64,000 bases of DNA from Escherichia phage vB_EcoM-pEK20: the sequence record MZ868638.1. The stretch is one strand, 5' to 3'. The notes below the pieces were generated by a model. The model ran no database searches and was not told where the DNA came from. It worked only from the letters and a program-made list of their open reading frames with translations. Made by a program: the position numbers and the translations under genes. The first letter of the stretch is position 1. Each line of letters begins with the position of its first letter. This document shows, piece by piece, positions 1 through 64,000 of this stretch.

Positions 1-251
1 TCAGCCAATTTTTTATCAGCTTTCTCTTCAGCATCTTCTTTAGCCTTTTCAACTTCTTCTTCGGCTTTTTCGGCGATGGCTTTGATATGAGATTCAGCCA
101 GTTTGACTGCTTCCTGCTTAACGGTGGCTTCGAATACAGTGCTGAAATTAGCTTTAACGTCCGGAGACAGTTCTACTGATTCGAAAACACTATTAAGAGC
201 AACTGAAGTCTCGATGTTCTGAGCTTCTTTCAAAAGTTGTTCTTTGATCAT
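1..251 (-). CDS. 22: prohead core protein gp22, N-terminal part only (gene runs off the window start)
   Basis: Minus-strand ATG at 251-249; translation MIKEQLLKEAQNIETSVALNSVFES... is Glu/Ala/Lys-rich like T4 gp22 N-terminus; sits downstream of gene 21 as in T4. Absent from the ORF track because it is truncated. Confidence 0.8.
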   Translation of the reverse strand, partial: MIKEQLLKEAQNIETSVALNSVFESVELSPDVKANFSTVFEATVKQEAVKLAESHIKAIAEKAEEEVEKAKEDAEEKADKKLA

Positions 252-284
252 TTTAGTGTCCTGTGGTTTAGATTACATTATTAT

Positions 285-932
285 TTATAATGCTTTTAAA
301 CTCTCTGCGAGAGCTTTAAATGCTTCATCAGCACTGTTTTTGGTGGTTTCCACCGAATTTTCTGATTCTGATTCTGATATTTGTTTAGGAGTAACCCAAG
401 CATCTGGAGCAGAAGGTCCCCATACGGCATCTACGCCGACGGTTAATTTAAATCCTTCGTTCACGATACGGTACCCTTTATTGGTGTCGGTTAAAGAACC
501 AAGACCACGAGAGGAAACACCTGGAATCCAACCAGCTCGTATATTAGCAGCTAATTTATCGCCGGGACCATGGTCGCCTTCAATAATTCTAGCACGTCCA
601 TATACATCGTTTCCTTTCCACCACATATCTTCAATAATGATAGCGGCTTGCATAGGGTCAACATTTGCACGAGGTGGATGGTTTAATTCTCCAAGGGCTT
701 GTTTGGTTGCGACTTGTTCTTTAATATAGTCACTTACTGCTTTTTCCAAAACGCGTTTAGGATATAAACGTTTATTTCGGTTAACAACCTCTGCCTGAAG
801 AAAAATACCTTCTATATAAAGCCCTGGTTTTAAGCCAGAATCTTTTCCATCATGAGATTCCAACATTGGAACGCCATCAATAATCTCACCGGGTTGACCC
901 CAAGTTTCAATAAGTAACTCGGGTTTATTCAT
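285..932 (-). CDS. 21: prohead core scaffold protein and protease gp21
   Basis: 215 aa, [29 protein letters not shown]...; near-identical to remembered T4 gp21; T4 gene order. Confidence 0.92.
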   Translation of the reverse strand: MNKPELLIETWGQPGEIIDGVPMLESHDGKDSGLKPGLYIEGIFLQAEVVNRNKRLYPKRVLEKAVSDYIKEQVATKQALGELNHPPRANVDPMQAAIIIEDMWWKGNDVYGRARIIEGDHGPGDKLAANIRAGWIPGVSSRGLGSLTDTNKGYRIVNEGFKLTVGVDAVWGPSAPDAWVTPKQISESESENSVETTKNSADEAFKALAESLKAL

Positions 933-1357
933 TAGCTTAATCCTAATGCTTTACGACGTTTAAGAGCCTTTTTACGCTTACGCAAGCCTTTAACTTGGCC
1001 TGAAGGGTTAGCTTTTTTAGCTTTAACGACCTTACGAGCGATTTGTCTACGTTTTGCTTTAGAAAGACCAGTTGTTTGGAACGCGTTACGTTCACGAGTT
1101 TTACGGTCTTTAGTGCGGGTGACTTCACCACGAGAAGAAACATGTTTAACGATAAACTCATTTAACTGTTCTTCATTAATAATGGAAGCCATTGCAACAG
1201 CTAAATCTGTTTCAGTTTCAAGCATGTTCTCGATAATAGTATTTATATCGTCAATATCGAGAGCAGAAGACAATGCATCGATTCGGCCCTGTGCTTCAGG
1301 AATAAGTGCTTCGACATTTTCGAGTACCAATTCATAAGATTCAGGGATAAGATACAT
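932..1357 (-). CDS. 68: prohead core protein gp68
   Basis: 141 aa, same length as T4 gp68; basic C-terminus; position between 67 and 21. Confidence 0.85.
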
Positions 1358-1587
1358 TATTCATCGTCCTCATCATCTTCGTCTTCGTCGTCATCGCCTT
1401 CATCAGCGTCGTCTTCCGAAGCTTTCTTTTCTTCTTCAGGTTCTTCGCCTTCAATCAAAAATTGAGAAGCGATTTCTGCTTTGCGTGCTTCAATCAAACG
1501 AACCGTTTTTTCTGCCATTGCACTTTCAAAAAACTTTCGAGTAGCAACGAGGTCGTTTGATTTAATAGCTTGAATTAAATCGTCCAT
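1357..1587 (-). CDS. 67: prohead core protein gp67
   Basis: 76 aa with acidic C-terminal tail ([18 protein letters not shown]); position between 20 and 68. Confidence 0.85.
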
Positions 1588-3158
1588 TAAAAATCCTCTT
1601 GTTCTTGGTCGGGGTCTTGGAAACGAGCCTCTTTCGACTCTTCTTCAATTTGCTTAGCCTCTTGTTCAATTTCCTCGTCAGACATCTGAAGAATATCTTT
1701 CATAGCTGTTCTGTGAGAAATATATTTACCAATAAATGGTTCGGCCATCTGAAGCATATTAATGCGACGCTCCAGAATCTCAGCATCCTTTAATTCCGAG
1801 AAATAACTATCCCGATGAAATTTTATCTTAATATTATTTATTTCATCATTCCACTCATCTTCTGTAATAATTCCTTTAAGAATTAAATTAGTTTTAAGCG
1901 GGTCTAGGAATATCTCTTCAAATTTATGTTGCAGCTCACGAATAAATTTACCAAATGACAATTCATCTCGTGTAATAGAAGTACCAGCATCAAACTGTAT
2001 ACCACCTTGGTCACTTGGAATACGGGTAATAGGAATACGTAAAGCCATATAAAGCGCATTACGGAACCAACGTACATCTTCCATATTTCCAGTATTATCT
2101 GCACCGGGTAATGTGTCAACTTCTGTTACTGCTTTACCATCACGTCGTTGTAACCAATAATCTTCGGTCATCGACATAATATGCTGCTGGTTTTTAATCT
2201 TGCCTGTAGTAGCATCATATGCAATACGGTTTTTCATCGTATTCATAACATGTTGCATATGTTCTGCTGCTTTTCTTGAAGGCATATTACCTGTATCAAC
2301 GTACCATACACGACGATCTGGAGCACGAGTAATACGATAAATTACAACGGCATCTTCAAGAAGTTTTAATTGGTTCGCCGGCTTAATAGCCCGATGCAAA
2401 TAACCAATGATATTTTTACCACAACAATCAACTAAACCAGAATGGGCATAAACAATCGCGGCTTTAGGGATTTTTATTTTTGTGCCAGCTTCATATATGC
2501 GACCATCACAAGCATAAGATTCGTGTGATGTGTCATAAATGAAATATTCTTTATAACCCTTGACTATTTTAACACCGGCTTCAGTGGTTGTAATAACTTC
2601 ACGGACATATTGAACTTGGCGTGGGTCTAAACGACGAAGCTCTTTAATACCTTCTTTAGGGCGTTTAGGGTCAATAATTTTATGGAAGAAAATTCGAGAA
2701 TCTACGTACCAACGTCTAAAATGGTCTGAACCTTTACGTTGGAAAGATAAATGATTTAACACTTCGTTAAATTCATCCAACATCATTGATTTGATATTTG
2801 GACTAAATTTTGTGTTGTCTAAATTTATAGAAACGACTTCTGTATCATCTTCATATACGATAGCATCGGAAACTATTTCAGAGACCGCGTTATCCACTTC
2901 ATAGTTCGTCATCAAATTTCGATACGTATCGATTAATTCACGGGTTGATTTGAGCCCTGGTTCTTGACTACCGAACATTCTCTGAAACATAGCATTATAT
3001 GTTTGCTGTGCTTCATTTTCAGATACTTCGTATTCTTTAGCGCCGTCGTCTAATTTTGGTGTGGTGATAGATTCTAAATTTTCTTTTTCTTGGTCTTTGT
3101 AATCACGTTCGTCCATTTTTGCCCATGGAGCAAACAAACTTAAGATATTAAATTTCAT
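1587..3158 (-). CDS. 20: portal vertex protein gp20
   Basis: 523 aa; matches remembered T4 gp20 in length and sequence; follows a late promoter. Confidence 0.93.
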
Positions 3159-3186
3159 TGTATTCTCCGAATGGGAATTATAGTTA

Positions 3187-3194
3187 TATTTATA
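3187..3194 (-). promoter_or_regulatory. late promoter TATAAATA upstream of gene 20
   Basis: Plus strand reads tatttata (reverse complement TATAAATA), about 30 nt upstream of the gene 20 start. Confidence 0.75.
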
Positions 3195-3242
3195 TGGACT
3201 TCTCCGTCATCACGGGAAGCTGGGGATTTCTCCCCAACCAGA

Positions 3243-3734
3243 TTATTCCCACCAATCAAGAGCAAGAGTTACTTCGAACGTTTCAATCTCGTTATTAGAA
3301 TCCCAATCAAGAGATACTTCACCAACGTTAGTAGGCCACAAGCCGACAATTTCAACTTCTTTAGTGACCGTTTTAGCATCACGAGCAAATTGACGAACGA
3401 TAGCAGACTTTTTATATTCAGCAGGTTTGCCACCGGTAATTTCATTACCTTGTCCTGCTGCAATACCTTGCCAATCAACAAATTTCTGACGAATGCTATG
3501 AGCATCATCGTTCATTACTGTAATAGTCCAATCATCGAATGTACGATCACCAGCCACGTTAATTTTACGGTTCATATAAGAAACAGGAACCTTTTCAACT
3601 ATCGCAGCAGGAAGAGCCGTAGCACGACACTGGAAGCTAAAGTTTTGCCCAAGATAAGAGATTTCTACTTCGAACAGGTTAGGGCGAGCGAAATCACCAG
3701 ATTCGAAGGCACGAGTTACGTCATCTACAAACAT
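3243..3734 (-). CDS. 19: tail tube protein gp19
   Basis: 163 aa, MFVDDVTRAFESGDFARPNLF...LALDWWE; near-identical to T4 gp19. Confidence 0.95.
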   Translation of the reverse strand: MFVDDVTRAFESGDFARPNLFEVEISYLGQNFSFQCRATALPAAIVEKVPVSYMNRKINVAGDRTFDDWTITVMNDDAHSIRQKFVDWQGIAAGQGNEITGGKPAEYKKSAIVRQFARDAKTVTKEVEIVGLWPTNVGEVSLDWDSNNEIETFEVTLALDWWE

Positions 3735-3806
3735 ATTAGCCTCTGTAGTAATATGGGCCTAGGATTAACCGGATGCCCATAGAATTAATTTTTAAACGAT
3801 ATAGTA

Positions 3807-3814
3807 TATTTATA
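3807..3814 (-). promoter_or_regulatory. late promoter TATAAATA upstream of gene 19
   Basis: Exact TATAAATA on the minus strand in the 18-19 intergenic region. Confidence 0.7.
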
Positions 3815-3815
3815 T

Positions 3816-3833
3816 GGGCTACCGAAATAGCCC
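3816..3833 (-). terminator. stem-loop downstream of gene 18 (GGGCUA-UUUCGG-UAGCCC)
   Basis: 6-bp perfect inverted repeat immediately after the gene 18 stop; followed by A/U-rich sequence rather than a clean U-run. Confidence 0.45.
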
Positions 3834-3846
3834 ATCAGGCGTCTTA

Positions 3847-5829
3847 TTAACCACCTACAGCACCAATTAGTTCGTCGAAATCGGCACCAGTTGCTGTTGC
3901 TACAAAGTTCAATGTAATATAATTTATCGAGCGGGCAGGTTGTAAGTAGAAAGTAGCTACAAATTCATTACGGTCGATAACTGCTGGGGTGTTATTGGTA
4001 GTATCACAAACAACTTTAAAGTTATATACACCACCAAGAGCTTTAATACCCTGTAGATATTGAGAAGTCTCTGTACGGAAAGAAGAACGGGTAAATGCGT
4101 TGTTCAATTCAAACAGGCGATATTTAGATGCTGAACCAATGTTCGTTTTAACCATATTGAACAAACGACGAACGTTAATACGGTCAAATGGTGAAGGAAC
4201 AGAAGTGGCAGTTTTATCACCGTACAGAACATACCCATCACCACCGGTACCAGTGACAGGGTTAATAGCTTCCTGATACAAACGATCACGCTGCGCTTGA
4301 CGAGTTTCAATTGCAAGCTTAATAACGTTAAGAATTTGTCCACGGTTATAACCGGCAGGAGACATCCAAGGCTGAGAAATATTGTCTGTACGAGCACAAA
4401 GTCCAGCAATATCAGCAGCTAACGGAACCCAACGATTCACATCATTATATTTGTCATATTGATATTTATAGTTACCGTCAATAGCCGCGTAAGTAGAACT
4501 TACATTAAAGTTATTATCAGTGTAAGTTCCTGATGCAGTACGCCAATCAACCAGATTATCAACTGCACGATTAACAGGAATACCGACTATAGTTGCACGT
4601 GGTGGTGAGCAAAGAACCAAGCAATCTTGACGAGAATCACCAATTGCTACAACATGTTTCTGAACTGTAGAAGCAACTTCTAAAGATTCACCTGCACAAG
4701 AACCGGCAATAAACAACTGCGCATTAACAGATTCGCGGTCAGCAAACAAATCCCAAGCTTCCATTAAATCACCAGCGTCAACCGTTTCATTAGATGATAA
4801 GCCACCACCCAGTTTGATTACGCCAGAGAAACCTTTTGGCCAACCTTGTGCAGTAGCGAAAATATAATTGCTTGCGCCTTTAGCAAAGAAATCATCAATA
4901 AAGATATTACTACCATAAATATCGCGTTCACCGCGTTTAGTAGAAAGAACTACACTCTGGACTACAGCATCGTTACGACGAACGATAATTGCATATTGGT
5001 CATCAGTTTGTGGGCCATACCCAAATATTGCTTTAGCAGTAGATGCGCGAGTACCACCATCAGGATAAATTTTTAACTGGGCTGAAGCACCTTTGTCGTA
5101 GTCTGCTTTAGATACGATTTCAATTTCGAGCTGGTCGCCAAGTTCACCAGGATAAAGAGCAACTACGCCTGGGACGCCATATTTTTTAATAGATTCTTGG
5201 AAAGTTAGAGAAGTAATAGCTTCTTCAGAAGTTTCAACTTCAGTTAACAGAATACCGGAATCGGTTACGATAGAACCAATTGTAATAACGCCAGAAAGTC
5301 CAGAAGAAGAACTGGCAACTTCGGCGGTCCAGTTAGAACCCAATGCCGGATATTCATTAATTTCTTTTGCACGAGCAATAATTTTACCGGTTGGGATATA
5401 AATGTTAAGAATTTTACCATCGACATCAACTGAAGTGACATAACCATCTGCTTCAACAGTTTCGGTCAAATACTTAACGATAATTTTATCACCGACCGCA
5501 TAGTTACTACCAGCAGCAGAGATTGTGAATTCAATATTGCCTGCTACAGGAGATGAGTTCTTAGCAGTATCACGATCAACTGCGCGTACAACACGAAGGT
5601 CATTACCATATTGAAGGAAGTTCATAGCAGACATGAAATAATCTGCTGTATCCGTATTAGGAGTACCAAACATATCAACTAATGCAACTTCATCAGTGAT
5701 TTGTTTAATCTGGAATGCAGGTCCCCATTGGAATTTTCCAGCCAGGGCAGCAGTACCAGTGGAGTTATTAACTACAGTACTCTGTACGGTAGTTTCTTTG
5801 AGCTCAACGCCCGGAGAGAGAAGTGCCAT
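3847..5829 (-). CDS. 18: tail sheath protein gp18
   Basis: 660 aa, MALLSPGVELKETTVQSTVVNNSTGTAALAGKFQWGPAFQIK...; near-identical to T4 gp18. Confidence 0.95.
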   Translation of the reverse strand: MALLSPGVELKETTVQSTVVNNSTGTAALAGKFQWGPAFQIKQITDEVALVDMFGTPNTDTADYFMSAMNFLQYGNDLRVVRAVDRDTAKNSSPVAGNIEFTISAAGSNYAVGDKIIVKYLTETVEADGYVTSVDVDGKILNIYIPTGKIIARAKEINEYPALGSNWTAEVASSSSGLSGVITIGSIVTDSGILLTEVETSEEAITSLTFQESIKKYGVPGVVALYPGELGDQLEIEIVSKADYDKGASAQLKIYPDGGTRASTAKAIFGYGPQTDDQYAIIVRRNDAVVQSVVLSTKRGERDIYGSNIFIDDFFAKGASNYIFATAQGWPKGFSGVIKLGGGLSSNETVDAGDLMEAWDLFADRESVNAQLFIAGSCAGESLEVASTVQKHVVAIGDSRQDCLVLCSPPRATIVGIPVNRAVDNLVDWRTASGTYTDNNFNVSSTYAAIDGNYKYQYDKYNDVNRWVPLAADIAGLCARTDNISQPWMSPAGYNRGQILNVIKLAIETRQAQRDRLYQEAINPVTGTGGDGYVLYGDKTATSVPSPFDRINVRRLFNMVKTNIGSASKYRLFELNNAFTRSSFRTETSQYLQGIKALGGVYNFKVVCDTTNNTPAVIDRNEFVATFYLQPARSINYITLNFVATATGADFDELIGAVGG

Positions 5830-5856
5830 TTTAATTCCTCTTAATTTGCTTTATTT

Positions 5857-8182
<2,326 letters not shown>

Positions 8183-9007
8183 TTATTGTTTTCTAGGACC
8201 AGGAGGGGTTGGTGGAGTCGGGATTGGAATATCATGAGTATAAGTTTGTTCAACTTCACCATTCCAATCTTGTGCTTCAACGTCTCTCGGTTTAATTTCT
8301 GTATCAACTGATTCAAAAACACTGGCGGCAGTTTGAAGGTCTCGTTCATTAGCATGAAAATCAAGATAAGTCGTTTTAATAAGGCCTTCTGCTGCGCCTA
8401 CCGGAGGATACATCCATCCATTTACTTCAAATGTTAATGACCACTCTAAACGTCGACGGGATAAATTATCACCGTCTATTTGTTCATCCATTGCTGCTGC
8501 CATCCATACGACTTTAATATCCCTTTCAAATGGAATATCCTGCCCATATTGCTCAATCATAGTCGTATTAAAATGCGGCTGAAAATATGGAATAATTTGC
8601 TCAACGATTTGGAACATATCATCTTCATAACGAGTAAAGATGCTCAGTTCAAAAATCATTTTAATTGGTGATGGGTTGTATTGGTCTACAATATCCTTAG
8701 TCGATTTACTCAAAAGAGAGTTATTCAATATATTCGTTTTAAACGTTGGGTTATAAACGAAATCTACCATTTGGAGATTTATACGTGGTAGAATAGTTTC
8801 GACTTTAGCCACATCTTCTTGTGAGTTTATAGAGGTCCATTTATTAAGTTTCATCATAAAGTGCTCTTTAGATGCATACGTAATAGGAACTCTAATTAAT
8901 TTATTGCCTGTAGACAATTGACGGTTAACTTGGATATTTGAAAACAAATCGCCCATCATTGTGATATATCGCCTGAACGACGAGTTGTAAAAATAACCAA
9001 ACATCAT
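8183..9007 (-). CDS. 15: tail sheath stabilizer / tail completion protein gp15
   Basis: 274 aa; gene order between 14 and 16; matches T4 gp15 length. Confidence 0.88.
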   Translation of the reverse strand: MMFGYFYNSSFRRYITMMGDLFSNIQVNRQLSTGNKLIRVPITYASKEHFMMKLNKWTSINSQEDVAKVETILPRINLQMVDFVYNPTFKTNILNNSLLSKSTKDIVDQYNPSPIKMIFELSIFTRYEDDMFQIVEQIIPYFQPHFNTTMIEQYGQDIPFERDIKVVWMAAAMDEQIDGDNLSRRRLEWSLTFEVNGWMYPPVGAAEGLIKTTYLDFHANERDLQTAASVFESVDTEIKPRDVEAQDWNGEVEQTYTHDIPIPTPPTPPGPRKQ

Positions 9008-9056
9008 TTCTCCTAACCGGCCTTTCGACCGGTGTTTGCTTTATCTTATCTATTTA

Positions 9057-9821
9057 TTAATTCATAAACCCATCGTCAAATGGTGAATTTTGTCTACCAC
9101 GGTTGTTAACTACTACATACGGCTCAACGTATTCACTTGCCTCTGAATTGATTTGCTCAACTTCAGAATACTCATCGATATTAATGTCATGGATACCGTC
9201 AAGATTTCTAACAGGGTTAAGTTCCAAGTCACTAAATTCAGGTATATTGATACCTTCATTTTTCTGAAGCACCGGATTGATTTCTTCGCCAGAGTAAATA
9301 AACTTGCCTGCAGTAATTTTACGAATCGCATTTTTACCTACTTGATAGAATGGGTCATATGGTTCAACCCAGTTAATCTCAAACAAACTGTTGTCCATTG
9401 GGAAGTATATTAAATCACCTTCCTTGGGCTCCTGATTGTTGACCTGGTGTTTGAAAAGACCCGGGTTAATAGATAATGTAACTTCGTCTTGAACTTGCAT
9501 TCCGAAGTTGCTGAAGAACGATTTCGCTCCTTCATAACCTTCAAAAGAGTTCAGATATGCAGCAAATTTCCATGCTTTAGTAAATTTATTTTTAAGGTCC
9601 TCACCAAAGATAAGGTCCACGGCAACATATTCACGTGGAACATAAAAACATTCAATACCGCGCATCTGTATGCTTTCTGCCACTAGAACATCGGCTAATG
9701 TCTGACTATTCTCATAATTATTAAAATTGACAAATGGATTGAGGATTTCAGTCTCATTTGTCTGAGAATACCCACCACGATTTTCTAGTTTGGCGAAAAG
9801 ATTTTTATCATAAGTTGCCAT
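9057..9821 (-). CDS. 14: neck protein gp14
   Basis: 254 aa; T4 gene order. Confidence 0.88.
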
Positions 9822-9822
9822 A

Positions 9823-10749
9823 TTAACCTACCAAAATACCTGCAGGAGGGTCCAGTAAATATAACTCTTCTCGTAAAGCTTCTTTCTCTAAACGAGCTTC
9901 TTCAATTAATCGAACACCATCAACAGTGACGCCACCCGGTAACATCATACCTTGATGTTTAGCAAGAATTTGTCCATTAAGCTCTTTAGCTAATGCAGTT
10001 GCATAATCTTTAACCCAGCGGTTGTTATATGCGCCTTGTTTAGTTGCAGGATCTTCACCAACTCGACGTCCGACCAAATTATGGTCTGGATTATCATAAC
10101 GTTCAGAAATAGACCATGAATCACGAGGACCGACCTGACCGTACCCTACTGTATTTCCTACCATCTTATGGGTCTCGATATAAGAGCGAACATATGATTC
10201 AACGATAATGACATCTTTCTGTCTAAAGTTACCCATTACTTTTAATTGCTCGTTTGCAGAGTTAAACCAAAAATCTGGAAGAGGAGCAATCATATCTTGA
10301 AGCATACCCATATAAGATACTAATTGAGAATAATACCCGAGGTCAGCGCCAAAAGCGTTCGGGCCGTAGAATTTACCACAATTACTACCCATACCACCTG
10401 AAACACCGGCCATTCCTAAAAGGAAATCAGTGAACCATGGATAAGTTGCATTACCATCCATTGAAGTAATAGAGCCAACATTTGTTCTTATAATTCTTGT
10501 TACAGCAAATACGTTAGAACCACGCATATCAAATACGCCGTGACGGTATTTTTCTTCGTCATCAACAAAAAATACATGGAAACCTTTATTCAACCCGTCA
10601 AAATGGTATTCGCCATAAAGTTCTAACGCTCGTGAAATACAATCATAAATTTGGTCTGTAGTTAATTCAACATTTACAATAGGAGCGCCTAAACGACGTA
10701 ATATTACATCCTTTAATTCTTTAGGGTTTTGTGCATTATAACCTGACAT
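9823..10749 (-). CDS. 13: neck protein gp13
   Basis: 308 aa; T4 gene order and length. Confidence 0.88.
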
Positions 10750-10761
10750 ATAAATCCTTTA

Positions 10762-10775
10762 GGGCCCGAAGGCCC
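10762..10775 (-). other. UUCG-tetraloop stem-loop (GGGCC-UUCG-GGCCC) between wac and gene 13
   Basis: Perfect 5-bp GC stem with UUCG loop on the minus-strand transcript, directly 5' of the gene 13 ribosome binding site; no U-tract follows. Confidence 0.55.
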
Positions 10776-10781
10776 TTTTCA

Positions 10782-12230
10782 TTAAGCTGTAGGAAGTTCA
10801 ACCCATGCACCATCTTTGCGAACATAGAATTTACCGTCTGAAGGAGCATCTTCAATATATCCAGCGTCCTTAAGAGTTTGGATTTCAGCTTCTGCAGCGG
10901 CCAAATCAGTTTCAAGAGTAGCAATTCTAGAAGTTAAACCATTAATTGTCGTATCATGACTTTTAACTGTAGGCAATATACCGCGTTCTTCAACAGTCGA
11001 ACCATTTGGGTTGGTGCCATTTATAAGAGTATTTAATGTGTTTACAGAACCCTTAATTCCTGTGGAATTAGTCCCAACATCAGTTTGAATGTTCTGAATG
11101 TCATTACTCATCCCACTGATAGTTCCTTCAAGCTCTCGAGTACGATAAAGCAAAGAGCCGTCTGGTTCCGGTTTCCCACCTGAAGCGTCAACACCAACTA
11201 CGTTATTTAACCATGACACATTAAAACGCAATCCTGACGAAGAATCAGAGCCGACAACAGTATTCAATGCTCCGATAGCATCAGTATTGAGTTTAATACG
11301 TCCTTGGATTGTAGTAGGCAAATCATCGGCGCCAATGGCAGTTTCTACTGTAGTCAAACGAGGTTTAATACCACCAGATTGATTGAGCTCAAGATTAATG
11401 TCGTTTATTGCTGAACTATTCGCATTAGTTGTAGTAATAATAGAAGTCGTATTAGGATACCCAATAGACTGTTTAATGCCATCCAAGTCAGCATTTTGAC
11501 GCGACAAAGTTAAATCAATACCGGAAAGACGACTAAACACTGGAGTAGTGAAAGAAGTGCGAGGCCCCATTTCTTCGCGCAAGTGTTCAACTTCAACAGT
11601 TAAAGAGCCGACGTCAGAATCAGCAAATTTAGTTTCCAAATCAGTTAATCGAACACCGTGGTCAACAATTACGGAGCTATTAGTCATAATACGGCGTTTC
11701 ATACCAGTGCTATCATTTCCTGGAGTAGGAACCCCATTAATATCTTGACCGGTATATTGTCCTAATTCATTTTTAATCCAAAGCAGGTCGTTACGAACCG
11801 TTCTATAAACTGAATCTGTTTCCTGATTATAAACACCAATATCGTCAGTATTCGCATCAATATGTTCATTCAAATCATTCAATTCACTGGCATGGGTTTG
11901 AACTGTGACTTTAATGACATCGATATCTTGGGTGTTCTGGCCTATCTGTGCAAGAGCATCAACATCCCCAGAAACATCTAAAATACCTTGAATAGCTTTG
12001 ATATCTTCATTGGCCGTATTCAAAGAAGATGCTATAGTTTTAATATTAACATCTAACGCTTCTACGTTACGTTGAACTTCAACAATAGGACGGTTCATTA
12101 CACCTTCAGAACCGTATTTTGTGTCAGCACCTGTTATTTCTTCATCGTTTTTAATCCATTCAATACGACTCTGACCCGCGTCTGGTGGGCCGTCAACATA
12201 TGGTAAATCTACCAGAGTTATATCAGTCAT
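10782..12230 (-). CDS. wac: fibritin (whisker antigen control, neck whiskers)
   Basis: 482 aa; coiled-coil heptads; C-terminal foldon GYIEDAPSDGKFYVRKDGAWVELPTA. Confidence 0.93.
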   Translation of the reverse strand: MTDITLVDLPYVDGPPDAGQSRIEWIKNDEEITGADTKYGSEGVMNRPIVEVQRNVEALDVNIKTIASSLNTANEDIKAIQGILDVSGDVDALAQIGQNTQDIDVIKVTVQTHASELNDLNEHIDANTDDIGVYNQETDSVYRTVRNDLLWIKNELGQYTGQDINGVPTPGNDSTGMKRRIMTNSSVIVDHGVRLTDLETKFADSDVGSLTVEVEHLREEMGPRTSFTTPVFSRLSGIDLTLSRQNADLDGIKQSIGYPNTTSIITTTNANSSAINDINLELNQSGGIKPRLTTVETAIGADDLPTTIQGRIKLNTDAIGALNTVVGSDSSSGLRFNVSWLNNVVGVDASGGKPEPDGSLLYRTRELEGTISGMSNDIQNIQTDVGTNSTGIKGSVNTLNTLINGTNPNGSTVEERGILPTVKSHDTTINGLTSRIATLETDLAAAEAEIQTLKDAGYIEDAPSDGKFYVRKDGAWVELPTA

Positions 12231-13813
12231 TATTTTACCTTAATGATATAGTTTAAAGAAATATTCCATGGGCGAGTTTCATTTCCAATTAATTCTGGAC
12301 GATTCAGGGTATATTTAGAGTTACGCTGAGACGCTGGATCAATTTCATATCCATCGTTAGTAAAATACGAACGGTTATCCCAGTCAAGTCCTTTACGAGT
12401 ACCAACAAAGTTTGAACGACGAGTATTACCGAATGCTCCTGCATCGTCATGTTCACCAAAACCGCCAGCATGCTTATGATATGACATCTGTTGTTTTTGC
12501 ACCTCACCAACATATCCACCGGTACAACCTACCGCCAGACGAGGCTTACCGAATTGGTCATTACCATTAACATTAGGGTTAGTTAAATGGTTACCACGAC
12601 CTGAGCCGCGAACAAATAATCCACGCATATCGGGCAAGCCTGGGTTAGAAGAACTACCACCATATCGTGTCCCAATTCTGGAAGCATATACCGGACATTC
12701 TGAAGCAGAAACGGTCCCACCGTGACAGAAACGCCAGTCCGAACTCGGCAAACTATCTGCAGCCCACATTGTAATAGCGCCAACTGGAAGAATTCGGTCT
12801 AATTCATTTTGAGTCACAATACGATTGCCTTGAATATAACCACCGGTCATATTGACATTACCCGTTATATTAGCACCACCAGAACCAACCGTCAACGTAT
12901 TATTAATGCGAAGAGTGCCATTAATAGTTTGACCGCCTCGTTGGTGGATAACATCAGCATTCCAAGCAAGGGCAGAAGAACCATCACCACCTGATTGGCT
13001 ACCCGCTTGTGTAGTTAAACGAACAACTCCACGTAAAGAAGTTGTAGCCCCACGCCCGTTTAATGTTGCGCCGGTCACTACAACTGAAGAGTTGTTACTA
13101 TTTACTTCAGTCTGTGTCCCTAGTTTAACGACACCTTTATTAGTTTCTGATGCTACTGAATTCATAAAGGTATAAGGTGAAATTGCATAGCCTTCACGCA
13201 GGGTGCCTTGTTGTGCTTGTGCAACTGTAGCTAAACGAACAACACCTGTAATAGATTCGGTGGCGTCACTATTATTTGGAGCAATTTGCGAAATAAGTTT
13301 AATTGCTAATTGTTGCGTTTTTAACGGAGTCATTGCCGTTGTATCGTCAGAACCAGCTAATGCCGCAGCAGAAGTTGAAATTTTAATTACACCATTTGTT
13401 GCTTCTGTTGATACTTTTGTCTGGAATACATTGTCTATTTTTTGATTCAATTTAAGCGGAGTAATTGATGCATCGTCAATAGCTCCGGCTACTGCTTCAT
13501 CTTCAGTAGCATAACGAGTTAAACCATATTGAGTTTCGGTTGCATTAGGATATTGTAGACGAGCATTCAGTGATGCCGGAGTAACAGCTTTACTATTATC
13601 TAATCCATCAATAACTTCTTGTGGAGTGGCTATTTGAATAATTCCAGGTGTAGTAGTTGTTGCTTCCGGTACGCCATTAACACCTGAAGGAGAAATAGCA
13701 GCTAATGCGGCTTGGACATTAGTGACTGTATCTGGAAAATTCGACCCAGTAGGGTCGAATTCAACGTAAATAGATTCATTTGAAACGTGTTGGTATGTAT
13801 TGTTATTACTCAT
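12230..13813 (-). CDS. 12: short tail fiber protein gp12
   Basis: 527 aa, [27 protein letters not shown]...[11 protein letters not shown]; near-identical to T4 gp12. Confidence 0.95.
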
Positions 13814-14469
13814 GAGGCTCTCACAAAGTGGTAGAAAACGGTAGGAGTATCATGGTTATCAAGAGTAACCGTTTGGGCACCTAATAAATTCCATGTTCCG
13901 TATCCGGATTTTGCTTCAGACAAAATTTCTTGCGAAATTGTTACACCAAACGAAGCATATGTTGGCAACACATGACGTTGGTTATCTAAATATGTCACCT
14001 GAAGTTTATTACCTTCGGATGGATGGTCTTTATAAGAAGAAATAGCGATTTGATTAGCAATGGCTTCTTGTAAAGCTATACGAACTTGTGCCGTTAATTC
14101 GTTATCAGTCATACCGATTGTTGCTTTAACAGCAAGTCCAAATACGTTAATAACGACTGGCGTTCCAGTGGTCAAAGTATCGTCGAGAACATCACCAGAA
14201 AAAGTCCAATAATCAACTTGTGCTGTACCTTCAGGCGATACGCCTGAAGTGTTTGTGACAACAGTACCAATATCAGCTCGTGCCATATTATGGACATCAT
14301 TTATTGCAGATTCTACGTTAGCATCATAAAAACCGCGAGCTAACTGAGAAATAGTCACGGAACCTACAGCTTGGTTGTTTAAAACATCAATTTGAGCTGG
14401 ATTTTTTCTGTAATTCAAAAAATCAGCATGACGGGAAATAACTCCCGCCTTTGTATTAAGTACAGTCAT
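13810..14469 (-). CDS. 11: baseplate wedge subunit and tail pin gp11
   Basis: Start set at [12 protein letters not shown] (ATG sharing a base with the gene 10 stop, TAATG); 219 aa as in T4 gp11. Confidence 0.9.
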
Positions 14470-16274
14470 TATGCAATCCTTACCCAACGGTATACAGTTA
14501 TAGATGGCTGAATATTAGTTATAGAACGCGCTGGAACATGAGATCCATTAGTCTTTGCATGGTCTTCACGATATTTAGTGTAAATAGGACCTTCTTCATC
14601 CGGGTCATATTGGCAACCGCCTATAATTACTGTACCATTATCATCAGAAATAAGAACCTTTTCGTCGGTTTGTGTAGCTGGTAAATCAGCATTTTCTAAT
14701 GTGATGGTTGTTACACCAACGGTACCACCTGCGGTATGAGTAGGGTTACCATTGACGTCAAGGTCATTATTATTTAATGCAAAATTAGGATCGGATGCGT
14801 CGTCATTCCAACCTGCTAATACTTTGCCTTGTCCCCAAATTTTCCACAAACCAAAACCTAAATAAGTTGCCGGATTATTAGGGTTAACCGCATTTTCGTA
14901 AATAGTCCCGACAGGATAAATTGTATCAAATATTGCTGAGATAGTCGAGAATTCGCGTTCATACTTAGGAACAGGTTCTACATTAGGCCAACCAATTTTA
15001 TCGAAATCGGTTAATGCAACGTCACCAGTAATTTCAATGTTAGACCCTTGAGAAACATATTTCTCATCAGCGACATCAAGGATTTCGTCCATTTCAAGAA
15101 GAGTTCCTAAATCGTTATTAAACCATGTGATGGTAATAATGTCTTGGTCTTCAAATTGACGGTCAAACAGAATTGCGCTAGGGATATTATCAGTATATTC
15201 AATCGCATAATCTGTATATGATTGAGTCCATGTCCCACCGAGATTAGCGCATGACTCTTCAGAATCAGCATCCACACCTTCACAACGGAAAATAGGAGTT
15301 CCAACAGTACCAGCTAATTCTTGGAGAATACCATTGAAGCGAACTTCTAACGAATTAGGGTTAGGTGGTTCCGTAGGATTAATACCAAATGCTGTAAATG
15401 GAATAGACCGGAACGTACTCAAATCAGTGACGTAAATACTTCCGTCAATAGACTTTTTAGCAGTCAATTTACTATCTAAAATGCGAACTTGGCGACGAGT
15501 ATATGAACTACGCCACTGAGAAACACCATCTAAGAATGTCTCAATTTGTACAGTGTCGCCAACATTACATGGTTGGCGTAATCTAATATTAAATCCATCA
15601 AGTGCAACCAGTTCACCAGGATTAGCGCCTGGAGAACCAAAATCACTGTTATCACTGAATACATCACCATAGTACAATTCGTTGCCACGATGTTTTACGC
15701 GAATGTTGTTAACGTTATAAGAGGTCCCGTTAAAAACATCCATGAAATCGGTCTGACCTTGGGTTTCAACCAGATATTCTCTACGAGCAACATTACTAAT
15801 GTCAGAGCTAACTATTTTATCAATTTGTTTGTTCTTGATGTATTCCCAACGTCCAGGAGCACAATAAACTAATTCTAAATCAGAGAACTGAACGTTAATT
15901 TCTACTGGAGATGAAGAACCTTTAATCGTGTCCCCGTTTGCCGGAATTAAAGTAACAGGGTTAATGTTCCAAGTTGCAAATACGTCACGAGCACGAATAA
16001 CTTTATTATAGTCTGCAATTGTCCCTTTAGGAAGATTTACCGAAACTCGCCCAGAAGTAGTATTAATTGCATAAGATTTACCCCAAGCAGCCTTAAGATT
16101 AAGACCATCAGCCGCATCATAAGTCTTCCATGCACCAGCTGCATAAGGAACTTCACCATCACCTAATTCATAATAGATTTCGTCAAAGTTCTCATTTATT
16201 TTTTCACCACCTCGACGAAGGTAATCGCCTTGTCCGTCATCAACGACGTTACCAATTTTAATATTTTGTTTCAT
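14469..16274 (-). CDS. 10: baseplate wedge subunit and tail pin gp10
   Basis: 601 aa, [44 protein letters not shown]...; T4 gp10 homolog. Confidence 0.93.
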
Positions 16275-17146
16275 TATTGAGCGACCCCAATTTTTTGAGT
16301 TGAGATAATTTTAACTGCTGAACGTAATCCAATAATATCGGATGTAATCGTCATAGTAGCAAAGTTGTTAATAATACTAAAGCTAATATTAGCAATCTCG
16401 TCGGTTTCATCTACATTACCAACTCGCATTACTGCAAATTCGGTAGAAAGAACTTCTGAGTTAATTGTATCTATTAGAATATTTATTTCACATGTTTTTA
16501 TTTTTCTACCGTCAGCGGATTGACATGTAACAAGCAATTTAGCCATGTTATAATCTGTGCGATAAAACAGAGGAATAGAAACTGTGTTTCCTGTAAGACT
16601 CCAAGTCCCATCAACAGGAGATTCTTTCTGCCCAAACATGCTATCAGTAGAATAATTCCATACTGAAGTCTGCCCATTAAGTTCAACACAACGAAGAACA
16701 ACATGAGTATAAGGGGTGGAAATAACAAGATTATTAAGAACACCTTTAATCGAACCATCGGTTACTTGGATACTTAAAGGATTGTTAACAGAAATAGACC
16801 CATTAGAGTTTATGAATTCTACAGAGTCACCTAATTCAGGACGGTCAATAATAACAATCACACCACCGTCAGAAGCATCAATATCATGCATAGTGCCTGG
16901 TTTAATAGGAGTTTGATAATCGACCGCCTTTCCTTTTTGATAATAACCTGTGGCATGAATAGTTTGACCTGTAGGTCCGGTTCCATCTGCTACGGCCATT
17001 TTACGTTGATCGCCAAATGCATTGTAAATAGCGTTGATATCGTCATTTATTTTATTACCACCGTCGAATAAGATATCACCTGTTGAGGCATTACCAATTT
17101 CGCCGGTATCGATTAATTGTTTAGGAGTTTGCTTAAAAAATGCCAT
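16274..17146 (-). CDS. 9: baseplate wedge / long tail fiber socket protein gp9
   Basis: 290 aa, MAFFKQTPKQLIDTGEIGNASTGDILFDGGNKIN...; T4 gp9 homolog. Confidence 0.92.
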   Translation of the reverse strand: MAFFKQTPKQLIDTGEIGNASTGDILFDGGNKINDDINAIYNAFGDQRKMAVADGTGPTGQTIHATGYYQKGKAVDYQTPIKPGTMHDIDASDGGVIVIIDRPELGDSVEFINSNGSISVNNPLSIQVTDGSIKGVLNNLVISTPYTHVVLRCVELNGQTSVWNYSTDSMFGQKESPVDGTWSLTGNTVSIPLFYRTDYNMAKLLVTCQSADGRKIKTCEINILIDTINSEVLSTEFAVMRVGNVDETDEIANISFSIINNFATMTITSDIIGLRSAVKIISTQKIGVAQ

Positions 17147-17178
17147 AATTCTGCCTTTTGTTGTCCGATATTATATTC

Positions 17179-17186
17179 TATTTATA
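17179..17186 (-). promoter_or_regulatory. late promoter TATAAATA upstream of gene 9
   Basis: Exact TATAAATA on the minus strand about 33 nt upstream of the gene 9 ATG. Confidence 0.75.
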
Positions 17187-17190
17187 GATA

Positions 17191-17215
17191 CAAAAATGGG
17201 AGCCCGAAGGCTCCC
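17191..17215 (-). terminator. intrinsic terminator after gene 8 (GGGAGCC-UUCG-GGCUCCC followed by AUUUUUG)
   Basis: 7-bp GC-rich stem with UUCG tetraloop followed by a U-run on the minus-strand transcript. Confidence 0.7.
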
Positions 17216-17218
17216 TAA

Positions 17219-18223
17219 TTAAAACATAAACAAAATGTTAATTTCTTCTGTTTGGTCCATTGCCATAATAACAGGTGGTCGGTTTTCCATATAAATCATT
17301 TCACCGGAATGACGTTGCAGGTCTCTAGGGTCGTAATAATCCTTTTCTGCTTTAACATTAGGGTCATTTGGATTTTTCTTAGCTTCTAACGGGTTTGCGA
17401 TAATTGATATCTGTCTAAAACCCTTGTTACCAGGCAAAGCTGCCTCAGGGAAATAAACAGAATCAAAATATGCTTTAAACCGCATCGTATTAGCTTTAAC
17501 ACGGTAAATCAAACCATAGTCATCTTGTTGCCAAGTTAAGTTATTTTCATATCCCCAACGGGTGGGGTCTTCTTTAATTTCTTCCGGCCATGGAACTACA
17601 AGATATTCGTTAGTGCAACGGTTAATTGACACATCAGCAGGAATCTCATAAAGATATTCCCAAATATATCCATCACCGGTTTCGATAACCCCATTAGCAT
17701 CGCCTCTGCCTTCAGGAGGAGACATAGAACGAACAGACGGAGTCCATTTACCACCCAATTTAAGACATTCATCTTTATTATCTAAAGATTCTATTGAACA
17801 GAGCCCTACGTCAGGGACATCTAAACAACGGTAAATTAACCAACCAGCTCCAACTTCTGTCGCGTTGTACGGAGCAGTATTACATGCGACTATATCGTTA
17901 ATTCTAAACGTGTAAGGGTCTGGATATCGCACATCTCCCCAATCACGTCTAGGAATAACAGAATCTAACATTGAAGGTAAAACTTTAACGGTGCCCATCA
18001 TATGGGTCCACATATCAGTAACACCAAGAACAGAATCTGTAGGATAAGGTGGGGCGAAGCCCACCTCATTTTCATTTGACGCCCAAGGCTCTGAACGTCC
18101 AAACGTAATATAAATGGAGTTCTTATCATCTCCGTCCCCAACTGAATTATAAAAATTCAGCATTTTCTCTGTTCTAAATTTTGATGTAACTATTGCACGA
18201 TAGATAACACTTGAATCATTCAT
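17219..18223 (-). CDS. 8: baseplate wedge subunit gp8
   Basis: 334 aa, same length as T4 gp8. Confidence 0.9.
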   Translation of the reverse strand: MNDSSVIYRAIVTSKFRTEKMLNFYNSVGDGDDKNSIYITFGRSEPWASNENEVGFAPPYPTDSVLGVTDMWTHMMGTVKVLPSMLDSVIPRRDWGDVRYPDPYTFRINDIVACNTAPYNATEVGAGWLIYRCLDVPDVGLCSIESLDNKDECLKLGGKWTPSVRSMSPPEGRGDANGVIETGDGYIWEYLYEIPADVSINRCTNEYLVVPWPEEIKEDPTRWGYENNLTWQQDDYGLIYRVKANTMRFKAYFDSVYFPEAALPGNKGFRQISIIANPLEAKKNPNDPNVKAEKDYYDPRDLQRHSGEMIYMENRPPVIMAMDQTEEINILFMF

Positions 18224-21200
18224 CTAATTTAACCTGTGGTGGATTCACGGGGTCTCTTGGATTTCCTACATTATCGATTAACCGTTGTTCAACCAAATCT
18301 CTAAATCTAGAGAATGTTGTTCCGGACGCATCAAATAATGGGCTCATCAGTTTACGTCGTTCCGATGGAAGTTGACCTTGAAATATGGAGTTATTGTTTT
18401 CAGCGTTATAATCTTCAGGCAATGGATAATCTTGTCCAGCCATAGGGCCTATTTCATATATCGCTTTACCTGTAATAGGGTCAAACTCAACATTTCCTTG
18501 TGGGTCTAATTTAGCCACTCGGTCTGCATATTTAGTCGGTAATCCAGAATCCCACTTATAGTTTTTGTATTTATTAATAATGGTTTCAACATGTTTAAGT
18601 GTTAATCCAGTGTTAATAAACATTGTGAGAAGGGTAATTGCGATAAATCCAAATCCGACCGGATGAACAAAACGTAATACATCCGATTTCCAACGAGATG
18701 ATGGAAGTTTAGATTTAATCTTCATTACGTAGTATGCTCTACCACGATTTATGTAATCGATGTTGTTCTGAGAAAGCTCTTTACCTTTAATACCACGAAC
18801 AATTTCACCTTCAAAACCAGGGAGTCTTTCAGCTTTAACTTCCTGTCCTTGGATTAAACGACCTAATAGGTTGTGAATTGTTACGGTCCATTGTAATTTA
18901 CCTTTAGAGTAACTTCTCTCGATATACGTCACATTACAACGTCCTGTCGCGGTGTATATGGTCTGTCCGACCAAATCTTCTGTCAACGAATCAGATTCAA
19001 TGATGATATCATATTCAGTCCCGGAACTAGATTCAATTTCAATTTCAACATCTTCGTTATAAAGCACTTTAAACAAGAATTTATATGATGCTTCAGTTCC
19101 TTTAGTTGAATAGAAGTCATAACTTCTTGATTCAAAGAAACGAGACACTAAATCGCGTTTTTCGGCGTTTAAGTAAATGTTTCGTTTATAAATCTCAGAC
19201 CATAAGTATTCCCACGCATGTTCTTCTCGCGGATATTGATTTTTAATAAGATTCAAAAGGTTGTTATAATGGGTCCCATAACCGTCAGAAAGATACTGAA
19301 TATAAGCCTCGCAGAATGCTTCGAAGTTTGTATTATCTAAAAGATAAGACTCTGGCATCATTGTAGTGAGCAATGGACGTAAATCTGGGTCTGCAATACC
19401 GTTCTCTTCTACAGGAGTCCATGTGGTATCTTTTTCTTGGTTTTGTAACGATGCTGTTAAGAATATATTAGTAGGCTTCCAAATTATAGAAACATTATCT
19501 CTAACACGATAACTAAAATCATAATAAGAAATAATCTCACCTGATGCTTTATAGAAAATCATGCCGGATGCATATTTTTTAAATCCGGTGAAATCTACGT
19601 TAGGCATCACTATTGTACAGTCGCCATCCTTCCAATATTCATGAACTTCTCGATCTGAAGAACTAAGCGGACGATTCTCAATAACTTTAGTGTAAAGTAA
19701 ATCAGAATAAATTACAACGGCCTTGTCTGAGTTATTAATCCAACAACGAGTACCAGACTTTCTAGAATAACTAAAGAATGGCTCAGCATAGTATTCCATT
19801 GGTTGGGGAGTGAACGATTCCCATTGAGAGTCTTCAGTTGAAATAAATGCCATCATATGATAATGTTTATCAGCCAGCCATTCACGAGGATACTCATATT
19901 TAACAGCACCGATTAAACCATACTTGACTTGTGTTTTTGGGTCACCAACAATATCCGATTCTAGAAATTTAAAATTACTAGATGAAATAGATAACTCAAC
20001 ACCATCAGTAGACATACTGGTGTACCCTGGTTCAATACGGCGACGTTCTTCTTCAGTATTACCAAACACACGTTTAAATGTGCCAGCATCATGGTCTAGA
20101 ACGTAAACACCTTTATCAGCAGAATCAACAATAGGAGTGGTCCTCGGGTCATCGTTAAGATTAACAACTTCACCGATAATCAGTGCAAATATTTTACCAC
20201 CGACAGAATCCATTTTATAGCAAACTGCCTTAGGGTTACCTGTGATGTTAAATGTTTCTTGTTCAAACAAACGTTCGGAATATGTCGGAGATAACGGGTC
20301 TGAATCAATAGGGGCATTACTAGTTTTAATAAACCGAACTTTATCTCGAGCAGCAACATATACGTAATCGTCATTGCAAACGATAGCTTCTGCAATACGT
20401 GATACGTTAGCAGGTAATGATGCGTAGTTACCAAATATTTCTACATCAAATCCTAAATTTAACTGGTCACCAATTTTAGCAAATGTTATATCTTGAGAAC
20501 TAAATCTCACATCATCAGCAGACCAACGAACGTCAGTTGATTTACGGCCGTAAAATAATTTATCATACCCAAGAACATACGTGGTATAATCTGTCTGGTA
20601 ATACACTGTTCTTGATACAGGGTACCCTACACGGTCATTAAACAATTTAACCGATTTCCAGGTTTGTCCCTTATCATTAGAGACTTTAACCACAGGCTGA
20701 TACCGTTCAAACAAATAAAGAATTCCTTCGGATTCCATCAAATAAACACGGTTTATATCATGACACACCTGTTGAATCGAACCTTGAATTTCATGATACT
20801 CATTTTCGCCAATAATGAAATTTTTAATAGATGAAATATCCGCATAAGCAGGGCTAAATTGGAATGATTCATTCATTAGAGCTGCCATTATAGTGTCTTT
20901 ATTAAAATCGACATAAGCCGTGTTGTTATTTGTAAATTTTTCTCTAATAAAAGTGTTAGCCAATTGCATTTCAATCATATGTTGAAATGTATACGCGTTA
21001 GTCTGAAATGATTCAAATATTTCGGTATATACCCAATCAGATCTCTCGAAGCCTTCGGCGGCAGTTGATACACGAATAATATAAGAAGTTAATGGGTCTA
21101 AGCTACTTTCGAACCAGTTGCTATTAGGAGTATATCCTAAATTTATCCATCTGTAGCTGGCAGGTGGAATTATTTCCCCATCCGCCGTTTTAGTCTCAGC

Positions 21201-21314
21201 GATTTCTACGAAATAGTAGAAATTAGCACCAACGTCATCCCAGCGTATTTGAACTTGGTTAGCGGACAACTTGGATATTCTGAGACTTGTGACTGCTGGC
21301 GCTTTTACTGTCAT
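18216..21314 (-). CDS. 7: baseplate wedge initiator gp7
   Basis: 1032 aa, identical length to T4 gp7. Confidence 0.92.
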   Translation of the reverse strand: MTVKAPAVTSLRISKLSANQVQIRWDDVGANFYYFVEIAETKTADGEIIPPASYRWINLGYTPNSNWFESSLDPLTSYIIRVSTAAEGFERSDWVYTEIFESFQTNAYTFQHMIEMQLANTFIREKFTNNNTAYVDFNKDTIMAALMNESFQFSPAYADISSIKNFIIGENEYHEIQGSIQQVCHDINRVYLMESEGILYLFERYQPVVKVSNDKGQTWKSVKLFNDRVGYPVSRTVYYQTDYTTYVLGYDKLFYGRKSTDVRWSADDVRFSSQDITFAKIGDQLNLGFDVEIFGNYASLPANVSRIAEAIVCNDDYVYVAARDKVRFIKTSNAPIDSDPLSPTYSERLFEQETFNITGNPKAVCYKMDSVGGKIFALIIGEVVNLNDDPRTTPIVDSADKGVYVLDHDAGTFKRVFGNTEEERRRIEPGYTSMSTDGVELSISSSNFKFLESDIVGDPKTQVKYGLIGAVKYEYPREWLADKHYHMMAFISTEDSQWESFTPQPMEYYAEPFFSYSRKSGTRCWINNSDKAVVIYSDLLYTKVIENRPLSSSDREVHEYWKDGDCTIVMPNVDFTGFKKYASGMIFYKASGEIISYYDFSYRVRDNVSIIWKPTNIFLTASLQNQEKDTTWTPVEENGIADPDLRPLLTTMMPESYLLDNTNFEAFCEAYIQYLSDGYGTHYNNLLNLIKNQYPREEHAWEYLWSEIYKRNIYLNAEKRDLVSRFFESRSYDFYSTKGTEASYKFLFKVLYNEDVEIEIESSSGTEYDIIIESDSLTEDLVGQTIYTATGRCNVTYIERSYSKGKLQWTVTIHNLLGRLIQGQEVKAERLPGFEGEIVRGIKGKELSQNNIDYINRGRAYYVMKIKSKLPSSRWKSDVLRFVHPVGFGFIAITLLTMFINTGLTLKHVETIINKYKNYKWDSGLPTKYADRVAKLDPQGNVEFDPITGKAIYEIGPMAGQDYPLPEDYNAENNNSIFQGQLPSERRKLMSPLFDASGTTFSRFRDLVEQRLIDNVGNPRDPVNPPQVKLDE

Positions 21315-23284
21315 TGTGAAATAGGCTCCAAATCTATAGTTAAGTACTGAGGACGTAAGTCATTTTCGAATACGATTAAAGAACCATCCTTTGTAAAAAT
21401 AATATCATCTGCAGGGTCGGAATAAAGTTCAATTGTTTGAACTTCAAAACGGTCTGAAGTGAGGTCAATTTTAGCAATGTTCCAATAAATCGAATCGGCA
21501 GGATAATTCACTTCACCGATTGAATAGTATTTGTTTCGTCCGTCAGTAACAGTAAGTTTATTAAAATCATTACCTGTATAAGGTTGTATATTTTCGTTTT
21601 CAACAACATCACCGTCTGCAAATGGACCAATAATAACTTGACCTATGCCACGGTCATTACGGTCAGAAGATACTATGCGAACACCGTATTTAATAGTTTC
21701 GTTTGCATTTTCTGGATTAGGTCTGTGTGAATCAAACGAGAATATATTAGATTCCATCGATCTATCTTTAATCTGATTATTGTATTTAATACCGGCCTCA
21801 GGCGTTTTATAGAAGTTTTGTACTTCGCGAACCATTTGAATAGTAGCTGAAGAACCAATAATAGAAATATCTGCATCATCGACATAAGTTAGCATTTTAG
21901 ATTTTGCAAACGATGAGTTAAAAATTTCTACATCTTCAATATAATAACGGTCTATTTTATTAATAATCTGCCCTTCAAGATATTGTTCTGATTCCTGGAG
22001 TTTATTCAACGCGTACGTAACTTTGATATTCATTTTGATAAACAAATAATCAGGCGAAATAACAACAGGTGTAATAGTCCCTAAGTTATAATCATTTAAA
22101 TAGTTTTTGATATCATCACGTTGAACAGAAGTCAAATACAATCCAGATTTAGGCTTAGCAGCAATATATGCGTACCCTGGTTTAGATGAATCTGTGAATG
22201 TTTGAACCGCTTGAATAATAGAACCAAACCGCTCAGAGACGAATGTGTCATAGTCGGAAGCGGTTACACAACGTTGTTGAGTTTCGCGTTTAATTGTGCC
22301 TAATTCGCGGATACGTTCAATATCTTCAGGGTCACCACCGCCGTCGGCCCCAACAAAGTCTGGGTTATTGCTAGGGTTCTCGTTAATATCGATTACCGTG
22401 ATATTAGCTAATGTATCAGCATAAGAAAATCCTACAGCACCGTTAGCATCTGCGCCATTAGTAGAAATATACTCAATTACGATTTTAGAACCCTGAACAG
22501 GTTTAAGGCCACCAATATAGTTAGACGTTAACGCACCTTCTGACGTGTTAATAGAGATTTCGCCTTCACCAAAATAAAATTCGGTGTTCCCATCAACTGT
22601 TTCACGCATATAATAGATCGTTGACGTAGAACCAGCGTGAACCATCGACTTACGTGTCCAGTTAATCCATTCTGCTCCATCAACATACAACTTAACTAAA
22701 TTACGGTCAATGTTCTTATCACGAATAATGATAGGTTTTAATTTATCAAATGTTAATTCAGTACGAACAATACGTCCCTGAGCTAATCGAAGACGTGGGA
22801 AATATTGGTTATTTTTGTCTTTAACTACAATGACATCTTCAGTAGAAACAAAGTTATACGGGTTAACAGAAGTATCTTTAGCGTATGCTAAGAAACGAGT
22901 GCCACGCGGAATGGTGATATAGTTTCTATTTAATGCATCCGTACATGTGAGCATAATTTCTGTTTGTGCTGCTGATTTAGATGAAGGCAGATATCCGTTA
23001 TCTTGAGCCGCTTGTACAACAGAACTACGCAAGTTTGCAGTACGCATAAAACTTTCATACACTGCACTATTACTGAACTGTTGGATGTAAAGAGTGTTAT
23101 ATGCTAAAAGGTCGCACAATACGTTTAAGCGTGAACCTTCAAAATCATAATCAAGAAATTCATTCTGCCCATTGAGCCATTCAATAATGTTCTGTTTGAT
23201 TTCGGCAAATGTGCCCCCGATAAAAATCTCGGGAATAGCATTCGCTGTTCGGGTTAATTGATAATTTACAGGAGTGTTTGCCAT
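21311..23284 (-). CDS. 6: baseplate wedge subunit gp6
   Basis: Start set at MANTPVNYQLTRTANAIPEIF (T4 gp6 N-terminus), 19 codons inside the track ORF. Confidence 0.9.
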   Translation of the reverse strand: MANTPVNYQLTRTANAIPEIFIGGTFAEIKQNIIEWLNGQNEFLDYDFEGSRLNVLCDLLAYNTLYIQQFSNSAVYESFMRTANLRSSVVQAAQDNGYLPSSKSAAQTEIMLTCTDALNRNYITIPRGTRFLAYAKDTSVNPYNFVSTEDVIVVKDKNNQYFPRLRLAQGRIVRTELTFDKLKPIIIRDKNIDRNLVKLYVDGAEWINWTRKSMVHAGSTSTIYYMRETVDGNTEFYFGEGEISINTSEGALTSNYIGGLKPVQGSKIVIEYISTNGADANGAVGFSYADTLANITVIDINENPSNNPDFVGADGGGDPEDIERIRELGTIKRETQQRCVTASDYDTFVSERFGSIIQAVQTFTDSSKPGYAYIAAKPKSGLYLTSVQRDDIKNYLNDYNLGTITPVVISPDYLFIKMNIKVTYALNKLQESEQYLEGQIINKIDRYYIEDVEIFNSSFAKSKMLTYVDDADISIIGSSATIQMVREVQNFYKTPEAGIKYNNQIKDRSMESNIFSFDSHRPNPENANETIKYGVRIVSSDRNDRGIGQVIIGPFADGDVVENENIQPYTGNDFNKLTVTDGRNKYYSIGEVNYPADSIYWNIAKIDLTSDRFEVQTIELYSDPADDIIFTKDGSLIVFENDLRPQYLTIDLEPISQ

Positions 23285-23292
23285 TTTAATTC

Positions 23293-23586
23293 CTATTTTA
23301 TAAAGACTTTTGACGAGGCCTGAGAAACAGTATCCCCGCATGAAATTGGGTCAGCCATTTGAACAGCCTTTTTACCGGTGACGTATACTTTAGATGTACG
23401 AGGTTCAGTAACACCTCCATGAGTCTCGTATGGTTTTTTAATTTCTGTATGGGGTGTTATTTGGTCTCCTGCCACAAGAACAGGAATACCGCCGGTGAAT
23501 ACTTTAGATTGGGAAGCATTTATTACAGTAGGAGGCCATGCTTCATGACCTGTTGTAACGCACTTGTCGTAACTTAAGCCTGACAT
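23293..23586 (-). CDS. 5.4: PAAR-repeat tail-spike tip protein gp5.4
   Basis: Start at [17 protein letters not shown] gives 97 aa (T4 gp5.4 length); the ORF track extends it upstream with a TTG. Confidence 0.8.
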
Positions 23587-23588
23587 TT

Positions 23589-24104
23589 TCACGGCCTCAC
23601 ATAAACATAGTTTCGTAATTGATGAGCCCATTTGCTCCAATTTCCTACTATAGTTTTTGTATAAACCTTAGTAAGAGTTTTTTGTACTGGAGCCGGTGGA
23701 GGTTCTGTACCAGAGTCACTTCTAGAACCGCCTGATGAACTTTCTTCTTGGTAGTTATAAATCATTTCAACCGTATAACTAAACACTTTACGAAGATTCT
23801 GAGGAGCTCTCCACAAATATAACTGTGTAGATTCATCTTTTGGTAAATCATCCCATGAAGATGCGGTTTCAAAATCATCATTTAATCGGTATTTCAATGC
23901 ATCTGAAGAAAAGCTAAACACACTTTCATATGTTCCATATAAACGGTTACCATCCACCGTAATGCCTTGTGTCGGTTCATAATCTGTTATATTTATTGAC
24001 ACTAAAGTTTCGGTTGTTTCTAACTGTGGAGTAAAAAGGACGTCAATAGACGCCCCTTCCATGTCTTCTCCTAAGTCGGTATTTAAAGGAAGTATTTGTG
24101 CCAT
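23589..24104 (-). CDS. 5.1: gp5.1-like conserved protein between genes 5 and 5.4
   Basis: 171-aa ORF in the position of T4 5.1; function unknown. Confidence 0.6.
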
Positions 24105-24107
24105 ATA

Positions 24108-25841
24108 TTACCCAATATCAATACGAGATCCGTCAACAGTGTATTGTCCTGAAGCTACTGAGCTCATTGTAGACATTGTTTCTGCCCAATCACCGGCAAC
24201 AGTCATATCAACATTACCATTAACAGTCCATTTAACGTTTCCGTTGACGGTGTAATCATGATTCCCTTCGACCTGAGTTTTAGCATCACCTTTAACAAGA
24301 ATATCTGCATTTCCGTCAACAACTATTTTGATATTACCCTTAACGTAAAGAGTTCCATCGCCTTCAACAGTTTTAGATTGGTTACCACGAATAAAGATCG
24401 TGTCATTGCCGTCTATTTGATGGAGGCGGTCTGCCATGTTATAATATATTTCATTAGCGCCAACGTTAACAAGCTTATCGCCAGAAATCAAGAAGTTCCC
24501 GTCGCCATTAGTGATGTCAAAAAGGTCTTCTACAGTTTTACGAGTACGACGCCCAGACGGAGAAACTTCCTCATATGACCCTGTTGGATGAACTAAGCGA
24601 TAACGTTCATTACCTGGAGTATCGTCAAATTCTTGGATATGACCACTTTCTGTTTCCATAGCATGAACATATGGGTACTCGCCACGATAACTTGATTCCG
24701 GTTCTTTAAAAAGGATGCGCGAATCTAATGGAACAGGAGGACCAGCCGGGTCTTCTGGATCGGTATTTCTAGTAACTAAATCGGCACCAACTCCTGGTGA
24801 AGGCGGTGTTTTAACAGGAACACCGTATGATTCCATGTTACCGGTTAAAATAATTGTTGTTACACGTGAAGCGCGTCCTTTAGTCTGTTGGAACCATAAT
24901 GAATCGCGTCCAGATTTGTATGCAGTTTTCCAATCGCCTGTGGCCATTGCTTTAAGCATAGTATTGAATTTTGCTACACCACCAACGCCCATTTGGAAGC
25001 ACATGTTTTCTAATGCCATTTGGCGTGATCTGTTCATTTTAGCATAAACAGGACCTACTTTAGAATTAGAACGAATGTCTTTCTGCATCTTAGCAAGGTC
25101 CTTCTCAAATAACGCTGTTGCTTCTTCTAATGTAATAGTCCCGGGATTTCCTGTTACTTCACGCCCTACTTGATCAGATAACAATTTATTAATTCGAGAC
25201 ATATCTCGGGTCTTTTCCATTACGATAAGGTGTCCAATACCTACTGTAGGATATCCGAGATGGTCCCAATACACTTTATCACGAAGACCTTCGTCACGAC
25301 GTAACATTTCTGTTATTGTAAAATTAGGGTCATCATCTTCTGGAATATTTGCTAAATCTGTATCGTCTGGGTTTATACCATAATCCAAGTTGTTATCTTG
25401 AATTACGTTAGAGTTCGAATAATAACCAGCTTCACCACCTTGGTTTAGTACGTTCGTATCATTACCTAAACGTCGCGGATACTGGCCTGTCGGGTCTGAA
25501 AAACCTTCAAGTCTATTAGGCTTTTCACGTACTATTCCGCCGTATGTACCAAGTACAATCCCGTTTGTTTTCCATTTGTCTAAGAAATGACCATATACTC
25601 GAGTTCCTTCAACAGGACCTGTAACAGAACCACCAATACCTGACATTGATGCAGACGTAATAGGTTGAATAACAGTCATCCATGGAAGTTTTTCTGTAGG
25701 AATACCTTGTACATCACCTTGTGTTCTCTGCGCTGGATGAAGACCAACGACTCGAACTCTAACTCGCCCTTGTTTTAACGGGTCCATTCTGTCCTCGACA
25801 ACACCCACGAACCAATTAAGGCTACTGCTAATCATTTCCAT
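24108..25841 (-). CDS. 5: baseplate hub subunit and tail lysozyme gp5
   Basis: 577 aa; lysozyme domain (GLRDKVYWDHLGYPTVGIGHL) and C-terminal VxGxxxxxV beta-helix repeats. Confidence 0.95.
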   Translation of the reverse strand: MEMISSSLNWFVGVVEDRMDPLKQGRVRVRVVGLHPAQRTQGDVQGIPTEKLPWMTVIQPITSASMSGIGGSVTGPVEGTRVYGHFLDKWKTNGIVLGTYGGIVREKPNRLEGFSDPTGQYPRRLGNDTNVLNQGGEAGYYSNSNVIQDNNLDYGINPDDTDLANIPEDDDPNFTITEMLRRDEGLRDKVYWDHLGYPTVGIGHLIVMEKTRDMSRINKLLSDQVGREVTGNPGTITLEEATALFEKDLAKMQKDIRSNSKVGPVYAKMNRSRQMALENMCFQMGVGGVAKFNTMLKAMATGDWKTAYKSGRDSLWFQQTKGRASRVTTIILTGNMESYGVPVKTPPSPGVGADLVTRNTDPEDPAGPPVPLDSRILFKEPESSYRGEYPYVHAMETESGHIQEFDDTPGNERYRLVHPTGSYEEVSPSGRRTRKTVEDLFDITNGDGNFLISGDKLVNVGANEIYYNMADRLHQIDGNDTIFIRGNQSKTVEGDGTLYVKGNIKIVVDGNADILVKGDAKTQVEGNHDYTVNGNVKWTVNGNVDMTVAGDWAETMSTMSSVASGQYTVDGSRIDIG

Positions 25842-26416
25842 TATGCAATCTCCATCTCACGAATCAAATCTGTGATAAACGAGTTTATATCTTCTTTTGC
25901 AACAATTTTTATTTTACGAAGTTTTTCATTATCTAATACTGCCGCTTCATAAGTATCTACTGCAGCTAAAGGTCCTTTATATTGCGGATACTTACGAGCT
26001 TCATCACCTTTATCGTACCACACTAAAGGCTCGTCCGGATATGAAACCAAATTGTAAAATTTCTCACGGTTCTCGTTAATATGATAAAGAATTTGGTCAC
26101 CGCCAGCATTAGCATATTTCTGAATAGAAGCTTGATACGCTGCTTCCTGAGATGTAATCCAACCATAATACGGATCATAGTTGTCATTACACATCAAAAG
26201 GACCCAGTATAATTGAGGGTTGCCATAAATGATATTCGCTAGTTCTTCAGGACGCGGAGAGCCTTTAATGTAATAAGAACGTAATCTATAATTGGCAGCA
26301 ACACGCTTAAAGTACTCTTTATAGTTACGAAATATGTCTGTCATAGGAATAGTAGGTGCATTCTTATTAACTGTTTTAGCACTATATCCTATTGGGTCGA
26401 AGAATGTAAATAACAA
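25841..26416 (-). CDS. 53: baseplate wedge subunit gp53
   Basis: 191 aa; position between 5 and 4 as in T4. Confidence 0.88.
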   Translation of the reverse strand: MLFTFFDPIGYSAKTVNKNAPTIPMTDIFRNYKEYFKRVAANYRLRSYYIKGSPRPEELANIIYGNPQLYWVLLMCNDNYDPYYGWITSQEAAYQASIQKYANAGGDQILYHINENREKFYNLVSYPDEPLVWYDKGDEARKYPQYKGPLAAVDTYEAAVLDNEKLRKIKIVAKEDINSFITDLIREMEIA

Positions 26417-26443
26417 GATAGTCTCCTTCCAATATGAAATTGG

Positions 26444-26451
26444 TATAAATA
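26444..26451 (+). promoter_or_regulatory. late promoter TATAAATA for gene 4
   Basis: Exact TATAAATA on the plus strand 27 nt upstream of the gene 4 ATG. Confidence 0.7.
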
Positions 26452-26458
26452 ATAATAC

Positions 26459-26466
26459 TATTTATA
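26459..26466 (-). promoter_or_regulatory. late promoter TATAAATA for gene 53 (divergent from the gene 4 promoter)
   Basis: Exact TATAAATA on the minus strand 43 nt upstream of the gene 53 ATG. Confidence 0.65.
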
Positions 26467-26477
26467 AGGAGGACAAC

Positions 26478-26927
26478 ATGGCCTACTCTGGTAAATGGGT
26501 CCCAAAAAATTTAAAAAAATACCGTGGAGACCATACCAAAATAACGTATCGTTCAAACTGGGAAAAATTCTTTTTCGAATGGTTAGATAAAAATCCAGAA
26601 ATTATTGCATGGGGTAGTGAAACAGCAGTAATTCCATATTTTTGTAATGCTGAAGGTAAGAAACGTCGATACTATATGGACATATGGATGAAAGATGCAT
26701 CAGGTCAAGAGTTCTTTGTAGAAATAAAACCAAAGAAAGAAACTCAACCACCTATTAAGCCTGCAAATCTTACGACTGCAGCTAAGAAACGTTATATGAA
26801 TGAAATATATACCTGGTCTGTGAACTGTGACAAATGGAAAGCTGCCTCAGCTGTTGCTGAAAAGAGAAATATAAAATTTCGAGTTCTAACCGAAGATGGT
26901 CTTAGAAAACTCGGATACAAGGGGTAA
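26478..26927 (+). CDS. 4: head completion protein gp4
   Basis: Start at [18 protein letters not shown] (T4 gp4 N-terminus) after AGGAGG; the track ORF is extended upstream. Confidence 0.92.
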
Positions 26928-26929
26928 TT

Positions 26930-27751
26930 ATGAGCATATTCCAAATTATATCTGAAGGCGTACAAGCCCCTAAGATTGCTCAGTCTATGAATGAAAGAAA
27001 ATGGATTGAGATAGGATTAGAATACAAGAAAGCTAAAGAGAAAGGAATCACTGCAAAAGCATTTGCAGAATCAAAAGGAATAAAATACTCGTCGTTTACA
27101 TCTGCAATGTCTAGATATGCATCATCTATTAAGACTGCACAGAAAATTGAAACGCTTGAATCTAAACCTAAAAATAAACTCAATAAGCAAGAACGTCAAC
27201 TTCTGATGATAAACTCGTTTCGCAGTTCAATACGAGAAAAGATTAGAAATGAAGGCGCAGCAGTAAACAACAAATCATCTAAGTGGTTTGTTGAAACAAT
27301 TAAGAAAAGTGTAAAAGGTCATAAAGTAGTCAAGCCTACGCCAGGCAAAATTTATACTTACGTTTATGATGCTAAACATAAAGATACTCTGCCATACTGG
27401 GACCGATATCCTTTGATTATTTATTTAGGATTAGGTAAACATAATTTGATGTATGGGTTAAACTTGCACTATATCCCACCTAAAGCACGTCAACAGTTTC
27501 TTGAAGAATTGCTGAAGCAATATGCTAGCACAACTACTATTACTAATAACACAAAGTTGAAGATAGACTGGAGCAAGGTGAAAGGATTTCAAGGTGCTGA
27601 CAAAATGATTAAAGCATACCTGCCAGGCCACATTAGAGGAACAATAACAGAAATAGCTCCTAAAGACTGGGCTAACATAATCATGTTACCTACTCAGCAG
27701 TTTATGTCAAAAGGAAAACGTTTCTCTGCGAATACTGTTTGGAAATCTTAA
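26930..27751 (+). CDS. 2: DNA end protector protein gp2
   Basis: 273 aa; T4 gp2 length and order. Confidence 0.9.
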
Positions 27752-27853
27752 TTCTATTCTCTTCCGTTCTTCTGATATTCCGTTGAACCAGATTAATGGA
27801 AGAGACCTAAAACCATTATACTGCATTTTTATTAAAGCGTTTTTGAGGTGCTT

Positions 27854-28438
27854 ATGACTCGTCCAACGAGACAGATTTTTAACCAAACAAATATAACAAA
27901 CTTTGTTGTGGATATCCCAGATAGTACACGAACTTCAGGTTTTGTGCTCAATGCCCAAACGGCTCCATTGCCAGGTGTGAGAATTCCTGTTGTTGAAACT
28001 GTGACAGGCACAATGGGGCTAGGACGTGCAATGCGTGCAGGCACCACATTTGAATATGACCCTTTTATTGTACGATTTATAGTTGATGAAGACATGACGT
28101 CCTGGATGAACATGTATAAATGGATGCTCAGCACTAATAACTATATAACCGGCCATAATACGGCCCACTCTGATGGTCCTGAGTTTGTTACTTTGCACAT
28201 TTTAAACAACAATAAGACCGAAGTAGTTTTGACGGCAAATTTCTATAAACCATGGATTTCCGATTTGAGTGAAATTGAATTTAGTTACACTGAAGACTCT
28301 GACCCTGCCGTTACTTGCGTAGCAACTATTCATTACGCGTATATGACGATAGAAAAAGATGGCGAAGTCATTGTATCTCAACAACCACGTCAAGCAGTCG
28401 AATCTAAATCCATTTCTAGACACCCTTCCTTGCGTTAA
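27854..28438 (+). CDS. 3: tail completion and sheath stabilizer protein gp3
   Basis: ATG at 27854 after GAGGTG; position between 2 and 1; about 18 aa longer than T4 gp3, so the C-terminal end is less certain. Confidence 0.8.
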   Translation: MTRPTRQIFNQTNITNFVVDIPDSTRTSGFVLNAQTAPLPGVRIPVVETVTGTMGLGRAMRAGTTFEYDPFIVRFIVDEDMTSWMNMYKWMLSTNNYITGHNTAHSDGPEFVTLHILNNNKTEVVLTANFYKPWISDLSEIEFSYTEDSDPAVTCVATIHYAYMTIEKDGEVIVSQQPRQAVESKSISRHPSLR

Positions 28439-28491
28439 TCGCTTCTAGCTCCGTATGTTATAATCACTCATAAATTATATGAGGAAAACCT

Positions 28492-29226
28492 ATGGAGCTA
28501 ATCTTTTTAAGCGGCATCAAACGTAGTGGTAAAGACACCACTGCCGATTACATCAATTCAAACTTTAAATCCGTAAAATACCAATTGGCATATCCGATTA
28601 AAGACGCTCTAGCAATAGCCTGGGGACGTAGGCATGCTGAAAACCCTGATGTATTCACAGAGTTGAAATACGAATACTTTGAAGGCATTGGATACGACCG
28701 TGAAACACCATTAAATCTCAATAAGTTGGATGTTATTGAATTATTGGAAGAAGCGCTAATTTATTTACAAAGTCAATATTTACCAATTAATAACGTTAAA
28801 GTATTATCATCATTAGAAGGTGGGTATTCATATCTAGATATTAAACCATATGAAGCCCTGCGTGAAGCTATAAATAATATCAACGACACATGGTCAATCC
28901 GCCGTCTTATGCAAGCCCTCGGTACGGATGTTGTCGTTAATTTATTTGACCGTATGTATTGGGTTAAACTTTTTGCATTAAACTATATGGATTATATTGG
29001 AAGTGATTTCGATTACTATGTTGTAACCGATACACGCCAAGTCCATGAAATGGAAACCGCTAGAGCGATGGGTGCTACAGTTATTCATGTGGTTCGCTCT
29101 GGTACGGAATCCACTGATAAACATATTACAGAAGCTGGGTTGCCTATTGAAGAAGGCGATTTAGTTATTACAAACGACGGCTCTTTAGAAGAGCTTTATT
29201 CTAAAATTGAAACAATCTTAAGGTAA
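28492..29226 (+). CDS. 1: deoxynucleoside monophosphate kinase (gene 1)
   Basis: 244 aa; P-loop LSGIKRSGKDT; strong match to remembered T4 gp1. Confidence 0.93.
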   Translation: MELIFLSGIKRSGKDTTADYINSNFKSVKYQLAYPIKDALAIAWGRRHAENPDVFTELKYEYFEGIGYDRETPLNLNKLDVIELLEEALIYLQSQYLPINNVKVLSSLEGGYSYLDIKPYEALREAINNINDTWSIRRLMQALGTDVVVNLFDRMYWVKLFALNYMDYIGSDFDYYVVTDTRQVHEMETARAMGATVIHVVRSGTESTDKHITEAGLPIEEGDLVITNDGSLEELYSKIETILR

Positions 29227-29230
29227 TAAA

Positions 29231-29916
<686 letters not shown>

Positions 29917-29929
29917 TTTTCACAAAACA

Positions 29930-29959
29930 GTTTACATAAGGATGATGGTGTGTTACTAT
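29930..29959 (+). promoter_or_regulatory. early promoter (GTTTAC -35, TACTAT -10) upstream of ipI
   Basis: GTTTAC-N18-TACTAT; spacer contains the inverted repeat AGGATGATGG/CTATCATCCT. Confidence 0.6.
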
Positions 29960-29993
29960 CATCCTATCAAATAAACAACCTCAAGGAAATAAA

Positions 29994-30281
29994 ATGAAAA
30001 CCTATAAAGAATTTATATCACCTGTTGCTAACGTTTCTACTCTGACTGAAGCAACCCTTACTTCCGAAGTTATTAAAGCAAACAAAGGCCGTGAGGGTAA
30101 ACCAATGATTAGTCTAGCTGACGGCGAAGAAGTAAAAGGTACTGTTTACTTAGGAGACGGGTGGTCCGCTAAGAAAGATGGCGCTACTATTGTTATCTCT
30201 CCGGCTGAAGAGACTGCACTGTTTAAAGCTAAGCACATTTCTGTAGCTCAGCTTAAAATTATTGCAAAAACTCTTCTGTAA
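29994..30281 (+). CDS. ipI: internal protein I (capsid-packaged, injected; anti-restriction in T4)
   Basis: 95 aa; N-terminal capsid targeting sequence MKTYKEFI...TLTE with a gp21-type L-x-E cleavage site; position next to 57B as in T4. Confidence 0.8.
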   Translation: MKTYKEFISPVANVSTLTEATLTSEVIKANKGREGKPMISLADGEEVKGTVYLGDGWSAKKDGATIVISPAEETALFKAKHISVAQLKIIAKTLL

Positions 30282-30284
30282 GTA

Positions 30285-30314
30285 GTTTACACGCTGATAG
30301 GACTATGTTATAGT
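30285..30314 (+). promoter_or_regulatory. early promoter with palindrome GATAGGACTA...TAGTCCTATC around the -10
   Basis: GTTTAC-N18-TATAGT preceded by TG; 10-bp perfect inverted repeat flanks the -10. Confidence 0.6.
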
Positions 30315-30352
30315 AGTCCTATCAAAACAAAATGAGTAAATGGAGAAATAAA

Positions 30353-30538
30353 ATGAAACGCGCTGAACTGATTCGTAATGTTGCTGTAGTAATTGCTTCA
30401 ATGGCTTTTAGTTTTTCGATGTTTGTAGGATTCATTTGTGGACTACTGACAACAACAGAAAATTCTATCTCATTGGTAGTAGCATTTCTAATCGGCTTAA
30501 TCGCTATCGTTATGGATAAAATTGCAAAAGGTGAGTAA
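30353..30538 (+). CDS. small membrane protein (two predicted transmembrane helices), unknown function
   Basis: ATG at 30353 after GGAG; hydrophobic stretches VAVVIASMAFSFSMFVGFICGLL and SLVVAFLIGLIAIV. Confidence 0.6.
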   Translation: MKRAELIRNVAVVIASMAFSFSMFVGFICGLLTTTENSISLVVAFLIGLIAIVMDKIAKGE

Positions 30539-30539
30539 A

Positions 30540-30902
30540 ATGAAATATCACGTATATGCGGATTTTGAAGCAAATCCTTCTAAAGACCCTGATTGTCGTT
30601 TGATACGCAGACCATTTGATTCAGCAGCTCAAGCATGGGCTTGGATTAAATCTAAATCGCCTGGTTATATGTTCTTTGAAGTAGTCGATGACAATGGTAC
30701 ACTGCATCCGGCCCCTACAGAAACTATTAATTTCCTTCTGTTTGCCGGTTACGACTGTTATCCTCTTGGCGGTATTGACGACCTTGTTGCTACAGGAAAA
30801 ACTGTTGAGGCTCTTCGCGAAATTTGTAAAAACGCAGAAGAAAATTTTGACTGGTATCATATTGTTGATGCTCATACCTTTGAAATGGTGGAACATTCAT
30901 GA
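30540..30902 (+). CDS. hypothetical protein (120 aa)
   Basis: ORF with ATG after AAGGTGAG; coding-like composition; no recognisable motif. Confidence 0.6.
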   Translation: MKYHVYADFEANPSKDPDCRLIRRPFDSAAQAWAWIKSKSPGYMFFEVVDDNGTLHPAPTETINFLLFAGYDCYPLGGIDDLVATGKTVEALREICKNAEENFDWYHIVDAHTFEMVEHS

Positions 30903-31189
30903 TTCTTTATGCTAAGGTAAAATCCGTTGAGAACGGATATGAAAGCGACCGAGCTGCAGCTAAAGCACTAGTCGATTACTATGGTATTTTGACCCACTTT
31001 GAAGTTGAAAAGGTTTACGTCGACCGTTCATCTTCACAGGTTAAATTACTTTGGGAAGACCGCAAATTTAATAGTGTGAACTTTGATTTCTTTATTGAAA
31101 CAGAAAAAGGTCCTCTTGAATACGATATTTTCAAGAATCCTTTGAAATTATGTTGCATTGAATATAATTACATTAATATGGTACGGTGA
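30899..31189 (+). CDS. hypothetical protein (96 aa)
   Basis: ORF with ATGA overlap to the upstream gene. Confidence 0.55.
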   Translation: MILYAKVKSVENGYESDRAAAKALVDYYGILTHFEVEKVYVDRSSSQVKLLWEDRKFNSVNFDFFIETEKGPLEYDIFKNPLKLCCIEYNYINMVR

Positions 31190-31193
31190 GTAA

Positions 31194-31709
31194 ATGAATA
31201 TTTGTTTAGGCAGTACAATTCCTAAAGGTTACGTAATTGATGTCACTACTTGGGAAAATGACGGCGACAACTATAAAACCAAAACATTATTTGGTGTAGA
31301 AGAGCATGAGCTCCAACAGTTTAAATATCTCTTGAAGAAATTTAAGAGTCGTCATTCTAGCACTAAAGCTGAACGTTACTGTGGTAATACACCATTCAGT
31401 GATTGCTCGCTTTTAATCTATGAATACTTGGTTGAAGGACTGTTCTCAGACCAGCTTTATCCAGAATTCATTAAAAAGGTCTTTGATATTGAAGTCGACC
31501 TTGGTAATAAATCTGAAGAAGACGAATCGCGTGTATTCGACCTGTTCTTTGTGAAAGGCGATGAGATATCCCAAGGCCTTATTGATATTCTTGGCTATGC
31601 TTCTGAATACTACGACTATGATTTCTTGCGTGTAGTTGAACGTGTTGAATTCGCTTATATTGAAGAAGAAATTGTTTTGCCGACTGTTAAAATGATTGAT
31701 TTGCTTTAA
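31194..31709 (+). CDS. hypothetical protein (171 aa), acidic C-terminal half
   Basis: ORF tightly following the previous gene; no recognisable motif. Confidence 0.6.
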   Translation: MNICLGSTIPKGYVIDVTTWENDGDNYKTKTLFGVEEHELQQFKYLLKKFKSRHSSTKAERYCGNTPFSDCSLLIYEYLVEGLFSDQLYPEFIKKVFDIEVDLGNKSEEDESRVFDLFFVKGDEISQGLIDILGYASEYYDYDFLRVVERVEFAYIEEEIVLPTVKMIDLL

Positions 31710-31788
31710 GAATTATGTGTTATTATTAATTCATACCCTCTATTACCAAAGGTGCTCTAAAGTGCCTTTCATAATAGAAAGTTATTTA

Positions 31789-31863
31789 GGCCCTGTAGCT
31801 CAATGGGAGAGCTGTCAGCTCATAACTGATAGGTAGCTGGATCGAAACCAGCCAGGGTCACCA
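31789..31863 (+). tRNA. tRNA with CAU anticodon (Met or lysidine-modified Ile type), CCA encoded
   Basis: Hand-folded cloverleaf: acceptor GGCCCTG/CAGGGTC, D-arm GCTC-AATGGGA-GAGC, anticodon arm GTCAG-CTCATAA-CTGAT, T-arm GCTGG-ATCGAAA-CCAGC. Confidence 0.75.
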
Positions 31864-31866
31864 ATC

Positions 31867-31943
<77 letters not shown>

Positions 31944-31961
31944 ACTTTAAGTGAGGAAAAT

Positions 31962-32306
31962 ATGAAAGGCAATATTTATCTGGTAGTTCATGACTTAACG
32001 TTTTATTTTAACGAACGTGAAACAGTTATTTCCGATAGGTTAATTAATTCGCTGTATCAGCATGCTGATTATGTCTATTTTCAAAATGAATTCGGACATT
32101 GGAAGTTTCTTAAAAACCGTTCCGGGTTAACTAGTTTTGAATACTTTGACCGTAAAGACCTTTTAAACGAAATTCCATTACAACATAGGTTCCAGAAACG
32201 CGAATCACTATACTATTGTCGTCATATACCAAATGCTGAATGTGTTGATGAAGTAATTAATCTATGGCGTAGACGTAGAGAACAAATTGATGATATGTCA
32301 AAATAA
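31962..32306 (+). CDS. hypothetical protein (114 aa) downstream of the tRNA pair
   Basis: ATG at 31962 after GAGG; the track ORF start at 31914 would overlap tRNA-Arg. Confidence 0.6.
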   Translation: MKGNIYLVVHDLTFYFNERETVISDRLINSLYQHADYVYFQNEFGHWKFLKNRSGLTSFEYFDRKDLLNEIPLQHRFQKRESLYYCRHIPNAECVDEVINLWRRRREQIDDMSK

Positions 32307-32608
32307 GAAGCCGGGTCGCTACCGGCAAGTCGTCGGACTGATGTTCCCTGAGTAAGGACTGGTCTTAATAAATCTTTATGATTTGTTAATATCCCCTTAC
32401 ATCACAGCAGAAACGGCGCAAAGAATTATCGATTCGAGGAAATATCTTTGCCGTAAGCCGAGTAGCGTTTTTGACGGAACGTTCGGATATGGTCGAGATA
32501 TGGCCTTTTAAAAATATTGAGTAGCGTCAACTGCTTAATAACCGGGTTCGAATCCCGGCGTTTCGTACAAACACTTGCCTTAGTAGGTGGAAACCCCGAC
32601 AAGGTATA
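32307..32608 (+). ncRNA. ORF-free structured region, possible small stable RNA(s) with a tRNA-like T-arm
   Basis: About 300 nt with no ORF; CCGGG-TTCGAAT-CCCGG T-arm-like element at 32542-32558; repeated GAGTAGCG motif; ends at an intrinsic terminator. Confidence 0.4.
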
Positions 32609-32609
32609 T

Positions 32610-32638
32610 AGCCCCTTCCGAAAGGTTGGGGCTTTTTT
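32610..32638 (+). terminator. rho-independent terminator (AGCCCC...GGGGCU + U6)
   Basis: GC stem with inner CC-GAAA-GG, followed by TTTTTT. Confidence 0.8.
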
Positions 32639-32639
32639 G

Positions 32640-32647
32640 TATAAATA
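32640..32647 (+). promoter_or_regulatory. late promoter TATAAATA upstream of the 208-aa internal-protein-like gene
   Basis: Exact TATAAATA 35 nt upstream of the ATG at 32683. Confidence 0.65.
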
Positions 32648-32682
32648 TAGTAAACAATAAACCTACTTTCTAAGGACCATCA

Positions 32683-33309
32683 ATGTATACTTTTAATGAA
32701 TTTTTAGCCGAAACGGAAGTAATCACCGAAGCCGGTGTACGTATGACAAAAGAGAAATGGCAAGCTGCTTACGATGCTATTTCTGGTACAAAAACTAGTA
32801 CAGAGTTTTTCAAAAACGTTCAAGCCATGTATGGTATCGACACTTCCAGCCAAAAAGAATATTACAGAGCTTCTAAAGCATTCAAAGATATTGTTAGTGG
32901 CGGTGTTTCTGCTAAATCGGGTTCGCCTAAAGTAAAACCTGCTCCTACCGTTCCTAAACCTGCGACCCCTAAAGCAATAGCAAAACCTGAGCCTAAGCCG
33001 GAAGTAAAAGCAACTCCTAAAGCTCCTGCTCTTAAGTTTGATACTTCTAGCCTGGAAAAAAAATATAAACAACTATCTTCGCTTGTTCGTGATATTGAAT
33101 CCGATACATCTTCACTCGTTCGTGAATTCAACAGTCTTCGTAATGGCCAACATATCAACAACCTTGATACCCCAGACCTTTATCGTCTTTATTTGACTAT
33201 CGAAGGTTTGAAGTATACTCAACCACTTCACGATGCGATTAAAGAAAAACTTCGTCAGGCAGGTCGTTTGGCTGCTGACGCTGCTCAGTATGCAAAAACT
33301 CGTAAGTAA
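32683..33309 (+). CDS. internal-protein-like protein with capsid targeting sequence (208 aa)
   Basis: N-terminus MYTFNEFLAETEVITEA resembles the T4 CTS (MKTYQEFIAE) with L-x-E/I-x-E sites; Pro/Lys/Ala-rich linker; late promoter upstream. Confidence 0.65.
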   Translation: MYTFNEFLAETEVITEAGVRMTKEKWQAAYDAISGTKTSTEFFKNVQAMYGIDTSSQKEYYRASKAFKDIVSGGVSAKSGSPKVKPAPTVPKPATPKAIAKPEPKPEVKATPKAPALKFDTSSLEKKYKQLSSLVRDIESDTSSLVREFNSLRNGQHINNLDTPDLYRLYLTIEGLKYTQPLHDAIKEKLRQAGRLAADAAQYAKTRK

Positions 33310-33312
33310 AGA

Positions 33313-33332
33313 ATGGGGACTTCGGTCCCCAT
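33313..33332 (+). other. UUCG-tetraloop hairpin (AUGGGGAC-UUCG-GUCCCCAU) followed by UAGGGGGU
   Basis: 8-bp perfect stem immediately after the stop of the 208-aa gene; no U-tract. Confidence 0.55.
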
Positions 33333-33361
33333 TAGGGGGTCTATAACTTACTGAAAAAGTT

Positions 33362-33390
33362 GTTTACTTCTTCCCTAGATGTGTTACTAT
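33362..33390 (+). promoter_or_regulatory. early promoter GTTTAC-N17-TACTAT
   Basis: Matches the repeated early-promoter pattern in this window. Confidence 0.55.
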
Positions 33391-33418
33391 AGACCTATAA
33401 AAACATGAGGAAAATGTT

Positions 33419-33922
33419 ATGAGTCTTTATACCGAACTGAATAAAAAATCTGAAGAATCTGCTGAAACTATTTTTAAAAACGTGCAAAAGCGTATTTTAG
33501 AAAAGATGTATAACACTGCAGCTAAAGGTGAAAAATCTTGCCGGTTTCCGATGAGGTGTTCTTCTGATTTATGCGCAAATACTATTGAATGGCTGGAAAG
33601 TGAAGGTCTTACGGTAGAGAAAAACCCGGCGACTTCTATTGACAGCGAATCATATATTAGTATTTCTTGGGATAAATCAAGGGTAGAAGAGAAAGATGGT
33701 GATTGGGTTGTAGATGTTAAAACTTCTGATGGTGGACGTTCTGTTGAAGTTTCAGCTGTAGTTAAAGGTACCCACGAACAAAGGACTTGGGGTTGGGGTG
33801 GTGAAGAAAAAGAAATTGTTCTTAGTGTGATTGCCAGGTCAACCAGTAATAAAATTGCACAAAGCATCATTGACGCTGCAATTGCTGAAGCAGAAAAAAT
33901 TTGCAAAATTAAAAATAAATGA
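33419..33922 (+). CDS. hypothetical protein (167 aa)
   Basis: ORF with GAGG ribosome binding site downstream of an early promoter. Confidence 0.6.
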   Translation: MSLYTELNKKSEESAETIFKNVQKRILEKMYNTAAKGEKSCRFPMRCSSDLCANTIEWLESEGLTVEKNPATSIDSESYISISWDKSRVEEKDGDWVVDVKTSDGGRSVEVSAVVKGTHEQRTWGWGGEEKEIVLSVIARSTSNKIAQSIIDAAIAEAEKICKIKNK

Positions 33923-33981
33923 TGTACAAACGCCAAGGACGGTGTTACTATAGACTTATCAACTACAGAGGAGTAAACAAA

Positions 33982-34146
33982 ATGACTACTTTAATTATTT
34001 GGTTTGACGAAAATGAAGAAACATACTGTGTGAACATTGGCGAAAGCCCAATGCCTGAATTTGAATCCTCAGATAAAAACTCTGTTGTATCTTGGGCTGA
34101 AGGTTATAAAGCAGCTAAAGGTGACGTTGAAATAATTTACATCTAA
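33982..34146 (+). CDS. hypothetical small protein (54 aa)
   Basis: ATG at 33982 after GAGGAG; preceded by a TGTACA-type promoter. Confidence 0.5.
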   Translation: MTTLIIWFDENEETYCVNIGESPMPEFESSDKNSVVSWAEGYKAAKGDVEIIYI

Positions 34147-34164
34147 GTAAGTTTATGTTATAGT
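34135..34164 (+). promoter_or_regulatory. early promoter ATTTAC-N18-TATAGT with TAGTCCTATC element
   Basis: -35-like ATTTAC, TGTTATAGT extended -10. Confidence 0.5.
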
Positions 34165-34192
34165 AGTCCTATCAAATCAAGAGGAAAACAAA

Positions 34193-34420
34193 ATGGCTAA
34201 AGTTAGTATTGATGTCGTTGATTATGAATACACCGAAGAAGTTATTCGCAACCGACACCCTGAAGTTCGTATCGATTCAGTCCAAGATTCCAAGTTCTGG
34301 ACAACTGAGCTTAATCTGAGCGGTCCTTATGAAGTTGTTAAGAAGTTCATGGTTGAAGAATACTGCGAAGGCATGCACCCGGAAGACGCCGAGTTTTATG
34401 TCAATTTGATTAAAAAATAA
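34193..34420 (+). CDS. hypothetical small protein (75 aa)
   Basis: ORF after GAGGAAAA ribosome binding site. Confidence 0.55.
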   Translation: MAKVSIDVVDYEYTEEVIRNRHPEVRIDSVQDSKFWTTELNLSGPYEVVKKFMVEEYCEGMHPEDAEFYVNLIKK

Positions 34421-34449
34421 TTTACAAACTCTTGAGAGCAGAGTATAAT
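34420..34449 (+). promoter_or_regulatory. early promoter ATTTAC-N18-TATAAT
   Basis: Canonical TATAAT; GAGAGC/GCTCTC inverted repeat around the -10. Confidence 0.55.
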
Positions 34450-34490
34450 GCTCTCGTTGGATAATAAACCACCAATTGAAAGGTAATAAT

Positions 34491-35084
34491 ATGAACACAC
34501 TGAAGAAACTTGTTGAATTCATCCGCACTAAACTGGGTACTGCTATGGCTAAAAATCTGACTGTCGAAGAACAGTATAACGCAGCTGCAGATAAGTTGAT
34601 TACCCAAATCAAAGAACTAAAAACGGCTTCTGTTAAATCTATTAATGAAGAAAAACGTATTCGCGAACTTGTTATTGAAAAGAATAAGCAAGCCGCTTCT
34701 AAGGAACGTGAAATTCGTAAGCTCCTGGCTGAAGGACAAGATGTTACCATGCATGCTAAGCTTGGTCTTCTGTATCGTCGAACTGCCGAACAACTTAATA
34801 CAAAAGCTGACGGGTATGCCGCTATGCGAATTGAAATTGCTCGTAAGGTTGTTGAACTTGACGATGCTCGTCAGAATCTGGCAATCAAACTCGAATACAT
34901 TCGTGAAACTCGAGCAGCTAATGCCCTTGGTATCTCTACGGCTGATGATGTAATTGAAATCGCTGCACTGACTAAGGTTGATATCGAAGACACTCTGACT
35001 CGTGTTGAAACGTTCAATGGTACTCCAGCTGGTGTCGAAACCACTTCTGCTGATGTACAAGAATATATTAACTCTTTGAAATAA
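34491..35084 (+). CDS. PspA/IM30-like coiled-coil protein
   Basis: 197 aa, almost entirely helical heptad-like sequence with PspA-like layout (judged by eye); ATG at 34491, the track ORF starts at an upstream TTG. Confidence 0.5.
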
Positions 35085-35092
35085 AATAATAC

Positions 35093-35114
35093 GGAGGACT
35101 CCGGTCCTCCTTTT
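35093..35114 (+). terminator. rho-independent terminator (GGAGGAC-UCCG-GUCCUCC + UUUU)
   Basis: 7-bp perfect stem, tetraloop, then T-run; directly after the stop at 35084. Confidence 0.75.
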
Positions 35115-35133
35115 GGATAATAAAGGAGTTAAC

Positions 35134-35730
35134 ATGCGAAACCAAAATAATGATATTGACTCAATGTTCGAAGAGTTCCGAGATAAGGTAAATCCACCTA
35201 CGTCTTTAGTTGATTCATTACGATATGTTGCAACTGGACGTAAATGGTACTGGTCGTCTTCTTATGAGACAACTGAATATGCAAATAACCGAAAATCTTT
35301 ATTAGCCCCAGGTATTATGATTCATGATATCGGAGCTATTGCTAAACTAGTTGCAGACCATGATATTAGATTCACTGATTTCGTTGCTCCTACGTGGTCT
35401 GTTTGTTGTTTAAACACTGAATGGGACTATATCAGTGAACGTTCAGATGATTACATAGGCTTTAGAGACAAGCTTTTAAGGTCTAACATGTTTTATATTG
35501 ATACAGAAGTTCTGGTCAATAATAAAAAATACTACTTCACTTTAATCGTCGATTCTGAAACTATGTATGAAGGCAAGCCTTTGCTTAAAAGAGTTGATGC
35601 TTTAAGTGCTATTGATGCGCTTTATGAAACCATGGTTGTTAGTCCTAATTTCACTAACAATTTAATCCTTGAGCAATTTATTATGGAATGTAGAGAATAT
35701 GTCAAAGCCAACCCTATACATGCCAAGTAA
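35134..35730 (+). CDS. hypothetical protein (198 aa)
   Basis: ATG after AAGGAG; no recognisable motif. Confidence 0.6.
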   Translation: MRNQNNDIDSMFEEFRDKVNPPTSLVDSLRYVATGRKWYWSSSYETTEYANNRKSLLAPGIMIHDIGAIAKLVADHDIRFTDFVAPTWSVCCLNTEWDYISERSDDYIGFRDKLLRSNMFYIDTEVLVNNKKYYFTLIVDSETMYEGKPLLKRVDALSAIDALYETMVVSPNFTNNLILEQFIMECREYVKANPIHAK

Positions 35731-36094
35731 GCCCTGGGCGTATGAATACAAGCGTAAATTAATCCCAAATGAAGTACTATTTGGCCCTATTTTAGCTTTA
35801 GCGTTTTTAATCTTTATGTTTATAGGAGCTGTTTTAGATTCCAATAAAGTTATATCGTCTGATGCAGCGTTTTCATTAATGTTCGTCGCACCACTTATTG
35901 TACCGTTTTTATTAATGCCTATTAATTGGGCAGGATATTGGCACCAAGGCCGTCATCACAGAGCCCGATTAAGAGAATGGAAAGTTCAGTGCGCAAAAGC
36001 CCAAGCTCAGTATGATGAAGCTGTTAAAAAGTATGAATATGAAGAAGCTATGGAATTCGTTAAGGAAATAAGATGCAAAAACCTCAACTCTTAA
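35699..36094 (+). CDS. membrane protein with conserved C-terminal tail (EFVKEIRCKN); start uncertain
   Basis: Two hydrophobic helices; C-terminal motif shared with three paralogs; alternative ATG at 35720. Confidence 0.5.
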   Translation: MSKPTLYMPSKPWAYEYKRKLIPNEVLFGPILALAFLIFMFIGAVLDSNKVISSDAAFSLMFVAPLIVPFLLMPINWAGYWHQGRHHRARLREWKVQCAKAQAQYDEAVKKYEYEEAMEFVKEIRCKNLNS

Positions 36095-36315
36095 CCGTAT
36101 GGCCTTCTCTTGGTGAGAACGTTCTAATTTTTATTATGAGTATTGGCATGGGATTTGCCTTTGGATTAGTTGGATTTCTTATTGACGGCGTTGTGTTAGG
36201 ATTTATAGGGAACACTGTTGGATTCACAGACCAATGGCAGGACTTACGGTATACACAAGCCTTTGCATCCATCGCATCATTTTGTACTGTAGTCTATTTT
36301 TACTACGATTTATAA
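36073..36315 (+). pseudogene. membrane protein paralog, apparently frameshifted (conserved C-terminal tail continues in another frame to 36434)
   Basis: 80-aa two-helix ORF ends at 36315; the paralog tail (INHNKKNKKVY...ENFIKECRNE) is encoded in the -1 frame from about 36300, next to a T5 run at 36297-36301. Confidence 0.45.
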
Positions 36316-36338
36316 ACCATAACAAGAAAAATAAAAAG

Positions 36339-36368
36339 GTTTACGCTTCTCAAATGATTAGTTATAAT
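36339..36368 (+). promoter_or_regulatory. early promoter GTTTAC-N18-TATAAT
   Basis: Consensus -35 and -10; lies inside the out-of-frame tail region. Confidence 0.55.
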
Positions 36369-36426
36369 GAACTCCTAGCTAGACGTGAAAATGAAACAAT
36401 CGAAAACTTTATTAAGGAATGTAGAA

Positions 36427-36732
36427 ATGAGTAAGATTATTGAAATTAAAGTACCAGAGTTTAATGATGCCAAATCCGCTTCAGATGCAATTTATAAACT
36501 TCTGAATCAAGCTGAACGTATCGAAGAAGAAGCAACAAAGATCGCAGACCAATATGCCGTATCATTTTCTGTAGGTGATTATGGTAGTGGTCGTACTTAT
36601 TATCCTAAGGGTGAAATCGTATCCCAGTGGATGAAAGATGAAATTGAAAATAATGGTGGCGATGTTAAGCGTGAAGGTAATGGTTACATTATTACTGAAG
36701 GTGCTTGGGTTTCGTCTTCTGCGTTGTGCTAA
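36427..36732 (+). CDS. hypothetical protein, member 1 of a tandem paralog family ending G-W-x-S-S-x-x-C
   Basis: ATG at 36427; C-terminus EGAWVSSSALC. Confidence 0.6.
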   Translation: MSKIIEIKVPEFNDAKSASDAIYKLLNQAERIEEEATKIADQYAVSFSVGDYGSGRTYYPKGEIVSQWMKDEIENNGGDVKREGNGYIITEGAWVSSSALC

Positions 36733-36741
36733 GGAATCATT

Positions 36742-37014
36742 ATGTCTAAAGAACAAACCGAACTGGCTGAAGCCGTAGCAAAAATCTATGCAGCTATTGA
36801 GGCTGCCAAAGAAATTGCTGATAAACAAAACACAACATTCGACTTGTATCCAGCTTATGGTATGGGTGGAACCTATCATTCACCGGGACAACTTAAAGCC
36901 GATCTTGAACGTTGTACAAAAAACGGCTATGCTGAATGGGCTGACGTTTACCAATACGACTACAATCTGAGCCTCGAAACTGGTGGTTGGATTGCGTCTT
37001 CTCACACTTGCTAA
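36742..37014 (+). CDS. hypothetical protein, member 2 of the G-W-x-S-S-x-x-C family
   Basis: C-terminus TGGWIASSHTC. Confidence 0.6.
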   Translation: MSKEQTELAEAVAKIYAAIEAAKEIADKQNTTFDLYPAYGMGGTYHSPGQLKADLERCTKNGYAEWADVYQYDYNLSLETGGWIASSHTC

Positions 37015-37023
37015 GGAAATCAT

Positions 37024-37221
37024 ATGTCTCGTGAATTAGATTGTGCTGTACGTACGGCAGTAGCTGCCCTAGAAAACCTGTTCCAAATTGCAACAGAAGA
37101 ACGCGAAGAAGTTACATTATGGATTGAAGATAACGCAGGTCTGAATCTCCAGAATGCAATCTCGGTATCAAATAATAGTATTACTGTTCAAGGCTGGGTA
37201 TCATCTAGTTATTCTTGCTAA
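37024..37221 (+). CDS. hypothetical protein, member 3 of the G-W-x-S-S-x-x-C family
   Basis: C-terminus VQGWVSSSYSC. Confidence 0.6.
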   Translation: MSRELDCAVRTAVAALENLFQIATEEREEVTLWIEDNAGLNLQNAISVSNNSITVQGWVSSSYSC

Positions 37222-37225
37222 AACA

Positions 37226-37255
37226 GTTTACAACAAGATAGGGCTATGTTATAGT
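37226..37255 (+). promoter_or_regulatory. early promoter with palindrome GATAGGGCTA...TAGTCCTATC
   Basis: GTTTAC-N18-TATAGT with TG extension. Confidence 0.6.
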
Positions 37256-37283
37256 AGTCCTATCAAATTAAACGGAGACCACA

Positions 37284-37523
37284 ATGATTTATTACGAAAG
37301 TGTTGGAACCAAAGTGGTTGGTAAAACCATTACTCGTGAAAAGTTTGCAAAGATATTCGATATGCGTTATAAAAAATCTGAACACAAAGGCATCCGATTC
37401 GAAGATGCACACTGTACAATTTGCCCTTATAATGAAGACATAAATGGTACAATCGTTCCATTAGTAGAGGCTTCACACGATGACCTCTGGGATGAATATA
37501 ATATCGCATGTCGTGAAATTTAA
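37284..37523 (+). CDS. hypothetical small protein (79 aa)
   Basis: ORF after GGAGAC ribosome binding site. Confidence 0.55.
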   Translation: MIYYESVGTKVVGKTITREKFAKIFDMRYKKSEHKGIRFEDAHCTICPYNEDINGTIVPLVEASHDDLWDEYNIACREI

Positions 37524-37547
37524 GTTAATTAATCCGAGGAAAATATT

Positions 37548-38504
37548 ATGATGTTAGTTATTGGTTCTCGTGCACTTCACTATCATGGTCTTATTGATTC
37601 TAGCGCTATCAAAAATAGCGATTGGGACTTTATTGCGGACCAAGGTTCTTGGAATGCATTCAAAAATCAAATGATGGGTGTATATGTTCACCAAGACAAC
37701 CCTGATGTCCAAGTTTTCAAATGCTTCCATAATGGACGCGAAACTCATTTTGAAGCATATATTGTTCCGGCAATCACTAATGTTCGTGAACTAGTCGGTG
37801 AACTCACTCCTGAAGATTTCACGTCTTCTTATGACCTTTTAAAATACGCCAAGAAAAATTTGACTAAAGATCGTTTGACCGGGTTTTACTGGGCAACTCC
37901 TGAGATATGTCTTGCAATTAAAATGTCTCATCGTTTCAAGAAAAATAATCCATTCTTTTTAAAGACTATGAACCATATTCAGTATCTTCGTGGTAAAGGT
38001 GTTACACTGAACGATGAACTTACTGAAATTATGCTGAAACGCCAGAAAGAAACTTTGAACTATGCTCACCCAGTTCTTGACACTTCTAAAAGTGCGTTCT
38101 TTAAAGATGACATCTATACATATGACCATGATACTATTCACGAAGCCATTGCACTAACAGACCGTCCGGCTTATACGTTTTACATGAAAGACGGTTCTGA
38201 AGTCATGACCTCACGCGAGAAGTTCGAATCGTTACCAGAAATGGTCAAATTGGCCGGCGTATATGAAGAATCATGTGTACTAGCGTTAGAACGTTCTCAG
38301 ATTCCTAATAACTTTGAAATTAACCCTGAAGCCAGTTTCATGATGGCATTAGAAAAAGTCTGCACAAGCATCACCTCCGGTTGGTTCCGTGAGTATGCCT
38401 GGGAGAACTATGGCAAAGTAGTAAGTATGTATCAAAGCTTAGGACACGACGATTACGTCAAGCGTTTCAAACAAAATTTTCATATGGTAAAACCTTTCAA
38501 ATAA
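37548..38504 (+). CDS. hypothetical protein (318 aa) with a possible nucleotidyltransferase-like N-terminal motif
   Basis: N-terminus VIGSRALHYHGLIDSSAIKNSDWDFIA resembles a GS...D-x-D NTase signature; weak. Confidence 0.55.
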   Translation: MMLVIGSRALHYHGLIDSSAIKNSDWDFIADQGSWNAFKNQMMGVYVHQDNPDVQVFKCFHNGRETHFEAYIVPAITNVRELVGELTPEDFTSSYDLLKYAKKNLTKDRLTGFYWATPEICLAIKMSHRFKKNNPFFLKTMNHIQYLRGKGVTLNDELTEIMLKRQKETLNYAHPVLDTSKSAFFKDDIYTYDHDTIHEAIALTDRPAYTFYMKDGSEVMTSREKFESLPEMVKLAGVYEESCVLALERSQIPNNFEINPEASFMMALEKVCTSITSGWFREYAWENYGKVVSMYQSLGHDDYVKRFKQNFHMVKPFK

Positions 38505-38526
38505 CTTCACAAAACTGTTTACAACA

Positions 38527-38556
38527 AGATAGGACTATGTTATAGTAGTCCTATTA
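38527..38556 (+). promoter_or_regulatory. early promoter with palindrome GATAGGACTA...TAGTCCTATT
   Basis: GTTTAC-N18-TATAGT. Confidence 0.6.
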
Positions 38557-38574
38557 AAACATGAGGAGAATATT

Positions 38575-38880
38575 ATGAAATTAGGCGAAACCAACCGAAT
38601 TGGTCTTTTAACAATATTTGCATCACCTTTTTACGCAGCTCTTTCTGTTGCAGTATTACAAAAGGCTTACGATATGGATGGTGTTCCTGGTTGTATATTC
38701 TTATCACCATTTTTATTATTCGTCGGGGCTTTGTTATTATATGCCACGACTAGTTTTGACCATAATGTCTGGGTTAATTATAAATGTAAATTGTCTGAAG
38801 AAGAACACGCAGAAGCTCGTAAAAAAGCTATTGAATCTACCAATCTAGAAAATTTCATTAAAGAATGTCGAGGAAAATAA
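38575..38880 (+). CDS. membrane protein with conserved C-terminal tail (ENFIKECRGK)
   Basis: Two hydrophobic helices; tail shared with paralogs. Confidence 0.6.
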   Translation: MKLGETNRIGLLTIFASPFYAALSVAVLQKAYDMDGVPGCIFLSPFLLFVGALLLYATTSFDHNVWVNYKCKLSEEEHAEARKKAIESTNLENFIKECRGK

Positions 38881-38881
38881 T

Positions 38882-39568
38882 ATGAATAGTTCTAAAGTGT
38901 TTAATAGTCAAGCTCGTGCAGTAGGTGGTTTCGCTGGCCGTATCAGTAATGATAAAATTAAAAATGAGCCTATGTTCTTCAACTGCGACCTGAAGTTTGC
39001 TTTTGATAATGGCGGTCCTATCACTCGTTCTTTCATCATGAATCTGCCTGATGACTGGAACACTAATGAAGTAGTATTCGATTCACGTGTTCATATGCTT
39101 ATGCCTGGTTGGTACCCTGCTATTCCTGGATATCACCATGACGATGTTCCTCGCCCTGATATTCCAGTCGGCCAACACTTTATTACTGCAGGACAACCTG
39201 ACTATGATAACCCTCGTTACCATTCTGAACATATTCTTGGTCTTGTTAACGCTGACGTGTGTCCTACTCATTTTGCAACAGGAACTGCAGAGTTCAGTCA
39301 GATTCCTGATGGCGAACTTATCTATCGCCAGTGGCACAAAGAAGTCCTCGAAAAAATTGAAAAAGGTGAACTAGAGAAATGGGAAGCTCCGGACCGTACT
39401 CTTCTTCAGTTTGATTGGCAAACATGGCACACTGGTTCTCGTGCAATTAGTAATGGATGGCGTTGGTTCGGACGTGTATCTCGTAATACAGACCGAGTTA
39501 AAAAGATTACCAATGAAATTCGTGTCAACGCTCAAGTTTATCTAGAATTCCCTATGGAAGGCTGGTAA
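38882..39568 (+). CDS. hypothetical protein (228 aa)
   Basis: ORF after GAGGAAAATAAT; His/Asp-rich segment GYHHDDVPRP; function unknown. Confidence 0.6.
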   Translation: MNSSKVFNSQARAVGGFAGRISNDKIKNEPMFFNCDLKFAFDNGGPITRSFIMNLPDDWNTNEVVFDSRVHMLMPGWYPAIPGYHHDDVPRPDIPVGQHFITAGQPDYDNPRYHSEHILGLVNADVCPTHFATGTAEFSQIPDGELIYRQWHKEVLEKIEKGELEKWEAPDRTLLQFDWQTWHTGSRAISNGWRWFGRVSRNTDRVKKITNEIRVNAQVYLEFPMEGW

Positions 39569-40059
39569 TGATTAACAAAACATATTGGTCTAATATTGAC
39601 GACGGCAATGAAGGTATTTCGTACTATTCGGTGGATTGGACAGGATGTCCATCCTACTTAGTGAAACATATTTGCCAAGAATTTAAAATCGACCAGCCAG
39701 CAGGTATTATTGTGAACAGATACATTAACGGATATCAACCTATCGATGAAGTAATACGAACAACTCAAGCTGATCTTGAAAAGTTTTTCAATAAGTGCCA
39801 ATGGATAACAGGATGGATTATATTTGTACCGTCGGTATGGTTTTTTAGTACTAAAGTAAGTGCCTTTGCCATACCAGATATTATCGCTATCTTATTAGCA
39901 TCTACTATCGTAAGTATTATTGGTGGTATTATTGGTGGAGGTACTATAGGCATCATTATTAATCTTGTTAAAAGTAGTTTACAGGAACGTAAAGACAAGA
40001 TAAAGGCCAAGAATAATGAAGTTGAACGTTTTATTACCGAATGCAGGAATTTGAGATGA
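39568..40059 (+). CDS. membrane protein with conserved C-terminal tail (ERFITECRNLR)
   Basis: Hydrophobic Gly/Ile-rich helices; tail shared with paralogs. Confidence 0.6.
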   Translation: MINKTYWSNIDDGNEGISYYSVDWTGCPSYLVKHICQEFKIDQPAGIIVNRYINGYQPIDEVIRTTQADLEKFFNKCQWITGWIIFVPSVWFFSTKVSAFAIPDIIAILLASTIVSIIGGIIGGGTIGIIINLVKSSLQERKDKIKAKNNEVERFITECRNLR

Positions 40060-40292
40060 GTATAGCAATTTACATTAAATCAGAATCATGTGATAGTTAT
40101 CTGTACACATACGATAAAGATGTGTCAGAAGAAAAAATCAAAGACGATCTTAATATGGACCTTGATTTGTTCAGTCCTATTGCAGATTACAAACTTGCGG
40201 TCTCTAATAGTGAAAGTCCATCTAAAGAAACGCGCATTGAAGAATTTATGTCCGAATTAATGGCCAAATCATGGGACCGAGATGATGAGTAA
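40056..40292 (+). CDS. hypothetical small acidic protein (78 aa)
   Basis: ATG at 40056 after AGGAAT; the track ORF is extended upstream. Confidence 0.5.
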   Translation: MSIAIYIKSESCDSYLYTYDKDVSEEKIKDDLNMDLDLFSPIADYKLAVSNSESPSKETRIEEFMSELMAKSWDRDDE

Positions 40293-40740
40293 GAAAAATA
40301 AAGTGAAAGAACTATCAGCCGGTATTATTTTCCTTACCGAAAATAAAGAATTATTCATGGGTCGTGTAACTGGTTCTCGTCCTAAAGGTGCATTAGCTCA
40401 TCGGTGGGATATTCCTAAAGGCCGTGTCGAACCTGGCGAATCTCCTATTGAAGCCGCTATTCGTGAATGCGAAGAAGAAACTGGGTTTACACAATATGAT
40501 CCTGCCTTCCTGAAAGACCTAGGTGAACATCATTACTCAGACAATAAGAATATTCATCTGTTCCTATATACCATCCCTGTAGAGCACGAGCAATTCAGAA
40601 ACAGTGTTTGCAATTCCTATCATACATTCCCAGACGGACGTCAGATTCCTGAATTTGATGCATTCGCTTTAATTAAACCTTCTCAATGGGAATATGTAAT
40701 GGGCAAATCATTATATAAGGTGCTCACTACCCTCCTATAA
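40282..40740 (+). CDS. nudE: Nudix hydrolase NudE
   Basis: Nudix box GRVEPGESPIEAAIRECEEETGF; position immediately upstream of e as in T4. Confidence 0.88.
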   Translation: MMSKKNKVKELSAGIIFLTENKELFMGRVTGSRPKGALAHRWDIPKGRVEPGESPIEAAIRECEEETGFTQYDPAFLKDLGEHHYSDNKNIHLFLYTIPVEHEQFRNSVCNSYHTFPDGRQIPEFDAFALIKPSQWEYVMGKSLYKVLTTLL

Positions 40741-40748
40741 GTAATAAA

Positions 40749-40772
40749 TACCTCCTATAAACGTGGGAGGTA
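40749..40772 (+). promoter_or_regulatory. hairpin covering the gene e ribosome binding site, with a TATAAA late-promoter-like element in the loop
   Basis: TACCTCC-tataaacgtg-GGAGGTA inverted repeat; the 3' arm is the Shine-Dalgarno of e. Confidence 0.6.
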
Positions 40773-40774
40773 TT

Positions 40775-41263
40775 ATGAATATATTTGAAATGCTTCGTAA
40801 TGACGAAGGTCTTAGACTGACTTTATACAAAGACACTGAAGGCTTTTGGACGATTGGCATAGGCCATTTAGTAACAAAGAACCCGTCTTTAGCCGTAGCT
40901 AAAGCTGAACTTGACAGAATGATCGGACGTAAATGCAACGGTACAATTACCCTTGATGAGGCTGAAAAGTTATTTAATGAAGACGTTGATAAAGCTGTTC
41001 GCGGAATCTTGGGTAATGCTAAACTTAAACCGGTATATGATTCTTTAGATGCAGTTCGTCGATGTGCATTGGTCAATATGGTCTTCCAAATGGGTGTAGC
41101 AGGCGTCGCTGGTTTTACTAATTCTCTTCGTATGCTTCAACAGAAACGTTGGGACGAAGCGGCAGTAAATCTAGCCCAATCTAAATGGTATCGTCAGACA
41201 CCTAATCGCGCGAAACGCGTAATCTCAACATTTAAAACAGGAACTTGGAAAGCGTATATATGA
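40775..41263 (+). CDS. e: endolysin (T4 lysozyme e)
   Basis: [32 protein letters not shown]...; near-identical to T4 lysozyme, catalytic E11/D20/T26 context conserved. Confidence 0.95.
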
Positions 41264-41541
41264 AAACATATAGTGAATTTTTATCAGAATCTATTCTTAA
41301 CGAAGCTACTGACACATTTGCAACTAAGCTAGGTGCAGCTTTGGTTGAAGCTGAAAGTTTATTAGCACGTATTTCTGAACTTGCTAGTAAGATAGATACT
41401 CGCAAATTTGAGCGCACCAGTGATATCGTTAAGCTTGAAGCCTTGTTGCGTATGTGCGATAAACCGGAAGAAATCGCTAAGAACGGCTCGCTGATGAAAC
41501 AACGTCTTGAAAAATATATTTCAGGCGCTTCAGAAAAATAG
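41260..41541 (+). CDS. internal protein (ipII/ipIII-like) with capsid targeting sequence
   Basis: [16 protein letters not shown]... CTS with L-x-E sites; position between e and denV as in T4; ATGA overlap with e. Confidence 0.7.
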
Positions 41542-41542
41542 T

Positions 41543-41572
41543 GTTTACTTCCTCCAAGGGTTTTGATACTAT
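41543..41572 (+). promoter_or_regulatory. early promoter upstream of denV
   Basis: GTTTAC-N18-TACTAT; CCTCCAAG in the spacer pairs with CTTGGAGG covering the denV Shine-Dalgarno. Confidence 0.55.
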
Positions 41573-41599
41573 ACATTCATCAACTACTTGGAGGAAATT

Positions 41600-42013
41600 A
41601 TGACTCGTATCAATTTAACACTTGTTTCTGAACTGGCCGACCAACATCTTATGGCTGAGTATCGTGAATTACCACGCGTATTTGGTGCAGTCCGTAAACA
41701 TGTTCAAAACGGTAAACGTGTAAAGGATTTTAAAATCTCTCCAACATTTATCTTAGGCACAGGTCACGTAACATTCTTTTACGACAAACTCGAATTTTTA
41801 CGTTTACGCCAAATCGAGCTAATCGCTGAATGCTTGAAACGTGGTTTCAAAATCAAGGACACGACTGTCCAGGATATTTCCGACATCCCTGCCGAATTTC
41901 GTAATAATTATGTCCCGTCCGAAGCGTCCATTGCGATAAGTCAAGCACGCTTAGATGAAAAAATTGCTCAACGTCCGACTTGGTACAAATACTATGGTAA
42001 ATCAATTTACTAA
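41600..42013 (+). CDS. denV: endonuclease V (pyrimidine dimer DNA glycosylase/AP lyase)
   Basis: [35 protein letters not shown]...; near-identical to T4 endo V; ATG at 41600. Confidence 0.93.
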
Positions 42014-42019
42014 GGAAAA

Positions 42020-42136
42020 ATGAAAATGTATCAAGAATTTATCATTGAAGCAGAGGCCAAAGGTCCTAAAGTAGATGTTGACGATATTGGATATGATTTT
42101 AACAACTTCGGAATTATTTCTGGCGGTAAAGCTTAA
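42020..42136 (+). CDS. short internal-protein-like ORF (38 aa, CTS only), possible remnant
   Basis: MKMYQEFIIEAEAKGPK... begins like the CTS family but terminates early. Confidence 0.4.
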   Translation: MKMYQEFIIEAEAKGPKVDVDDIGYDFNNFGIISGGKA

Positions 42137-42139
42137 ACG

Positions 42140-42169
42140 GTTTACGCTTAAGTATTAATATGGTATAAT
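42140..42169 (+). promoter_or_regulatory. early promoter GTTTAC-N18-TGGTATAAT
   Basis: Consensus -35 and extended -10. Confidence 0.6.
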
Positions 42170-42199
42170 TGCTCTATCAAAACAAACAAGGAAACAAAA

Positions 42200-42514
42200 A
42201 TGAAAACCTATAAAGAATTTATTGCAGAATCCGCCAACCAACGCGTTGAAGGTGGTTATATTTGGATTGAACAAGTTGAGCCACCGAGCCGCACTTCTAC
42301 AGGTAAATGGAAAATTACTGTTGATGGTCCTGGTGGTAAACGTAGGACTCTTAAAGAAATTAATGGGTACTATGAAGAAGCTCTTTCGGATGCAGGAACT
42401 TACATGATGCAAATCATGATTAAAAACCCTGAAAACCGTTTTGCAGCTAAAGTCTTCCGCCGTATTGGTAATAAACTTTATGATGCATATTCTAAAAACT
42501 TCCCTAAAGAATAA
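42200..42514 (+). CDS. internal-protein-like protein with CTS (104 aa)
   Basis: N-terminus MKTYKEFIAE. Confidence 0.7.
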   Translation: MKTYKEFIAESANQRVEGGYIWIEQVEPPSRTSTGKWKITVDGPGGKRRTLKEINGYYEEALSDAGTYMMQIMIKNPENRFAAKVFRRIGNKLYDAYSKNFPKE

Positions 42515-42540
42515 CATAAATTAAAACAATAGGAAAAAAA

Positions 42541-42843
42541 ATGAAAACATATCAAGAATTTATTACTGAAGCGCGAGTGAGTGCAGGTAAATTAGAAGCC
42601 GCTATAAATAAAAAGGCCCATTCATTTCATGATTTGTCCGATAAAGACCGTAAGAAACTTGTAAGCCTTTATATTGACAAAGAGCGTATTCTCGCTCTTC
42701 CTGGCGCTAATGAAGGTAAACAGGCCAAGCCTTTGAATGCCGTCGAAAAGAAAATTGATAACTTTGCTTCTAAATTCGGTATGTCTATGGATGACCTTCA
42801 GCAAGCGGCTATCGAAGCAGCTAAAGTAATTAAAGGTAAATAA
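42541..42843 (+). CDS. internal-protein-like protein with CTS (100 aa)
   Basis: N-terminus MKTYQEFITEA. Confidence 0.7.
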   Translation: MKTYQEFITEARVSAGKLEAAINKKAHSFHDLSDKDRKKLVSLYIDKERILALPGANEGKQAKPLNAVEKKIDNFASKFGMSMDDLQQAAIEAAKVIKGK

Positions 42844-42845
42844 CA

Positions 42846-42875
42846 GTTTACTTTCTCCTAGAATTGTGATAGTAT
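42846..42875 (+). promoter_or_regulatory. early promoter, duplicate of the denV promoter
   Basis: GTTTAC-N18-TAGTAT; overall similarity to 41543-41600. Confidence 0.5.
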
Positions 42876-42900
42876 ATTCATAATTACTTGGATGGGTAAA

Positions 42901-42999
42901 ATGACTTATATTAATTTGACTTTAGTATCTAAATTTGCTGATCAACATTTAATCGCCGAATACTGTGAATTGCCACGTGTTTTTTGGTATAATTCGTAA
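42901..42999 (+). pseudogene. truncated duplicate of the denV 5' end
   Basis: [28 protein letters not shown] matches denV residues 1-28, then diverges and stops; denV-like RKHV continues in another frame. Confidence 0.6.
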
Positions 43000-43007
43000 A
43001 CACGTGG
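42973..43007 (+). repeat. perfect 10-bp inverted repeat CCACGTGTTT...AAACACGTGG with TGGTATAAT in the loop
   Basis: Read directly; lies at the breakpoint of the denV remnant. Confidence 0.7.
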
Positions 43008-43172
43008 CAAAAATATTTACATTCAAATAAAATGGGAACAACCTGGACCTCATGATTCTATGAGGGATTCCCGCCAACCTGTAATAAGGTCGAGCCCAAG
43101 TGCGGTAATGGGTAAATACAGAAATGGACAATTCATGCGCCACGGAACGGCCCCAACCTTAAGAGAAACTAA

Positions 43173-43712
43173 ATGAGAACATTTTTAACCGGACCTTATC
43201 TATCCCTGATGAATGCTTTTACACACCATTCTGATGCTAGAGTAGAAGAAATTTGTAAGAACGGTTATGCCCCACCATTTGAAGACGTACTCAAGCAGTA
43301 CTGTACACTTCGTTTAGACGGTGGCAGACAATCCGGTAAATCAATTGCTGTGACTAATTTTGCTGCTAATTGGTTGTATGATGGCGGAACGGTTATTGTT
43401 CTTTCTAATACTTCAGCTTATGCTAAAATTTCTGCTGGCAACATTGAAAAAGAATTTTCTCGTTATTCTAGCGACGATATTCGATTCCGTTTATTTACTG
43501 ATTCTGTTCGTAGTTTTATTGGTAATGAAGGACATAAATTCCGTGGATTAACACTTTCTCGTATTCTGTACATAATTGACGAGCCTATTAAAGCTCCTGA
43601 TATGGATAAGATTTACGACATCCATATTAAAACAGTCCAACACTGTTGCAAAAGCAAATATTGCATCGGCGGTAATGCTCGTCCTCAATTTTTTGTGATT
43701 GGAATGCAATGA
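43173..43712 (+). CDS. small P-loop NTPase-like protein (179 aa)
   Basis: Walker A GGRQSGKS and Walker B-like ILYIIDEP. Confidence 0.6.
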   Translation: MRTFLTGPYLSLMNAFTHHSDARVEEICKNGYAPPFEDVLKQYCTLRLDGGRQSGKSIAVTNFAANWLYDGGTVIVLSNTSAYAKISAGNIEKEFSRYSSDDIRFRLFTDSVRSFIGNEGHKFRGLTLSRILYIIDEPIKAPDMDKIYDIHIKTVQHCCKSKYCIGGNARPQFFVIGMQ

Positions 43713-44017
43713 TGACCGCTATTGAAGTTTTTGAGTACTGTTATAACAGCCCAGTATGCAATAAAAGGGCCCTTGTAGAAAATTATGAGATTTACCATTT
43801 TAAACCTAAACGATACCGTTTGACTAAAGGTCCGTTCGCAGGGCAGCAGGTTCTTTGTACTGCTCCTAATGCACGGTTGATGACTAGTATTCCACATTTC
43901 AAAATGGAATTTATTGATGGGCCATTTAAAGGATTAATCACTCAAAGTTTAATGGCGTTTAATTCCGACCCATTTTTGATTAAAGAAAAAACTTGGATAA
44001 ATTTATTTTCTAATTGA
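43709..44017 (+). CDS. hypothetical protein (102 aa)
   Basis: ORF with ATGA overlap to the upstream gene. Confidence 0.55.
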   Translation: MMTAIEVFEYCYNSPVCNKRALVENYEIYHFKPKRYRLTKGPFAGQQVLCTAPNARLMTSIPHFKMEFIDGPFKGLITQSLMAFNSDPFLIKEKTWINLFSN

Positions 44018-44023
44018 GGTTAT

Positions 44024-44386
44024 ATGAAAGCATATCAAATTCTTGAAGGTGAACATAAAGGCACTATTTATTTTGAAGACGGTACTCAAGCCCGGATTAT
44101 TGTCTCTAAGACTTTTAAAGAAGACACTATTGTAGACCCGGAAATTTTCTACGGTTTGAATGCTCGTGAAATTGAAATTGAACATCAACCTAAAGTTAAA
44201 ATTGAAGGTGGTCAACACCTGAACGTTAACGTTCTGCGTCGCGAAACTCTGGAAGATGCAGTTAAGCATCCAGAAAAATATCCGCAGCTGACCATCCGTG
44301 TATCCGGTTATGCAGTTCGCTTTAACTCTCTGACTCCGGAACAGCAGCGCGACGTTATCGCTCGTACCTTTACCGAGAGTCTATAA
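44024..44386 (+). CDS. autonomous glycyl radical cofactor (GrcA/YfiD-like, T4 Y06I-like)
   Basis: C-terminal [29 protein letters not shown] glycyl-radical motif; C-terminal half appears identical to remembered E. coli GrcA. Confidence 0.85.
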
Positions 44387-44610
44387 TGGCTAAATTGATT
44401 ATAGAAGGGTCTGAAGATGTTTTAAAATGTTTTGCCGCCTGGTTTAGTTGCCCAGGCGAGCAATCATTCATTGAAGCATTTAGAACGGGTGATATTACTG
44501 GAAACTATCCGACAACTGATATCACTGTACGTGGATATGGTATTAATGAGCCTATCCAATTGGTCGAATATGACCTTGCCACCGATGAGGAAATTCCTTA
44601 TGTCGATTGA
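44386..44610 (+). CDS. hypothetical small protein (74 aa)
   Basis: ORF with ATGG overlap. Confidence 0.55.
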   Translation: MAKLIIEGSEDVLKCFAAWFSCPGEQSFIEAFRTGDITGNYPTTDITVRGYGINEPIQLVEYDLATDEEIPYVD

Positions 44611-44845
44611 AGACATCAAAGGCTACAAGCCGCATACCGATGATAAAATCGGTAAAGTGAACGCTATTAAAGATGCCGAAGTTCGTTTAGGACTTATTCT
44701 AGACGCCCTGGCAGAAGAAGCATTATCAGCAAATACTCCTGAAGCTCTGACGGCTTTGTCCCAATTGAACTGTGCTAAAGAACGCCTAAAGGAAGCTAGT
44801 ATGTGGGCTTGTCGTGCGGTATTTCAACCAGAGGAAAAATACTAA
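44600..44845 (+). CDS. hypothetical small protein (81 aa)
   Basis: ATG at 44600 overlapping the upstream stop; the track ORF is extended upstream in the same frame. Confidence 0.5.
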
Positions 44846-45144
44846 TGGCTCAAATCCTATCAGGCTTTGGAACTCATTATGAAGCATCTCGACGCATAAC
44901 TGAAAGCAATCCTTTTGGCCTTGTTCCGAAGCACAAGAAAATTCAAAGCCTTGATGACTTTGAGAATCGCCTATGGGCCCTCTTTAATGAGTACAAGGCA
45001 TATCTGAAAGAAGACGCTGACGATTGTCTTGAAGAAGATGAGATTGCGTATTACGAACAACGCCTTGAACAGCTCAAGAACTTCCACCAGGTTCGTGACG
45101 AAGTATCTAAAGCAGTTAAAAAGTTAATTCCTTTCAAAGAGTAG
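44845..45144 (+). CDS. hypothetical protein (99 aa)
   Basis: ATG at 44845 (TAATG overlap) after GAGGAAAAA. Confidence 0.55.
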
Positions 45145-45172
45145 TTTACTTCTCCTCTAGTTGTGTTACTAT
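45144..45172 (+). promoter_or_regulatory. early promoter upstream of regB
   Basis: GTTTAC-N17-TACTAT; CTCTAGTTG in the spacer pairs with CAACTAGAG covering the regB Shine-Dalgarno. Confidence 0.6.
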
Positions 45173-45200
45173 AGACCTGTCAACTAGAGGAGAAATCAAA

Positions 45201-45659
45201 ATGACTATCAATTCAGACGTTTTTATCCGCCGCAATAAACTCCGTCGAATCTTTGAAACGGAGTTCCGCAAAATAAATGCCAGTATAAAAGATGCTGCAA
45301 AGTCTCTTGGACTACCGGGCTTTCATATCAAGTATTCTCAACATCTCTTAGATCGTGCCATCCAGAGAGAAATAGATGAGAATTACGTTTTTGAATTATT
45401 TCATAAAGTAAAAAATCATGTTAAAGAAGTTGCAGAATTTTTATCAATGCCGGCACGTCCAGATGTTGATGAAGATTTTGTCGAAGGTGTCGAATATCGC
45501 CCAGGCCGTTTAGAAATAACTGATGGAAATCTTTGGTTAGGACTTACAGTTTGTCGCGAAAATCCAGCATTCAAAATGAAGACTCTTCAATGCAGAATGG
45601 CTATTATTAACAATAAACGACTACCAGGAAAAGCTTCTAAAGCAGTGATTAAAATCTAG
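45201..45659 (+). CDS. regB: RegB sequence-specific endoribonuclease
   Basis: MTINSDVFIRRNKLRRIFETEFRKIN...YSQHLLDRAIQREIDENYVFELFHK; near-identical to remembered T4 RegB. Confidence 0.9.
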   Translation: MTINSDVFIRRNKLRRIFETEFRKINASIKDAAKSLGLPGFHIKYSQHLLDRAIQREIDENYVFELFHKVKNHVKEVAEFLSMPARPDVDEDFVEGVEYRPGRLEITDGNLWLGLTVCRENPAFKMKTLQCRMAIINNKRLPGKASKAVIKI

Positions 45660-45667
45660 AGGTAAAC

Positions 45668-46210
45668 ATGAGAAAAGCACTACTCGCTGGTCTATTTGCT
45701 CTTTCATTATCAGCACATAGCTCCGAGCATACTTTTAGTAATGTCCAACTCGATAACTTGAATTATGCTTATCAGTTTGGGGAACAGTTTTCTAAGGATG
45801 GAAAATTTAAAACGCATGAAAATATGCATAAGAAAGGACTTGGATACATAATGGCCGCAATACTATGGCAGGAATCATCTGCCGGTATTAATCTTAAAGA
45901 TAAGAAAGGTCACCATGCGTATGGAATGTTCCAAAATTATCTACCAACAATGAGGGCAAGAATTAACCAACTTGGTTATAATATGACTGATGCCCAAATT
46001 AAGAAAATGCTATCTAAGCGGTCTAATTCAGCCAGATGGGCTTATATAGAATTTTCTTATTGGTTAAATATACATAACGGGGATATAAGGAAAGCCTTAT
46101 CCTCATATAATGCGGGATGGAAGACAAGTGCTGGAAGTAAATATGCTTCTGAAGTCCTAGAAAAGGCTAATTACCTTAAATCAAATAAACTACTGGAAAT
46201 AAAAGAATGA
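45668..46210 (+). CDS. exported protein with lytic-transglycosylase-like motif
   Basis: Signal peptide MRKALLAGLFALSLSAHS; E-S...GMFQ motif (WQESSAG...AYGMFQNY) resembling the SLT catalytic region. Confidence 0.6.
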   Translation: MRKALLAGLFALSLSAHSSEHTFSNVQLDNLNYAYQFGEQFSKDGKFKTHENMHKKGLGYIMAAILWQESSAGINLKDKKGHHAYGMFQNYLPTMRARINQLGYNMTDAQIKKMLSKRSNSARWAYIEFSYWLNIHNGDIRKALSSYNAGWKTSAGSKYASEVLEKANYLKSNKLLEIKE

Positions 46211-46554
46211 CCAAAATGTTGGCTTTAATAGTTGGCTTGGTTTCATTTAACGCTCTTGCTAATACTACATATACTGATGTAACGGAGTATACAAACAGAA
46301 CGGCGTCTGATTATTGTGGTAAAAGTCAAGAGTGTAAAGTAGATTTTTCACAAAAATTGTTATATGCGTATAAAGACGGAGAAAAAGACGGGGCGTCTAG
46401 TAGGTTCAAGGCGTCTACTTTAATTAAAAGATACTATAAAAAATGGCAAATATTAGAATGCTCGGTGGCGGAACCTAAAGATAAGGCGGCATGCAATTCT
46501 ATGGTGGACCGTCTAGTTGACTCTTATACTAGAGGACTTGTAGCAAGTGATTAA
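46207..46554 (+). CDS. exported Cys-containing protein (115 aa)
   Basis: Signal peptide MTKMLALIVGLVSFNALA; four Cys. Confidence 0.55.
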   Translation: MTKMLALIVGLVSFNALANTTYTDVTEYTNRTASDYCGKSQECKVDFSQKLLYAYKDGEKDGASSRFKASTLIKRYYKKWQILECSVAEPKDKAACNSMVDRLVDSYTRGLVASD

Positions 46555-47014
46555 AAACTATATCAAGGGCGATATTGTCGCCCTGTTTTCTAAAGGTAAT
46601 AATATTGCTCATGGGTGCAATTGTTTTCATACAATGGGCGCCGGTGTAGCAGGTCAATTGGCAAAGGCTTATCCAAAAATTTTAGAAGCCGATAAACTTC
46701 AAACCGAATTCGGAGATGAGTCTAAACTCGGGACTTATTCGGTTTATGAAAAATATTTTAAGACCCATAAAGCTTATTGCTTTAATCTTTATACACAGTT
46801 TGAGCCGGGACCTAATTTTGAGTACTATGCTTTAATGAATTGTATAATAGAATTAAATGAATTCGGAAAAAATAAGATAACAAAGCCTGTAATTTATATG
46901 CCAAGAATTGGTGCAGGTATAGGTGGTGGAAACTGGGATATCATTGAAGAAATTCTTGATACATATTCCACTAAACTAGAAATTGTGATTGTTGATTGGG
47001 AACCATTATTATGA
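46547..47014 (+). CDS. macro domain protein (ADP-ribose binding/processing fold)
   Basis: Motifs GDIVALF...NIAHGCNC...GAGVAGQLAKAYP and PRIGAGIGGG judged typical of macro domains; apparent GTG start. Confidence 0.6.
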   Translation: MIKNYIKGDIVALFSKGNNIAHGCNCFHTMGAGVAGQLAKAYPKILEADKLQTEFGDESKLGTYSVYEKYFKTHKAYCFNLYTQFEPGPNFEYYALMNCIIELNEFGKNKITKPVIYMPRIGAGIGGGNWDIIEEILDTYSTKLEIVIVDWEPLL

Positions 47015-47223
47015 ATGTGCATTACCCACATCCGTTTGATCCTAAAAATAAAGCAGTAATTATTCGTCAATGGGAACGCATTTGTCGTACTAAATGTCCA
47101 ATTAATAGTCCACATGATGTAGATAAAGACTACATCGGAACATTCGTTGAATATACCTTTATTGATAAGAAAGGTCGTAAACAACATGTAGAAGAATATT
47201 GCTTAAAGGTTACATGGTTATGA
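47011..47223 (+). CDS. hypothetical small protein (70 aa), Cys/His-containing
   Basis: ATG at 47011. Confidence 0.5.
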   Translation: MNVHYPHPFDPKNKAVIIRQWERICRTKCPINSPHDVDKDYIGTFVEYTFIDKKGRKQHVEEYCLKVTWL

Positions 47224-47405
47224 GTTTAAGTAAAGAACAAAAAGACATACTATTTTCTCTTATTCACGAAGTTATGGATAAAAATAGTGAATTGGAAAAA
47301 GTTTGCGATGAATGCGGTCCTTTTAATACCGACGAATACGAAGAACTGTGTAAAGATTTCGACGATAAAGAACAAGAACTTATTGATTATATAAATTCCT
47401 TATGA
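47214..47405 (+). CDS. small acidic protein, family member
   Basis: MSLSKEQKDILFSLIHEV...; paralogous to 47402, 48830 and 49391 ORFs. Confidence 0.5.
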   Translation: MVMSLSKEQKDILFSLIHEVMDKNSELEKVCDECGPFNTDEYEELCKDFDDKEQELIDYINSL

Positions 47406-47599
47406 TTACTCGCGAACAAAAGAATGAAATACGATTTTTAATCAGCGAAATTATTAGTTTAGAACGAGATTTATCTTTTGAATTGGCTTCGGATTATGGA
47501 GATGCTGAAACATACTACGAATTAGTAAAATCTATCGATAAAGCTGAAAATGATTTAGAAACATATTTAGAAAATTTAACTAAGGACTCTTATGGCTAG
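47402..47599 (+). CDS. small acidic protein, family member
   Basis: MITREQKNEIRFLISEII... Confidence 0.55.
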   Translation: MITREQKNEIRFLISEIISLERDLSFELASDYGDAETYYELVKSIDKAENDLETYLENLTKDSYG

Positions 47600-48173
47600 T
47601 TTAATTTTTACATATGCCGCTATGAACGCTGGTAAGTCTGCTTCATTACTTACTGCCGCTCATAACTATAAAGAACGTGGCATGGGTGTATTAGTTCTTA
47701 AACCGGCTATTGATACTCGCGATTCAAAAGGTGAAATAGTCTCTCGTATTGGTATTCGTCAGGACGCCAATATAATTACAAAAGACATGGATATCTTTGA
47801 ATTCTATAAATGGGCTGCAGCACAAAAGGATATTCATTGTGTATTTGTTGACGAAGCTCAATTCTTAACTACTGAAAAGGTGTATCAACTTAGTCGTATT
47901 GTTGACGTATACAATGTGCCGGTAATGGCATATGGACTACGAACAGATTTTAAAGGTAATCTATTTGAAGGTTCTCAAGCATTAATGGCTATTGCCGATA
48001 AGCTTGTTGAACTTAAAGGTGTCTGTCATTGTGGTAAAAAGACCACAATGGTAGCTAGAGTCACGGAAGACGGACTTCCAATTATAGATGGCAGTCAAAT
48101 TGAAATTGGTGATACTGATAGATATGTGTCATTATGCCGGAAGCATTGGAATGATTTGACAGGGTTGTTATAA
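47592..48173 (+). CDS. tk: thymidine kinase
   Basis: P-loop AAMNAGKS; zinc-binding CHCGKK...C; near-identical to T4 Tk. Confidence 0.93.
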   Translation: MASLIFTYAAMNAGKSASLLTAAHNYKERGMGVLVLKPAIDTRDSKGEIVSRIGIRQDANIITKDMDIFEFYKWAAAQKDIHCVFVDEAQFLTTEKVYQLSRIVDVYNVPVMAYGLRTDFKGNLFEGSQALMAIADKLVELKGVCHCGKKTTMVARVTEDGLPIIDGSQIEIGDTDRYVSLCRKHWNDLTGLL

Positions 48174-48200
48174 ATACTAATATCTAACCAAGAGGTATAT

Positions 48201-48413
48201 ATGCAGCAATTAAACGAAAGACAACTTCGTAATCTTACTGTAACCCAATTGGATGAAATCCGAAGAGAATTAGGACATTCTATTTCTCATTTAAACGAGG
48301 ATATCCGTCAAACTGGTTCTAAAGCTGATTATACACGCAAGCGCAAGCTGGAAAAATACCTCACAGATGTTAAGGCCGTCCAAAGGCGAAAAATAAATAC
48401 TGGCCAAAATTAA
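48201..48413 (+). CDS. hypothetical protein (70 aa) between tk and rI
   Basis: ORF after AGAGG; position of T4 rI.1. Confidence 0.55.
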
Positions 48414-48425
48414 CAGGAGGCCTAT

Positions 48426-48728
48426 ATGGCCTTAAGAGCGATAGCTGTCATAGCGATGCTGGGGTTTTTTGCAGCAACAACTCCTATCGTTGGTACTGCA
48501 CATATCGACCCATATTTTGATAACTTTATGGAATCAGGGATTAAAAACGTATATACTTTGTTTGAAATTCAAAATGTCGAGAATTCTGAAAAATTCTATA
48601 AGTATATGGCAAAGCATTACAAAAATAGCCCCTGTGATGATGCATTTGAATGTCATGAACAAGGCATAAAAACCGCCAGACAATTTGCCGAGTTCATGAA
48701 AATAAAATTAGAGCCTACATCTATCTAA
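48426..48728 (+). CDS. rI: lysis inhibition antiholin RI
   Basis: MALRAIAVIAMLGFFAATTPIVGTAHIDPYFDNFMESGIKNVY... matches remembered T4 RI (signal-anchor, conserved Cys). Confidence 0.85.
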   Translation: MALRAIAVIAMLGFFAATTPIVGTAHIDPYFDNFMESGIKNVYTLFEIQNVENSEKFYKYMAKHYKNSPCDDAFECHEQGIKTARQFAEFMKIKLEPTSI

Positions 48729-48734
48729 TTTACT

Positions 48735-48762
48735 AGCCCCTTCCTTATGGTTGGGGCTTTTT
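48735..48762 (+). terminator. rho-independent terminator after rI
   Basis: AGCCCC-loop-GGGGCT followed by TTTTT; near-duplicate of the 32610 terminator. Confidence 0.8.
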
Positions 48763-48773
48763 GGCATTTAGCA

Positions 48774-48802
48774 GTTTACTTCTCCTCAGGTTGTGTTATA
48801 GT
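48774..48802 (+). promoter_or_regulatory. early promoter GTTTAC-N17-TATAGT
   Basis: TCTCCTC in the spacer pairs with GAGGAGA at the downstream Shine-Dalgarno. Confidence 0.55.
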
Positions 48803-48829
48803 AGTCCTTACTTACTAGAGGAGAACGTT

Positions 48830-49009
48830 ATGACACGTAAAGAAAAAATTTCTAAGTTAATGTTTTTGATTGAAGAGTACGCTAATGCGGTATCTGATTG
48901 GGAAAATGCTCATGGTTGCGAAGATGGAGACATCGACATTAACAGAGCTATGAAAAAGATGGCTGAAGCCCACACCGAATTGCAAATGTATGTTAACGAG
49001 ATTATGTGA
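48830..49009 (+). CDS. small acidic protein, family member
   Basis: MTRKEKISKLMFLIEEY...; ATG at 48830 after GAGGAG. Confidence 0.55.
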   Translation: MTRKEKISKLMFLIEEYANAVSDWENAHGCEDGDIDINRAMKKMAEAHTELQMYVNEIM

Positions 49010-49016
49010 GGATATT

Positions 49017-49226
49017 ATGCTTTACGATTATACTGGAAAATCTGAAGACGGTGTACTTGAACTTTTACCTGAAAGCGCTGAAGATGACGATATGACGACG
49101 GTGATGTTTTGTAAAAATGGCCCTGGGGATAAGGGATGGATTTATCTTCGTCAAGAAAATGACTTAATTGTTTTGGACCCTAAACAAGTTGAAGAACTTT
49201 ATCAACATTTAAAACACAATCGGTAG
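49017..49226 (+). CDS. hypothetical small acidic protein (69 aa)
   Basis: ATG at 49017. Confidence 0.5.
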   Translation: MLYDYTGKSEDGVLELLPESAEDDDMTTVMFCKNGPGDKGWIYLRQENDLIVLDPKQVEELYQHLKHNR

Positions 49227-49255
49227 TTTACGTCTTGGTAGGACTATGATATAGT
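49226..49255 (+). promoter_or_regulatory. early promoter with palindrome TTGGTAGGACTA...TAATCCTACCAA
   Basis: GTTTAC-N18-TATAGT. Confidence 0.6.
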
Positions 49256-49283
49256 AATCCTACCAAAACAAATGGAGAACAAA

Positions 49284-49394
49284 ATGAAACTTTTGCTTAT
49301 CGCTTATGTTGTAGTACAATACAATTATCCGATGTTTACTTATAACATGGTAAACGGCATAGTGAATCTTATTGAAACGAGTATGGTAAAATGA
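49284..49394 (+). CDS. possible small hydrophobic peptide (36 aa)
   Basis: ATG after GGAG; below the ORF-track size cutoff; weak. Confidence 0.3.
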   Translation: MKLLLIAYVVVQYNYPMFTYNMVNGIVNLIETSMVK

Positions 49395-49570
49395 CCCGTG
49401 AACAAGCTAATAAATTGATGGACCTTATCCGTGACTTACGTGAAGCCGATTCAGATTTGAATGATGTAGCTTATCATGCGGTAAATGATAACGAAGACTT
49501 TTATGAAAATCAGGTTGATGCTTGCCAGAATGCTTTGGTGAATTTTGTTGAAACTTTAATTGGTGAATAA
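49391..49570 (+). CDS. small acidic protein, family member
   Basis: MTREQANKLMDLIRDLREADSD...; below the ORF-track cutoff but N-terminus matches the 47402 and 48830 paralogs. Confidence 0.5.
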   Translation: MTREQANKLMDLIRDLREADSDLNDVAYHAVNDNEDFYENQVDACQNALVNFVETLIGE

Positions 49571-49571
49571 T

Positions 49572-50105
49572 ATGAAAACTGTAATTGAAACAACCGAGTT
49601 GTTTGGTGATTTATGTATCGAAAAACGTGGTTATGTGTATGTTCTGACACAAGAAGATGATGCTGCTACTATTCTTCCTATGGAACTGGACAAGATTTTG
49701 AAACTCAATCCGTCTGGACGTCGTCGAGAGGTAATTAACATTGGTAAAGACCTCCAAGTTCGTTTTTATCCTGGTCTTTACAATGTGGCTAATATCGAAA
49801 CTGAAGACGAATGTTTTTCTATTAATAATTGGAAAACATTCGTCACTAAGGTGAAAGAATTAATGGAATCTGAAACAGCCAAAAAGGCCAAACTTCAATG
49901 GGCTAAATGCCGTAATGCTTTTATTACAAATCAGGACCGCCCTGACTATACAACAGTCCTAGGCGTTAATCCTTCTTATGAAGATGGTGATGTCGTAGTT
50001 ATTCGTCAAATTGATGACCTTCGTCAACATATCGTTACATTAGACAAAGATGAAGCAGTTGCTCTTAAAGCTTATCTTGATTCTATTATCCCGACTTTGA
50101 AATAA
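49572..50105 (+). CDS. hypothetical protein (177 aa)
   Basis: ATG at 49572. Confidence 0.6.
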   Translation: MKTVIETTELFGDLCIEKRGYVYVLTQEDDAATILPMELDKILKLNPSGRRREVINIGKDLQVRFYPGLYNVANIETEDECFSINNWKTFVTKVKELMESETAKKAKLQWAKCRNAFITNQDRPDYTTVLGVNPSYEDGDVVVIRQIDDLRQHIVTLDKDEAVALKAYLDSIIPTLK

Positions 50106-50114
50106 GGAATTATT

Positions 50115-50588
50115 ATGATTATCAATGAAAACTCTTGGCACTTTAAAATTTATGCCGCGTTCAATAGTACATGGAATCGCCCGAAAACGTTGTGTGCTTA
50201 TTTTTGGAAAACGTTAATCCCGGTATTGGCTGTTTCAATTATTGGATTTGCGATTTTAGCAGCAGTCGTAATCATTGGCCAGGAAATTTTAACTAAATTC
50301 TTTGTTTTTAGCAGTCTATGGACATTAGTTCCAGCCTCAATTGGCGTAGGCATTTTAATGGTAGCAGTCATGGCTTTTATTGCTACCGGGTTGGTAATTG
50401 GCCCGTCTTGGCTGTTAGACAAATATAACGACAGAAAATATTATAAAGAAATTGAGCTCATTGCGCAAAACCAAGAACGAATTAAAAATGGACTAGAGCC
50501 TATTGAACGTAAGAAATCATTAATAGGTGAATACCTTAAAGCTCGTAAAGAAAAAATCTGTCCTACTCTTGAATATAAGGCTAAATGA
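50115..50588 (+). CDS. membrane protein (157 aa)
   Basis: Two or three hydrophobic helices (LIPVLAVSIIGFAILAAVVII, LVPASIGVGILMVAVMAFIATGLVIG). Confidence 0.6.
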   Translation: MIINENSWHFKIYAAFNSTWNRPKTLCAYFWKTLIPVLAVSIIGFAILAAVVIIGQEILTKFFVFSSLWTLVPASIGVGILMVAVMAFIATGLVIGPSWLLDKYNDRKYYKEIELIAQNQERIKNGLEPIERKKSLIGEYLKARKEKICPTLEYKAK

Positions 50589-51574
50589 TGAAAACGATTG
50601 TTAAGGCTTACTTTGGTAGCCATCTTTATGGAACGTCTACTCCTGAATCTGACATCGATTTTAAAGAAATTTATGTCCCTCATGCTCGTGATATCTTGAC
50701 CGGTAACGTTAAAGAACACATGAGCAAGAACACGAATAACACATCTTCTAAGAACACAAAAGACGACGTGGACCATGAGTTGTATAGTCTCAAATATTTC
50801 TTTAAACTAGCTGCAGATGGCGAAACCGTCGCATTAGATATGCTTCACACTCCACCAAGTTTAGTAGTTAAATCTGATTTGCCTGATGTATGGAAGTATA
50901 TTCAAGATAACAGGTCTCGTTTCTATACCACTAACATGAAATCTTATTTAGGGTATGTCCGTAAGCAAGCTTCTAAATACGGTGTCAAGGGTTCTCGACT
51001 GGCTGTTCTTCGTCAAGCCCTTAAACGTTCTAATGAATGGGGACAATACTTTGATAATGGTGCAGTAATTCGTTTATCACATATGAAGAATGTTCTGCCT
51101 GTAGGTGAATTTGCTTCGTGGATTGAAACTGAAAACGAGAAAACAGGTAAGCAAACATTCTATAATCTGTTAGACCGTAAATTCCAAGACACGTTAACCA
51201 ATAAAGAGTTCAATGCCATCCTGGTTAAACTGGAAGAGAACTATGGTGAACGTGCTCGTAAGGCAGAAGCTAACGAAGGTATTGATTGGAAAGCATTGAG
51301 TCATGCATGTCGTGGTGGACTTCAACTATTAGAAATTTATAAAACCGGCGACCTGGTTTACCCACTTCAGGATGCTCCATTTATTCTCGATGTTAAGCTC
51401 GGTAAACATACGTTTAAAACTGTACAAGAATTCCTAGAAGATATCGTCGACCAAGTTGAACATGCGTCAGAACAAGCTGCCAAGAACGGTATGCAACAAA
51501 AAGTAGATATGAGTTTCTGGGATGATTTCCTTGAACAAGTCTATCTCGAAAATCATAATTCTTACTATAAATAA
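50585..51574 (+). CDS. nucleotidyltransferase-fold protein (Pol-beta superfamily signature)
   Basis: N-terminal GS-x3-GT-x4-SDIDF (YFGSHLYGTSTPESDIDFKEIYV), the classic hG[GS]...[DE]h[DE]h NTase motif. Confidence 0.65.
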   Translation: MMKTIVKAYFGSHLYGTSTPESDIDFKEIYVPHARDILTGNVKEHMSKNTNNTSSKNTKDDVDHELYSLKYFFKLAADGETVALDMLHTPPSLVVKSDLPDVWKYIQDNRSRFYTTNMKSYLGYVRKQASKYGVKGSRLAVLRQALKRSNEWGQYFDNGAVIRLSHMKNVLPVGEFASWIETENEKTGKQTFYNLLDRKFQDTLTNKEFNAILVKLEENYGERARKAEANEGIDWKALSHACRGGLQLLEIYKTGDLVYPLQDAPFILDVKLGKHTFKTVQEFLEDIVDQVEHASEQAAKNGMQQKVDMSFWDDFLEQVYLENHNSYYK

Positions 51575-51605
51575 GTAGATAAATAACCATTAACTTGAGG
51601 TAAAT

Positions 51606-51872
51606 ATGAAAAAATTAGTAATTGGTTTATTCGCAGTAATGATGGCATTCTCTGTTGGTGCTACCACGGGTGCAGGAGCTGGTGGTAACCAGTCTTCTGG
51701 GCCTTCTAATGGTTCGGTAAATGCATCACATTCTCAGGGTATTGAGAACATTAGATCAAGCTATATTAATAGCACCGCCGGACAAGCAACTGAAGCATGG
51801 TCAAAGGGCCGAGTAGTTACTCGCTCCGTATTCTGTGATATGCCTAATTATGTTGCTAAGTGCGATAAGTAA
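51606..51872 (+). CDS. exported Gly/Ser-rich small protein (88 aa)
   Basis: Signal peptide MKKLVIGLFAVMMAFSVGA; two C-terminal Cys. Confidence 0.6.
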   Translation: MKKLVIGLFAVMMAFSVGATTGAGAGGNQSSGPSNGSVNASHSQGIENIRSSYINSTAGQATEAWSKGRVVTRSVFCDMPNYVAKCDK

Positions 51873-51877
51873 ATGTG

Positions 51878-51893
51878 GGGACCTTCGGGTCCC
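51878..51893 (+). other. UUCG-tetraloop hairpin (GGGACC-UUCG-GGUCCC) followed by UUUAGGGGGU
   Basis: Perfect 6-bp stem right after the stop at 51872; same GGGGAC/UUCG/UAGGGGGU pattern as at 33313. Confidence 0.55.
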
Positions 51894-51922
51894 TTTAGGG
51901 GGTTAAAATATTTAAAAAAGTG

Positions 51923-51953
51923 GTGTACATGCTTTTAGGATATGTTATTATAG
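51923..51953 (+). promoter_or_regulatory. early promoter (GTGTAC -35 variant, TATTAT/TTATAG -10)
   Basis: Pattern shared with the other early promoters; TAGACCTATC element. Confidence 0.5.
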
Positions 51954-51989
51954 ACCTATCGAAACGAAATGAGTAAATTGGAGAATAAA

Positions 51990-52970
51990 ATGTTCAACGT
52001 TCAAATCAAAAAAGGTATCTATCGTAATAACGAAATCTCTGGTTCTTATGTTGCCACAAAGACCTGGTTCCCGGCAAAGCTTAATCCTGAATGTTCCCAC
52101 TTAGGTGATGGTAAAATTTTCGTTATGATTGATGGTTCTGAACGTGGAGTATGGGTCTTCAAATCAGACATCGTAATGGAAGGAGTTGAGACGTCACCAG
52201 TTGCAGTTGTTGAAAGCACTGAAGATATGAAAACTCGTATCAACAAACGCTTTAAAGTAATGAACATGATGACGAATGGCATTATCGATGGCAAAATTCG
52301 TTCACTCATTATTTCAGGTGCAGCCGGTATTGGTAAGACGTATTCTCTGGATAAAGCACTTAATAATGCTAATGATAACGGTTTCATCAAATACAAAAGC
52401 ATTAATGGTAAAATCTCCGGTATTGGCCTTTACGAACAACTTTGGCTCAACCGTGATGCGGACAGCGTTCTCTTAATCGACGACGTTGACGTATTCTCGG
52501 ATATGGACATCTTGAACCTTCTTAAAGCAGCATTAGATACCGGAGATAAACGCAAAGTTTGCTGGAGCACTGCGTCATCTTATCTCGATGATAAGGGTAT
52601 TGATAAAGAATTTGAGTTTGAAGGTACTATCGTTTTCATTACAAACGTTGATATCGATAAAGAGTTAGAACGCGGTTCGAAACTTGCCCCACACCTTCAA
52701 GCTTTAGTATCTCGTTCAGTGTATCTCGACCTTGGAGTACACTCTAATGAAGAGATTATGGTTCGAGTTGAAGATGTAATATTATCTACTGACATGATGC
52801 AGAAACGTGGTCTGACAGATGCAGAAACGTATAAAGCATTGTCCTGGATGAAGGCTAACGTATCTCGTCTTCGCAATGTATCATTACGTACGGCTCTTTA
52901 CGTAGCAGATTTTATTTCAACTGATAAAGATGGTTGGGAGGAAATCTCTGAAGTAACTTTACTGAAATAA
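51990..52970 (+). CDS. AAA+ ATPase-like protein (326 aa)
   Basis: Walker A GAAGIGKT and Walker B VLLIDDVD; ATG at 51990 after GGAG. Confidence 0.65.
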   Translation: MFNVQIKKGIYRNNEISGSYVATKTWFPAKLNPECSHLGDGKIFVMIDGSERGVWVFKSDIVMEGVETSPVAVVESTEDMKTRINKRFKVMNMMTNGIIDGKIRSLIISGAAGIGKTYSLDKALNNANDNGFIKYKSINGKISGIGLYEQLWLNRDADSVLLIDDVDVFSDMDILNLLKAALDTGDKRKVCWSTASSYLDDKGIDKEFEFEGTIVFITNVDIDKELERGSKLAPHLQALVSRSVYLDLGVHSNEEIMVRVEDVILSTDMMQKRGLTDAETYKALSWMKANVSRLRNVSLRTALYVADFISTDKDGWEEISEVTLLK

Positions 52971-53108
52971 GCTTATAGGAAGTTCTGAGGTAACAAAAGC
53001 CATAAAGATGAATAATCATATGGCTTACCTCAAAGAAGGACACCAGGAACCTACTGAGGGCATAGAAATATTTAAAAATAATGATGTACAAATCAAAGAG
53101 GATATGTT

Positions 53109-53396
53109 ATGGATTTTATGCAAAAAATTAAAGCCGCAGTAGAACTCTATGCTCATCGTATGGTTAGTTCTACAATGCAATATAGCGAGGAGGTTCGCCA
53201 GGACTCTTCCTTGAAAGGAAAAACTAAAGCCTTAATTACCTTAGATCGTTTGCAAAAGAATGCCATAGAGATGCTCCAGTACGACAAGGCTGTATATAAG
53301 AAAGAACAGGAAGAGAAACTTAAATCTGAAAAATTACAGAAAATTCCGAAATCGGTTTGGTTCAGTGGAAAAAATACCGAAAAAAGTTTCTTTTAG
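53109..53396 (+). CDS. hypothetical protein (95 aa), helical and Lys/Glu-rich
   Basis: ORF after AGAGGA. Confidence 0.55.
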   Translation: MDFMQKIKAAVELYAHRMVSSTMQYSEEVRQDSSLKGKTKALITLDRLQKNAIEMLQYDKAVYKKEQEEKLKSEKLQKIPKSVWFSGKNTEKSFF

Positions 53397-53398
53397 TT

Positions 53399-53429
53399 GT
53401 TTACAAGGTCTATAGTTATGTTATTATAG
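53399..53429 (+). promoter_or_regulatory. early promoter with palindrome GGTCTATAG...TATAGACC
   Basis: GTTTAC-N17-TATTAT. Confidence 0.55.
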
Positions 53430-53454
53430 ACCTATCAACTACTGGAGGTAAAAC

Positions 53455-53982
53455 ATGAACGCTAAAGATATTTTCAACCTGGTAAATTATAACGACGGTA
53501 AATTTAAATCTGAAGCACAAAGCAAGTTCTTTAATGACGTTGCTTATGGTAACGAGATTACCGTGGACGGAGGTCAGATTTTCAAATCTCGCTGGAATTG
53601 GATTGCTATCATCGATTCAGTTGGAATTGTGGAAGTCTACAAAAACACTAACAAAAAACGTACATTATTCTGGTCTCGTGAAACTAACGAGCAGTACAAA
53701 AAGGATAAAGCATCTCGTTTATCCAAAGTAACCCAGGAAGATATCGAGTTTATCAAGAAAGATATCGAGATGTACGAAAATTTAATCGCTGAAGACCAGG
53801 CAGTACTCGACAAGTTTGACGAAATTAAAGCTTCTCGTGAAATCCCTGACTTCATGAAAGAAACAGTAAATGAACGATACGCTCTCACTTCAGAACGTAT
53901 TGCAAACTATACAAAACAGAAAGCAGAACGTATTAGTACTCTTCGGAAATTTGAAGAACGTTTAAAGACGGTTCACGCATAA
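53455..53982 (+). CDS. hypothetical protein (175 aa)
   Basis: ORF after GGAGG. Confidence 0.6.
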   Translation: MNAKDIFNLVNYNDGKFKSEAQSKFFNDVAYGNEITVDGGQIFKSRWNWIAIIDSVGIVEVYKNTNKKRTLFWSRETNEQYKKDKASRLSKVTQEDIEFIKKDIEMYENLIAEDQAVLDKFDEIKASREIPDFMKETVNERYALTSERIANYTKQKAERISTLRKFEERLKTVHA

Positions 53983-54044
53983 ACGCTTTACCCAAGGACG
54001 GGTTATAATGGTTTTGAGTTCCAATTCAATCTGAGGAAATAGTT

Positions 54045-55040
54045 ATGAGCATTACATCTGATGCGGTAAAACATGAAATTAACGGTTTATGTGCTTCACA
54101 GATTAAAGTGTGGTTTAAAGACCATAATGATCGCAGAGCACTTAATTATGAGCAAATTGCTATCCAAGTTCATCAATTACTGACTAGTAAATTTGATTTT
54201 CATATGCCGTCTGAAATTTATACTAATCTACCACGAGCGCTTATTAAAGCGTGTAAAGGTTACGGAAAATCAATGGCCGATGGAATCTTCAGCGCGCTGA
54301 ATAAACTTAACGTTCTGTCGATGATTAACTCTAACAACATCCTGCGTAATCTAGGACGTACTGATTTGTTCGGCCGTGAACAGTGTAAAATGCCTTTGAA
54401 ATGGATTGTTGCTCATCTTAACGAGAACCAAACACGTTTTATGGCCGTATCAGCACGCTTACAAATGGGTCTAGATCGTCAGATGAACTTTAAAACTCAT
54501 CCACGTTATTCAGGTTCAACAGACTTTTATAAATGTGAGCTTCAAAAGGTTGCAGGTAAAACTGTCTTAGTAGTTCGTGTAACGTTTGAAGGACGACGTC
54601 AAGGATATTTTGACCTAATCGGCTCTGGACTTAAACATTGTGGATTTATTGACGAAGTTGATATCAAGCGAGACAGCATTGGATACCGTATTGGATATGT
54701 TTGTACTCTTAAAGAAGAGATTTCAGGACCAGCACCAGGACTAAAAGACGTTAGATATAAAGACGAACTCGTTGAAGAAATAAAAGAAGTTGAATATGAT
54801 ATCAACCAAGAAGATGCTCTTAAAGACCTTATTGATGAACTAAACCAAGACGTTATTCCGGTTCAGAAATTTGAATCAAAACATGCTGAGCAAATCAAAT
54901 ACTTTGAAGCTTTGATTAACGAACTTAATGTAACTATTCAACAGACTGATGATGAAATCTCACGATTAGCAGGCTTAAACGGTAAAAATAAAACAGAACG
55001 AGCTAATCTTATCCAGGTAGTAAAACTTCTTAAGGAATGA
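54045..55040 (+). CDS. hypothetical protein (331 aa) with C-terminal coiled coil
   Basis: Preceded by a GCTTTA-N13-TATAAT element (MotA-box-like). Confidence 0.6.
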   Translation: MSITSDAVKHEINGLCASQIKVWFKDHNDRRALNYEQIAIQVHQLLTSKFDFHMPSEIYTNLPRALIKACKGYGKSMADGIFSALNKLNVLSMINSNNILRNLGRTDLFGREQCKMPLKWIVAHLNENQTRFMAVSARLQMGLDRQMNFKTHPRYSGSTDFYKCELQKVAGKTVLVVRVTFEGRRQGYFDLIGSGLKHCGFIDEVDIKRDSIGYRIGYVCTLKEEISGPAPGLKDVRYKDELVEEIKEVEYDINQEDALKDLIDELNQDVIPVQKFESKHAEQIKYFEALINELNVTIQQTDDEISRLAGLNGKNKTERANLIQVVKLLKE

Positions 55041-55069
55041 TGTACAACCAAGGATGGTTGGAGTATAAT
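55040..55069 (+). promoter_or_regulatory. early promoter ATGTAC-N18-TATAAT
   Basis: ACCAAGGATGGTTGGAGTATAAT shared with the 56036 promoter. Confidence 0.55.
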
Positions 55070-55095
55070 AAATTTTTCAACATGAGGAATATAAA

Positions 55096-56031
55096 ATGGC
55101 TTCTATTACACGTAGAGAACTTATCAAAGAATTTACCTCGAACGCATATACCCCAGGACCTAATCCTATCCGTATGCCTGTAAAGACTCCTGAAGAGATT
55201 GAGGAAATCTGTTCATATTATGGGATTAATTCTCGTAAGTTTACTCAATTTGAATGCGTTACTAACACACCCGTTAAAGAGTTCATTAAAAATGGTGAGT
55301 TCAGCCGTTTATTAGCCAAACAGAAACTTCGTAATTTTTGTATTGGCGGTGAAGGACAATATTTCGCTAAGCAGTTCAGGAATAACCTTAACAATCTGAT
55401 GGCCATTGCTTCTCGTATTCGTCCTCAAGCAATTAACATGAAACATTTGAAATATACTTACGATAAGTTAGAAATCATGGTTATCAGTGAGAACGAGTTC
55501 ACTCTTACGTATAAACCTAAGAATGATAACGTTGCTCGTGTATTCCACCAAGCGTTGGAAGTTTTAGGTGATAATATCCACCAGATTAAAGCAATTTATT
55601 CTCGTGAGCTTAATATTATCAACCCTATCAAGAATAAGGGCCATATCGCTATCCAGGCTCGTGTATCTGTTGGTAAAAAGGTTCCTGCGCCATGGTGGCA
55701 CAAAGACTCTGAATACTATCAAAATCTTAAAAAGGAAAATGCAACGTTCGAAGCGTCAATTACTACAACCCCAATTGGCAATGCTGAAGTTCAAGGTGCA
55801 TATTTTACTGCTCCATCTATATACACTTCACCGTCGACTAAACTGGAAATCTCTAACGGTCTTCTTCCTGCCGAAGATTACTATTATAATCAAATCAAAG
55901 CCACTGTGGACCAACTGTCTGTTGAACTTGACAAAGCACAAGCTAAGCTTCGTGATGCTCAACAAGTAGTTACCAAGCTCCAGTTGCAGTACTCTAAACT
56001 TTTTAACGCAATGAATGCATTAAAATCATAA
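55096..56031 (+). CDS. hypothetical protein (311 aa) with C-terminal coiled coil
   Basis: ORF after GAGGAA. Confidence 0.6.
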   Translation: MASITRRELIKEFTSNAYTPGPNPIRMPVKTPEEIEEICSYYGINSRKFTQFECVTNTPVKEFIKNGEFSRLLAKQKLRNFCIGGEGQYFAKQFRNNLNNLMAIASRIRPQAINMKHLKYTYDKLEIMVISENEFTLTYKPKNDNVARVFHQALEVLGDNIHQIKAIYSRELNIINPIKNKGHIAIQARVSVGKKVPAPWWHKDSEYYQNLKKENATFEASITTTPIGNAEVQGAYFTAPSIYTSPSTKLEISNGLLPAEDYYYNQIKATVDQLSVELDKAQAKLRDAQQVVTKLQLQYSKLFNAMNALKS

Positions 56032-56035
56032 ATCA

Positions 56036-56065
56036 GTTTACAACCAAGGATGGTTGGAGTATAAT
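56036..56065 (+). promoter_or_regulatory. early promoter GTTTAC-N18-TATAAT
   Basis: Near-duplicate of the 55040 promoter. Confidence 0.6.
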
Positions 56066-56093
56066 CTTTCTATCTTAACGAGAGGAAAATATT

Positions 56094-57038
56094 ATGACAC
56101 GTTCACATTACATTGATTATTTTGCAGGTCTTATCGCTAACGTTCATGCCCAACGTGCTTCTGGTTCATTAGGATTTGATGTTCCACACCGAGTTGTAGT
56201 AAGTGGTATTCTTCGCGATTTTGGTACATACACAGGCCAAGAAAATCATATCTGTAAAGATACTCAGAATGCATATTCTCATTCATTAGGGACACTGCTT
56301 CAATGGTTCAAACGTTCTCGTTTATTATCTTCTACTGTAGCTCGCGATAACATTAAAAACTTTATGAAGCCGAGCTTTATTAAATCTGTGACATCTAAAA
56401 CCGATTTGGTTGAATTCACTATTGTTAATGATGTTAAAAAGACTCATTTGGCTGATTGGTTATCTACCATTCCTGAAACTAAATTTGCTGATAAATTTGC
56501 TTGTGAATTCAATAACCAAGTGAATATGCTTTTTAAACATTCTCGTAAATTATTCACAGGCGGCGATGATCGTACAAATAAAGTTCATGTTAAAGATTGG
56601 GTTACTGCAGTATTCAAACCAACCGGTAATGGTAACGCATCATTATCAATTGATATCCAGGTTCCTTATTACTACTCACGTAATCTCGGTACCATGAAAG
56701 CCGAAGAAATTAATAAGCACAACAAAACCATTCGTTCGCTGTCTTATAAACTTCGCATGATGTTAAGAATCATGGACGTGGTAGAAATGTATGATGAAAC
56801 CGAAGATAATGGTTCAATGTTATACAGTTCTCGCATTCAAATTAAGTTGAAGAACCCTAACGAGTATAAGCCTATTAAAGAGCCTAAAGCAGAAAAAGTT
56901 GATAACTTAAGAGAAGAACGCGAATATCTCAAATCTCGTCTGAAAGAAGTCGAAGCCCAGATTGCAGAACAAACTAAATCGTTAAAAGCTCTGAATGCGA
57001 AAGCGGATGGCTTACGAAATGCCATTGAGGTGTTATAA
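56094..57038 (+). CDS. hypothetical protein (314 aa) with C-terminal coiled coil
   Basis: ORF after GAGAGGAAAA. Confidence 0.6.
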   Translation: MTRSHYIDYFAGLIANVHAQRASGSLGFDVPHRVVVSGILRDFGTYTGQENHICKDTQNAYSHSLGTLLQWFKRSRLLSSTVARDNIKNFMKPSFIKSVTSKTDLVEFTIVNDVKKTHLADWLSTIPETKFADKFACEFNNQVNMLFKHSRKLFTGGDDRTNKVHVKDWVTAVFKPTGNGNASLSIDIQVPYYYSRNLGTMKAEEINKHNKTIRSLSYKLRMMLRIMDVVEMYDETEDNGSMLYSSRIQIKLKNPNEYKPIKEPKAEKVDNLREEREYLKSRLKEVEAQIAEQTKSLKALNAKADGLRNAIEVL

Positions 57039-57343
57039 TGAAACTACGTCTTTTAGAGGATATTGATATGAGCACTAATCATGGCTTGGTTAAGTTTATT
57101 GACGATAGTTCAAAGATTGAATTTGTTCAGCGAGATAAAATCCACGGTGAAGAAGAGTTCGTTCCTCCGGCATGGAACGAAATCATGAAAATGGTTGAAC
57201 GACGTGAAAATGCTGCCAAATCGGCAGCAAAACATCCATGTCCGGAATGTGGAACTATCCAAGTCCAACTGGTTAACTGGACCACTGATAACTTGAAATT
57301 GAAATGCCGTAAATGCTTCCACAAATTTGAGAGAACATTATAA
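57038..57343 (+). CDS. zinc-ribbon protein (101 aa)
   Basis: CPECG-x19-CRKC four-Cys motif. Confidence 0.6.
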   Translation: MKLRLLEDIDMSTNHGLVKFIDDSSKIEFVQRDKIHGEEEFVPPAWNEIMKMVERRENAAKSAAKHPCPECGTIQVQLVNWTTDNLKLKCRKCFHKFERTL

Positions 57344-57756
57344 TGAGATATAGCTTTCGTTGTTTTATCGCAGCTTTAGTTTTTGCTATTATTCCATTCA
57401 TTTGGAACAGCCAGAATACTTACATGGAAACTAAAGTAATTCCTGTGGAGGTAGTGGAATTAATCTCAGGCCAATCTACAGGAAAATATTCTAAATTAGA
57501 ATTTATTGCAGTCTATAAAGATGAGCAAGGACGAGTTTTTGACAGGCGTGTATCGCCGTCGTTTTATACGCTTCTGAATAAAGGTGATACGATAGCTATA
57601 GAAATTCGTGAGATGGATATAAAACAAACTACTAAAGATAACTTGATTTGGTTCTTTGGTACAGTGTTGTTGGTTTCTATCTGTATCACAGGTTTTATTA
57701 CATGTATTGTATTTGGCATTGCATATTTAATCGATGAAAGGAAAAATAATGTTTAA
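57343..57756 (+). CDS. membrane protein (137 aa)
   Basis: N-terminal and C-terminal hydrophobic helices. Confidence 0.6.
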   Translation: MRYSFRCFIAALVFAIIPFIWNSQNTYMETKVIPVEVVELISGQSTGKYSKLEFIAVYKDEQGRVFDRRVSPSFYTLLNKGDTIAIEIREMDIKQTTKDNLIWFFGTVLLVSICITGFITCIVFGIAYLIDERKNNV

Positions 57757-58012
57757 AGTGTACGGGTATGACTCTACTATTCATAAATGCATTTATTGCG
57801 ATAATGCGAAACGATTGCTGACTGTTAAGAAACAACCATTCGAATTCATTAATGTTATGCCAGAAAAAGGTGTGTTCGATGATGAGAAAATTGCTGAGCT
57901 TCTGGTTAAGCTTGGTCGTGAATCACAAGTTGGATTGACTATGCCTCAAGTGTTTGCTCCTGATGGAACTTCGATCGGTGGCTTTGACCAACTACGAGAA
58001 TATTTTAAATGA
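57749..58012 (+). CDS. nrdC: phage glutaredoxin/thioredoxin NrdC
   Basis: MFKVYGYDSTIHKCIYCDNAKRLLTVKKQPFEFINVMPEKG... with C-x-Y-C active site; 87 aa as in T4. Confidence 0.92.
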   Translation: MFKVYGYDSTIHKCIYCDNAKRLLTVKKQPFEFINVMPEKGVFDDEKIAELLVKLGRESQVGLTMPQVFAPDGTSIGGFDQLREYFK

Positions 58013-58365
58013 CATATTCATTAAATCTTAAAGATTTCCAAGATGTATACGAAGTTTGTGCCAATGAACTTGGTCCTGATGCTCCAACTATTATTGAAGT
58101 TTTAAATGTGCTCCCTTCATCATTAGCTTACGAAGCCAAATCATGGGGTTGGAACGACACTGTCGTTCGTGATGACCTTTACGTCCTGATGAACGATATG
58201 ATGGTTAAAAAGGCAGAACCGGTTGCACCAATGGTTACCATTACCGTTGAAGAATATAATCGCCTGCAAGCCATTGAAGAGCTTCTGTGGAACATTGAAT
58301 GTGACCTGCCATCCGGACTAGAATCCTGGATTGATTATGAAGAGCTCAATAAACTCCGGGGTTAA
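58009..58365 (+). CDS. hypothetical acidic protein (118 aa)
   Basis: ORF with ATGA overlap to nrdC. Confidence 0.6.
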   Translation: MTYSLNLKDFQDVYEVCANELGPDAPTIIEVLNVLPSSLAYEAKSWGWNDTVVRDDLYVLMNDMMVKKAEPVAPMVTITVEEYNRLQAIEELLWNIECDLPSGLESWIDYEELNKLRG

Positions 58366-58493
58366 ACCGTGGTATTCGGCTCGATGGGAGACAGTCGAGC
58401 CAGACGTCGAAACAGTTTACAATGACGAAGAAACGTGTTATGATGAACCTTCAATAAATGAATTAATTGATATGGAAATGGGAAGAGATTATT

Positions 58494-58664
58494 ATGCAAG
58501 TTAAATTATTGTACCGTTTATTAAAAAATGGCAAGCATGATTGGTATTTGCTTATTAAAACCGATCCGAATTTTTTCTCTGGACAACCATTTACAGTTCG
58601 TCCTACTAAACGTCAGCTTCGCAAAGCTAAACGTTCTCATCGTAACTTTTATAGAGAATATTGA
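58494..58664 (+). CDS. small basic protein, paralog A (RPTKR...HRNFY motif)
   Basis: 56 aa; ...FTVRPTKRQLRKAKRSHRNFYREY. Confidence 0.5.
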   Translation: MQVKLLYRLLKNGKHDWYLLIKTDPNFFSGQPFTVRPTKRQLRKAKRSHRNFYREY

Positions 58665-58665
58665 T

Positions 58666-59079
58666 ATGAATATTTCTGAAACTCGCGGTAAATGGTTCAA
58701 GATTGTTAAAGAAGACGAAGAACTCCAAGATAAGTTTCCTGAATTAAAGAAAGATACGATCATCAAGGTAATTGGTACTACTACCGAAGATGGTTATGGC
58801 GACCATGGCATTATCGAAGTGATGTTGAACACAGGTGAGAAACTTTGCATCTATGACCGTGATACTTCTCTTTGGTGCTTCTGGGAATCCCATTCAATAG
58901 ATGAACTCGAAGAAATTGACCAAGTAGTTTGTGATGGTGGACTTGGCGAATTCAAAGGTGAACGTATTTCTTATGCTTTAGCTAAATTAGCCGCCCAAGA
59001 AAATAATGACGGTTATGAAGGTAATCTGATGCAAGCCGCAGCGGAATACATTGAATATTTAGAAAGACGTTTAAGTTAA
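58666..59079 (+). CDS. hypothetical acidic protein (137 aa) flanked by paralogous small basic genes
   Basis: ATG at 58666. Confidence 0.55.
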   Translation: MNISETRGKWFKIVKEDEELQDKFPELKKDTIIKVIGTTTEDGYGDHGIIEVMLNTGEKLCIYDRDTSLWCFWESHSIDELEEIDQVVCDGGLGEFKGERISYALAKLAAQENNDGYEGNLMQAAAEYIEYLERRLS

Positions 59080-59088
59080 GGGCTTATT

Positions 59089-59268
59089 ATGAAAACTGCA
59101 TTATTTTTTGGCGAAAGAACAAACGGTCAAAAATCTTGGAAATTTGTTATAATTGGTGCTCCAAACAATCCGAACATGAGGACTTCAATCATTTCGGTAA
59201 CACGTCCTACTAAAAGAATGATTCGCCAATACAAACGTTTTCATCGAGACTTTTATAACGTTTACTAA
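59089..59268 (+). CDS. small basic protein, paralog B (RPTKR...HRDFY motif)
   Basis: 59 aa; ...VTRPTKRMIRQYKRFHRDFYNVY; below the ORF-track cutoff. Confidence 0.5.
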   Translation: MKTALFFGERTNGQKSWKFVIIGAPNNPNMRTSIISVTRPTKRMIRQYKRFHRDFYNVY

Positions 59269-59270
59269 AT

Positions 59271-59278
59271 TATAAATA
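59271..59278 (+). promoter_or_regulatory. late promoter TATAAATA upstream of gene 49
   Basis: Exact TATAAATA 30 nt upstream of the gene 49 ATG; its 3' end starts the hairpin at 59278-59302. Confidence 0.65.
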
Positions 59279-59302
59279 CCCTTATCTATTTAAGGTAAGG
59301 GT
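59278..59302 (+). promoter_or_regulatory. hairpin covering the gene 49 ribosome binding site
   Basis: ACCCTTA-loop-TAAGGGT inverted repeat; the 3' arm contains the Shine-Dalgarno AAGGG. Confidence 0.55.
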
Positions 59303-59307
59303 TTATC

Positions 59308-59781
59308 ATGTTATTATCAGGCGCAAAATATAAAGAAGAAAAACAAAAATTTTATGATGCACAGAACGGTAAGTGTCCTATTTGCCACCGTGAATTAGAC
59401 CCTGATGTTCAAGGTAACCATCTTGACCACGACCACGAATTAAACGGGCCAAAAGCCGGTAGAGTTCGTGGATTACTCTGTAATCTGTGCAACGCAGCAG
59501 AAGGTCAAATGAAGCATAAGTTCAACCGTTCCGGTCTTAAAGGACGTGATGTCGACTACCTCGAATGGCTTGAAGCTCTTCTTGCTTATTTGAAACAAGA
59601 TTATTCTGATAATAATATCCATCCTAATTTTGTTCCAGACAAAACTAAAGAGTTCTCAAGACTAGGTAAAGAGGAAATGATGGCTGAGATGCTTCAAAGA
59701 GGATTTGAATATAATGAATCTGATACCAAAACACAATTAATAGCTTCATTCAAAAAGCAGCTTAGAAAGAGTTTAAAATGA
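59308..59781 (+). CDS. 49: endonuclease VII (Holliday junction resolvase, gene 49)
   Basis: MLLSGAKYKEEKQKFYDAQNGKCPICHRELDPDVQGNHLDHDHELNGPKAG...; near-identical to T4 endo VII. Confidence 0.93.
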   Translation: MLLSGAKYKEEKQKFYDAQNGKCPICHRELDPDVQGNHLDHDHELNGPKAGRVRGLLCNLCNAAEGQMKHKFNRSGLKGRDVDYLEWLEALLAYLKQDYSDNNIHPNFVPDKTKEFSRLGKEEMMAEMLQRGFEYNESDTKTQLIASFKKQLRKSLK

Positions 59782-61595
59782 AAATTGAAAAAGAAATTGA
59801 AGGATTAATTCATAAAACTAATAAAGATCTTTTGAACGAGAATGCTAATAAAGATTCTCGTGTTTTTCCAACTCAACGGGACCTTATGGCTGGTATTGTG
59901 TCTAAGCACATTGCCAAAAATATGGTCCCGTCTTTTATTATGAAAGCACATGAAAGCGGAATTGTCCATTTCCATGATATTGATTATTCCCCTGCTCTTC
60001 CATTTACTAATTGCTGTTTAGTAGATTTAAAAGGAATGCTTGAAAACGGGTTTAAGCTAGGTAATGCTCAAATTGAAACGCCTAAATCGATTGGTGTTGC
60101 TACTGCAATTATGGCACAAATTACCGCACAGGTTGCTTCACATCAGTACGGCGGAACGACTTTTGCTAATGTAGATAAAGTACTTTCTCCTTATGTTAAA
60201 CGCACCTATGCAAAACATATTGAGGATGCAGAAAAATGGCAAATCGCTGATGCGTTGAATTATGCCCAATCTAAAACAGAAAAAGACGTATACGATGCAT
60301 TTCAAGCTTATGAGTATGAAGTAAATACTCTTTTTAGCTCAAACGGTCAAACGCCTTTTGTAACAATTACATTTGGTACTGGAACTGACTGGACTGAACG
60401 AATTATTCAGAAAGCAATTCTTAAAAACCGCATTAAAGGCCTTGGTCGTGATGGAATAACTCCTATTTTCCCTAAACTTGTTATGTTCATTGAAGAGGGT
60501 GTCAATCTTTATAAAGACGACCCGAACTATGATATTAAGCAGCTTGCTCTAGAGTGTGCAAGCAAAAGAATGTATCCTGATATTATTTCAGCTAAGAACA
60601 ATAAAGCTATCACTGGTTCATCTATTCCTGTTTCTCCAATGGGTTGTCGTAGTTTCTTGAGTGTATGGAAAGATTCGACTGGAAATGAAATTCTTGATGG
60701 ACGTAATAATCTTGGTGTTGTAACACTGAATCTTCCTCGTATTGCGTTAGATTCTTATATTGGAACACAATTCAATGAACAGAAATTTGTTGAGCTATTT
60801 AATGAACGAATGGATCTGTGTTTTGAAGCCTTGATGTGTAGAATTAGTTCTTTAAAGGGTGTTAAAGCAACAGTTGCTCCTATTCTTTACCAAGAAGGTG
60901 CATTTGGGGTTCGTCTTAAACCTGATGATGATATAATTGAGCTATTTAAAAACGGTAGAAGTTCAGTGTCTTTAGGATACATTGGTATTCACGAATTGAA
61001 TATTCTTGTCGGTCGTGATATTGGACAGGAAATTTTGACTAAAATGAATGCTCGTCTTAAGCAGTGGACTGAAAGAACCGGTTTTGCTTTTAGCTTGTAT
61101 TCTACTCCTGCTGAAAACCTGTGCTATCGCTTCTGTAAACTTGATACTGAAAAATATGGAAGTGTAAAAGATGTTACTGATAAAGGCTGGTACACTAATA
61201 GTTTCCATGTTTCAGTAGAAGAAAATATCACTCCGTTTGAAAAGATTTCTCGCGAAGCCCCATATCATTTCATTGCGACTGGCGGACACATTTCTTATGT
61301 TGAACTTCCTGATATGAAAAATAACCTAAAAGGTCTTGAGGCTGTCTGGGATTATGCTGCGCAACATTTAGATTATTTTGGTGTTAATATGCCAGTAGAT
61401 AAATGTTTTACGTGTGGAAGTACCCATGAAATGACTCCTACCGAAAACGGATTTGTTTGTTCTATTTGTGGAGAAACTGATCCTAAAAAGATGAACACAA
61501 TAAGAAGAACTTGTGGTTATCTTGGAAATCCTAACGAACGTGGATTTAATCTCGGCAAAAATAAAGAAATCATGCATAGGGTTAAACACCAATGA
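59778..61595 (+). CDS. nrdD: anaerobic ribonucleoside-triphosphate reductase NrdD (uninterrupted)
   Basis: 605 aa; C-terminal Cys cluster and glycyl-radical motif RRTCGYLG; one continuous ORF. Confidence 0.93.
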   Translation: MKIEKEIEGLIHKTNKDLLNENANKDSRVFPTQRDLMAGIVSKHIAKNMVPSFIMKAHESGIVHFHDIDYSPALPFTNCCLVDLKGMLENGFKLGNAQIETPKSIGVATAIMAQITAQVASHQYGGTTFANVDKVLSPYVKRTYAKHIEDAEKWQIADALNYAQSKTEKDVYDAFQAYEYEVNTLFSSNGQTPFVTITFGTGTDWTERIIQKAILKNRIKGLGRDGITPIFPKLVMFIEEGVNLYKDDPNYDIKQLALECASKRMYPDIISAKNNKAITGSSIPVSPMGCRSFLSVWKDSTGNEILDGRNNLGVVTLNLPRIALDSYIGTQFNEQKFVELFNERMDLCFEALMCRISSLKGVKATVAPILYQEGAFGVRLKPDDDIIELFKNGRSSVSLGYIGIHELNILVGRDIGQEILTKMNARLKQWTERTGFAFSLYSTPAENLCYRFCKLDTEKYGSVKDVTDKGWYTNSFHVSVEENITPFEKISREAPYHFIATGGHISYVELPDMKNNLKGLEAVWDYAAQHLDYFGVNMPVDKCFTCGSTHEMTPTENGFVCSICGETDPKKMNTIRRTCGYLGNPNERGFNLGKNKEIMHRVKHQ

Positions 61596-62062
61596 ATTAT
61601 GATAGATTTTATCCTTGCGATTTTGTGAATGGCCCTGGTTGCAGGGTCGTTCTTTTCGTTACAGGTTGTTTGCATAAATGCGAAGGGTGTTATAATAAAT
61701 CAACATGGAATGCTAGAAATGGTATTCCATTCACAGGTGAAACACTAGAGCAATTAATTGAATGTTTGAATAATGATTATATAGAAGGATTAACTATAAC
61801 TGGAGGAGACCCTCTCTATCCCGATAACAGAGATGTTGTTCATTGCATTGCTCAAACAGTAAAAAATCTTTATCCCAATAAAAGCATTTGGTTGTGGACA
61901 GGATATAAGTTTGAAGATATTAAACAACTAGAAATGCTTAAATATGTTGATGTTATTATTGATGGGAAGTATGAGAAAAATCTTCCGACCAAAAAACTGT
62001 GGCGAGGATCAGATAATCAGCGACTTTGGTCAAATACCGATGGGGTGTGGAAACATGATTAA
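61592..62062 (+). CDS. nrdG: anaerobic ribonucleotide reductase activating protein NrdG (radical SAM)
   Basis: Radical-SAM Cys cluster GCLHKCEGCYN. Confidence 0.92.
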   Translation: MNYDRFYPCDFVNGPGCRVVLFVTGCLHKCEGCYNKSTWNARNGIPFTGETLEQLIECLNNDYIEGLTITGGDPLYPDNRDVVHCIAQTVKNLYPNKSIWLWTGYKFEDIKQLEMLKYVDVIIDGKYEKNLPTKKLWRGSDNQRLWSNTDGVWKHD

Positions 62063-62172
62063 ATTGAATTACATTATGGATACTATAAATGATATGATTT
62101 TTCGTTTTGGTCCAGAATTTTATTCGCAGTATAGTTTGGTGTTTATCAATGCTTAGTTAATTAAGGGTAAAT

Positions 62173-62388
62173 ATGTATAAATTTCGTAAAGGTTTAGCTG
62201 ATTTTCTTACAACTGTAACGTTCTTTTTGTTTATGGCAGTTGGAGCTATTTTTCTTATTCCTTTTACTGTTGTATTTTTCTTGATTAGTTTAATTTCTCC
62301 GGAAAAGGGTTTATCCTCCAGCGAATTCAATGAACGTTTGGACAAAATTACTAATAAACTGAATTCTGTTCTTGATAAAAAGGCTTAA
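62173..62388 (+). CDS. small membrane protein (71 aa)
   Basis: One long hydrophobic helix. Confidence 0.55.
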   Translation: MYKFRKGLADFLTTVTFFLFMAVGAIFLIPFTVVFFLISLISPEKGLSSSEFNERLDKITNKLNSVLDKKA

Positions 62389-62390
62389 TT

Positions 62391-62708
62391 ATGATTAGTT
62401 TTGAGCGGTATGTGGTAGAGAGTTGGAAAGGTTTTGATATGTTCGGTAATGACTATTATTTTTACGAATGTAATCTAAATCCTAGTTTTTGGGCTGGACG
62501 TGAACGAGATCTCGAAGAAATTAATGCTCGTGCCGAATTGTTAGGTGAACTGCCTACAGTTTATTTTACCTTTGATGAATCTGGATTTGTTATCCAGGTT
62601 TATTTTCCTGAAGAAAACTCTGGCGAGGATTCTGTTAATCCTCCTTATTGGGCTTACCAAGGAATTATTTCTCGTGGAACAAAACTCGAACTTAAAGAAC
62701 AAGATTGA
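62391..62708 (+). CDS. hypothetical protein (105 aa)
   Basis: ORF after an ATGA overlap. Confidence 0.6.
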   Translation: MISFERYVVESWKGFDMFGNDYYFYECNLNPSFWAGRERDLEEINARAELLGELPTVYFTFDESGFVIQVYFPEENSGEDSVNPPYWAYQGIISRGTKLELKEQD

Positions 62709-62997
62709 AATTTATGGCATCCCTGAAGAAGTAGGACGTTGTCCGGGATGTTATACTGTTACAAAACTTTTAAAGGAGCTCAATGCTCCTTATACGTTTT
62801 ATAAAGTCCTCACTAATAATGGTAAGATTGAATATGACCGTCCTTTAATCGTATCTCTTGCTAAACGTGCAGGATTCACTTCACTTAATATTCGTTATCC
62901 TGTCATATTTTTAAATGATAAGAAACAAAAGAATATTGCAGAGTTTAAAAAGTCCTTGATTTCATTAGGATATGACTCCGATATCATAGAAGATTGA
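62698..62997 (+). CDS. glutaredoxin/thioredoxin-fold protein; start codon unresolved (no in-frame ATG near the domain start)
   Basis: KIEIYGIPEEVGRCPGCY...YPVIFLNDK has a Grx/Trx-like layout (beta strand, CPGC, cis-Pro-like region); frame offset from the 62391 gene. Confidence 0.4.
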   Translation, partial: NKIEIYGIPEEVGRCPGCYTVTKLLKELNAPYTFYKVLTNNGKIEYDRPLIVSLAKRAGFTSLNIRYPVIFLNDKKQKNIAEFKKSLISLGYDSDIIED

Positions 62998-63106
62998 CCA
63001 GGTGCCGCCTGGTCTTCTTTATCTCATTTCTAATATAATCCATTGGAATCTTCACTTCACTATCTCCTTGTGCCCCTCTCAAATCAAAAAATATTTTCAT
63101 AAAACA

Positions 63107-63135
63107 GTTTACATCCTCAATAGATGTGTTAAGAT
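63107..63135 (+). promoter_or_regulatory. early promoter GTTTAC-N17-TAAGAT
   Basis: Spacer CCTCAATAGATG pairs imperfectly with CATCTACTATAGAGG at the Shine-Dalgarno. Confidence 0.5.
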
Positions 63136-63163
63136 TAAACCATCTACTATAGAGGAAAATAAA

Positions 63164-63346
63164 ATGACAATTGAAGATAAAGAAATTAAGGTCGACCAGT
63201 ACTATTCTGTCAACGGTAGTGCAGTACAGATAACCAGAGTTTCAAGCCTGGATGTTTGGTACCGTTCGATCAAATATCCAGAAATTGGTGAAATGCTTTG
63301 TGACCGTGGTATCTTCTGTTCAATTGCGAAGGAAATTAAGCCATGA
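63164..63346 (+). CDS. hypothetical small protein (60 aa)
   Basis: ATG after AGAGGAAAA. Confidence 0.5.
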   Translation: MTIEDKEIKVDQYYSVNGSAVQITRVSSLDVWYRSIKYPEIGEMLCDRGIFCSIAKEIKP

Positions 63347-63591
63347 TTAGTTTAGATTCAAAGAAAGTTGTTCTAACCCTTAAAGTTAATGATGAGCGTC
63401 TAGTATTCGTTACCATTTCAGATTTGCATGTTGAAATTGCTAATGGCGTCCGTACTTATCAAACGTCTAAAACACAATGGGACTATATCCCAATGTTGAC
63501 GCTTACTCAGCGTTTAGAATCAATCGGTCTTAAAGACCTTTCAGTAAGTGAAGTGAATTTTATCAAACGCGTTGTATCAATCAACCTCTGA
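63343..63591 (+). CDS. hypothetical small protein (82 aa)
   Basis: ATGA overlap with the upstream gene. Confidence 0.55.
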   Translation: MISLDSKKVVLTLKVNDERLVFVTISDLHVEIANGVRTYQTSKTQWDYIPMLTLTQRLESIGLKDLSVSEVNFIKRVVSINL

Positions 63592-63598
63592 GGTACTT

Positions 63599-63892
63599 AT
63601 GGGTAAAACGTATCGTCGTAAAGATTTGAAAGTTCGTGATTACGACTATTTTGGTAAACGTAAAGCTCCTGACGGTGTTAGCCACAAAGACATGGTTGAA
63701 AACATTTTCCGCTCAGATAAATGGAAACGTATGAAAGGCGTTGATTCTGAAGTCAAGAACGAAATGAATCGACAACTCCGCAAAGAAGTTCGTAAGTTGA
63801 AAAAAGATGTTTACAGTAAAGAAGATTATGATTATAATACTTCTCATACTGAAGCCAAACGTAAAGCTAATGAATGTTATCGTTACAGTTGA
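63599..63892 (+). CDS. hypothetical basic protein (97 aa)
   Basis: ATG at 63599 after GAGGTA; Lys/Arg-rich. Confidence 0.55.
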   Translation: MGKTYRRKDLKVRDYDYFGKRKAPDGVSHKDMVENIFRSDKWKRMKGVDSEVKNEMNRQLRKEVRKLKKDVYSKEDYDYNTSHTEAKRKANECYRYS

Positions 63893-63899
63893 GGAAATT

Positions 63900-64000
63900 A
63901 TGAATATCAAACGAATGCTTTTTAAGCAGGGATTATATACTTTAAATGTTAATCCAAAGGGTGATACAACTAAATGGTCTGTAAATGACTGGATTAAGTT
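63900..64000 (+). CDS. hypothetical protein, N-terminal part (continues past window end)
   Basis: ATG at 63900 after GAGGAAAT; MNIKRMLFKQGLYTLNVNPKGD... Confidence 0.45.
   Translation, partial: MNIKRMLFKQGLYTLNVNPKGDTTKWSVNDWIK

Follow-up and report, generated by a model that had tools for sequence, protein, structure and literature searches.

Two DUF7279 genes flank the Lon inhibitor gene pin in an RB69-like phage, and recombination between them probably accounts for the loss of pin in relatives

We analyzed a 64,000-nucleotide stretch of the genome of Escherichia phage vB_EcoM-pEK20 (hereafter, the window), focusing on a short run of genes upstream of gene 49, the endonuclease VII gene. 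Megablast comparison identified the window as that of an RB69-like Mosigvirus, with 99% identity to vB_EcoM_JQD51 and 96.7% identity to RB69. The genes under study are two small ORFs, here called A and B, and a 137-aa gene between them. Their positions and sizes, and the adjoining endonuclease VII gene, were correctly given in an earlier note made from the sequence alone (Table 1). All three genes are annotated in RB69, where the middle one is named pin. The segment that contains them is a portion of a variable accessory region extending from nrdC to gene 49, and the 3′ end of the 49.1 homolog on the left overlaps the start of ORF A.

Table 1 Features between nrdC and nrdD in the window (positions are those of the window)
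Feature	Position	Strand	Remark
nrdC	57734-58012	+	
118-aa ORF	58009-58365	+	after nrdC
49.1 homolog	58337-58504	+	PHROG 2382, E 1.7e-28; named 49.1 in RB69 annotation
Early-type promoter-like site	58416-58444	+	TTTACA, 17 nt, TG-TATGAT; inside 49.1
14-nt repeat, left copy ATTGATATGGAAAT	58466-58479	+	12/14 identical to right copy; spacing 194 nt
ORF A	58494-58664	+	56 aa, ATG start; DUF7279; RB69ORF089c
55-nt homology block, left, in A	58599-58653	+	codons RPTKR...FY
ACTTTTATA, left copy	58645-58653	+	identity block of the proposed crossover in natural A/B hybrids
14-nt repeat, right copy ATTGATATGAATAT	58660-58673	+	A/pin junction
pin	58666-59079	+	137 aa
ORF B	59089-59268	+	59 aa; DUF7279; RB69ORF087c
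55-nt homology block, right, in B	59203-59257	+	includes right ACTTTTATA at 59249-59257
Late promoter TATAAATA	59271-59278	+	upstream of gene 49
Hairpin over gene 49 ribosome-binding site	59278-59302	+	-12.9 kcal/mol, z -3.7
Gene 49 (endonuclease VII)	59308-59781	+	fixed neighbour on the right
nrdD	from 59778	+	

Two further observations concern the left part of this region. In RB69, the 118-aa ORF is represented by two separate ORFs, ORF092c and ORF091c. The C-terminal half matched PHROG 3402, "antitoxin from a toxin-antitoxin system" (E 1e-32), and exists in many other genera as a free-standing gene of ~56 aa; a weak match, below threshold, was also obtained to the Pfam family of the RecBCD inhibitor T7 gp5.9. 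Within gene A, the RB69 reference has a run of seven A's (L001 ~2325) at a site where the window (58523-58528) and other Mosigviruses have six. The extra A shifts the reading frame, and RB69ORF089c is annotated as a 38-aa remnant. The seventh A may reflect a sequencing error, gene A may be a pseudogene in RB69, or the run may be slippery.

The earlier note had described the two small ORFs as paralogs, and our comparisons bear this out. In a full-length BLASTP alignment, A and B were 36% identical (E 3e-11), and the motif quoted in that note, NG.K.W ... RPTKR ... KR.HR.FY, corresponds to the invariant columns of the family alignment (G13, W17, R39 P40 T41 K42, R46, K49 R50, H52 R53, F55 Y56). 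Both proteins matched the whole of the Pfam model DUF7279 (PF23945) well above its curated gathering score of 24.5 bits (A, 54.5 bits, E 1.1e-14; B, 53.8 bits, E 1.8e-14), and both matched positions 1-59 of the PHROG 3272 profile (E 5.8e-27 for A and 2e-30 for B). A profile scan of all ORFs in the window found no third copy. DUF7279/PHROG 3272 is a tiny family of very basic proteins of ~55-60 aa, restricted to T4-like phages. When 1.84 billion representative proteins were searched exhaustively with the profile, five matched, four of them T4-like phage proteins (two of the four truncated); the fifth, an ankyrin-repeat protein with 14 weak repeat matches, was rejected as spurious. Word-indexed searches returned five and two close relatives, a pattern scan of IMG/VR yielded no loci beyond those already in our comparison set, and a literature search for DUF7279 found no papers.

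Both "hypothetical" genes are real and under purifying selection. Orthologs of B from Mosigviruses, Tequatroviruses and Dhakaviruses gave dN/dS values of 0.1-0.2, with synonymous sites near saturation between genera. A hardly varies among most Mosigviruses, and comparison with its diverged copies (L055 and L056) gave pN/pS values of 0.2-0.4. AlphaFold2 predicted the same compact fold for the two proteins, consisting of three β-strands followed by a C-terminal helix (pLDDT = 86 for B and 81 for A). Purifying selection together with this common predicted fold identifies A and B as protein-coding genes. Their products are basic, as the earlier note had stated, with pI values of 10.8 for A and 11.4 for B. 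A contains 14 Lys and Arg residues and three Asp and Glu residues, and B contains 12 and two, respectively, which amounts to a net charge of about +10 within fewer than 60 residues. Most of the invariant residues are basic. K42, R46, K49, R50 and R53 have helical spacing and would line one face of the predicted C-terminal helix; positions 44, 45, 48, 51 and 55 are largely hydrophobic and would sit on the opposite face, which presumably packs against the sheet. Judging from such sequence features, we rate binding of RNA, DNA or another polyanion as the likeliest activity of DUF7279, a tentative assignment that may well be wrong; our best guess for an alternative partner would be an acidic host protein. 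Candidate structural relatives considered were the DNA-binding domains built of three strands and a helix, namely AP2/ERF and the N-terminal domains of lambda and Tn916 integrases. Fold and sequence searches returned no match supporting nucleic-acid binding by A or B: a profile search of the PDB gave just a match between the NGK..WK β-hairpin and designed propeller proteins, and a search of NCBIfam with the DUF7279 proteins gave nothing.

The middle gene is pin, as identified by profile matches, and its predicted product is the PinA inhibitor of the host Lon protease. The 137-aa protein matched Pfam Inhibitor_I24 (PF10465) at 160.3 bits (E 3.1e-47, positions 2-136 of 136), far above the gathering score of 27 bits, and PHROG 2167, "inhibitor of host Lon protease", at E 3.6e-51. 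The three genes can accordingly be named as a DUF7279 gene, pin and a second DUF7279 gene. In most other genera, the Pin C-terminus reads ...FSD..F*. Dhakavirus pin differs from that of the window in being split into two ORFs in permuted order (JS10 = L004 1023-1504; also L014, L017 and L018): a 59-aa ORF matching positions 88-136 of the PinA profile comes first, followed by a 100-aa ORF matching positions 3-74. One Dhakavirus locus (L015) keeps the first of these ORFs only, and another (L016) has neither.

We also scanned the segment for expression signals. The promoter-like site inside 49.1 has 10 of 12 consensus matches with TG, and its counterpart in phage SA79RD is annotated as a T4-early-like promoter. 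Because no terminator-like site lies between this early-type site and gene 49, A, pin and B are probably transcribed together, early, from the site in 49.1. Promoter-like sites were not enriched in the region as a whole (9 vs. 7.6 ± 3.0 expected), and the scan found no terminators. Directly downstream of B lie the late promoter and a hairpin over the gene 49 ribosome-binding site. When the sequence of each lineage was folded individually, an equivalent hairpin with other stem sequences was found in six other T4-like lineages (seven in all), and the late promoter recurs with it; stems that differ in sequence and share one shape point to compensatory change. In 58 loci, whichever gene lies upstream ends just before the late promoter, the hairpin and the gene 49 start. 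The late promoter and hairpin thus form a conserved right-hand boundary of the variable segment.

To compare gene order across T4-type phages, we used gene 49 as the anchor in 44 IMG/VR loci and a GenBank set and assigned labels to the ORFs from there back to nrdC. Four arrangements were found in Mosigviruses: A-pin-B (the window, RB69, SA79RD, L007 and L055), A-pin (APCEc01, LF82-1 and F27), pin-B without A (SF and ESCO47), and an A/B hybrid gene without pin (AV114, phiE142, ST0, FL18 and AV116). Tequatroviruses carry a pin gene with a 3′ tail, either followed by B (RB32 and L012) or alone (T4 and four IMG/VR loci). Dhakavirus B follows the split pin or a portion of pin, or has no pin before it. 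A further T4-like lineage (L022, L025 and L036) has a more distant DUF7279 member (Pfam E 2e-15) as the immediate upstream neighbour of gene 49, and in many other genera, which lack a DUF7279 gene, pin directly adjoins gene 49. In GenBank, A-pin was found in ~65 records, A-pin-B in 33-43, the pin-less hybrid in ~36 and pin-B in 11-20, all of these counts being approximate and including GenBank/RefSeq duplicate records. About a quarter of the A-carrying Mosigvirus records lacked pin, which fits pin being dispensable. A, pin and B therefore occur independently of one another in sequenced relatives.

These comparisons around gene 49 identify B as the syntenic copy and A as a Mosigvirus-specific addition. 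In Mosigviruses, Tequatroviruses and Dhakaviruses, B directly precedes the late promoter and hairpin of gene 49. The position of A is between 49.1 and pin, with one copy of a 14-nt direct repeat, ATTGATATG(G/A)A(A/T)AT, on either side of the gene. Since the order pin-gene 49 is widespread across T4-like genera and A is confined to Mosigviruses, it is A that looks like the added piece, and an insertion of pin between recent duplicates, one reading of the suggestion in the earlier note, is not supported. We considered whether the altered 3′ end of 49.1 was a scar of A insertion, and rejected the idea as T4 49.1 ends similarly (IDMEMGYDYCR*). The A-pin Mosigviruses lack exactly 193 bp, corresponding to window positions 59080-59272 and comprising B and its ribosome-binding site. 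In these phages, the pin stop codon runs directly into the late promoter (AGTTAA/TAAATACCC), a junction that resembles the pin-to-late-promoter junction of other genera; B was either lost from this form or never present in it.

The right flank of gene 49 also varies. Some relatives carry a free-standing homing endonuclease gene (NUMOD3) between gene 49 and nrdD (L005 2183-3004, and L057-L059), which is absent from the window; in these relatives the 5′ end of nrdD is diverged, with 62% amino acid identity over the first 58-71 residues. In L055, an unrelated 275-aa ORF (4473-5300) lies between B and gene 49. We examined a possible link between the endonuclease and the pin-less hybrids, through co-conversion or break-induced single-strand annealing, as four of the five first-sampled hybrids carried the endonuclease gene. 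The gene was seen alongside all architectures, and the hybrids phiE142, PHB12, ESh27 and JM10 lack it; the association was a sampling artefact, and the idea was dropped with it.

The age of the paralog pair can be judged from its sequence divergence. In the nucleotide alignment of A and B, 104 of 180 columns were identical (~58%), and a repeat search found a single substantial repeat between them, the 55-nt 3′ block, at 78% identity with its copies 604 bp apart. The small ORFs encode homologous proteins, with nucleotide similarity confined to the 3′ block. B was 53-59% identical to its orthologs in Tequatroviruses (RB32 and PP01) and Dhakaviruses (JS10 and Bp7), and A matched Mosigvirus copies only, at >87% identity, apart from weak matches to B orthologs. 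The low amino acid identity between A and B, the short 3′ nucleotide similarity and the closeness of B to its orthologs indicate that A and B are old paralogs, or copies joined from different lineages.

The pin-less Mosigviruses carry a small gene that is part A and part B. In five of the five examined, the gene reads ...AAACGTTCTCATCGTAACTTTTAT/AACGTTTACTAA, then ATTATAAATACCC, where the part to the left of the slash is A and the part to the right consists of the last three codons of B followed by the downstream flank of B. The junction (...CATCGTAACTTTTATAACGTTTACTAA..., also written ...CGTTCTCATCGTAACTTTTATAACGTTTACTAAATTATAAATACCC) was identical in all five sampled hybrids (L005, L008, L057, L058 and L059), the switch from A to B falls inside ACTTTTATA, which is common to both genes, and the reading frame is intact. 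The distance from the start of the small gene to the start of gene 49 is 210 bp in the hybrids vs. 814 bp from the start of A in the window, so that the two differ by exactly 604 bp. When the junction was used as a megablast query, 37 records matched over its full length, one of which was a joined two-piece match from an A-pin-B phage rather than a hybrid, leaving ~36. Because the 3′ tail and flank of the hybrid are those of B and the remainder is saturated with differences, recombination between an A-type and a B-type gene is needed in any scenario. Recombination between A and B at ACTTTTATA, within one genome or unequally between co-infecting genomes, would produce the hybrids, and the paralog pair would thus act as a built-in deletion substrate for pin. 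Deletion of pin and most of B is favoured by two observations: the most diverged A copies (L055 and L056) end in REY* and are followed by pin, and A copies located ahead of pin span a diversity that includes the A bodies of the hybrids. Overall, old paralogs flank pin, and we consider it likely that recombination between them removed pin in ~36 records.

Several other readings of the pair have to be weighed against this explanation. If one small gene had recently been duplicated in tandem and pin had then entered between the copies, their direct orientation around a single gene and the 55-nt block would be accounted for, but the copies should be highly similar in nucleotide sequence from end to end, and this was not found. 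Recent copies are also hard to reconcile with the overall divergence of A from B, with B being closer to its Tequatrovirus and Dhakavirus orthologs than to A, with the pin-49 or pin-B-49 order of most genera, with the absence of A outside Mosigviruses, and with SF and ESCO47, two Mosigviruses that have pin-B and no A. A fresh duplication is refuted by RB69 and JS09, which have the three genes in this order and no duplication signal at the nucleotide level; in other relatives, the pair behaves as a recombination substrate that removes pin. We regard recent duplication as highly improbable, and of the cassette or duplication reading in the earlier note, true paralogy and cassette-like behaviour of the locus remain, without the recent duplication bracketing an inserted pin. 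The direction of the A/B event is a separate matter, as the junction sequences alone also fit a pin-less ancestor with an A-type gene. An ancestral gene of this type ending in NVY* could have received a foreign pin-B segment by recombination into its 3′ end; a pin-less 49.1-B-49 order does exist in Dhakavirus L016, and the hybrid genes of L058 and L059 show some internal divergence, so that not all hybrids are very recent. However, the last 12 nt of the hybrid and its flank are those of B, so that A x B recombination at ACTTTTATA would be needed anyway, and the REY* ends of the diverged, pin-proximal A copies fit poorly: deriving A-REY-pin from A-NVY would require an extra illegitimate junction. 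We therefore consider this reverse direction unlikely, and deletion of pin through A/B recombination the better account. Two features bear on how often such a deletion occurred. The 9-nt identity block is short for T4 homologous recombination, and the hybrids may stem from a rare event that subsequently spread rather than from repeated deletion; the single junction in five hybrids is equally compatible with one origin and with one favoured in-frame site.

A match to the 3′ block of a DUF7279 gene is also found in T4 PinA. The Pfam I24 model covers residues 4-141 of the 161 residues of this protein (L006 5898-6383, minus strand), and the last ~15 residues, MIQQYKRLHQMFYNT, match the 3′ end of the DUF7279 B gene, which encodes the C-terminal helix. 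The T4 tail and its downstream flank agreed with the 3′ end and flank of RB32 B at 86 of 107 nt. T4 has no separate B gene, and RB32 (L003 1380-1720) has both a tail on pin and a complete B gene. The 55-nt tail copy of RB32 lies between two copies of a 21-nt direct repeat, ACTCAAAATTCTTTTTCTGAC; past the second copy, one can still read what was the original pin terminus (...SFSDRTF*). Tequatroviruses seem to have undergone recombination at this 3′ block as well, with an extra copy placed on the 3′ end of RB32 pin, and the arrangement of T4 resembles the product of a deletion between the two tail copies. In that case, T4 PinA would carry a C-terminal piece of a DUF7279 gene.

The recurrence of the block raises the question of what it is kept for. 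It could be maintained as a nucleotide element, a regulatory or recombination site within which the ORFs are incidental, given that it is the only part of A and B conserved at the nucleotide level and that its copies lie at rearrangement junctions in both Mosigviruses and Tequatroviruses. Among B orthologs, however, synonymous sites within the block vary and the amino acids are fixed, in keeping with the dN/dS values above; moreover, the ORFs are conserved in their entirety, they are confidently predicted to share one compact fold, and promoter and terminator signals are not enriched in the region. This leaves a nucleotide element with very little probability. DUF7279 might instead work with PinA, for example as a second Lon-directed factor, in which case the T4 tail would be a functional fusion and not a scar. 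DUF7279 genes adjoin pin in several genera, and the tails of both T4 and RB32 PinA match the DUF7279 C-terminal helix over the last ~15 residues. Against such a partnership, the hybrids represent DUF7279 without pin, T4 and many genera have pin without DUF7279, the tail is absent from pin of Mosigviruses and most other genera, and it lies between repeats of a type characteristic of illegitimate recombination; DUF7279 is most constantly associated with the gene 49 promoter module, not with pin. We judge it improbable. A broader proposal would make the 3′ block a portable coding homology, the protein-coding equivalent of a PeSL (see below), that has repeatedly moved or removed pin and adjacent genes in various T4-like genera and was the source of the T4 PinA tail, with the tail and the free proteins targeting Lon or a nucleic-acid-bound host complex; this is a speculative idea that we think would probably fail. 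Recombination between old flanking paralogs remains our preferred explanation for the pin-less Mosigviruses.

On that explanation, the locus would offer a base-pair-level example of a host-takeover gene, a Lon inhibitor, being kept or lost in nature through recombination between flanking paralogs. Pin-less and pin-bearing Mosigviruses would form natural isogenic-like pairs for studying the role of PinA in infection, and the DUF7279-like tail of T4 PinA is relevant to mapping of the PinA-Lon interface. The significance of these findings lies mainly in annotation and in the evolution of T4-type phages, and current views of phage biology are unchanged.

The A-pin-B case is ordinary accessory-region shuffling, a known process, here unusually well resolved. 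In the hyperplastic regions of T4-type phages, accessory genes are shuffled via PeSLs, non-coding cassettes that combine a terminator stem-loop with a promoter (Arbiol et al. 2010, PMC2839356; Comeau et al. 2014, PMC4122927). The window resembles PeSL shuffling in that non-essential accessory genes are gained and lost via short flanking repeats. It differs in that the repeat is the 3′ coding block of two paralogs and the product is an in-frame hybrid gene; the repeat lies inside coding sequence, and no PeSL-like signal, a strong early sigma-70-type promoter joined to a terminator stem-loop on both sides of the shuffled gene, was found. The gene 49 control element lies outside the A/B pair. According to the account of Barth et al. 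1988 within PMC2988022, T4 gene 49 has a late promoter and a hairpin that sequesters its ribosome-binding site, which is hidden in early read-through transcripts; the window has the same type of control, with TATAAATA and then a hairpin covering the Shine-Dalgarno sequence directly after B. The biochemistry of Lon inhibition, in the part of PMC8835725 that cites Skorupski 1988 and Hilliard 1998, concerns T4 PinA only, which binds E. coli Lon and blocks both its ATPase and its proteolytic activity. T4 PinA and window Pin occupy the same locus upstream of gene 49; the window protein has 137 aa and ends in ...YLERRLS, whereas T4 PinA, at 161 aa, is extended at the C-terminus by the tail ...FSDRMIQQYKRLHQMFYNT. 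Compared with Pfam DUF7279 and PHROG 3272, A and B are full-length members with no difference in kind. What they add to the family is that two members flank pin in one genome, one syntenic and the other confined to a genus, together with a predicted fold.
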